From Coleofasciculus chthonoplastes F2-STO-03 (lineage in GTDB: Bacteria > Cyanobacteriota > Cyanobacteriia > Cyanobacteriales > Coleofasciculaceae), in contig JAVJWO010000120.1 in the NCBI GenBank assembly GCA_040222015.1, positions 1 through 33,311 on the forward strand: 33,311 bases of DNA. Direction: 5' to 3'. The translations under genes were made by a program, and so were the position numbers. The notes under the pieces were generated by a model that did no database searches, was not told the DNA's origin, and worked only from the letters and a program-made list of their open reading frames with translations. Positions 1 to 33,311 of this stretch are shown piece by piece. Every line of letters begins with the position of its first letter. Position 1 is the stretch's first letter.

Positions 1-1
1 C

Positions 2-313
2 TTGATAAACAACATCTATTTGTACCAAGTTTTTTATTCGATCAGAAGAGTTCGCCAGCAGATCCGCCAGCTCATCATTGGCTTCGTAAACTTCCAGTTC
101 TTTGAGTACAGATTCAGGAGTTCCCAGAGCGCTGAAGTAGCTAATTTGCTCGTCTCGTTCTGCTGGAGCGAGTGTGCCATCTCCCTTCGCACAAATAAGT
201 GCAGCTTTGCCAACGGATTGAAAATCATCACCGTTTGGAAAGCTGGTAAAGCCGTACATCTGATTGAAGAGCCAGAGGTTTCCTTTTCGTTGATAGTCTG
301 TAGTCGTTGTCAT
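2..313 (-). CDS. Hypothetical protein, possibly TerB-like fold; runs off the window edge (not in the ORF track)
   Basis: Manual translation from ATG at 313 with GAGGAG RBS upstream: MTTTTDYQRKGNLWLFNQMYG...ALICAKGDGTLAPAERDEQISY..., open to position 2. The AxGDGxLxxxE segment resembles the TerB ADG-x-E motif. Confidence 0.7.
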   Translation of the reverse strand, partial: MTTTTDYQRKGNLWLFNQMYGFTSFPNGDDFQSVGKAALICAKGDGTLAPAERDEQISYFSALGTPESVLKELEVYEANDELADLLANSSDRIKNLVQIDVVYQ

Positions 314-458
314 TGTTTTCTCCTCGGAATAGTCCCGGCATTAGATTACTATTTGGAAAGTCTATCATGTTAATGCGGCACCAGCCATCCTACTTCAACT
401 AAGAAGATAGGATCAGCCGCACCGCCTCGCTCAGTATTAAATCAGTATTACAGGGAGT

Positions 459-1175
459 TTATTCCGCTGTAGCCAGTTCTGTACTACTACCACTCCGACG
501 ACGGGTTAGGGTGTTGAAGAGCATCTGACCAATCGCTTTAATCAGATTCCCTTCTAATTCCTGGAACAGCTTCATATTCATGCCAAATGCCGCATTTGCC
601 TCATCAACAATCCGTTCGGCTGTGGCGTCATCAATGGGGAGTTCATTCAAGGCTTGGCGATACTCGGCTTTAAAGGCTTTTTCGTCAGGAATGTCTTGAA
701 ACTCGTAAAATGCTGTACCTTCACCCTCAGATAAATTCATCGCCCGTTGAGCAATCTTTTTCAGGATTTGCCCCCCGGATAAATCGCCCAGATAGCGCGT
801 GTAGCAATGGGCGACTAATAGTTCGGGTTCAGAGGCGGACACGTCGCGAATTCGCTGCACGTAGTCTTTACCCGCAGATGAAGGCGCTACTTGTTCGCGC
901 CAGTTGGCACCGTAGTAATAGTACAAGTCTTGCTCTAGACTTTTCTGGCGATTGAGTTGGGGAAAGTAGAGTTTTGAGAGAATTGGATGTTGGCGATGGC
1001 GCTCCATTTCTTCTTCCATCGCACTATAGACGAAGTAGAGATTGGCGACGAGTTTCCGGTAGGAGTTCTTTTCAACGACGCCTTTCAAAAAACATTTGAC
1101 AAATCCCACGTTTTCTGCCATAGTGTGGGCTTTTTTTGTTCCCTCACGTAACTGAGTGGCTAAATTGGTACTCAT
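459..1175 (-). CDS. ho1: Heme oxygenase (biliverdin-producing)
   Basis: MSTNLATQLREGTKKAHTMAENVGF (heme-ligand His) and YTRYLGDLSGGQILK signature. Start moved from 1235 to the ATG at 1175. Confidence 0.96.
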   Translation of the reverse strand: MSTNLATQLREGTKKAHTMAENVGFVKCFLKGVVEKNSYRKLVANLYFVYSAMEEEMERHRQHPILSKLYFPQLNRQKSLEQDLYYYYGANWREQVAPSSAGKDYVQRIRDVSASEPELLVAHCYTRYLGDLSGGQILKKIAQRAMNLSEGEGTAFYEFQDIPDEKAFKAEYRQALNELPIDDATAERIVDEANAAFGMNMKLFQELEGNLIKAIGQMLFNTLTRRRSGSSTELATAE

Positions 1176-1298
1176 GTTAAATTTCCTATCCCTAAGGTTT
1201 ACGACTTGTGTATTTTTACGTCCAAAACGTATCAAAACCGTCCCAAATGCTTAGGTTAAACTGATATGATGAAAATTTATATTAAAAATTGTAAAGTT

Positions 1299-1319
1299 TT
1301 GGTCATTGGTCATTGGTCA
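1299..1319. repeat. STRR2-type heptamer (TTGGTCA)x3
   Basis: Seen directly in sequence. Confidence 0.85.
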
Positions 1320-1320
1320 A

Positions 1321-1383
1321 GTCGGGGCGGGTTTATTTATATCTGGGTGTAACCGAAAAGATAGTAGTGAAACCCGCCCCTAC
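1321..1383. repeat. REP/SDR-like element GGGGCGGGTTT-N35-AAACCCGCCCCTAC
   Basis: Inverted arms; the spacer closely matches the copy at 18324-18386. Confidence 0.85.
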
Positions 1384-1427
1384 ACAATTTGCCCCATCTC
1401 CCCCATTTCCCCTCTCCTGCTACAGGC

Positions 1428-2669
1428 TCAATCCTGCAAGATTGTTTTGGACACAATCCGAGTTTTCTTGCGATCGGCGTCTGAGAGTTCTTCACCAGAT
1501 TGCAAACGAGTCGCGTTGGTTTGCAGAACCGTGGCGGCACTTTTATCTCCCATTTGGATTGCAGTATTAGCCGCCGTTTGTAACATTGTGGCAGCGCCAG
1601 AGCGATCGCCTGTTTGCAGTTTGGCTTCGGCGATTTGAGTTTGCCTGTATTTGGCTAATGCCAGAATCGATTGTTGGACTTTGGTATTGGGAGACGGTTG
1701 ATAGGTACTCTGAACGTTAATCTCGACGGGAACCTGTTCCGACTTTAACCCCTCTTCCCCTGTCGCGGGGTCATCATACCGCACTTGCAGCTTCGCGATC
1801 GCCTGATACCCAACAGACAGTTGTCCCATATACAGATTTGCCAGAATCACCCGTTCGGCATCAGTCATCAAATCGCCCAAGCGGACGACAAATTGATCAC
1901 CTTGGGGTTGCAGGGGGAGTTCAATCGTATCCGGGGCGACTTGGGCAATGGGTTTGAATTCGGCAAACCGCACACCATCCATTAATTCACATAATAAGTA
2001 AGCATTGGTCAAGCCAACGGCTTGGATACGGTTAAACAAGCGTCCAAACTCCTGCACCGCTTGCTCCGGCTGTTCAATATAAGAAAGCGTACCACTGCCC
2101 GAATCGGCAATTTTTTCTAGCACATCTTGGTTCCAACTTGCCCCAAATCCTAGGGTATTGATCGTCAGCTTATGCTCAACCGCGAATTGGGCTAATGTTA
2201 AGCAGCGATCATTGTCGCCATGTTCATTTTCGCCATCCGTGAGCAGAAACACCTGAGATACGGCGTCAGCTTTTCCCTTAGCTACTTCTGCAATCCCCAG
2301 TTTCAACCCCTCATCAATCGCCGTTCCCCCATCGGCAGAGAGTTGGCGGATTTGGGATTTAATTGTGTTCAGATTATCGATCGCTTGATTAGGAACCAAT
2401 ACTTTGGCACGATGATCAAAGGCAATCACACAGATGCGATCGCCCTCCTTGAGTCGTTCAATCAGTTGCATTGCCGCTTTTTTCACCGTTTCTAGGGGAC
2501 GCCCATGCATCGATCCACTGTGATCGAGAATTAAGCATAAATTCAGCGGCAGCGACTGATCCTCCGATTGGGTAATTGCCCGAATCGCGATCGATAACTG
2601 ACGCTGGGAACTGGGTTGATTGGCATCAAGATTGGTATCGCTGAGGGCAGGGTGTAAACCAACTTTCAT
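1428..2669 (-). CDS. VWA domain-containing protein
   Basis: MIDAS motif LILDHSGSM, GGT, LLTDGE. Likely start MKVGLHPALSD at 2669. Confidence 0.92.
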   Translation of the reverse strand: MKVGLHPALSDTNLDANQPSSQRQLSIAIRAITQSEDQSLPLNLCLILDHSGSMHGRPLETVKKAAMQLIERLKEGDRICVIAFDHRAKVLVPNQAIDNLNTIKSQIRQLSADGGTAIDEGLKLGIAEVAKGKADAVSQVFLLTDGENEHGDNDRCLTLAQFAVEHKLTINTLGFGASWNQDVLEKIADSGSGTLSYIEQPEQAVQEFGRLFNRIQAVGLTNAYLLCELMDGVRFAEFKPIAQVAPDTIELPLQPQGDQFVVRLGDLMTDAERVILANLYMGQLSVGYQAIAKLQVRYDDPATGEEGLKSEQVPVEINVQSTYQPSPNTKVQQSILALAKYRQTQIAEAKLQTGDRSGAATMLQTAANTAIQMGDKSAATVLQTNATRLQSGEELSDADRKKTRIVSKTILQD

Positions 2670-2861
2670 GTCTAAAACTCCTAAGCCAGTAATAAAGATG
2701 TAACTATAGTAACCTTGGCGTAATACATCTGTACTAATGAAGGCGTGAGGTGGTTCAGGATACACCCCGAATCGCCATCAATCAAAAGAACTACCCCAGG
2801 CAACTTCACAAGCACGCTACTATGTTTTAAAGATAGCGCCATTATTGCATTCCCGAGGATC

Positions 2862-3135
2862 GTCAGGAACCCCACGGCTATAAGCCGGGGGCTTGGAATT
2901 TAGCCCGTACCTGACCAGCCTAAGTGGATGGTGCACTACGTTAACGGCAAGCGTTGTAGAGACGCGCCATGGCGCGTCTGTACCTACCTTGGGATGCTCT
3001 AGAACCGAGTGGTTAAACAGGTGTACAAGGGTTAAGAAGCGTGCCACTTGGAAAGTACCGACCGTTAACTTATGCGAGGCTAACGTCACCCCAGCAATGG
3101 GAGTTAGGGGCAACCATACCCCAAAAACTAACCCT
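2862..3135 (+). ncRNA. HEARO/omegaRNA-like scaffold (degenerate)
   Basis: Ordered blocks typical of IscB-upstream RNAs: GACCAGCCTAAG, CTACGTT, CTACCTTGGGATGC, TCTAGAACC, GTTAAACAG, GCGAGGCTAAC. Pairings GTTAACGG/CCGTTAAC and CCGAGTGG/CCACTTGG are visible. The 3' boundary is approximate. Confidence 0.7.
2956..2983. repeat. 28-bp GTAG palindrome GTAGAGACGCGCCATGGCGCGTCT(G)TAC
   Basis: Near-perfect palindrome; family copies at 3233, 15923, 19209 and 31552. Confidence 0.9.
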
Positions 3136-3232
3136 TATGCGTACAGGTTGAAAACTTTGAGCTTGTAATTGCCCAAGCGAAAGACAAATGCAAGATGTCA
3201 CCGGAGCAAGTAAATCCAAGGCGGTAAGGGTC

Positions 3233-3260
3233 GTACAGACGCGCCATGGCGCGTCTCTAC
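3233..3260. repeat. 28-bp GTAG palindrome
   Basis: GTACAGACGCGCCATGGCGCGTCTCTAC. Confidence 0.9.
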
Positions 3261-3441
3261 AAATATCGCAGTCGTGTACACGGGAAATGGAGCCGATACA
3301 TTCTCCCTTGAGAGGAAGTCCTGTCAGACTGCTGTTTATGTAAGAGGGCTTGCTTCCGTTCGGCTGACGCTCACGGCGAAAGCATCCCCATACATAAATG
3401 ACAGGGGTTTCCATTCGCCCCCTTACCAACCCCAATTTATG

Positions 3442-4095
3442 ATGAAACGACCGATTCAGGCAGTTCAATCAACTTACTATGGTCGGCAAAACTACCGCAC
3501 CCCGCCACCGGATTTACCGTCACTGCTCCTTAATGAGCGGATTGTCTATCTGGGTTTGCCCTTGGTGCCGCAAGTTACCGAATTGATTGTGGCAGAACTT
3601 TTGTATTTGCAGTACGACAATCCCGATAAGCCGATTAAAATTTACATTAATTCCACGGGAACCTCCTACCAGGGTCAAACGATTGGCTTTGAAACAGAAG
3701 CCTTTGCCATCTCTGACACGATCAATTACATTCAACCTCCCATCCATACCATTTGTATTGGTTCGGCAATGGGGATGGCAGCGATGCTGCTGTCGGCGGG
3801 GACAAAAGGCTGTCGGGCAAGTTTACCCAATGCCTCAATTGTGCTGCACCAACCCAAGAGTTATGCCCAGGGTCAAGCCACGGATATTCAAATTCGGGCG
3901 AAAGAAGTGCTAGCTAACAAGACGACCATGTTGGATATTTTTGCCAAAAATACGGGTCAATCTGCTCAAAAGATTGCCAAGGACATGGAGCGGATGTTGT
4001 ACATGACTCCTCATGAGGCAAAAGAGTATGGCTTGATTGATCGCGTGTTAGAGAGCGATGAAGTGCCGGCTGCTATAGCCACCAGTGCGTCCTAA
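3442..4095 (+). CDS. clpR: Clp protease non-catalytic subunit ClpR
   Basis: RTPPPDLPSLLLNERIVYLG signature; catalytic Ser absent (SAMGMAA in place of AASMG); lies upstream of clpP. The ORF-track extension to 3274 is inside the inserted element; start is 3442 (or 3439). Confidence 0.92.
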   Translation: MKRPIQAVQSTYYGRQNYRTPPPDLPSLLLNERIVYLGLPLVPQVTELIVAELLYLQYDNPDKPIKIYINSTGTSYQGQTIGFETEAFAISDTINYIQPPIHTICIGSAMGMAAMLLSAGTKGCRASLPNASIVLHQPKSYAQGQATDIQIRAKEVLANKTTMLDIFAKNTGQSAQKIAKDMERMLYMTPHEAKEYGLIDRVLESDEVPAAIATSAS

Positions 4096-4216
4096 TCCCA
4101 ACTCTGGCACTCAAGGGTGAGTATTTGTGGTTCTGCTTCAGGACAAACATCCAGATTAATGCCTAAACCTACCCGGAGCAACTCAAAACCAGGTTCCCTT
4201 GAGCAAGCGCGTTGGG

Positions 4217-4251
4217 TCAAAACTCAAAACTTAGAACTCAAAACTTAGAAC
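4217..4251. repeat. Heptamer tandem repeat T(C/T)A(A/G)AAC x5
   Basis: TCAAAAC TCAAAAC TTAGAAC TCAAAAC TTAGAAC. Confidence 0.75.
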
Positions 4252-4275
4252 TTTTTCTAGAATTCGGAGTAAATT

Positions 4276-4872
4276 ATGCCTATTGGCACCCCCAGAGTCC
4301 CTTATCAACTTCCCGGTTCTCCTTACAGCGATTGGATTAACATCTACGATCGTCTCTACCGGGAACGGATTATTTTTCTGGGTAAAGAAGTCGATGATGA
4401 GATTACTAACCAGATCATCGCGGTGATGCTTTACCTGGATTCTGAAGACAACAACAAAGATATTTATCTGTACATCAATTCTCCTGGTGGTTCAGTTACC
4501 GCAGGCATGGCGATTTATGACACCATGCAGCATATCAAGTCGGATGTGGTGACCATCTGTGTCGGTTTAGCGGCGTCGATGGGGTCCTTCCTGCTGACGG
4601 CTGGGAAGCAGGGGAAACGGTTGGCGTTACCCCACTCGCGGATTATGATTCACCAACCCTCTGGGGGTGTGCGGGGACAAGCGACGGATATTGAGATTGA
4701 AGCCAGGGAGATTTTGCGAATCCGGCGTCAACTCAACCAAATCTACGCGGATAAGACGGGTCAAACGGTTGAGAAGATTGAAAAAGATATCGATCGCGAC
4801 TTTTTCATGTCCGCGCAAGAGGCGAAGGAATACGGACTGATTGACCGGGTGATTGAGGAACGAGCAAGTTAA
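4276..4872 (+). CDS. clpP: ATP-dependent Clp protease proteolytic subunit (ClpP3-type)
   Basis: [11 protein letters not shown]-terminus; triad motifs AASMG, IMIHQP, RDFFM; GGAG RBS. Confidence 0.96.
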
Positions 4873-4938
4873 GATAGACAGAATCGGTGGGGCAGTTCTA
4901 AAATACTGCCTCTATCTCTATCAGTGCTTGTCCTAGAA

Positions 4939-5517
4939 ATGAATCTGGCGGATTGTTATCGATTGTTAGGTTTAAGTGATGGCGCCTCTCGATCGCAGAT
5001 TAAGGCATCGTATCGGCGTTTGGCACGCCAGTGTCATCCGGATGTCAATGTCGGTGACGGGCTGGCTCAAACTAAGTTTATTGAGTTGACACAGGCGTAT
5101 AAACTGCTGCTGAATGCGATTAAAGCATCTGGGACAAATCAGTCGGCTGAGGATTCCCAGACGGTTACGGTGACCAAGCAGCCGCCAGCCAAACCTCCCT
5201 CGATTCCTACCCTATCAGAGATAGAATATCAGCTCAAATGGACATTCTATGAGCGTTTACAGCAATTACTCAAAGAACAACGCTTTGCCCGTGCGATCGC
5301 GCTGGTTGAGGGGTTGGCGCAACGAATCCCCCAAGATCCAGAGGTGCGACAGTGGCAAGCGATTACCTATCAATGTTGGGGACGATATTTGGTTAAGGAT
5401 GGGCAATTAGATAAGGCGAGAATTTATTTGAAAAAAGCCCTGAAAACTGACCCCCATAATCGTTCCCTATGGGCGGAAGTCGAACTCGATTTTCGCCGCA
5501 TGGAACAGATTGTTTAG
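4939..5517 (+). CDS. DnaJ (J-domain) protein with C-terminal TPR
   Basis: YRLLGL...YRRLARQCHPD (HPD motif); TPR-like ARIYLKKALKTDP. Confidence 0.9.
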   Translation: MNLADCYRLLGLSDGASRSQIKASYRRLARQCHPDVNVGDGLAQTKFIELTQAYKLLLNAIKASGTNQSAEDSQTVTVTKQPPAKPPSIPTLSEIEYQLKWTFYERLQQLLKEQRFARAIALVEGLAQRIPQDPEVRQWQAITYQCWGRYLVKDGQLDKARIYLKKALKTDPHNRSLWAEVELDFRRMEQIV

Positions 5518-5652
5518 TAATGCTTAGAAATAGTTACAGATTTTTTCAGTTTTGGGTGCGATCGCTCTTTTTTTTGGTATACTTTTATCATGGGAAAATG
5601 TGCCGACCTATAGACTCGATACTTATCACTTCAAAGGTTAACCCTACTGAGA

Positions 5653-5714
5653 GCGATATGTCCTATCAGACACGTTGGCGCGATACGTCCTATCGGACAC
5701 GCTAGCGCGATCGC
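5653..5714. repeat. Tandem 27-bp unit x2 abutting a HIP1 site (SDR-like)
   Basis: GCGATATGTCCTATCAGACACGTTGGC / GCGATACGTCCTATCGGACACGCTAGC followed by GCGATCGC. Confidence 0.8.
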
Positions 5715-5730
5715 ATTCCCTAATTGTCAA

Positions 5731-5790
5731 TAAGCTGTCATGCATTTAAATGGGGAATGGGTAGCGAGCAAGATGCTCGCACTACAAAGG
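5731..5790 (-). mobile_element. Partial MITE-like element (TAAGCTGT...TTTAAA end with internal GTAG hairpin)
   Basis: 5731-5776 is the near-exact reverse complement of 7296-7341. Confidence 0.75.
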
Positions 5791-5848
5791 ATCGCGTCGC
5801 CCTTTCCTCAATCTCCGGATTGGGGAAGATTACAAAATTTAAAAGAAA

Positions 5849-5877
5849 TTGACGAATTATTATCCAGAGGATAAATT
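5849..5877 (+). promoter_or_regulatory. Putative sigma70-type promoter for the pilin-like genes
   Basis: TTGACG-N17-TAAATT about 60 bp upstream of the ATG at 5939. Confidence 0.4.
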
Positions 5878-5938
5878 ATATTTCTCTCCTAGCAAAACTT
5901 AGGATAGACTTGAAACAGCTACCCTAGAGGAGCTTTAA

Positions 5939-6418
5939 ATGTTTCGTTTTTATGCCGTTGCATCAGCGTTAACCCTAGCTAGTGCTATAGGGTTGAGTTC
6001 TGAGGCGCTGGCTCAATCGGTTGATATTCCATTTACGGCTAGTGTTCCAATTGAGGTAACCTTTGATCAGGTTGTCCTTGGTACGGTGGAAACAACGGCT
6101 AGCGGTGGTTCAGTTCAACTGCCTAATGTTATAGAATCCGTCAATCCAGCAACGGTGACGTTACAGTCTAACACCCCTGCTACGCTAACAGTTTCGCCGC
6201 CTCGCCTTATCTCTGGGTCAACACCTGATCCGGATGGAACAAATTATGTCACGTTTGTCAGCTTTGGTACACAACAGGTGACGGCGGATACGGGGGATGT
6301 GACGGTGAATCTTCCGGTGGGAATTAGTGATTTAGACGTCGATATGCGTGTGGAAAGACCTGTACCCTTTCCGGCTGGGACTTACAATTATGCCGTGACG
6401 CTGACGGTAATCCCTTAA
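5939..6418 (+). CDS. Secreted pilin-like subunit 1 (chaperone-usher type, putative)
   Basis: GAGGAG RBS; signal peptide ending ALA|QSVD; beta-rich; C-terminal GTYNYAVTLTVIP. Confidence 0.75.
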   Translation: MFRFYAVASALTLASAIGLSSEALAQSVDIPFTASVPIEVTFDQVVLGTVETTASGGSVQLPNVIESVNPATVTLQSNTPATLTVSPPRLISGSTPDPDGTNYVTFVSFGTQQVTADTGDVTVNLPVGISDLDVDMRVERPVPFPAGTYNYAVTLTVIP

Positions 6419-6471
6419 TTTGCTTATCGATAAATTGGTTTTTATGTGCATATACCTTTAGGAGGTTTCTC

Positions 6472-7035
6472 ATGATTCGTCGTTTAGTTTTATCTGGATG
6501 CGTTTTGGCGGGTGCGGTGGCGTTTAGTCCGAACGTTTTGGCGCAATCTGTCGATGTCATTTTTGAAGGGAATATTGGGGAAAGTTGTAGTTTTGCGACT
6601 CCGGTTCCGGGTGTGTTGGTGTATACAGGTGGTGGACCAGGCGGTCCTGGATCTGTGATGGGAAAAATTAGCTCTGAGGCGCCGGGAGGAGTATCGGGTA
6701 GCGTCGATGTTTCCTGCAATACACCAAAAGCAGATATTCAAATTACTGATGCTCGTTTTGTTTCTTTTACTCCCACTGATCCAACTCTTCCTCCTTCCTT
6801 TCCGCCTCCAGGTTTAGATGCTTATTTAGATGCACGGGCAAGAGTTCCAGGATATGACACCTACTATAACGGTCCGGCTGACGGTAGCGGTAGTTCGAGT
6901 GGTTCATCCATGCCCATTTTTCCTAACCCTGGCGAACCCCTTCGACAAACCGTGGAAGTCGATCTGGGCGTTGATGGTGGATCTTTTGAAGCCGGAATCT
7001 ATCAATATTCGGTCACGTTAACAATTGTGCCGTAG
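6472..7035 (+). CDS. Secreted pilin-like subunit 2 (spore coat U/Csu-like, putative)
   Basis: AGGAGG RBS; signal peptide VLA|QSVD; Cys pair ESCSF...VSCN; C-terminal GIYQYSVTLTIVP. Confidence 0.75.
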   Translation: MIRRLVLSGCVLAGAVAFSPNVLAQSVDVIFEGNIGESCSFATPVPGVLVYTGGGPGGPGSVMGKISSEAPGGVSGSVDVSCNTPKADIQITDARFVSFTPTDPTLPPSFPPPGLDAYLDARARVPGYDTYYNGPADGSGSSSGSSMPIFPNPGEPLRQTVEVDLGVDGGSFEAGIYQYSVTLTIVP

Positions 7036-7140
7036 GTTCGTAGTAAGGGAACCTTAGCCCTGATCAAATTCCCCAAGAAGACCCCAAAAATACCCGAATC
7101 AGAGTTAGTTGGGTAGGATGTCAACTTCTCATTCTAAAAC

Positions 7141-7202
7141 AGGGCGAGTCGAGTTCATTAATCGGTTGTCCCGTTTACGCTAATGCAGCGACTCGCCCCT
7201 AC
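7141..7202. repeat. REP-like inverted repeat AGGGCGAGTCG...CGACTCGCCCCTAC
   Basis: Inverted arms ending in CTAC. Confidence 0.75.
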
Positions 7203-7213
7203 CCGCTACCCTT

Positions 7214-7341
7214 TAAGCTGTTCGGCATTTAAACCATAATGTCAAGAATTGCCAAATTCTTGCAGTGCGTTAAGCGAAGCCATGCCGCAGGCTTTGCATC
7301 TTGCTCGCTACCCATTCCCAATTTAAAGGCGTGACAGCTTA
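7214..7341 (+). mobile_element. MITE-like element with TAAGCTGT...ACAGCTTA terminal inverted repeats and a nested short insert
   Basis: Termini TAAGCTGTTCGGCATTTAAA / TTTAAAGGCGTGACAGCTTA; related copies at 5731 and 29200-29294. Confidence 0.78.
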
Positions 7342-7403
7342 CCCCCTATCTAAAACTTAGTATTTTTTCGATACGCTTATCTAATTCGATACATCATACA
7401 GCT

Positions 7404-8213
7404 ATGACTCTAGGTTTTAATTCCCTCTTGCCAACCGTTACTCGCATCAGTCGCTGGGCATTATCTGCGGCTTTACTCTGTGCAGGGGCGGCGCAAGCCC
7501 AAATGAGTGTTTCACCTTTAGTGATTGAAGCCCAAGCCAATCGCGGTCAAGCTCAAGCAATTATTAATGTTACTAATACCAGTAATCAACCTTTTCGGGG
7601 ACGAGTTTATGCTGAACCCTTTACCTATGGGGATAATGGGTTTCAAAGCTTGGAGTCTAGCCCCAGCGATTTAACGCCTTACCTGCAATTTTCACCTAGG
7701 GAATTAACTGTACCACCGGGAGTGCAGCGACGCATCCGTTTAATTACTCGCTTTCCACCTAGTTTGCCAGACGGGGAATATCGAGCGGTTGTGTTTACGG
7801 AAACGCTTCGGGAAACGACGGATAGTGGTGGCAATTCTGTTGCGTTGACGGCACGAATTGGCACAACGGTTTATGTGCGTCAGGGAGATTTATCGCCAAA
7901 TTTGACAGTGGAGAATGCTAGTTGGAATTCAGAACTAGGACAGATTCAAGTTTTGGTGAATAATACTGGAATGGCATCGGCTAGAGCAGCGGTGAGTTGG
8001 AGGTTAAAGCAGGGAGATACGGTTATAGATATGGGGAGTTTGAAACCGACGGGGATTGTGGCTGAGAGTGAGCGTCAGTTTCTATTGAATTATCCTGATG
8101 AAGGGCAATTAGCGGCGGGTCAATATCAGGTTACGGGGGAGTTGATCTGGGCGGAAGATGATCAGCGGCGTACACAGCCGTTTGGTGTTGAGTTGATGAT
8201 TCCTACGCCGTAA
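7404..8213 (+). CDS. Periplasmic fimbrial chaperone (PapD-like)
   Basis: Signal peptide AQA|Q; VSP...INVTNTS, FSPRELTVPPGVQRRIRL, GEYRAVVFTE and ARIGTTVYVR resemble the PapD N-domain. Confidence 0.82.
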   Translation: MTLGFNSLLPTVTRISRWALSAALLCAGAAQAQMSVSPLVIEAQANRGQAQAIINVTNTSNQPFRGRVYAEPFTYGDNGFQSLESSPSDLTPYLQFSPRELTVPPGVQRRIRLITRFPPSLPDGEYRAVVFTETLRETTDSGGNSVALTARIGTTVYVRQGDLSPNLTVENASWNSELGQIQVLVNNTGMASARAAVSWRLKQGDTVIDMGSLKPTGIVAESERQFLLNYPDEGQLAAGQYQVTGELIWAEDDQRRTQPFGVELMIPTP

Positions 8214-8261
8214 ATAAGGGGCGATCTCGTGGTTGAGCCGATTGGTTCTGAAGTTTTGGCT

Positions 8262-8282
8262 GGTGGGCAGTGCCCACCCTAC
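8262..8282. repeat. Short GTAG-type palindrome GGTGGGCAGTGCCCACCCTAC
   Basis: A related reverse-orientation copy is at 27551-27571. Confidence 0.8.
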
Positions 8283-8306
8283 GGTATATCTTGGGGTTGA
8301 TCGTTT

Positions 8307-8350
8307 TTAACGCAGAGGTTCGCAGAGGTTAACGCAGAGGTTCGCAGAGG
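8307..8350. repeat. Tandem 22-bp repeat TTAACGCAGAGGTTCGCAGAGG x2
   Basis: Seen directly in sequence. Confidence 0.85.
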
Positions 8351-8385
8351 GGTATTGGTGGCTTGAGTTTGGGTGTCGATGGGCT

Positions 8386-11103
8386 TTGGTTTTTGCTGTT
8401 TATTTTGCTTTGTTCGGCATACCTGAGGTGGTGGATTCTGTTTGGTGGCAAATTGGGATAATTGTTGGTTTGGTTGCAGGGATGGCGGCTAAGGCTGGTT
8501 CTGTTAGCGATTCCCGTTTTCATGAGACTATGATTGGTCAAACACAGAGGGAGGATGCGGGGACTCCAGTTATCGAAGTTTCCGATAATTTTACGGTTTT
8601 TCCGGTGGGGGTGAATGTTGGGGGGCGTCCGGTGATTTTTAGTGTCTTGGTGCGGGGAAAGGAAGATGGTAGTCAAGCGGTTGGGTTTGAGACGTGGTTG
8701 ATTCCTTATGATGCGGTGGTTCAGGCGTTGAAGCTGGAGGTGACGCCGTTATCGGATGGACAGTTGGACGTGCGATCGCCTGGATTGATTACTCGCCTCA
8801 ACCCCCAGGAGTTACGGAATGATCCGGAGTTGGGGTTGGTTTTGTCGATTGAGGAGGTGGAAGGGTTACTTGGGGTTCCCGCAGAATTTGATATTAATGA
8901 GTACGCGATTATTCTGAATCCGCCTTGGTTGGGACAGAAAACGGGGGGGATTGCAGGAACAGAAACCCCGGTGCAACTGGAAGGTTTGCCTCGGATTACG
9001 CCAAATGATGTGACTCTAACGGCGATTGAGGAACGGATTACGGCGACTGGATCAGAGTCAGCGTCGGGGTTGGGGGAGGCTTCGTCTCTGAGTTATCGGG
9101 GGGAATTGGCGGCGGTGGGAACGTTGCGATCGGGGAGTTGGTATGTTCGGGTGAATCAACCTGATGTTTTAGACTCGCCGAGTTGGAGTCTGACGGAAGC
9201 CCAGTATTTACGACAAACTGATGGGGCGGATTATGTGGTGGGTTCTCAACCGACGTTTTGGCGGAGTCAGGGGAGGGGGGATTATTGGGGCGTGACGACG
9301 ATTCAGCGTCAAGGGTTTACACCTCCGGTGACGTTTGGTGGGGGTGGATTTAGTCCGGGACAACGGTTGCAAGCGTCGCAGGTGGGGCGGACTATTGTGG
9401 GTGAAGCGGAACCGGGGACGTTGGTAAGGCTGACGCAAGGATTTAGCGATCGCGTTTTGGCTGAGGTGTTGGTGGATTCGTCGGGGGTTTATCGGTTTGA
9501 AGATGTACCGATTGGGGGTCAACGGTTGGGGAATTATCGAGTTTTATTATATCCTCAAGGACGCCTTTCCGCTCAGCCGGATGTGCGGGAGGCGACGTTT
9601 TCTACGGTTCCCGGACAAATTCCTGATCGGGCTGCGGCGACGATTGTTTCAGTGGGTTTTTCCCATCAACCACCTGGATTGAACCGTCAAAATTTTGTTG
9701 GACAATGGCAGGATTTTCAGGGGGGAATTGCCCAACGGTGGGGCGTATCGGAAGATTTGACAATAGGTGTGGGGGGGATTTATGACCAAACCGCGAGGGG
9801 ATTAGCGGATGTATTTTTTCGCCCCAAAGGGATACCCTTGGAAGTGGCGGCGTCGGTGTTGAGTCCAGATCAACAGGGGGATTGGGATAGTAATGCGAAT
9901 TTGCGTTATGAACCAACCTCTACGATTAGTTTACAGTTTAATCGCGATCGCCTCTCTCAACGTCTCAATTTAAATTGGCGTATCTTTCCCCGGTTGACGA
10001 TATTGGGAACTTATAATAGTCGCGAGGGTACGGCGGTGGGGATGCAAACCGGGTTTAGTCGTCGTGGTTTTTTTACCTTTGCCCGGGCGACGCTTGATGA
10101 CCAAAATCGCTGGCGCTGGAATGCGACGCAACGGTTAGGATTTCTCCAATTGAATCATCAGGGGAATGAGTTGGGATTTCGGTCAGATTTGAATTATAAT
10201 CTGTCGCGCCGTTTTCTGGGTGATGGCTATTCTGTACTGCTGAGTTATGAAACCCGCAACCTCCAGCAGGGGGATACTTTCGCCACAATTGGCTGGCGCT
10301 ATCGATCCAAAGTGCGATCGCTAGATGGGAGTTATTTGTGGGACACTCAGGTGGGTTATGGGGTTGGTTCTCAGGGTTCGGGCTGGATTGCCCAGGTACA
10401 AACTACAGTTATACCGGGTTTCCTGGTGCGGGGGCGTTATGATGGCGTATCCCTAACCTCGAATGAGGCGAATTATAGCCTAGAATTGGTGGCGAGTTTA
10501 AATGTACAGGAGGGGGTTTCTGGTGGCGATCGTCAATCGGATCGGTTTCGCGATCGCGGTGGGGTATTGATTCAGCCGTTTTTTGATCGTAATAATAATG
10601 GTAAGTTAGATAGCGGTGAAGACATCTACACCGAAAACCCAGAGTTATTATTAATTCTGAATAACCAACCGATTCAATCCTTTCGTCCCCAAGTCCAAGG
10701 GGATAGAATTGTCCTACGTTTACCACCAGGAACCTATCGCCTTGACTTTGATCCGTCTGGATTTCCCCTCGATTGGCAAACCGTTAATCAGGCGTATGCA
10801 GTACAGGTGGTGGCGGGAAGTTATACGATAGTACAAGTTCCCTTGGTATTATCCTATACTCTTTCTGGGGTGGTGACTGACGCCCAAGGAAATGTCGTTG
10901 CTGGGGCGAGGATAGAAGCGATTAGCGCTGATGGCGAACAACGACGATTTTCTGTCACCAATGGGGCGGGTGTTTATTATCTGGAACAGTTACCCCAGGG
11001 GATATTCACGCTGCAAATCAATCAGGAACCCGCCCAACCGGGGACAATCACCTTGGATGAGGATGCAGAACCCTTTCAGGAGTTGAATCTGCGATCGCCC
11101 TAA
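8386..11103 (+). CDS. Usher-like outer-membrane protein with C-terminal SdrD-B-like and carboxypeptidase-regulatory-like domains
   Basis: About 900 aa; amphipathic beta-strands; plug-like GRTIVGEAEPGTLVRL; FFDRNNNGKLDSGE; SGVVTDAQGNVVAGARI; follows the chaperone. Start uncertain (8386 TTG or 8431 GTG). Confidence 0.75.
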   Translation: MVFAVYFALFGIPEVVDSVWWQIGIIVGLVAGMAAKAGSVSDSRFHETMIGQTQREDAGTPVIEVSDNFTVFPVGVNVGGRPVIFSVLVRGKEDGSQAVGFETWLIPYDAVVQALKLEVTPLSDGQLDVRSPGLITRLNPQELRNDPELGLVLSIEEVEGLLGVPAEFDINEYAIILNPPWLGQKTGGIAGTETPVQLEGLPRITPNDVTLTAIEERITATGSESASGLGEASSLSYRGELAAVGTLRSGSWYVRVNQPDVLDSPSWSLTEAQYLRQTDGADYVVGSQPTFWRSQGRGDYWGVTTIQRQGFTPPVTFGGGGFSPGQRLQASQVGRTIVGEAEPGTLVRLTQGFSDRVLAEVLVDSSGVYRFEDVPIGGQRLGNYRVLLYPQGRLSAQPDVREATFSTVPGQIPDRAAATIVSVGFSHQPPGLNRQNFVGQWQDFQGGIAQRWGVSEDLTIGVGGIYDQTARGLADVFFRPKGIPLEVAASVLSPDQQGDWDSNANLRYEPTSTISLQFNRDRLSQRLNLNWRIFPRLTILGTYNSREGTAVGMQTGFSRRGFFTFARATLDDQNRWRWNATQRLGFLQLNHQGNELGFRSDLNYNLSRRFLGDGYSVLLSYETRNLQQGDTFATIGWRYRSKVRSLDGSYLWDTQVGYGVGSQGSGWIAQVQTTVIPGFLVRGRYDGVSLTSNEANYSLELVASLNVQEGVSGGDRQSDRFRDRGGVLIQPFFDRNNNGKLDSGEDIYTENPELLLILNNQPIQSFRPQVQGDRIVLRLPPGTYRLDFDPSGFPLDWQTVNQAYAVQVVAGSYTIVQVPLVLSYTLSGVVTDAQGNVVAGARIEAISADGEQRRFSVTNGAGVYYLEQLPQGIFTLQINQEPAQPGTITLDEDAEPFQELNLRSP

Positions 11104-11254
11104 CTCAATTCAGGACGAGAAAAGAGGGAACCCAAGATTTCACAAATCCTTGAGACATACTCTATACTATAAAACCTGATCAAAAGTTCAGTTCTTAATC
11201 TATAGCATAGTTTGGTAACTTTAACTCATTTTAGCTAAATTTTTTTCTAGCACG

Positions 11255-11283
11255 CTGACACTTGACATTTATTTCTTTATACT
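11255..11283 (+). promoter_or_regulatory. Putative sigma70-type promoter of the FHA-CHAT gene
   Basis: CTGACA-N17-TATACT. Confidence 0.5.
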
Positions 11284-11484
11284 AGAGAAATCTGCGACAA
11301 AATCAGTCATAAATGTAGTAACCCTGCAACCTCACTAAAGCGAAACCAATGATAGCTTTGGTTGATATGTTATCAATAACAACCTCTTCTAAGTCGATTA
11401 ACCACCCCCGACAGGGTGATTTTTGATCGATATAACCCATTAAACCAGTCCAGTGCATTTCTACCTCACGATCAGGGAAAAGTC

Positions 11485-14400
11485 ATGTCTACACCGATTC
11501 AGTTCAGCCGTTGGTTAGGGATAGTCTTGTTCATCCCATTGGTATTTCTGAAGCAGGAACCGCTACAAGCCGAGTCGATAACGGCGGCTGATGATGGAAC
11601 GACTACTATTATTAATGCAGACGGGAACCAGTTTAATATTACAGGCGGAACGCTTTCCGGAGATGGCGCGAATTTGTTCCATAGTTTCCAGCAGTTTGGA
11701 CTCGATGCTAATCAAGTTGCTAACTTTTTATCGAATCCACAGATCCACAATATTTTAGGCAGAATATCGGGGAACGAAGCGTCAATTATTAATGGGTTAA
11801 TTCAGATCACTGGTGGCAACTCTAATCTATTTTTGATGAACCCATCAGGATTTATTTTTGGGTCGGATGCCAGTCTGAATGTGCCAGGAAGTTTTACGGC
11901 AACGACGGCAAATGGGATGGGTTTTGAGAATGGTTGGTTTAATTCCAGTGGTGAGACAGACTATCAATCCTTAGTCGGTTCGCCGAATCGTTTTGCGTTT
12001 ACACTGGATCAGCCAGGAAGCATTATTAATGCGGGTGAATTGGCAGTAAGTGAGGGCAAAAATTTAACCCTACTGGCGGGTCAAGTGATTAATACGGGAA
12101 CCCTTTCCGCCCCCGGAGGAACCATTACAGTTACGGCGGTTCCTGGAGAAAACTTAGTCCGAATTTCTCAAGCCGGGATGTTACTGTCGTTAGAAATTGA
12201 AGCCGCAACAGCAGGAGATTCGCTGTCAACAGTCGAAGACATTTCACCCTTACAATTAGCTGAGTTATTGACTGGACAAGACGAAGAGAGTACAGGCGTT
12301 ATTGTTGACTCAGCAAATACGGTGCGACTCATCAGTTCAGATGTCGAGATTCCCACTATATCAGGAACAACAATTCTATCTGGCGTGATTGATACGTCGA
12401 GTGAGCAAGTGGCGGGTAATGTCTATCTAGTGGGCGAACAAGTGGGATTACTGAATGCCACAATTAATGCGTCCGGTGGTGATAAAGGTGGCACTATTTT
12501 GATTGGTGGCGGGTTTCAAGGACAAGGTGCGATACCGAATGCTTTACGGACATTTGTGAGTCAGGATTCCGTTATTTATGCTGATGCGATAAATACAGGA
12601 AATGCTGGACAGGTTGTGGCTTGGGCAGATGAAATTAACCGTTTTTCTGGCAGTGTGAGTGCCAAAGGAGGCGACATTTCCGGTGATGGTGGCTTGGTGG
12701 AGATATCGGCTAAGGATAGTTTGATTTTCCGAGGGTTAGTTGATGTTGGGGCAACATCCGGGAATCTAGGAACTATTTTATTTGATCCGAAGAATATCAC
12801 GATTAGTGATGGAGAAACGGAGAGTTTGGCTGACAATAATCTTTTTGGCGAGAATCCAGGCAACTCTGTTATCTTTGATACGGATCAGCTCAATGAGCTC
12901 ATGGGCAATGTTGTTCTACAAGCGAATAATGATATTACGATTAATCAGAGTATCAATGCGTTTAACATTAGCACGTTGACGCTGCAAGCGGGCAGAAGTA
13001 TCACCATTAATAATGTGATCATTACCTTAAACGGCGGCAACTTTAGTGCCACAATTAATGATGAAAATGCTTTAGCCGCCCAGCGAGATGCAGAAGTTGC
13101 CCAATTTGTGATGAACTCAGGGTCGCAAATTTTGACGGATGGGGGTAATATTTCGATTAAACCGGGAAGCTTTGGCGGTGAAGTTATAGGAACGGTACTG
13201 CTTAACGATGGGATGCTTAATTCTGGGACAGGTACGATTGATATTACCGGCAGAGGAAGTCTTGACGGTGCAGCAAAAACGGGGATTTTTCTGAGTAATG
13301 GTGCGGTTGTGGAAGCAACGGGAACAGGTAATATTAACCTGAATGGTACAGGGGGTTCAGGTACAAATGCGACTCGCGGTATCGAGATTCAAAATCCTGG
13401 AACACGGGTAAGTTCTGAGGATGGGGATATTTTAATTAACGGCATGGGTGGAGACTCAACCGGAAACGATAACTTTGGTATTTTTATGTTGGGTGGTGTG
13501 GTTGAATCCACAGGAATCGGCAATATTACCCTAGAGGGTACAGCAGGAACGGGAACAGATGGGAATCGAGGGATTCAGATTCAAAATTCAGGAACCGTAA
13601 GTTCAAACAATGGTGATATTGTCCTAAGTGGTGAAGCCGGAAATGCCACGGGAAATAATAACTTTGGTATTTTTATGCTGAGTGGCGGTGTGGTTGAATC
13701 CACAGGTTCAGGGAATATTACCCTAGAGGGTACAGGGGAAACAGAGGTTTCCAGTCGCGGGATTCAGATTCAGGATTCAGGGACAAAGGTAAGTTCAAAT
13801 AGTGGTAATATTCTCCTTAGCAGTACGGGGCAAGATGTAACAGGATCAGATAATATTGGTATTTCTCTGCTGGGAAGTGGTACGGTTGAATCCCAAGGTA
13901 TTGGAAATATTACGCTGACCAGTGAAGGTAGTATTGATGCTAGTAGTGGCATCCTGGATAGTAGTTCACCGACAACGGGTGGAACGATTGCCATAACTAG
14001 CGAAAATGGGGCGATTACGACGGGTGATATTAATACCTCTGGCGATACGAATGGCGGGAATCTTGTCATCGAAGCTAACCGGGAAATTACCACTGGGAAA
14101 CTTAACACTACTGGTGGTTCTGGAGGAGGGGGTAATGTTAGCCTTAATGCCCCTAATGATATTCAAGTTAGCTGGATTAATACAGAAGGGGGTACAACAG
14201 GCGGTGCAGTTGATGTTAACACTGACAGCTTTTTCCGCGCCACTGATATCTTTACCGCCGCTAATGGAATACCTGCGAGTATCTCCACAATTGGAGGGAG
14301 TGAAGGGGGCAATATTACGATTAGCCATGGCGGAGAAAATGAAACACCCTTTGAAATCGGTGATGCAACGACGAATGGCATAGCTGCTTCCCTTACCACG

Positions 14401-15882
14401 GGTAGTGCGACAATTTCTCCGGTGGAATCATTCCCCTCAACTCAAACGACAGGAAATATCCAGATTATTAGTGCAGGTTCTCCACAGACGCCTGTAACTC
14501 CACAGACGCCTGTTTCCCCGGATGAGATTTACAATCTTTATGAGGGGATTGATTCAGACAATCTTATCGAGTCTCTGCCCTTTATCAACACCACCGATAA
14601 TGTGACTCAAGCACTGCCAATTATAAACGCCTCAACCCCACTTTTAACCCTACAAGATGCGGCAGGGGCAACAAATCGCTATATTGAATCCTTAGAAAAA
14701 GCCCGACTGAAAGAATTTGCGGATTACTTTGGGCAAGATTTCTCTCAATATTCAATTTCCTTAGCCAGTATTGAACAAACATTGGCAGACATTGAACGCC
14801 AAACCGGAAATCGTTCCGCCGTGGTTTATGCGGTAACCCAACCGGATGGCGTGAAATTAGTCCTCTTTAACGCCGCCGCCGAACCTGTAACTAAAGTTAT
14901 CCCGGTTAATCGCGACCAACTTCTACGAGTTACCAACGAACTGCGAGTCCAACTTACAGATGCATTTCGCCGTCGAGGGAATGGTTATTTGAAACCCGCG
15001 CAACAACTTTATCAGTGGTTAATTGCACCCATTGCATCGGAACTGGAAGCGGCTGAAATTGATACGTTACTCTTTTCCATGGATGCGGGATTGCGAACGA
15101 TACCTATGCCAGTCTTGCATGATGGTCAACAGTTTTTGATTGAAAACTACAGCCTCAGCATGATTCCCACATTCAGCCTGATGAATAGTAATTATCAGGC
15201 GCTGGAAAATCCGCGAATCTTAGCGATGGGGGCATCAGAATTTACGGAACTGAATCCGTTACCAGCGGTTCCCGTTGAGTTATCAACGATTGCCCAAGAA
15301 GTGGGTTCGGGTGAAGTGTTTCTCAATCAAGAGTTTACCTTAGAGAATTTAATTCAAGCACGCCAGCGTTATCCTTATGAAATTATTCACTTAGGAACTC
15401 ATGCCGATTTTAAATCTGGAGGACCAAGTAATTCCTATGTGCAGTTGTGGAATGATAAGCTAACTTTAGACCAAATGCAACAGATGAATTGGGATAATCC
15501 GCCTGTAGAATTATTAGTGTTATCGGCTTGTCGCACGGCGGTGGGTGACAATCAGGCGGAGTTAGGGTTTGCTGGATTAGCGGTGGCGTCGGGTGTGAAG
15601 AGTGCTTTAGGTAGTGTCTGGCAGGTGAGTGACCAAGGTACATTAGCTTTAATGACTGAGTTGTATAACCAACTGGGTCAGACTCCAATTAAAGCAGAGG
15701 CGCTACGAGAAGCCCAGTTATCTATGTTGCGGGGAAATGTAGTGATTGAAGGGGGACAATTGCGCGGAAGTGGAACGCGAGGAGGGGTATCGTTACCGCC
15801 ACAATTGGCTGAGTTGGGACAGGTTGATTTATCTCATCCTTATTATTGGTCGGGATTTATGATGATTGGTAGTCCGTGGTAA
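11485..15882 (+). CDS. Filamentous haemagglutinin-like (TPS domain, beta-helix) protein with C-terminal CHAT protease domain
   Basis: Signal peptide; NLFHSFQQF and NPSG; Gly/Asn/Thr-rich repeats; CHAT motifs IIHLGTHA, LSACRTA, HPYYWSGF. Start at ATG 11485 preferred over 11416. Confidence 0.92.
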   Translation: MSTPIQFSRWLGIVLFIPLVFLKQEPLQAESITAADDGTTTIINADGNQFNITGGTLSGDGANLFHSFQQFGLDANQVANFLSNPQIHNILGRISGNEASIINGLIQITGGNSNLFLMNPSGFIFGSDASLNVPGSFTATTANGMGFENGWFNSSGETDYQSLVGSPNRFAFTLDQPGSIINAGELAVSEGKNLTLLAGQVINTGTLSAPGGTITVTAVPGENLVRISQAGMLLSLEIEAATAGDSLSTVEDISPLQLAELLTGQDEESTGVIVDSANTVRLISSDVEIPTISGTTILSGVIDTSSEQVAGNVYLVGEQVGLLNATINASGGDKGGTILIGGGFQGQGAIPNALRTFVSQDSVIYADAINTGNAGQVVAWADEINRFSGSVSAKGGDISGDGGLVEISAKDSLIFRGLVDVGATSGNLGTILFDPKNITISDGETESLADNNLFGENPGNSVIFDTDQLNELMGNVVLQANNDITINQSINAFNISTLTLQAGRSITINNVIITLNGGNFSATINDENALAAQRDAEVAQFVMNSGSQILTDGGNISIKPGSFGGEVIGTVLLNDGMLNSGTGTIDITGRGSLDGAAKTGIFLSNGAVVEATGTGNINLNGTGGSGTNATRGIEIQNPGTRVSSEDGDILINGMGGDSTGNDNFGIFMLGGVVESTGIGNITLEGTAGTGTDGNRGIQIQNSGTVSSNNGDIVLSGEAGNATGNNNFGIFMLSGGVVESTGSGNITLEGTGETEVSSRGIQIQDSGTKVSSNSGNILLSSTGQDVTGSDNIGISLLGSGTVESQGIGNITLTSEGSIDASSGILDSSSPTTGGTIAITSENGAITTGDINTSGDTNGGNLVIEANREITTGKLNTTGGSGGGGNVSLNAPNDIQVSWINTEGGTTGGAVDVNTDSFFRATDIFTAANGIPASISTIGGSEGGNITISHGGENETPFEIGDATTNGIAASLTTGSATISPVESFPSTQTTGNIQIISAGSPQTPVTPQTPVSPDEIYNLYEGIDSDNLIESLPFINTTDNVTQALPIINASTPLLTLQDAAGATNRYIESLEKARLKEFADYFGQDFSQYSISLASIEQTLADIERQTGNRSAVVYAVTQPDGVKLVLFNAAAEPVTKVIPVNRDQLLRVTNELRVQLTDAFRRRGNGYLKPAQQLYQWLIAPIASELEAAEIDTLLFSMDAGLRTIPMPVLHDGQQFLIENYSLSMIPTFSLMNSNYQALENPRILAMGASEFTELNPLPAVPVELSTIAQEVGSGEVFLNQEFTLENLIQARQRYPYEIIHLGTHADFKSGGPSNSYVQLWNDKLTLDQMQQMNWDNPPVELLVLSACRTAVGDNQAELGFAGLAVASGVKSALGSVWQVSDQGTLALMTELYNQLGQTPIKAEALREAQLSMLRGNVVIEGGQLRGSGTRGGVSLPPQLAELGQVDLSHPYYWSGFMMIGSPW

Positions 15883-15922
15883 GTTATAGCAACCGCCATG
15901 GCTGTTAGGACACATCATTTAT

Positions 15923-15950
15923 GTAGAGACGCGCCATGGCGCGTCTCTAC
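15923..15950. repeat. Perfect 28-bp GTAG palindrome between convergent genes
   Basis: GTAGAGACGCGCCATGGCGCGTCTCTAC. Confidence 0.92.
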
Positions 15951-15954
15951 ACGA

Positions 15955-16170
15955 TTAATTTTCTGCTTCCGTAGAAACAGAAGGAATAAACTCCTCCGCG
16001 TAACCCACATCAAACACAATCGCGAATTGTAAGTCAGGCATCATCCGCTTCAGAATACGCAAATGACCTTCAGCATCGCCACGACGACGGAAGCGACCCA
16101 CAATGACATGTTGCAAATTCGACTGCAAGCGGACAATTTTCCACGGACTTAACCTGTCTTGATAATTCAT
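15955..16170 (-). CDS. Small hypothetical protein
   Basis: 71 aa; the PW.IVRL...V.RFRRR.DAE.HL pattern resembles a recurrent small cyanobacterial protein (from memory). Confidence 0.7.
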   Translation of the reverse strand: MNYQDRLSPWKIVRLQSNLQHVIVGRFRRRGDAEGHLRILKRMMPDLQFAIVFDVGYAEEFIPSVSTEAEN

Positions 16171-16541
16171 TTCTGTAAAACCCCTTGTGTCAACGACCCA
16201 TGACTAATGGCTGTACATGATAGTCAGGGCTGAGATTATGGATAGAGAACCCGGTGAGATCATGTTTCAGTCTTATATAGTGATACGGCTTTCATCAGAG
16301 CTATCGGGATAGAATCCCTGGTACCGCTACCTTAGAACTGAACAGGGAACAGTAAGGGTTTGAGGGCGATTTACTTGCACTGGCTCCGGAGCGTACCGTT
16401 TTATGCCAGTCCGACTACTTACCCTAAACCTTGGAGCTTTTTGCTATACCTAAATTAGATAACTTTTCAGGGGTGCATTTCATTTTAGAGTTTCGATTGA
16501 TCAGCAGATGAATTTTTCAAAAATTCTTATTATGTAAAAAA

Positions 16542-17165
16542 TTACTTATACGGGAATAAAACCTCTCGAAATGTGAGGGATACTCTCCGACTTCTGACTA
16601 ACTCTCTTCCCTGATACTTATCTTTTTTGCGAGGAGAAATGCCATGTTGCCACTGATAACGGGCAACCCCTTGCAAAATAATTAAACTTCCAGGTGATAA
16701 CAGAAAAGGAATCTGGGTTTTTGTTGGTGGGTGGGTAAAATTCATCACACAACTACTCCCTAAACTCAGGGAAATAATCGTATTGCCAAAACAGGGAACA
16801 CAGTCAACATGATTGGTAATGCCTTGACCCGGTAAGTACTCATTAACAATCAGTTGATCGGGGGGAGTTGGGGTGACGCGATCGCGAACCAGTCGTTGTC
16901 CCAGTTGATCTGCCCAATTTGGCAATTCTCCTAAGTAGCTGGCGGATACTAATGTCCGTTTTTTATACTCATAGCGATACCCATAATGTTGTACTCTGCG
17001 TTTTAATTGGGTTGACCATTCCTGCTGATCGATAATCTCTAGTAATTGATTTTGTTCCTGTGTAGTGATATAGTCCGCAATATGTTTGAGTCCAGGTATT
17101 TCTGGCACAATAAAGTCTGATTTAGGGTCTAAATTGAAGTTTAGAGATTTTGATGATGGTATCAT
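16542..17165 (-). CDS. AlkB-family 2OG-Fe(II) dioxygenase
   Basis: RRVQHYGY, NEYLPGQGITNHVD (HxD), WQHGI, RRVSLTFR. Confidence 0.92.
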   Translation of the reverse strand: MIPSSKSLNFNLDPKSDFIVPEIPGLKHIADYITTQEQNQLLEIIDQQEWSTQLKRRVQHYGYRYEYKKRTLVSASYLGELPNWADQLGQRLVRDRVTPTPPDQLIVNEYLPGQGITNHVDCVPCFGNTIISLSLGSSCVMNFTHPPTKTQIPFLLSPGSLIILQGVARYQWQHGISPRKKDKYQGRELVRSRRVSLTFREVLFPYK

Positions 17166-17280
17166 TATTAGCGGAAAAATTTATTCGATAAGCTGATTAA
17201 CTAGCTTGTTAAAGCTTAACACATTGAAATGATCACGTAAAAGGTTAATCAGCCCAATTTGGAGTGAGTCATTGATTATT

Positions 17281-17340
17281 GTAGGGGCGACCCGCTGCAA
17301 TAATAAACCGGGGAATTGCCTAACTTGATCGGGTCGCCCA
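17281..17340. repeat. REP-like element GTAGGGGCGACCCG...CGGGTCGCCC
   Basis: Inverted arms with GTAG end. Confidence 0.8.
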
Positions 17341-17400
17341 CTATTAAATGAAAATCAATTCCAACTTAATAGACTGTTCCCCCTTCTAGGGGATCTATTC

Positions 17401-17535
17401 AACAGGGGGTTAAAACTGGCAATATTCAACTTTTGTGATGGCTTGGGACTCGCCCAACAATTAGACGACTTGAATATTCCGCAAATGATTGTCACGGGGG
17501 AATTAATCCCTGATAAACTTGCCACAGTTTTGTGA
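17401..17535 (+). pseudogene. CHAT-domain gene fragment
   Basis: Manual translation NRGLKLAIFNFCDGLGLAQQLDDLNIPQMIVTGELIPDKLATVL*, matching the cyanobacterial CHAT motif GLKLAIFNSCDGLGLA; no start context. Confidence 0.72.
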
Positions 17536-17540
17536 AGTCA

Positions 17541-17568
17541 TCGACAATCAACAATCAACAATCAACGA
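17541..17568. repeat. Heptamer tandem repeat (TCAACAA)x4, degenerate
   Basis: Seen directly in sequence. Confidence 0.75.
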
Positions 17569-17614
17569 TTTACCGCTATGCTATAACATTGGTGGTATCA
17601 GTTGCGCCCCTAAG

Positions 17615-18289
17615 ATGATAATTCTCACCAATGATGATGGAATAGATGCTCCAGGGATTCAAGCACTCCAGCACGCCGTCAAGGGTAAAGGCGTTATCGT
17701 TGCGCCTCAAACCCATTTATCCGGTTGTAGTCATCAAGTTACCACGCATCAGCCCATCCAGGTTCAACAGCGCTCAGAATTTGCCTACGCAGTCGCAGGT
17801 ACACCCGCCGATTGCACCCGTCTCGCCCTGACTCAACTGGTGCAAAATCCCCAATGGGTACTCTCTGGAATTAATGCAGGCGGTAATCTAGGAGTAGATG
17901 TGCATATTTCCGGTACAGTCGCAGCGGTGCGGGAAGCAGCGATTCTGGGAATTCCGGGGATTGCGATTTCCCACTGGATTAAACGCCCTTTGGTGATTGA
18001 TTGGCAAGTGGCTAGCTGTTGGGCAACCCGAGTGTTAGGGGAGTTATTTCAACATCCCACTCCTCCCGGTACGTTTTGGAATGTGAATTTACCGCACCTA
18101 GAACCTGGTTCTCCAGAACCCGATATCGTCTTCTGTAAACCGAGTACTCAGCCCTTACCCGTTAACTATGTGGTAGAGGGGGATCACTATTACTATAAAG
18201 GCGAATATGCCAAACGCGATCGCGCCCCGGGTACAGATGTTGATATTTGTTTTAGCGGTAGTATCGCCGTGACTCAACTGTCACTTTGA
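17615..18289 (+). CDS. surE: 5'/3'-nucleotidase SurE
   Basis: ILTNDDG, GTPADC, SGINAGGN, SGTVAA, NVN. Start at ATG 17615. Confidence 0.93.
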   Translation: MIILTNDDGIDAPGIQALQHAVKGKGVIVAPQTHLSGCSHQVTTHQPIQVQQRSEFAYAVAGTPADCTRLALTQLVQNPQWVLSGINAGGNLGVDVHISGTVAAVREAAILGIPGIAISHWIKRPLVIDWQVASCWATRVLGELFQHPTPPGTFWNVNLPHLEPGSPEPDIVFCKPSTQPLPVNYVVEGDHYYYKGEYAKRDRAPGTDVDICFSGSIAVTQLSL

Positions 18290-18323
18290 GTCCCCAATTT
18301 TTACGGGAAATCTAGAAACCTGC

Positions 18324-18386
18324 GTTGGGGCGGGTTTAGTTACATCTGGATATAACCGAAACGATAGTAGTAAAACCCGCCCCTAC
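18324..18386. repeat. REP-like element overlapping the ABC gene stop codon
   Basis: GGGGCGGGTTT...AAACCCGCCCCTAC; the TAG stop lies within its GTAG end. Confidence 0.85.
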
Positions 18387-20032
18387 ACCGCCAATAATGG
18401 AGCGGCTTGTAATAGGGTTTGGGTATAAGGATGCTGGGGATTGGTAAACAACGTTTCCGTTTCTGCCATTTCCACAATCTGACCCCGATTCATCACCGCG
18501 ATCGCGTCACAGAAAAACCGGGCTACCCAAAGGTCATGGGTAATAAATAAATAGGTTAACTCAAATTCCTGTTTTAGCGATCGCATTAATTCCAGTACCT
18601 GCGTCTGCACACTCGCATCTAACATACTCACGGGTTCATCACAGATAATCAAACGGGGACGAGTAATCAACGCCCGTGCGATCGCGACTCGTTGCTGTTG
18701 TCCTCCGGATAAGTCTCTGGGATAGCGGTGGTAGTAGTCGTCTGGAGGCGTTAATCCCACCCGTTCCAGCATTTCCATCACCTGCTGTTTCGCCTCTGTT
18801 GCTGTCGCTAGGTGGTGGATAAATAGAGGATCAGCAATACTATCACCCACTGTCATTAGGGGATTCAAACAAGCCAAGGGATCTTGAAAAATCATTTGGA
18901 TGTGTCGCCGCATATCCCGTAGGGATTTCCGGTTCAGTTGGGTTAAATTAATACCTTGAAATTCCACAATACCAGAGGTGGGTGGAATCAGTTGCAAAAT
19001 TGTGCGCGATAGTGTACTTTTTCCACATCCTGATTCTCCCACCAATCCCAAAACTTGACCCGGATACAGATCAAAGCTAACCTCATCCACAGCTTTGATC
19101 AGTTGAGGTTCGCGGGAAAACAATTGGGCAATAAAATTTTGTTCTAAGGTGAAATACTGCTTTAACTGTTGCACTCGGAGAATGGGTGTTGGTAGATTGT
19201 TCTTCGATGTAGAGACGTTGCATGCAACGTCTCTACATTGTTCCCCATCATTCACCGTTTGCATAAGCAGCGCCGCTTGCAGGAGCGATCGCGTATACTC
19301 ATGCTCAGGGTGGTGCAAAATGTCCCCAACTGCCCCTATTTCTACCAGTTTGCCCCCATACATCACCGCCACGCGATCGCAGTATTCCCCTACCATTGCC
19401 AAGTCATGGGAAATTAACAACAGCGCCATCTCCCGTTCTTGGCATAGTCGCGTCAGTTCCTGTAATATCTGGGCAGATACGGTGACATCTAGACTCGTGG
19501 TTGGCTCATCCGCGACAATCATCTTAGGATTGAGTAAAAGGGCGAGTGCGATCGCGACTCGTTGCCGCATTCCGCCACTAAATTCATGGGGATACTGGGA
19601 CCAACGGTTAGCCGGAATCTTCACCGCTTCTAGGGTTTCAATTGCCTTTTGCTTACACTCAGAACGCGATAACTGAGGTTGATGCGCTTGTAAGGTTTCC
19701 AGACAATGATCCCCAATCGTCATCAACGGATCAAGGCGTGTCATTGGATCTTGAAATACCAGCGCCACCACTCCCCCGCGAAACTGGCGCAGTTGAGTTG
19801 GGTTCAACTCAAAAACAGACTGTCCTTTAAATTTAATTTGTCCTTCAATTTTTGTTGCTGTTGGTAATAACCGCATCGCAGCGCGTCCCAGAGTGGATTT
19901 ACCACACCCCGACTCTCCCACTAATCCCAATCGTTCTCCAGGATTCAGGGTAAATGAGACATCATCCACCGCCCAATATCCCGGATTACTTGGATAGGCA
20001 ATGTGTAAATTTTCGATACAAAATAAAGTCAT
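18383..20032 (-). CDS. Dipeptide/oligopeptide-type ABC transporter ATP-binding protein (two fused ATPase domains)
   Basis: Two GESGCGKST Walker A motifs, FSGGMRQR/LSGGQQQR, DEP, HPYT. Confidence 0.95.
   Translation of the reverse strand: MTLFCIENLHIAYPSNPGYWAVDDVSFTLNPGERLGLVGESGCGKSTLGRAAMRLLPTATKIEGQIKFKGQSVFELNPTQLRQFRGGVVALVFQDPMTRLDPLMTIGDHCLETLQAHQPQLSRSECKQKAIETLEAVKIPANRWSQYPHEFSGGMRQRVAIALALLLNPKMIVADEPTTSLDVTVSAQILQELTRLCQEREMALLLISHDLAMVGEYCDRVAVMYGGKLVEIGAVGDILHHPEHEYTRSLLQAALLMQTVNDGEQCRDVACNVSTSKNNLPTPILRVQQLKQYFTLEQNFIAQLFSREPQLIKAVDEVSFDLYPGQVLGLVGESGCGKSTLSRTILQLIPPTSGIVEFQGINLTQLNRKSLRDMRRHIQMIFQDPLACLNPLMTVGDSIADPLFIHHLATATEAKQQVMEMLERVGLTPPDDYYHRYPRDLSGGQQQRVAIARALITRPRLIICDEPVSMLDASVQTQVLELMRSLKQEFELTYLFITHDLWVARFFCDAIAVMNRGQIVEMAETETLFTNPQHPYTQTLLQAAPLLAV
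19207..19238. repeat. GTAG palindrome inside the ABC gene linker
   Basis: ATGTAGAGACGTTGCATGCAACGTCTCTACAT, translated as CRDVACNVST. Confidence 0.9.
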
Positions 20033-21378
20033 TATTCACAAGATTGTTGTGTGCCATCGGGCAGAATGGCGTTACAGAGGTTCGCTTGGTTAAGATTAGC
20101 CCCCTCTAGATTAGCTCCCTCTAGATTAGCCTCTTGTAGATTAGCCTTCTGCAAATTCGCCCCCGCTAAATTAGCATTACTCAAATCGGCTTGAAACAAA
20201 GTTGCTTCCTCAAAGTTCGTGTTTTGAAGGTCAGAATTATACAGACTCGCACCACTCAGATTCACATTGCGGAAATTGGCTCCGTTTAAATTAGCATTAA
20301 ATAAATTAGCACCCCGTAGTTCACGTTCCTCAGCCCCTTGATTCACAATTTCCCAAACCAAACGCCATTTGAGATCAAGGGTAGTCTCTTCATTAATTTT
20401 GGCAGTTCTCAGGTTAGCATTTTCTAGATTAGCTCCGGCTAAATTAACATTTCCGAGTTCGGCATTTCTTAAGTTGGCATTGGTTAAATCGGCATTACTC
20501 AGGTCAGCATAGCGCAATTCAGTATTAGTCAACTGAGTACCTTGAAGATTAGCCCCTCGTAAATTGACAATAAATAAATACGCTTCAGCTAAATTGGCAT
20601 TTTCTAAATTTGCGTTTTCCAGATTCAACCCTTCTAAGTTCGCACCTGACAAATCCGCCCCCGCTAACGCTTGTCCGGAAATTCCTTGATTAACCAACTC
20701 CCAAATGAATAACCATTTGTCATTCAGAACCGTTTGACTATTAAATTGGGTTCCCCTTAAATCGGTGCGAAATAACTTGGCATTTTCTAAGTTAGCGCCT
20801 TTGAGGTTTACCCCTCTTAATGAGGTTCCTTCTAAATTAGCGTCACCGAGATTGGCTCCTTCTAGAGATGCATTGGCTAATTTAGCCTGTCTTAAATCGG
20901 TTTCCTGTAAATTGGTAAGAGTCAGATTAGCATTCTGTAATGAAGCATTCATCAGGTTTGCTTTCCGCAAATCTGCAAATTGTAAGTTGGCATTCTGGAG
21001 ATTAGCGTCTTCTAAATTCGCCTCTTGTAGATTAACGTTAAGAAGTTTGGCACGAAATAAATTAGCGTTAGCGAGTTGAGCATTCCGGAGATCTGCATCC
21101 TCTAAATTTGCCCCAGCAAGTCGGGCTTCCCGTAAGTCAGCTTCTCTTAAATCGGCTTCAACTAAGTTAGCGCCTTCAATATTAAACCCCCTGAGATTCC
21201 GCTTCCTCAAACGCACTCCCCGCAGATTACAAGTCGGACATTCTCCTTCATCTAAGAGCTTTTCTACATCTTGATCCTTGGCGGCTTGCACAGAATTGCT
21301 GAGACATAGCAGGATAACTAGAGCGATAGTTGTAAAGCCGATGGCTAAAGGCAGGGTTTTAATCGTGGATAAACGCAT
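20032..21378 (-). CDS. Secreted pentapeptide repeat protein
   Basis: Signal peptide, CPTC, long A(N/D)Lxx arrays; stop overlaps the ABC start (TAATG). Confidence 0.95.
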   Translation of the reverse strand: MRLSTIKTLPLAIGFTTIALVILLCLSNSVQAAKDQDVEKLLDEGECPTCNLRGVRLRKRNLRGFNIEGANLVEADLREADLREARLAGANLEDADLRNAQLANANLFRAKLLNVNLQEANLEDANLQNANLQFADLRKANLMNASLQNANLTLTNLQETDLRQAKLANASLEGANLGDANLEGTSLRGVNLKGANLENAKLFRTDLRGTQFNSQTVLNDKWLFIWELVNQGISGQALAGADLSGANLEGLNLENANLENANLAEAYLFIVNLRGANLQGTQLTNTELRYADLSNADLTNANLRNAELGNVNLAGANLENANLRTAKINEETTLDLKWRLVWEIVNQGAEERELRGANLFNANLNGANFRNVNLSGASLYNSDLQNTNFEEATLFQADLSNANLAGANLQKANLQEANLEGANLEGANLNQANLCNAILPDGTQQSCE

Positions 21379-21457
21379 AGAATAGTTAGTATAGATAAGT
21401 ATTTACTATTTTAAACCAGCATGTAAAAAACTCGAATTCAGAATTTATTAATCCATT

Positions 21458-21521
21458 GTAGGGGCGGGTTTAGGGACTCAATTTGGCTGGTTACCGATAA
21501 CTGAACAACAAAACCCGCCCT
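21458..21521. repeat. REP-like element GTAGGGGCGGGTTT...AAACCCGCCC
   Basis: Same arm family as 1321, 18324, 26615, 29705 and 31472. Confidence 0.85.
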
Positions 21522-21592
21522 TTATTCAATGGCGCTTTGGCTTCTCGATGAAAGCGAGTATGACGTAGCTTGCCATTCCCCACCTGAATATC

Positions 21593-21660
21593 GGTGGGTT
21601 ACGGCGGATAGCTGATTAAATAATTATCGCCTGAATTAAATTCCGCCTAACCCACCCTAC
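21593..21660. repeat. REP-like element GGTGGGTTACGGCGGA...TCCGCCTAACCCACCCTAC
   Basis: Inverted arms ending in CTAC. Confidence 0.75.
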
Positions 21661-21728
21661 GATTTATACAATTTTCAACATACCTTGATTAGGACGCACG
21701 GAATGTGCGCCCCGACAATCCCGCCCCT

Positions 21729-23363
21729 TTAAAATTGCAATGTGGTTCGTATTGTGCCAATGAATATATCATCGTTATCGCTATTATGATCCGGTGCAGT
21801 TAACCAAATTATCCCTGGTGTAATTGTAATATTATCGGTTAACTTATACTGGTAGAATGCTTCTAGATGTAGGGAAGTACTCGGATCATCAATGCCTAAA
21901 CTCTTCAATCGATCGCTCCCGGTGACTTTGGGTTCCATCCCGATCATAAATCCGCCGAGATTGCCAGTTTTGCCTAAATCCGGTAAGGCTAATGTTAGCG
22001 CCCAATACCACAAATTAGCATCCCCTTCATCAATAACATTGGCTTTGGTATAACCCGCCCATCCTCCAACCACAAATCGGGGATTAAGTTGTATGGAAGC
22101 AGCGAGGTTAACGGAATTTGTAACGACGGGTAAGTCTAATTGATTGACTAAATTAGTGTCTTGACTGCCGACTTGCCAGTCTTGGTTATACGCATTAACA
22201 TAAGTCAAGCCAATCGTGGCGCGATCGCGAATCTCAAATTTGACTTGGGCTAATCCGCCATAAGCCCCATCAAATAAGCCGTTACCGGGTTCCGGATTTC
22301 CGCCATTCCCAGCTAAATAGCCTAAACTGACTTCTAAGTGATCATTTACTGCATGTCTTACCCCGACACCCGCCCCACTAACTAAATAATAAATCGGCGC
22401 ACGAGTAGCAAAGCGAGATACCGCCCCACTCGCGCCATCCCCATCCAGGTAAGGGTTAATCGTATCCGTAAAATCATCCGCCGCCCCAGCATTCGCCGCG
22501 ATCACGACTTGCGTCTGATTCCCGATCGGGAAACGGTACAATAAAGCATCAATCTCCAAGTCACTATCACTAGCCCCAGTAAAAGATAGTTCCCCTTCCG
22601 GTGTACCTGTGCGACGTTCCAGACGCCCTAATCCTTCCGCTTGTAGTCGGGTTCGCAGTAAATCTTGACCCGTGAAACTCGTGTCTAAATTTAAGCGGGT
22701 ACGATGTCCCAATGTGGTGACAGTATCATCCTCAGAAACAATCCCCGCCGCGCCAATAATCACTTCTCCATCCAGTTGGGTTGTTGTCGAAAATTGGGTC
22801 AGTTCCAGTTCTCGAGTTCGGGCGGTTAAGGCATCTACATCACCCCGTAGCAGGGAGAGTTCTAAAACAAATTCATTGGTTAACTGTTCCAGTGTGGCTA
22901 AGTCTGTGGGAGGAACATCGCCTCCCCTAGCAATTAAGGATTGGATTTGATCTAAAGCCTGACGTAATCCGGCGGCAAATTCGTAGCGAGTCATTGACCG
23001 ATTGCCTCGGAATGTGCGATCGCGATACCCTGTGAGTATGCCATATCGTTCAATGAGCGATCGCAAGGCGGTATATGCCCAATCACTGGGCTGTACATCC
23101 CGCAACTGGGAAACATTCGTCACTTGACCTAAGCTATTATTATCGCCGTACTGATTAATTGGGTCTAAATGGTTCTCAGTCGGATCACTCGACTCATTCC
23201 CTACTGTTTCTGGACTCTCTAAGGTTTCCCCTAAAACACAAAACTCCCCCCCACCCCCACACCCCTGCACCTCAACCTCTTGTGCCGTAACAGTTCCAGC
23301 CCACACTACCCAAAACGCGATCGCAGTACTCATCCACAGCAGTTTCGGCAAAATTTGATCCAT
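21729..23363 (-). CDS. Cyanobacterial outer-membrane porin (SLH + OprB-type barrel)
   Basis: DVQPSDWAY..L..L.ERYG, TRYEFAAGL, QFSTTTQLDGE, C-terminal GTIRTTLQF. Confidence 0.94.
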   Translation of the reverse strand: MDQILPKLLWMSTAIAFWVVWAGTVTAQEVEVQGCGGGGEFCVLGETLESPETVGNESSDPTENHLDPINQYGDNNSLGQVTNVSQLRDVQPSDWAYTALRSLIERYGILTGYRDRTFRGNRSMTRYEFAAGLRQALDQIQSLIARGGDVPPTDLATLEQLTNEFVLELSLLRGDVDALTARTRELELTQFSTTTQLDGEVIIGAAGIVSEDDTVTTLGHRTRLNLDTSFTGQDLLRTRLQAEGLGRLERRTGTPEGELSFTGASDSDLEIDALLYRFPIGNQTQVVIAANAGAADDFTDTINPYLDGDGASGAVSRFATRAPIYYLVSGAGVGVRHAVNDHLEVSLGYLAGNGGNPEPGNGLFDGAYGGLAQVKFEIRDRATIGLTYVNAYNQDWQVGSQDTNLVNQLDLPVVTNSVNLAASIQLNPRFVVGGWAGYTKANVIDEGDANLWYWALTLALPDLGKTGNLGGFMIGMEPKVTGSDRLKSLGIDDPSTSLHLEAFYQYKLTDNITITPGIIWLTAPDHNSDNDDIFIGTIRTTLQF

Positions 23364-23498
23364 TTTTCGGTTTCTCCTTATGTCCGGTTGAATACTTAGG
23401 GTTGTTGAATAAGTAGGCTTATTTCTAGGACTTTGACTTTATAAACCTTTAATTCTTGACGGCTGAAACGATCACCTGTAAAAACCCCTCTACCTTGT

Positions 23499-25586
23499 TC
23501 AAAACAGCGTCCGCGATTCCAAATTTGCCTCGATATCGTGACGAGTCCGCCAAACCGATCGCAATTCCTTCTGTGCATACAAGGGTAACTGATCACCAAT
23601 ATGCCCAGAACCCGGTTGTGTGGCATTGCCATAAACCGTGAGTACCCTTGCCTTAATCGGATCAGAAAACTCGATCGCGGCAATATAACTATCCCCAGCT
23701 ACTGATTGCAACCCTGTCTCATCCATCGGGGCGAAATTAATCACCTGGAAACTGCCCAACTGCCCAGACGCGCCACTTCCCGGTAAATCCACATCCCCAT
23801 ACTTTAATCGCGCCCTCTCACCCCAAGGGACATCTAACCTCCCATACCCGGCTTTAACCCTAGCGGCGGCTTCTGCTAAAACCTCCACCGCCGCCACCGG
23901 ATCTGCCAAACTATCAGGGGTAGTCAGAGGCGATTGGGGATTCCAACCTGTAGCAAACTGATTCGTATTCGGCATTAATTCTACCCAAGTGGCAAACAAA
24001 ACCGTTCCGCGACTGTCTGCATTTGCCTGTCGATCCCAGTTGGCTAACACATTCGCGGCTTCATTGGCTAACTCATCCCCTGACTGTCGCGTTGCAGCAA
24101 TTAAGTCATCGAGTATCCGATCTGCCAATTCTAGACGCGAGGAGAATTTCCGGGCAATCATCTCCTCAAAACTAATTGAATTCTCCCCCATCAACATTTT
24201 TGCCGATCGCTGGGCGCGAAAATTCATCGATTGGGGTGCCATGTAGGGCGGATAATCATCAGGATTAATGGCTTGGGGGAATGTAGTCGTCCAGGGTGGA
24301 TCATTAGCATTTTGTAACCAACCCGTTTCTGGGTCAAGGATGCGAGGTAAATCTGGATAGGGATGATACCTTGTCCATAAGGTTTCAGAGGTATCGCCGG
24401 GAACCACACCCTGCCAATACTGCCAATCTCCCTGAGAACGCACTGGCACTTGACCATTAAATATATGTAAAATATGCCCGTCTCGGTCTGCATAGAGAAT
24501 GGTAAACATGGGCAGTTGCAAACGGGCGACGGCTGTTTCAAAATCTTGGCGGTTACGCGATCGCATCATATCCCACAACTGTGCCATTAATTGGGGTTGG
24601 TCTAACCCCACCACCCGCAACGCGATCGCATTCCCCTCCTGTGAACTAACTACACAACCATGAATCGACCGCCGAATCACCAATTCCTGTTCCTTTAGTG
24701 TCCCATTTTCCTGCTTTACTTTTAGGGTTTTGGTTTCGGTTTCAAAAGGGCGAACTTGCCCATCAAACTCATATCCCCCATCCGCCAAAGTAAGTTCATA
24801 AGCCGTCCAACCCCGATGAGTGTTTACTGTCGCGGTCCAACCCAACTGATCATTAAACGCGATGGATAACATCGGCATTCCCACCAACGCCGCCCCATAC
24901 GCATCAATCCCTGGGGCGGTTAACTGGGCTTCGTACCACAGGTAAAAATCAGACCAGGGTAAATGCGGATTCGCCAGTAGCATCGCATTCCCACTCGCCG
25001 AATGAGACGGTGCGATCGCCCATCCATTAGAACCCGCTTTGAAATCCCCCGATTGCAACGATTCCAAACGCTGGGGATTCACCACAAAGTTAAAATGAGT
25101 CACCCGTTGCAGATGTGCCAACACATCCACCCCATCCACGGGCAAAACCACCTTGACCTTATCGTCAATTTGGTCATCATGTTCGGACGCATACCGATTA
25201 ATCCCCGCCGCAAAGCTATCCAGATAACGCCGCATCGTCAGATCTTGCGCCTCGTACCATTCCCTTGCCCTGGCGGGAATACCCATAGTGCGGACATACT
25301 TATCGGAGTCCAAATAATCTTGCCCCCAATACTCTCCTGCCTTACCCCGTGCCTGTCCATATAACCTGAGAATAAGATTGCCATGACTCGCCGCTTGCGC
25401 CCAGCCAAACGCCTGGAATAGATTCTCGGTATTATTGCCGTAAATATGCGGTACGCCCCAGGTATCCCAAAGAATCTCTGTTTGATCGTCTCCAGTCACT
25501 GGACGGTGAATTCCCCAGGCTACAGTAAAAATCACCGTCAGCACTATTACGATCAAAACTGAAAATCTTTTGTTCAATCGGGACAT
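23499..25586 (-). CDS. Penicillin acylase family Ntn-hydrolase (possible AHL acylase)
   Basis: WDTWGVPHI, GSNGW (N-terminal nucleophile Ser), LLANPHLPW, QNAN; N-terminal signal/TM segment. Confidence 0.92.
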   Translation of the reverse strand: MSRLNKRFSVLIVIVLTVIFTVAWGIHRPVTGDDQTEILWDTWGVPHIYGNNTENLFQAFGWAQAASHGNLILRLYGQARGKAGEYWGQDYLDSDKYVRTMGIPARAREWYEAQDLTMRRYLDSFAAGINRYASEHDDQIDDKVKVVLPVDGVDVLAHLQRVTHFNFVVNPQRLESLQSGDFKAGSNGWAIAPSHSASGNAMLLANPHLPWSDFYLWYEAQLTAPGIDAYGAALVGMPMLSIAFNDQLGWTATVNTHRGWTAYELTLADGGYEFDGQVRPFETETKTLKVKQENGTLKEQELVIRRSIHGCVVSSQEGNAIALRVVGLDQPQLMAQLWDMMRSRNRQDFETAVARLQLPMFTILYADRDGHILHIFNGQVPVRSQGDWQYWQGVVPGDTSETLWTRYHPYPDLPRILDPETGWLQNANDPPWTTTFPQAINPDDYPPYMAPQSMNFRAQRSAKMLMGENSISFEEMIARKFSSRLELADRILDDLIAATRQSGDELANEAANVLANWDRQANADSRGTVLFATWVELMPNTNQFATGWNPQSPLTTPDSLADPVAAVEVLAEAAARVKAGYGRLDVPWGERARLKYGDVDLPGSGASGQLGSFQVINFAPMDETGLQSVAGDSYIAAIEFSDPIKARVLTVYGNATQPGSGHIGDQLPLYAQKELRSVWRTRHDIEANLESRTLF

Positions 25587-25784
25587 TCGCAATTAAAATA
25601 AACGTCGATATTTTTGTATGACTATAAATTATAGACTTTATTTGTTTAATCAACCACAATGAATTGTAAAATATTCCTTGAGGCTGAGTTCCTTCTTGGC
25701 TGCACCATTTTAGTGGCAATACGTTAAACTAGAAATTAGGTTAAGAATGGTAACCTAAACATCTCTAAAAAGAATAGAACATTA

Positions 25785-26573
25785 ATGTCCACTGCTTTAA
25801 TTACTGGAGCGTCGGCAGGACTGGGGGCTACATTTGCTCAGGAACTCGCTAAACGGCAAACCGATTTAGTGATTGTGGCTCGTTCCCAAAACAAACTACA
25901 GCAACTTGCCCAAGATTTACAAGCCACCTATGGAATTCAAGTTGAGGTTATTCCCCAAGATCTTACCGTACCTGATGCCGTCCCCAACGTCTTTGAAATA
26001 GTCAATCAGAAAAATATTTCCATCGATTTACTGATTAATAATGCTGGGTTTGGCGACTACGGTGCCTTTAGTCAGACGTCTCGGCGTAAACAGCTAGAGA
26101 TGATTCAGCTTAATATCCTGGCGTTGGTAGACTTGACTTATCACGTTCTCCCCCAGATGCAACAACGAGGTTTTGGAAGTATTATTAACCTCTCCTCAGT
26201 GGCTGGGTTTCAACCGCTCCCGTATCTATCCATCTATTCAGCAACTAAAGCCTTTGTTCTTAGTTTCAGTGAGGCGCTTTGGGCAGAAAATCAGCACACG
26301 GGTGTTAAAATTCTGGCAGCTTGTCCTGGACCAACGGAAACGAACTTTTTCACCACGGCTAATTTTGCCGAATATGCTCCTGAGAGTTTAAAACAGCAAC
26401 AAACCGATTCCCCGGAGGTGGTGGTGCAGGAAATTCTCCAGGCTCTAGATGCTGATGATTGTACGGTAGTAACAGGGCGATGGCAAAATAATTTTATCGT
26501 TAATCTGCCCCGATTTTTGCCCAGAAAAACCCTGGTACAGCTTGTCGAGCAGCAATTTCGTCCTCAAAAATAA
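25785..26573 (+). CDS. Short-chain dehydrogenase/reductase
   Basis: TGASAGLG, NNAG, YSATK. Confidence 0.95.
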   Translation: MSTALITGASAGLGATFAQELAKRQTDLVIVARSQNKLQQLAQDLQATYGIQVEVIPQDLTVPDAVPNVFEIVNQKNISIDLLINNAGFGDYGAFSQTSRRKQLEMIQLNILALVDLTYHVLPQMQQRGFGSIINLSSVAGFQPLPYLSIYSATKAFVLSFSEALWAENQHTGVKILAACPGPTETNFFTTANFAEYAPESLKQQQTDSPEVVVQEILQALDADDCTVVTGRWQNNFIVNLPRFLPRKTLVQLVEQQFRPQK

Positions 26574-26579
26574 AGAAAA

Positions 26580-26610
26580 AGGGAACAGGGAATAGGGAAT
26601 AGGGAATAGG
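26580..26610. repeat. Heptamer tandem repeat AGGGAA(T/C) x4
   Basis: Seen directly in sequence. Confidence 0.8.
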
Positions 26611-26679
26611 GGCTGTAGGGGCGGGTTTGACGGATAACTTATGGCGCCAAACCGATAACTTAACTAAACCCGCCCTTCT
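26611..26679 (+). repeat. REP-like element; inverted partner of 29702-29772
   Basis: GGCTGTAGGGGCGGGTTTGACGGATAAC...CCGATAACTTAACTAAACCCGCCCTTCT. Confidence 0.85.
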
Positions 26680-26841
26680 GGAAGTTACCACGTTCGATAA
26701 GGAAATGCCTCGGTTCACGAGCTATACATAAGTTTTATTGAAGTAAAAGATTAAGATTGCTAATTTTATTACTCTATACTGTTAAATCGTGTTGACTGAT
26801 TAAAATAGATTATTACCAGAGAAGATAAAACTCAACATGAC

Positions 26842-26872
26842 AAAGGTGCAACCCGGTTTAGGCTGCACCCTT
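26842..26872. terminator. Possible terminator hairpin between convergent genes
   Basis: AAGGTGCAACC-CGGTTTA-GGCTGCACCCTT stem with short A/T runs on each side. Confidence 0.4.
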
Positions 26873-26981
26873 TCAGTTGTCTGTATAAGTCGAGGGGTCT
26901 GAAAACGTTTAGATTAATCGAGGTAATCAAGGAATTATGACCAATTCGTCACGCCTCTGCTGCTATAGGAGCAGTTGAGGC

Positions 26982-27173
26982 TTAATAGTTCGCCACTGGC
27001 GTAATTTCGTCTCCTAACAGGGGTCCGTACAGATTGGAAGCACCCGTTTCGTGACTATTCCAGTTTCCTTGAATAAAGTAGATTCCATCATGGCTGGAAG
27101 CCGCGATTTTTCCCGTGTGACCCTTTAAAGAGCCTTTGGTGATTTGCACGAGTTCATGTTGCTTGTAAACCAT
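26982..27173 (-). CDS. Small KOW-motif protein, paralog 1
   Basis: VQITKGSLKGHTGKI fits KOW; paralog at 29349; GAGGGA RBS-like sequence. Confidence 0.8.
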   Translation of the reverse strand: MVYKQHELVQITKGSLKGHTGKIAASSHDGIYFIQGNWNSHETGASNLYGPLLGDEITPVANY

Positions 27174-27291
27174 TATGATCCCTCTGTTTCACGTTTGTTC
27201 AAAAATTAGCTTTTCTTACTTATACAGTATCTTGACAATTTTTTTACACCATCAGCAACGATCTTTAGACAGATTTTAGAAAGCCTTCAGA

Positions 27292-27309
27292 TTTACAATG
27301 TCTTACAAT
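27292..27309. promoter_or_regulatory. HLR1 (RpaB-binding) motif, one mismatch
   Basis: TTTACAAT-GT-CTTACAAT versus (G/T)TTACA(T/A)(T/A)-N2 direct repeat. Confidence 0.6.
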
Positions 27310-27550
27310 AACACAGAACTCTGGAAACCGTTGGTATTGCTGGGGTATAAGCGATGGGCATCCAACAGAACAAACGAGAAAGCAGATAGTAGAGGGCAAA
27401 AGGTTCCCAGGAAAATGTACCCTAGTTCATGCCTAGGGGTGACTTCATCAGATTGGGTATACACCGTTGATCCCTTGCAGGAAATACAGCTTTGGGATCA
27501 ATGGCACTGAAAAGCGTGCATTTGGGGAGCGCCAAAACCCTTGATATATC

Positions 27551-27571
27551 GTAGGGTGGGCATTGCCCACC
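27551..27571. repeat. Short GTAG palindrome GTAGGGTGGGCATTGCCCACC
   Basis: Same family as 8262-8282. Confidence 0.8.
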
Positions 27572-27709
27572 GCTTCAAAACATCATGCTCATCCTGTCAA
27601 GATAGAACTATTACGTCTTTTTTCTAAGAGCAGATCCTCGCCCGGTGATGGATTTAAAGTAGAAGTATCATCTCCTAAATTTCTCCTCATGTAAAAAGGA
27701 CGCTAAAAA

Positions 27710-29101
27710 ATGATGGTTAAATCTTACCGCAGACTGATCCTGTCCTTTATCATCATGGTTGGTCTGGTATTCGTGACCTCCTTTCAATCCGTTGCTCAGG
27801 CTAGGGATGATGTCGTCAATGTCTATTTCTTCCACAGCAAAACCTGTCCCCATTGCCTCCAGCAAAAGCCGTTAATGGCTTATATCGATCAACACAATAA
27901 AAATGTTGAGGTTACGTCCCTTGAGGTTAACGACAATCCCAAGGAATGGCAGGAATTCCAAAAAGCGCGGGGAATCTCGTCCGGCGCGGTTCCTAGGACT
28001 GTGGTTGAGGATAAAATGTTCATTGGCTATAGCGAAGCCGAAGGACCATTGGAATACATTCCAGTTCATCAAGGGTATATCGGCTACAAAAACCAAATTA
28101 TTGCAGCGATAGAAACAGCCGTCGGATCTCCAATCAATTTACCCAAAACTGATCAAACGACTCAGCAACAAACCAGCCCCCCGTGGCAGGTCTTTTTAAT
28201 CCCGTTCTGGTATCTCTGTAGTTATCCGTTTTTGAAAGACCAGCTTGAGAAACGACAAGGTAAACGCTATTGGATTGGCGGGTTGCTGGCAACAACGATC
28301 ATCAGTCTATTTGTATTTCTTGCTCTCACCCCTGATGCTGTAATTAAAACCTTTGCCCAAGGGCTTCCCTTCCCCCTATTTGTCTCTACCATTGCCCTTG
28401 CCGATGGCTTTAACCCCTGTGCGTTCACCGTTTTAGTCATTCTGCTGTCGTTACTCACCTATACCCGCAGTCGCAAGGATATGACCTTGGTGGGGACAAC
28501 CTTTATTATCACATCAGCGGTGATGTATTTTATCTTTATCATGCTGATGGTCTTGGCGGGTTCAGTCTTCCTAGAAAACTATGGCGTTCGATTTATGCAA
28601 ATTCTGGGAATTCTGATTACCGGGGCGGGTCTGATCAATATCAAGGATTATTTTTGGTTCAAAAAATCTATCTCCCTATCCCTCTCAGAAAAACAACAGT
28701 CAACGATAAATAAACGAGCGGGAAAGATCGTCAGAAATCTGAGAAATGCTAAAGGCGATCGCAAGATGTTTCTCGCTGCATTAGCCGGGACGGTTCTACT
28801 AGCCGTCTTTGTAAATATTGTCGAACTTGGCTGTACAGCGATTCTGCCTGCTGTTTACATGACGGCGCTGTTACAGTACTGCTCAGATACAATTGGCTTG
28901 TGTCATATCTCGTGGACAGCGTTGTATGCCGGAATTTACGTTATTCCGCTGTTGGCTATTTTAGGCAACTTTATCTATTCGTTTAAGTCCACTCGACTCA
29001 CTGAAAACCAAGGGAGAGTGCTGAAACTCGTTGGCGGACTATTTATGCTATTCTTTGGTCTGGCGATGATATTTAAACCCCAGTTATTAACCCTGGGCTA
29101 A
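27710..29101 (+). CDS. Thioredoxin/glutaredoxin-domain plus CcdA/DsbD-like membrane protein
   Basis: Signal peptide, TCPHC, multi-TM region with DGFNPCA and VELGCTA cysteines. Confidence 0.85.
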   Translation: MMVKSYRRLILSFIIMVGLVFVTSFQSVAQARDDVVNVYFFHSKTCPHCLQQKPLMAYIDQHNKNVEVTSLEVNDNPKEWQEFQKARGISSGAVPRTVVEDKMFIGYSEAEGPLEYIPVHQGYIGYKNQIIAAIETAVGSPINLPKTDQTTQQQTSPPWQVFLIPFWYLCSYPFLKDQLEKRQGKRYWIGGLLATTIISLFVFLALTPDAVIKTFAQGLPFPLFVSTIALADGFNPCAFTVLVILLSLLTYTRSRKDMTLVGTTFIITSAVMYFIFIMLMVLAGSVFLENYGVRFMQILGILITGAGLINIKDYFWFKKSISLSLSEKQQSTINKRAGKIVRNLRNAKGDRKMFLAALAGTVLLAVFVNIVELGCTAILPAVYMTALLQYCSDTIGLCHISWTALYAGIYVIPLLAILGNFIYSFKSTRLTENQGRVLKLVGGLFMLFFGLAMIFKPQLLTLG

Positions 29102-29199
29102 TCACACTGATTTCTCTAATTTTCAGCAATGGTAGGGGTGGGGAGTTCACAGGTTAGTCGCACTGATTACACGGAGGCGTTAGTTCTCTATGCAAAGGA

Positions 29200-29294
29200 T
29201 TCGGCATTTCAACCTTAATGTCAATACTAGTGAAATCCTTGTAGGGCAGCATCTTGCTTGCTACTAATGCCCAATTTAAATGCACAACAGCTTA
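29200..29294 (+). mobile_element. 5'-truncated copy of the TAAGCTGT MITE-like element
   Basis: TTCGGCATTTCAACCTTAATGTCAA...GCATCTTGCTTGCTAC...CCCAATTTAAATGCACAACAGCTTA aligns to 7221-7341. Confidence 0.72.
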
Positions 29295-29348
29295 AAGGGG
29301 GAATTTTTTCTTCTCCCCCTGTTTTCGCATTGTATGAGTGAATTCAAT

Positions 29349-29537
29349 TTAATAGGATAAAGGTGAAATTTCATCGCCCAGCAGGGGTCCGTATAGGTTG
29401 GACATATCGTTGGTTTGATTCGTCAAGTCTCTGGCAATAAAATAGCTACCTTCATGGCTACAAGAGGCAATTTTTCCTGTATGACCTTTGAGAGAACCTT
29501 TGATAATTTTTACGCGATCGTTTTGTTGATAAACCAT
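29349..29537 (-). CDS. Small KOW-motif protein, paralog 2
   Basis: VKIIKGSLKGHTGKI and SNLYGPLLGDEI shared with 26982-27173. Confidence 0.8.
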   Translation of the reverse strand: MVYQQNDRVKIIKGSLKGHTGKIASCSHEGSYFIARDLTNQTNDMSNLYGPLLGDEISPLSY

Positions 29538-29650
29538 GATGCCACTCGTCGCTTGTAAATTTTCAAGTAAACTATTTCATCATACAAATGTTATTTTTTT
29601 AATTCGATGAAGCTGAACAGGCTTTTCAATAAAGTTTTGGCAAAATTTAT

Positions 29651-29668
29651 TTTACAAAACTTTACATT
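29651..29668. promoter_or_regulatory. HLR1 (RpaB-binding) motif, perfect consensus
   Basis: TTTACAAA-AC-TTTACATT. Confidence 0.68.
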
Positions 29669-29701
29669 TTGAAACTGAACCTTATCTCCCCCTATTTCCT
29701 G

Positions 29702-29772
29702 AGAAGGGCGGGTTTAGTCAAGTTATCGGGACAGTGCCAAAATGTTATCGGTAAAACCCACCCCTACAGCCC
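29702..29772 (-). repeat. REP-like element; inverted partner of 26611-26679
   Basis: Reverse complement reads GGGCTGTAGGGGTGGGTTTTACCGATAAC...CCGATAACTTGACTAAACCCGCCCTTCT. Confidence 0.85.
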
Positions 29773-29774
29773 TA

Positions 29775-30290
29775 CTATTCTTTAGGTTTTTCCCCGATCG
29801 CAATCTGTTCGTCTGCTGGGTGTTGTGCCATCACCTGAACTTTGGCAACTAATTCGCTATCTCCCTCAAACTCGGACAATGGCTGGAGATAGTCACCACT
29901 GGTATCCAGATCTACAGCATAAACCGCCGTTACCCGTTCGATCAGCGACGTTCCTCCCCATTTTTCTCGACCCAACACCGTCTCCACCATACCCCGCAAT
30001 CCCCCAGAAACCACCACAAACGGTACGCCGCGATCGTCCAGAAAATCGAGTAATTCCACTAAACCTGGACGAATCGGTTTAGATTGAGTATAGGTGAGGA
30101 TATCTGGATATCGCGAGGACGGAATCGATTCTAGGACGCGGCGCACACCTTCCCGTAGTGTTAGCCGTTTAGCATAAAGTTCGGGCATCACTTGGGCAGA
30201 TACCTCAGGCGCAAAATCATTTAACATCCCGGCAAAGGTTTCTACTGCCGTAATCGTACCGTCGAAGTCACAAAAGACAACTCGCTGCAT
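29775..30290 (-). pseudogene. HAD-IB phosphatase (MtnX-like), C-terminally truncated
   Basis: DFDGT, VSGG and K motifs present, but the ORF ends IAIGEKPKE* where HAD motif IV (GDxxxD) is expected. Confidence 0.75.
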
Positions 30291-31033
30291 TCGAGATCAG
30301 AGGTTAGGTTTAACATTGATAAAGATGGTATAGTATTAGCCATCCCACTGGCTTTATTATGCCGCCTTAAATCTCTCTCAGCAAAGAATAGATCAGATAG
30401 TTTTTAATTTTTAGATGAATCGATAAAAATCATCCGGCTACAACCTATAAAGTTCTGAACGATGGAATAGATCGAAGTTAAACACAAGCCCTCAGAAGTT
30501 GATGTTCCTCGTTTGTGATAGTTCTAAGCCTCGTATCCAGGTCAAGCTAGAGTATTTTCGATGGCATTATTATTCTCTAATTGATTTATATCTTGGAGTT
30601 ATTAAACTTAGCGATAACTTAATAGATTTATCTTCAGGGGTAAGAAATCCAGAGCATAACTTGCTGGATGCGTCGTGAGTATGACAACAGCTCAATGCTC
30701 CCATAAGTACAATAACTCATTGACAGAAACTTCGTCTTTCCTGCAACAGGTGAAATCTATCAAATTACGATGTTTTATCCATAATATAAATTGAATCAAA
30801 TCATTGATATGACCAATAGTTATTAGGTTATGATTGAGTCAGGATAAAGCGGTTCGCGATTCGATGAGGTACAATCCGCTCACAGGAAAAGCATGAGAGA
30901 TAAGGGATGGGGGATAAATTGGTGTATTTCATTATAACGAGTAAAAACCGCGATCAGTATAGAAATCTAGTCCAAAGCGATTAGCGCATCAGGGGGTATG
31001 TACCAAGTACAATTGTGAACAGAAGCTAAAGGA

Positions 31034-31378
31034 ATGACTCTAAACTATCCCATCATTGAAACCCAACTCAGACTCATTAGAGCTTTACAGCGCGGATACG
31101 CTGAAGCATTAGAAGCTGGAGATTGGCAAGCGGCGGAGTATCGTTGCGCTCATTTACATCGGTTGTGTGAAGGGCTACATCATCTGAGTTATTTGCTCGA
31201 TCGAGGCAATGCTTTATCCACAGTGACACCCCAAAATCAAAATAATTGGGTGGGGACTATCCGGGGTAACAATCCGATGCACACTTTAAATCAGTCCTCG
31301 GAGACGAACGAAAAGCCCCTTTCATCACGCCCCCTACCCCCTGAACCACCGCCTATTGATGAAGTGTGGAATCAGTAA
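31034..31378 (+). CDS. Hypothetical protein
   Basis: 114-aa ATG ORF, helical N-half and Pro-rich tail; no family recognised. Confidence 0.65.
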   Translation: MTLNYPIIETQLRLIRALQRGYAEALEAGDWQAAEYRCAHLHRLCEGLHHLSYLLDRGNALSTVTPQNQNNWVGTIRGNNPMHTLNQSSETNEKPLSSRPLPPEPPPIDEVWNQ

Positions 31379-31471
31379 ATGCTTCTAACTTTTCACAGTT
31401 GATGAGGGAGATAGGGGAGATGTAGAAGATGAGGAAGATAGAGGAGTTCACTTGACATTTAACCTTCAGCA

Positions 31472-31532
31472 AGGGCGGGTTTGGTTAAGGTAGGGGTTTT
31501 CTCCTGAACGGTATTGGTAAAACCCGCCCCTA
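31472..31532. repeat. REP-like element AGGGCGGGTTT...AAACCCGCCCCTA
   Basis: Same arm family. Confidence 0.82.
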
Positions 31533-31551
31533 AACACTATGTCCGACTAGT

Positions 31552-31579
31552 GTAGAGACGCGCCATGGCGCGTCTCTAC
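31552..31579. repeat. Perfect 28-bp GTAG palindrome touching the methyltransferase stop codon
   Basis: GTAGAGACGCGCCATGGCGCGTCTCTAC. Confidence 0.92.
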
Positions 31580-32223
31580 TATTGCTTTTCTGTTGTATTC
31601 GGTTTTATACCAATCAGAAGCGCCAGTTCCAGCCATTTCCAGTAACAATCGACATCAGTATAACCAATTTCTCGTAGCCATTTCAGTTGAGTTTCTACAT
31701 CTAATAATTTATTCGAGGGATCGTCTGGTTTGTCAGCAATCCCCATGCAAGCGCGGAAATGTTCATGGAGTGCTGGTGTGGGAGAGGCGACGTGTTCTAA
31801 GTTGCAAAAAATACCACCGGGTTCCAGCAAGTTGAAGAGTTCAGCATAGAGGGAATGCTTGCGTTCATGAGTTAGGTGATGAATGGCAAAGCTAGAAACG
31901 ATCGCGTCAAATATACCTAACTTTGGCAAGGAATGATCTAAATCATGGGCGATGATTTTTACCGTCTCATCCCCAGCAAACCGCTGTTTGGCAGCATCAA
32001 GCATCGTGGGTGAAAAATCGATCGCGATACTTTCGACATGGGGGCGGTCAATTTTCAGCAGTGCCAAAAGGCGTCCGTCTCCAGTGCCTAAGTCGAGGAT
32101 ACGTTTGACTGTTTTGGGAACCTCTTCCAGAACGACAGCTTCACCTTCTGTGCGATGGGGGAGATTATCCGATCGCTCTAAATAAGATAGCGCATGGTCA
32201 GCCGATGTCCAGAGATTTGTCAT
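31579..32223 (-). CDS. Class I SAM-dependent methyltransferase
   Basis: ILDLGTGDG, IDFSPTML, FDAIVSSFAIHH, LEPGG. Confidence 0.93.
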   Translation of the reverse strand: MTNLWTSADHALSYLERSDNLPHRTEGEAVVLEEVPKTVKRILDLGTGDGRLLALLKIDRPHVESIAIDFSPTMLDAAKQRFAGDETVKIIAHDLDHSLPKLGIFDAIVSSFAIHHLTHERKHSLYAELFNLLEPGGIFCNLEHVASPTPALHEHFRACMGIADKPDDPSNKLLDVETQLKWLREIGYTDVDCYWKWLELALLIGIKPNTTEKQ

Positions 32224-32326
32224 TTGTCATTTGTCATTTGTCATTTGTCATTTGTCATTTGTCATTTGTCATTTGTCATTTGTCATTTGTCATTTGTCAT
32301 TTGTCATTTGTCATTTGTCATTTGTC
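32215..32326. repeat. STRR2-type heptamer (ATTTGTC)x16
   Basis: 16 perfect units counted (112 bp). Confidence 0.95.
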
Positions 32327-32480
32327 ATCTTTGTAGGTTGGGTTGAGGAACGAAACCCAACCAGCATGGGTTAATGCACCCAAGCCCAAAAGTGCCAGCG
32401 CCGCGAGACTACTCGGTTCAGGAACAGGGACTGTGTTTAGGCTGAGTGTGTTGATTCCCAGAGCGCGATCTGCCTCAGAA
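32318..32480 (-). pseudogene. PEP-CTERM C-terminal remnant
   Basis: VPEPSSLAALALLGLG; the basic tail is replaced by sequence from a GTAG palindrome (32333-32361); no N-terminal body. Confidence 0.65.
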
Positions 32481-32487
32481 CTACTAT

Positions 32488-33111
32488 ATCTGAATTTACA
32501 AGCCGCCATTTGTCTGCAACCGCTTACTTTAGCCCAAATTGATCGCTATCTAAACAGTGCTGGGACGCAACTTACAGTAGTGCGCCAAGTTCTGCGATCG
32601 GATAGCACCTTACAAGACTTAGCCCAATCCCCGTTAATGTTAAGCATTATCACCCTAGCGTATCAGGGAATATCCCTAGATGAGTTACCGCAAAGAAGTG
32701 GTTTAGACGACTGGCGTCAGCATTTATTTGATCGGTACATTCAGCGGATGTTTAAGCGCAGGCGGGGTCAAGGTAAGTATAGTCAAGATACGCTAATTTT
32801 TGGCTTAATTGGCGTGTTTACGATGGCAGTTTTGGGTCAAATGGTGGGAGTGCCGATTTTATTTGGCGCAGTGATTGGATTGCTGTTTGGGTTGTTTTCG
32901 CCAGCCGGGATTGCTTGCATTCAGCATTTTATGTTACGTTTAGTACTGTATTGTAGTGGTTGTATATTGTAGTGGTTGTATTCCCTGGAATTATGCCCGA
33001 TTTCTGGATTATGCGACGCAGCAAATTTTTTTACAGAAGGTGGGAGGAGGGTATATTTTTATTCACCGATTATTGTTGGAACATTTTGCTCAGATGGAGC
33101 GAAAAATGTAA
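32488..33111 (+). pseudogene. NACHT-type membrane NTPase remnant (no P-loop, internal deletion, frameshift)
   Basis: LQPLTLAQIDRYL, PLMLSIITLAY, LFDRYIQRM, IQHF.LRL.L; after the frameshift PWNYARFLDYA..IFLQKVGGGYIFIHRLLLEHFA. Confidence 0.8.
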
Positions 33112-33137
33112 TACCCGTAGGGGCGCACGCTCCGTGC

Positions 33138-33311
33138 ATTGGTGTCAACTTAAGTACAATAAGAAGAGTGATGATCGGCATTGAAACCCTAGAGATAAAA
33201 GCCATATTTGAAGATTTTGTCGAGCAACATTATTGGAAAAAAGAGGGGACGGATTGGATTGCTATTGATGGAAAGACTTTGAAAAATACTTTAACCAATT
33301 ATGAAAGTAAT
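33138..33311 (+). mobile_element. ISAs1-family transposase fragment preceded by an ATTGGTGTCAACTTAAG end-like motif
   Basis: Frame from 33153: STIRRVMIGI...WIAIDGKTLKNT, open to the window end; N-terminus missing; interrupts a GTAGGGGCGCAC palindrome at 33117. Confidence 0.75.

What the first reader, a model, noticed from the sequence alone, without database searches (positions are those of the whole stretch)
2862..3441. Protein-less omegaRNA (HEARO/IscB-type) element inserted exactly before the clpR start codon
Seen: GTCA-started hairpin at 2862, ordered omegaRNA-like blocks with intact long-range pairings, ATG CGT ACA GGT TGA at 3137 where the nuclease ORF would begin, a right-end hairpin, then ATGAAACGA of clpR. 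Removing the element gives ...TTCCCGAGGATC|ATGAAACGA. Established: IscB omegaRNAs take their guide from the 5' flank and need a 3' target-adjacent motif; ATGA/ATGAA-type motifs are reported for some IscBs (from memory). Inference: the clpR start codon is the TAM/insertion motif, the clpR leader (about 2844-2861) is the guide, and a trans-encoded IscB/IsrB could target the empty allele. The element now sits in the presumed 5' UTR of clpR-clpP and may affect its translation.
Basis: partly seen in the sequence, partly recalled or inferred. Interest (0 to 1): 0.8.

Follow-up and report, generated by a model that had tools for sequence, protein, structure and literature searches.

The report
Guide-RNA mini-transposon on clpR start codon
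A 580-base gene-less relative of the Cas9-ancestor (IscB) transposons sits exactly in front of the start codon of the protease gene clpR, and in place of the nuclease gene it carries a folded RNA module that also occurs inside self-splicing group II introns.

Summary
Rfam's HEARO model matches window 2862-3089 in full (83.5 bits, cut-off 83). The element runs 2862-3441 and abuts ATGA, the clpR start.

- **Empty site:** G003 has the orthologous element.
- **Known class:** it is a protein-less (PATE-like) ISC/IS200-IS605 element with the published 5'-GTCA end and N|ATGA target (Kapitonov 2016).
- **This copy is decaying:** the G003 ortholog scores 135.1 bits. No cognate IscB is intact in this genome, though five other IscB genes are.

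- **Start-codon docking:** of 30 distinct right-end sites, 28 abut ATGA and 16 open a frame of at least 47 aa. Other agents of this scan saw the same in other genomes.
- **MID:** the nuclease slot holds a 101-nt structured RNA (3130-3230) with strong covariation. It was found in 28 of 121 genomes of the order and in 0 of 31 IscB-encoding loci. [quoted passage not shown]

MID's function is unknown.

The parts
2810..2861 (+). Native clpR leader, conserved across the family (CACGCTACTATGTTTTAAAGATAGCGCCATTATTGCA...). It probably holds the clpR promoter. Its last 16-22 nt (2840/2846-2861) are the predicted guide of the omegaRNA.
   Evidence: Conserved in 17 relatives' loci. The 16-mer 2846-2861 is unique in the window. 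An RNA-library contig covers 2840-2895 with 0 mismatches. Promoter and guide roles are inferred.
2862..3089 (+). omegaRNA scaffold (HEARO, RF02033). This is the canonical 'RE' end of the IS200/IS605-type element and starts with GTCA.
   Evidence: 83.5 bits, model 1-211 of 211. Left boundary from 35 copies. The G003 ortholog scores 135.1 bits.
2954..2983 (.). Nested copy 1 of a 28-30-nt palindromic dispersed repeat (GTAGAGACGCGCCATGGCGCGTCTGTAC), inside an omegaRNA hairpin region. A neighbouring ~30-nt hairpin present in G003 is deleted here.
   Evidence: Absent from the G003 ortholog. 151 copies in the genome.
3090..3129 (+). Two small hairpins after the Rfam model end (CCCAGCAATGGG, GGGGCAACCATACCCC). 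In IscB-bearing copies the first one is followed by the IscB start codon.
   Evidence: Comparison of 24 copies.
3130..3230 (+). MID: a 101-nt structured RNA domain (closing helix, three-way junction, two hairpins) in the slot of the IscB ORF. [quoted passage not shown] It contains the 'ATG CGT ACA GGT TGA' string.
   Evidence: Model R1 scores 110.1 bits here. Covariation counts. Distribution and contexts. 0 of 31 IscB loci have it. No Rfam family matches.
3233..3262 (.). Nested copy 2 of the same palindromic repeat, in opposite orientation.
   Evidence: Absent from the G003 ortholog.
3263..3441 (+). Right end (canonical 'LE'): the remnant of the last ~140 nt of the IscB ORF with its TAA stop, a long subterminal hairpin (~3314-3412) and the terminus ...CCCCAATTT+ATG. 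The terminus is ACG in G003 and TCG in most siblings.
   Evidence: Alignment with the full-length cognate element L169. Siblings. DNA fold.
3355..3392 (.). Lineage-specific insertion in the loop of the right-end hairpin. No other full copy exists in the genome.
   Evidence: Absent from G003. BLAST gives only self plus one 17-nt match.
3442..3445 (+). ATGA: transposon target motif, predicted TAM and clpR start codon.
   Evidence: Invariant next to 10 right ends. Empty sites. N|ATGA in Kapitonov 2016.
3442..4095 (+). clpR (Clp protease family, Gly at the catalytic-Ser position, ClpR-type insertion). The mutated element terminus creates an extra in-frame ATG at 3439.
   Evidence: Pfam PF00574 at 1.5e-56. 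Alignment to the downstream paralog.
4276..4872 (+). clpP paralog downstream (presumed clpR-clpP operon).
   Evidence: ORF list. Alignment shows the AASMG Ser motif.

Best explanation
Window 2862-3441 is a non-autonomous, protein-less (PATE-like) derivative of an IscB-encoding ISC / IS200-IS605 transposon.

**Architecture.** It has three parts:
- the omegaRNA gene (HEARO);
- a 101-nt structured RNA module (MID) where the IscB ORF would be;
- the last ~140 nt of the IscB gene plus the hairpin-bearing transposon end.

**History.** It was inserted, presumably by a Y1 TnpA supplied in trans, immediately 5' of an ATGA that is the clpR start codon, with no target duplication. The insertion predates the split of G000 and G003 and has been inherited vertically since.

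**How it works (inferred from the established IscB mechanism).**
- Transcription from the clpR promoter reads into the element and yields guide (clpR leader) plus scaffold.
- An IscB supplied in trans would then cut the empty joint TGCATTCCCGAGGATC|ATGA after excision, so the element is restored from a sister chromosome copy.
- The same read-through transcript carries clpR-clpP, whose translation must now start behind the C/A-rich transposon end.

**State in this genome.** The copy is probably a decaying passenger. It carries three nested small insertions, one deleted hairpin and a mutated terminus (CG to TG), and its cognate IscB is lost.

**Family level.** These elements sit preferentially on ATGA start codons, co-oriented with the gene. 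The likely reason is that such a site leaves the ORF intact and guarantees read-in transcription of the guide.
For: **Shown**
- HEARO hit.
- 35 HEARO matches in the genome, 26 over the cut-off.
- 5 intact IscB genes directly behind HEARO copies.
- 17 Y1_Tnp matches.
- Boundaries from siblings.
- Empty, occupied and remnant alleles in 8 same-genus genomes.
- Right part homologous to the IscB 3' end and terminus of the full-length cognate element.
- No ORF with family support inside the element.
- G003 ortholog at 135.1 bits against 83.5 here, and a list of lineage-specific changes.
- No sigma-70-like promoter and no terminator-like site on the + strand inside the element.

**Start-codon docking**
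- ATGA opens a frame of at least 47 aa at 7 of 11 right ends in G000.
- This holds at 16 of 30 distinct sites in G000 plus genus loci, with 12 of 30 reaching at least 140 aa.
- The background is 19.9% and 10.1% of all 67,767 ATGA sites; binomial 4.9e-5 and 1.7e-5.
- 13 of 16 such ORFs have Pfam families. Several profiles start at model position 1-2 within the first 5 residues.

**Literature (passages read)**
- GTCA...CG termini, N|ATGA target and PATEs (Kapitonov 2016).
- omegaRNA bounded by the transposon end, PATEs with omegaRNAs needing a nuclease in trans, and co-orientation with the upstream gene (Meers 2023 preprint).
- Standalone omegaRNAs work with IscB (Hirano 2022 citing Altae-Tran 2021).

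**Weak**
- RNA-library contigs cover 2840-2895 (0 mismatches), 2995-3426 (1 mismatch) and 3409-3498 (0 mismatches, bridging the element and clpR).
Against: - No cognate IscB is intact in this genome. The members of the GTCAGGAACCCC subfamily listed lack an intact IscB; C5 and C95 keep only fragments. The omegaRNAs of the 5 intact IscB genes show no BLASTN-level similarity to this one.
- The HEARO score is only 0.5 bit above the cut-off.
- The terminal CG is mutated to TG, which may block excision.
- Remnants in G001, G002 and G004 show that the insertion can decay without harm.
- The RNA evidence is contigs from metatranscriptomes without a DNA control. Strand, ends and level cannot be read from them.
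- Start-codon enrichment was measured against all ATGA sites. Purifying selection against intragenic insertions explains part of it.
- No TnpA with matching ends was identified.
Confidence: 0.82

Rival explanations
1. Inert relic. The element is a dead insertion with no present activity of any kind: no guide function, no mobility, no effect on clpR beyond a longer leader. It persists only because precise loss is rare.
For: - 52 bits lost relative to the G003 ortholog.
- Three nested insertions and a 30-nt hairpin deletion.
- Terminus CG changed to TG.
- Cognate IscB absent from G000.
- Decayed ~120-nt remnants at the same site in G001, G002 and G004.
Against: - About 170 nt around MID (roughly 3063-3232) are 100% identical between G000 and G003, while the whole aligned stretch of flanks plus element is 564 of 617 identical with 63 gap columns.
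- The model still matches end to end.
- Five IscB genes are present, and at least the C77 type also ends at ...AG|ATGA.
- RNA-library contigs cover the element.
Confidence: 0.4
2. Domesticated leader. The insertion has been co-opted as a regulatory 5' UTR of clpR-clpP, with the RNA structure controlling translation or mRNA stability, and is kept by host-level selection.
For: - It lies between the conserved leader and the start codon of a conserved protease operon.
- It is retained in two species with long invariant stretches.
- The same docking is seen at many other genes.
Against: - Four same-genus species have the empty site and three have only a remnant, so clpR does not need it.
- The docking pattern is a family property at unrelated genes, which fits transposon biology better than gene-specific regulation.
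- No riboswitch or leader family matches.
Confidence: 0.1
3. MID is only debris of a group II intron that once inserted into an IscB element. It has no function in the element.
For: [quoted passage not shown]
- Intron-context MIDs are scattered across the tree between two HEARO-context clades (weak backbone).
- A shared TCCAAGGC word at the MID/IscB-3' junction could be a recombination scar (by eye).
Against: - Structure is maintained by two-sided changes among HEARO-context copies themselves, e.g. GCTTG/CAAGC against GTCTG/CAGAC within G000.
- On 36 copies, 93.9% of cells pair and 22 of 24 pairs show two-sided changes.
- MID is kept behind several omegaRNA subfamilies and in many genera.
Confidence: 0.25

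Closest known systems
ISC transposons with the N|ATGA target, e.g. ISC1-1_MA of Microcystis aeruginosa (Kapitonov, Makarova, Koonin 2016, PMC4810608; passages read)
   Same: 5'-GTCA start, ...CG-3' terminus in siblings, insertion immediately 5' of ATGA without duplication, subterminal hairpins, dependence on a Y1 TnpA in trans, cyanobacterial host. Boundaries were verified through empty orthologous sites.
   Different: There is no IscB/IsrB gene. The ORF is replaced by a 101-nt structured RNA. This copy's terminus is mutated to TG. That paper does not contain the phrase 'start codon' (count 0).
PATE-like protein-less IS200/IS605 elements carrying omegaRNAs, and standalone omegaRNAs (Meers et al. 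2023 preprint, passages; Hirano et al. 2022 citing Altae-Tran 2021, passages)
   Same: A gene-less element that keeps both transposon ends and the guide-RNA gene and needs both transposase and nuclease in trans. The guide is taken from the flank.
   Different: Those descriptions, as far as the passages I read go, mention no extra conserved RNA domain behind the omegaRNA and no docking on start codons. Altae-Tran 2021 and Weinberg 2009 were not readable here, so they may hold relevant statements.
HEARO RNA, Rfam RF02033
   Same: Full-length match to the covariance model at the gathering score.
   Different: No adjacent HNH/IscB ORF. The score is 0.5 bit above the cut-off. One internal hairpin is deleted and a palindromic repeat is inserted.
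ORF-less bacterial group II introns that rely on an intron-encoded protein in trans (Zimmerly and Semper 2015, PMC4424553, passages)
   Same: MID is homologous (58-88 bits with R1) to a domain in the domain-IV slot where the protein ORF normally lies. Both are ORF-less mobile elements that depend on trans factors.
   Different: The window has no domain V/VI and no other intron part. It is not an intron.
IStrons (group I intron fused to a TnpB IS element; named in the review PMC13565253, passages)
   Same: An IS200/IS605-family element that combines a guide RNA with a second structured RNA of intron origin on one transcript.
   Different: Here the second RNA is a single peripheral group II intron domain, not a whole ribozyme, and nothing shows splicing.

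Membership tests
HEARO / IscB omegaRNA (RF02033) | Covariance-model score at or above the gathering score, over the full model | tested here: met
   83.5 bits against 83, model 1-211 of 211. The G003 ortholog scores 135.1 bits.
HEARO / IscB omegaRNA (RF02033) | IscB (RRXRR-RuvC-HNH) ORF directly downstream | tested here: not met
   No such ORF in 3090-3441. No PF14239 or NF040563 match on contig C120. Only the last ~140 nt of the IscB gene remain.
HEARO / IscB omegaRNA (RF02033) | Guides an IscB to a flank-matching target next to a TAM | not testable with these tools
   The geometry fits.
Non-autonomous ISC / IS200-IS605 element (PATE-like) | Multi-copy with conserved ends and unrelated flanks | tested here: met
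Non-autonomous ISC / IS200-IS605 element (PATE-like) | Insertion at N|ATGA without target-site duplication, with an empty orthologous site | tested here: met
   G005, G006, G007 and G008 are empty. G003 is occupied.
Non-autonomous ISC / IS200-IS605 element (PATE-like) | Termini 5'-GT(CA) ... CG-3' | tested here: inconclusive
   The 5' GTCA is present. The 3' end is ATG here, against ACG in G003 and TCG in six of the ten right ends aligned, so the terminal CG is mutated.
Non-autonomous ISC / IS200-IS605 element (PATE-like) | Subterminal hairpins at both ends | tested here: met
   omegaRNA P1 hairpin at the GTCA end. Long hairpin at 3314-3412.
Non-autonomous ISC / IS200-IS605 element (PATE-like) | Y1 (TnpA) transposase available in the genome | tested here: met
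   17 PF01797 matches, 16 over the cut-off. Which one, if any, recognises these ends was not determined.
Group II intron | Domain V/VI (RF00029) and a 5' GUGYG with domains I-IV | tested here: not met
   No RF00029 hit in 2700-3600 at E up to 1. Only MID is shared with introns.
   110.1 bits at 3130-3230. This sequence was part of the seed alignment, so it matches by construction. Independent copies score 41-121 bits.

The most novel reading that the evidence does not exclude
MID is a portable, self-folding RNA module that ORF-less mobile elements of two unrelated kinds carry in the slot of their lost protein gene. The two kinds are IscB-type guide-RNA transposons and group II introns.

Its job would be to recruit or use a trans-acting factor, or to process the transcript. 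Candidates are:
- a docking site for an intron-encoded maturase/reverse transcriptase or another shared protein;
- a new self-cleaving or end-protecting RNA that separates the omegaRNA from the host mRNA it is fused to.

If so, it is a physical link between group II introns and the Cas9-ancestor transposons. It would also explain how these elements can sit on the start codons of essential genes.
Probability: 0.2. Interest if true: 0.85.

Novelty: new variant of a known kind. Interest (0 to 1): 0.62.

Why it matters
The element itself is a textbook-consistent member of the IscB/ISC world, with a natural polymorphism: full, remnant and empty alleles at one essential-gene start codon across eight species. 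That makes a ready-made system for testing RNA-guided transposon retention in polyploid cyanobacteria.

Two points reach further.

- **Start-codon docking.** These gene-less guide-RNA elements dock on ATGA start codons of housekeeping genes such as clpR, psbN and mnmA-like genes, and one sits 14 nt before an rpsO-like start. The TAM, the need for read-in transcription and host tolerance therefore converge on gene starts. Host 5' UTRs are being rewritten by 0.5-kb structured RNAs.
- **The MID module.** It is an uncatalogued, covariation-supported RNA found in about a quarter of the sampled genomes of the order. [quoted passage not shown] This is a concrete, testable link between two major classes of mobile RNA-based elements.

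Tried and rejected
- **Nuclease-ORF remnant at 3137.** Rejected. The string lies in MID's conserved 5' strand. IscB starts elsewhere in siblings.
- **MID as a 3' extension of the omegaRNA found in IscB loci.** Rejected. 0 of 31 IscB-bearing loci match R1 at E up to 0.01.
- **MID as a known RNA family.** Nothing in Rfam 15 at E up to 1 except a 17.6-bit chance hit on the other strand. It is not a tRNA-like gene by ARAGORN.
- **MID copies C56, C40 and C195 of the own genome as introns.** Rejected. No RF00029 or HEARO hit there at E up to 0.01. By eye they are IS-type elements: C40 has a degenerate GTCAAC start and C56 ends ...TTTTTTTGAG|ATGA.
- **Internal promoter or terminator in the element.** None on the + strand by consensus scan, which is a weak test.
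- **Direction of transfer of MID (intron to transposon or the reverse).** The 102-column tree has an unsupported backbone (19 of 33 inner branches open), so no conclusion.
- **Assigning MID to an intron domain.** This rests on single-sequence MFE folds and distances to GTGYG. Domain IV is the best reading but is not proven. In one locus (L148) MID lies in the loop of domain VI.
- **RNA evidence.** All four runs laid are contigs of metatranscriptomes. Parts without cover, depth differences (MID contigs at 139-535x against a clpR-like contig at 8.6x in X3) and the adapter-joined start at 2840 cannot be read as levels or ends.
- **Papers not readable here.** Weinberg 2009 (not held) and Altae-Tran 2021 (not requested). 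bioRxiv supplements are closed. The Extended Data and supplementary figures of Meers 2023 and Kapitonov 2016 may bear on start-codon docking and on extra RNA structures.
- **Literature searches for prior description.** Searches found nothing on start-codon docking or on an intron-like domain behind HEARO.
- **The scan's own notes.** Three earlier reports of start-codon docking in other genomes. None on MID.
Full report

Yes. Rfam's HEARO model (RF02033) matches window 2862-3089 on the + strand over all 211 model positions. The score is 83.5 bits (gathering score 83), E = 1.2e-15. It is the only Rfam hit at gathering score in the window. A permissive scan of 2700-3600 adds nothing on the + strand.

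The window is contig C120 of a 7.72-Mb genome, G000. That genome holds 35 HEARO matches, 26 of them over the cut-off. All begin with GTCA (a few with GTAA) and have unrelated upstream flanks, so 2862 is a true element boundary.

At the other end, ten right-end copies in the genome share ...GGGGTTTCCATTCGCCCCCTTACCAACCCCAATTT. In nine of them three variable bases follow (TCG in six, ATG here), then an invariant ATGA, then unrelated DNA; the tenth, C134, has nine bases before its ATGA. In the window this ATGA is 3442-3445.

ATGA is the first codon of a 217-aa Clp-protease-family protein (PF00574, 1.5e-56). Gly replaces the catalytic Ser of the ClpP paralog encoded just downstream, and the protein has a ClpR-type insertion.

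**2. Empty, full and decayed alleles**

I searched window 2300-4100 against 40 related genomes and aligned the junctions. This gives a clean polymorphism within the genus.

| Genomes | State of the clpR site |
|---|---|
| G005, G006, G007 | Empty: ...TTGCATTCCC(G/A)A(A/G)GATC\|ATGAAACGACCG with nothing between |
| G008 | Empty, with a different leader |
| G003 | Orthologous element of 537 bp, same unique internal sequence |
| G001, G002, G004 | ~120-nt remnant: the first ~95 nt of the omegaRNA joined to ~30 nt from further right, with no right end |

The ten loci examined from other genera of the family all have a conserved leader, ...CACGCTACTATGTTT(T)AAAGATAGCGCCATTATTGCAGCCCCAAACACC, running straight into the start codon (ATGA in nine, ATGG in G015).

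The insertion is older than the G000/G003 split.

**3. What kind of element is it?**

The genome encodes five IscB proteins over the NCBIfam guided_IscB cut-off, each directly behind a HEARO copy: C31, C77, C193, C12 and C214. It also has IscB fragments, RRXRR proteins without an HNH match and 17 Y1-transposase matches.

The window's copy belongs to an omegaRNA subfamily that starts GTCAGGAACCCC. None of its members in G000 (as listed) has an intact IscB. C5 keeps codons 1-34, and C95 keeps 1-38 fused to 225-314.

Full-length cognate elements do exist in sister species. G003:C189 and G002:C39 have an IscB of 445 aa, and G003:C195 one of 427 aa. All have the same omegaRNA start and the same right end 44-101 nt after the stop.

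Aligning the window with G003:C189 shows what 3263-3441 is. It is the last ~140 nt of the IscB ORF with its TAA stop, followed by the 44-nt terminus. It folds into a long subterminal hairpin.

All of this matches what Kapitonov et al. 2016 described for cyanobacterial ISC transposons: 5'-GTCA and CG-3' termini, insertion at N|ATGA without duplication, mobilisation by a Y1 transposase in trans, and protein-less PATEs as known derivatives (passages). Meers et al. 2023 describe PATEs that carry omegaRNAs and need a nuclease in trans, and note that the omegaRNA is bounded by the transposon end (passages). Hirano et al. 2022 cite standalone omegaRNAs that work with IscB and give an NTGA TAM for IsrB (passages).

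The kind is therefore known. This copy is a new member of it.

**4. State of this copy**

Compared with the G003 ortholog, the G000 copy has several lineage-specific changes:
- a 28-nt palindromic repeat inserted in the omegaRNA (2954-2983);
- a neighbouring ~30-nt hairpin deleted;
- one small hairpin (about 2884-2897) rewritten;
- a second palindrome copy at 3233-3262;
- a unique insertion at about 3355-3392 in the loop of the right-end hairpin;
- the terminal ACG changed to ATG.

The G003 omegaRNA scores 135.1 bits against 83.5 here.

The palindrome is a genome-wide repeat with 151 copies. With no cognate IscB in the genome, this copy looks like a decaying passenger. A heterologous IscB cannot be excluded: the C77 type also ends ...AG|ATGA.

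The 16-nt predicted guide occurs once in the window. In the genome it has only one 3-mismatch look-alike followed by ATGA, on C173.

**5. Transcription**

No sigma-70-like promoter and no terminator-like site lies on the + strand inside the element (a weak test). clpR must therefore be transcribed through it from the conserved upstream leader.

Metatranscriptome contigs from three studies include:
- 2840-2895, 0 mismatches, joining leader to scaffold;
- 2995-3426, 1 mismatch;
- 3409-3498, 0 mismatches, joining the element to clpR.

These are contigs without a DNA control. They show presence in RNA libraries and nothing about strand, ends or level.

**6. Start-codon docking is a family property**

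In G000, ATGA next to the right end opens a frame of at least 47 aa at 7 of 11 copies.

I added loci from the eight other species of the genus (30 loci fetched of 58 matches) and collapsed orthologous flanks. This gives the following:
- 30 distinct sites, from 38 in all;
- 28 have ATGA within 12 nt;
- 16 open a frame of at least 47 aa;
- 12 open a frame of at least 140 aa.

Among all 67,767 ATGA sites of the genome the corresponding shares are 19.9% and 10.1%. The binomial tails are 4.9e-5 and 1.7e-5.

Of 16 such ORFs, 13 have Pfam families. For several the profile begins at model position 1-2 within the first five residues: UDP-glucose dehydrogenase, MnmA-type tRNA methyltransferase, PsbN and DUF751. 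These are true starts.

By eye, several misses are 5'-UTR insertions a few bases upstream of a start: C215 lies 14 nt before an rpsO-like MALTQERK, and C111 about 45 nt before an SDR-like start.

The null is generous, since it includes in-frame intragenic ATGAs. It also ignores that intragenic insertions are purged, so part of the excess is ordinary purifying selection.

Known co-orientation of IscB elements with the upstream gene (Meers 2023) suggests the other part. The guide lies outside the element, so only copies that receive read-in transcription can make a useful guide RNA.

Three earlier reports of this scan describe the same docking in other genomes (e1-6753687, e1-7796430, e1-7796438). 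My searches found no paper that states it.

**7. The MID module**

Behind the omegaRNA's terminal hairpin, IscB-bearing copies go straight into the IscB start codon. Ten protein-less copies in G000, from three omegaRNA subfamilies, instead carry a conserved ~100-nt block. This comes from one search, which covered 24 of the 26 copies over the cut-off; I left out two that are cut by contig ends.

- **Structure on 16 copies.** RNAalifold gives a closing helix, a three-way junction and two hairpins, with 13 of 32 pairs showing two-sided changes.
- **Distribution.** A covariance model (R1) finds 13 copies in G000. It finds full-length matches in 28 of 121 sampled genomes of the order, in 20 of 72 genera.
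- **Structure on 36 matches aligned to the model.** 93.9% of cells pair, against 68.0% in shuffles and 33-50% with slid partners. 22 of 24 pairs show two-sided changes. 0 of 500 shuffles reach any of the five measures. The alignment is fitted to the model, which favours the structure; the slid control is the fairer one.
- **Exclusion.** R1 matches none of 31 IscB-encoding loci of the genus. No Rfam family matches it.

**8. MID is shared with group II introns**

I examined one locus from each of 26 other genomes.

- **HEARO context: 14 loci.** MID follows a HEARO-type RNA. Nine calls are by Rfam, three by a motif and two by eye. MID is usually followed within 43-123 nt by a short hairpin end and ATGA, again often on a plausible start codon by eye. 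Examples are MNIFSKLRDFVG..., MIKILVVEDE... and MKTEAFSELFPLF....
- **Probable element: 1 locus.** L156 looks like such an element with an unclear 5' part.
- **Intron context: 11 loci.** There is no HEARO, and MID lies 57-137 nt upstream of a group II intron domain V/VI on the same strand. Six calls are by RF00029. One has MID inside the RF00029 match. Four are by motif or eye. The loose domain-V motif also fired once in a HEARO locus (L149), so motif-only calls are weaker.

In the intron loci a GTGYG lies 615-731 nt upstream of MID. Single-sequence folds put MID inside the large domain whose closing helix ends 3-4 nt before domain V and begins about 546-558 nt from that GTGYG.

That position is domain IV, the loop that holds the protein ORF in ORF-containing introns (Zimmerly and Semper 2015, passages). 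In L148, MID sits in the loop of domain VI instead.

MID is thus a self-contained domain found at peripheral positions of two kinds of ORF-less mobile elements, in the place of the lost protein gene.

A tree of the 36 copies clusters by context more than chance. It places the HEARO-context copies in two clades with intron copies between them, but the backbone is unsupported. The direction of transfer stays open.

**9. How it most likely works**

*Shown:* identity, boundaries, target motif, polymorphism, loss of the nuclease gene, and the presence and structure of MID.

*Inferred from the established mechanism:*
- TnpA in trans inserted the element 5' of ATGA.
- The clpR promoter supplies guide plus scaffold.
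- An IscB in trans would cut the restored empty joint, with the TAM ATGA being the clpR start, and so favour retention.

*Inferred from anatomy:*
- clpR-clpP is expressed by read-through.
- Translation starts behind the C/A-rich, SD-less transposon end.

*Unknown:* what MID does. My ranking:
1. An RNA-level function for the element, about 0.5 in total. Candidates are stabilising or insulating the omegaRNA's 3' end from the host mRNA, a processing site, or a protein-docking site.
2. A docking site for a factor shared with introns. This is a subset of (1), at about 0.2.
3. Functionless intron debris, about 0.25.

**10. Verdict**

The element class, its termini and its ATGA target are published. 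The particular insertion is new but ordinary for the class, and it is decaying in this genome.

Two things lift it above routine. One is the family-wide docking on start codons, also seen elsewhere by this scan. The other is the uncatalogued MID RNA shared with group II introns.

Noticed in passing
window 2954-2983 and 3233-3262; also window 15922-15951 and 31551-31579: A 28-30-nt perfect-palindrome dispersed repeat (core GACGCGCCATGGCGCGTC). There are 151 copies in the genome at up to 3 mismatches, and 146 exact cores. It repeatedly nests inside HEARO elements (C48, C49, C95, C40, this copy). In this copy it lies beside a deleted native hairpin, and the Rfam alignment uses it as that hairpin. 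It resembles the small dispersed repeats of filamentous cyanobacteria (recalled, not checked).
   Followed up: partly
L093, L092, L088 (G001, G002, G004), upstream of clpR: A ~120-nt remnant of the same insertion. It joins the omegaRNA 5' part to a short piece from right of MID and has no right end. Its left junction is 5 nt shorter (..TTCCCCA|GTCAGG). Either it is a decayed copy of the same insertion or a second hit at the same ATGA; I could not decide.
   Followed up: partly
window 2884-2897 against the G003 ortholog: One omegaRNA hairpin is rewritten (GTGGATGGTGCAC against GACCTACGAGGTC), while ~170 nt elsewhere are identical between the two species. This looks like a patch-like conversion rather than point mutation.
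   Followed up: no
L148 (G090), around locus position 1463-1673: Here MID lies between domain V and the 3' strand of domain VI of a group II intron, in the apical loop of domain VI, not in domain IV. MID therefore behaves like an insertable peripheral domain.
   Followed up: partly
L155 (G101), 251 nt after the MID start: A reverse-transcriptase-like ORF (MSNTLSNQMVEWNKVDWRKLEIRVYKLQKRIF...) begins 16 nt after domain VI of the ORF-less intron that carries MID. This is possibly a twintron.
   Followed up: no
window 3222-3232 and L169, ~130 nt before the IscB stop: The 3' strand of MID (..AATCCAAGGCGGTA..) and the IscB coding sequence at the point where homology with the short elements resumes (..TAGTCCAAGGCATTAG..) share the word TCCAAGGC. 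This may be a microhomology junction from the event that replaced the ORF with MID.
   Followed up: no
G000 contig C173, minus strand, around offset 7586: GGCATTCCCAAGGATG followed by ATGA is a 3-mismatch look-alike of the predicted guide target, including a mismatch next to the TAM. It is probably chance.
   Followed up: no
G000 contigs C178:89892, C216:111694, C179:45659, C162:35690, C103:8250, C170:52166: RRXRR proteins of 351-447 aa match only the N-terminal ~160 positions of the IscB model and show no HNH part. They are likely IsrB-type nickases. C170 has a weak HEARO-like match (39.8 bits) just upstream.
   Followed up: no
G000 contig C56:16650-16749 and flanks: A MID copy (74 bits) sits behind a 5' RNA that is not recognised as HEARO, followed by ...TTTTTTTGAG|ATGA. 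It may be a third type of guide-RNA element carrying MID.
   Followed up: partly
window 2840 (run X3): A 78-nt contig of depth 67 joins Illumina adapter sequence directly to window position 2840, 22 nt before the scaffold. This could mark a common RNA end (TSS or guide 5' end), but contigs cannot show ends.
   Followed up: no
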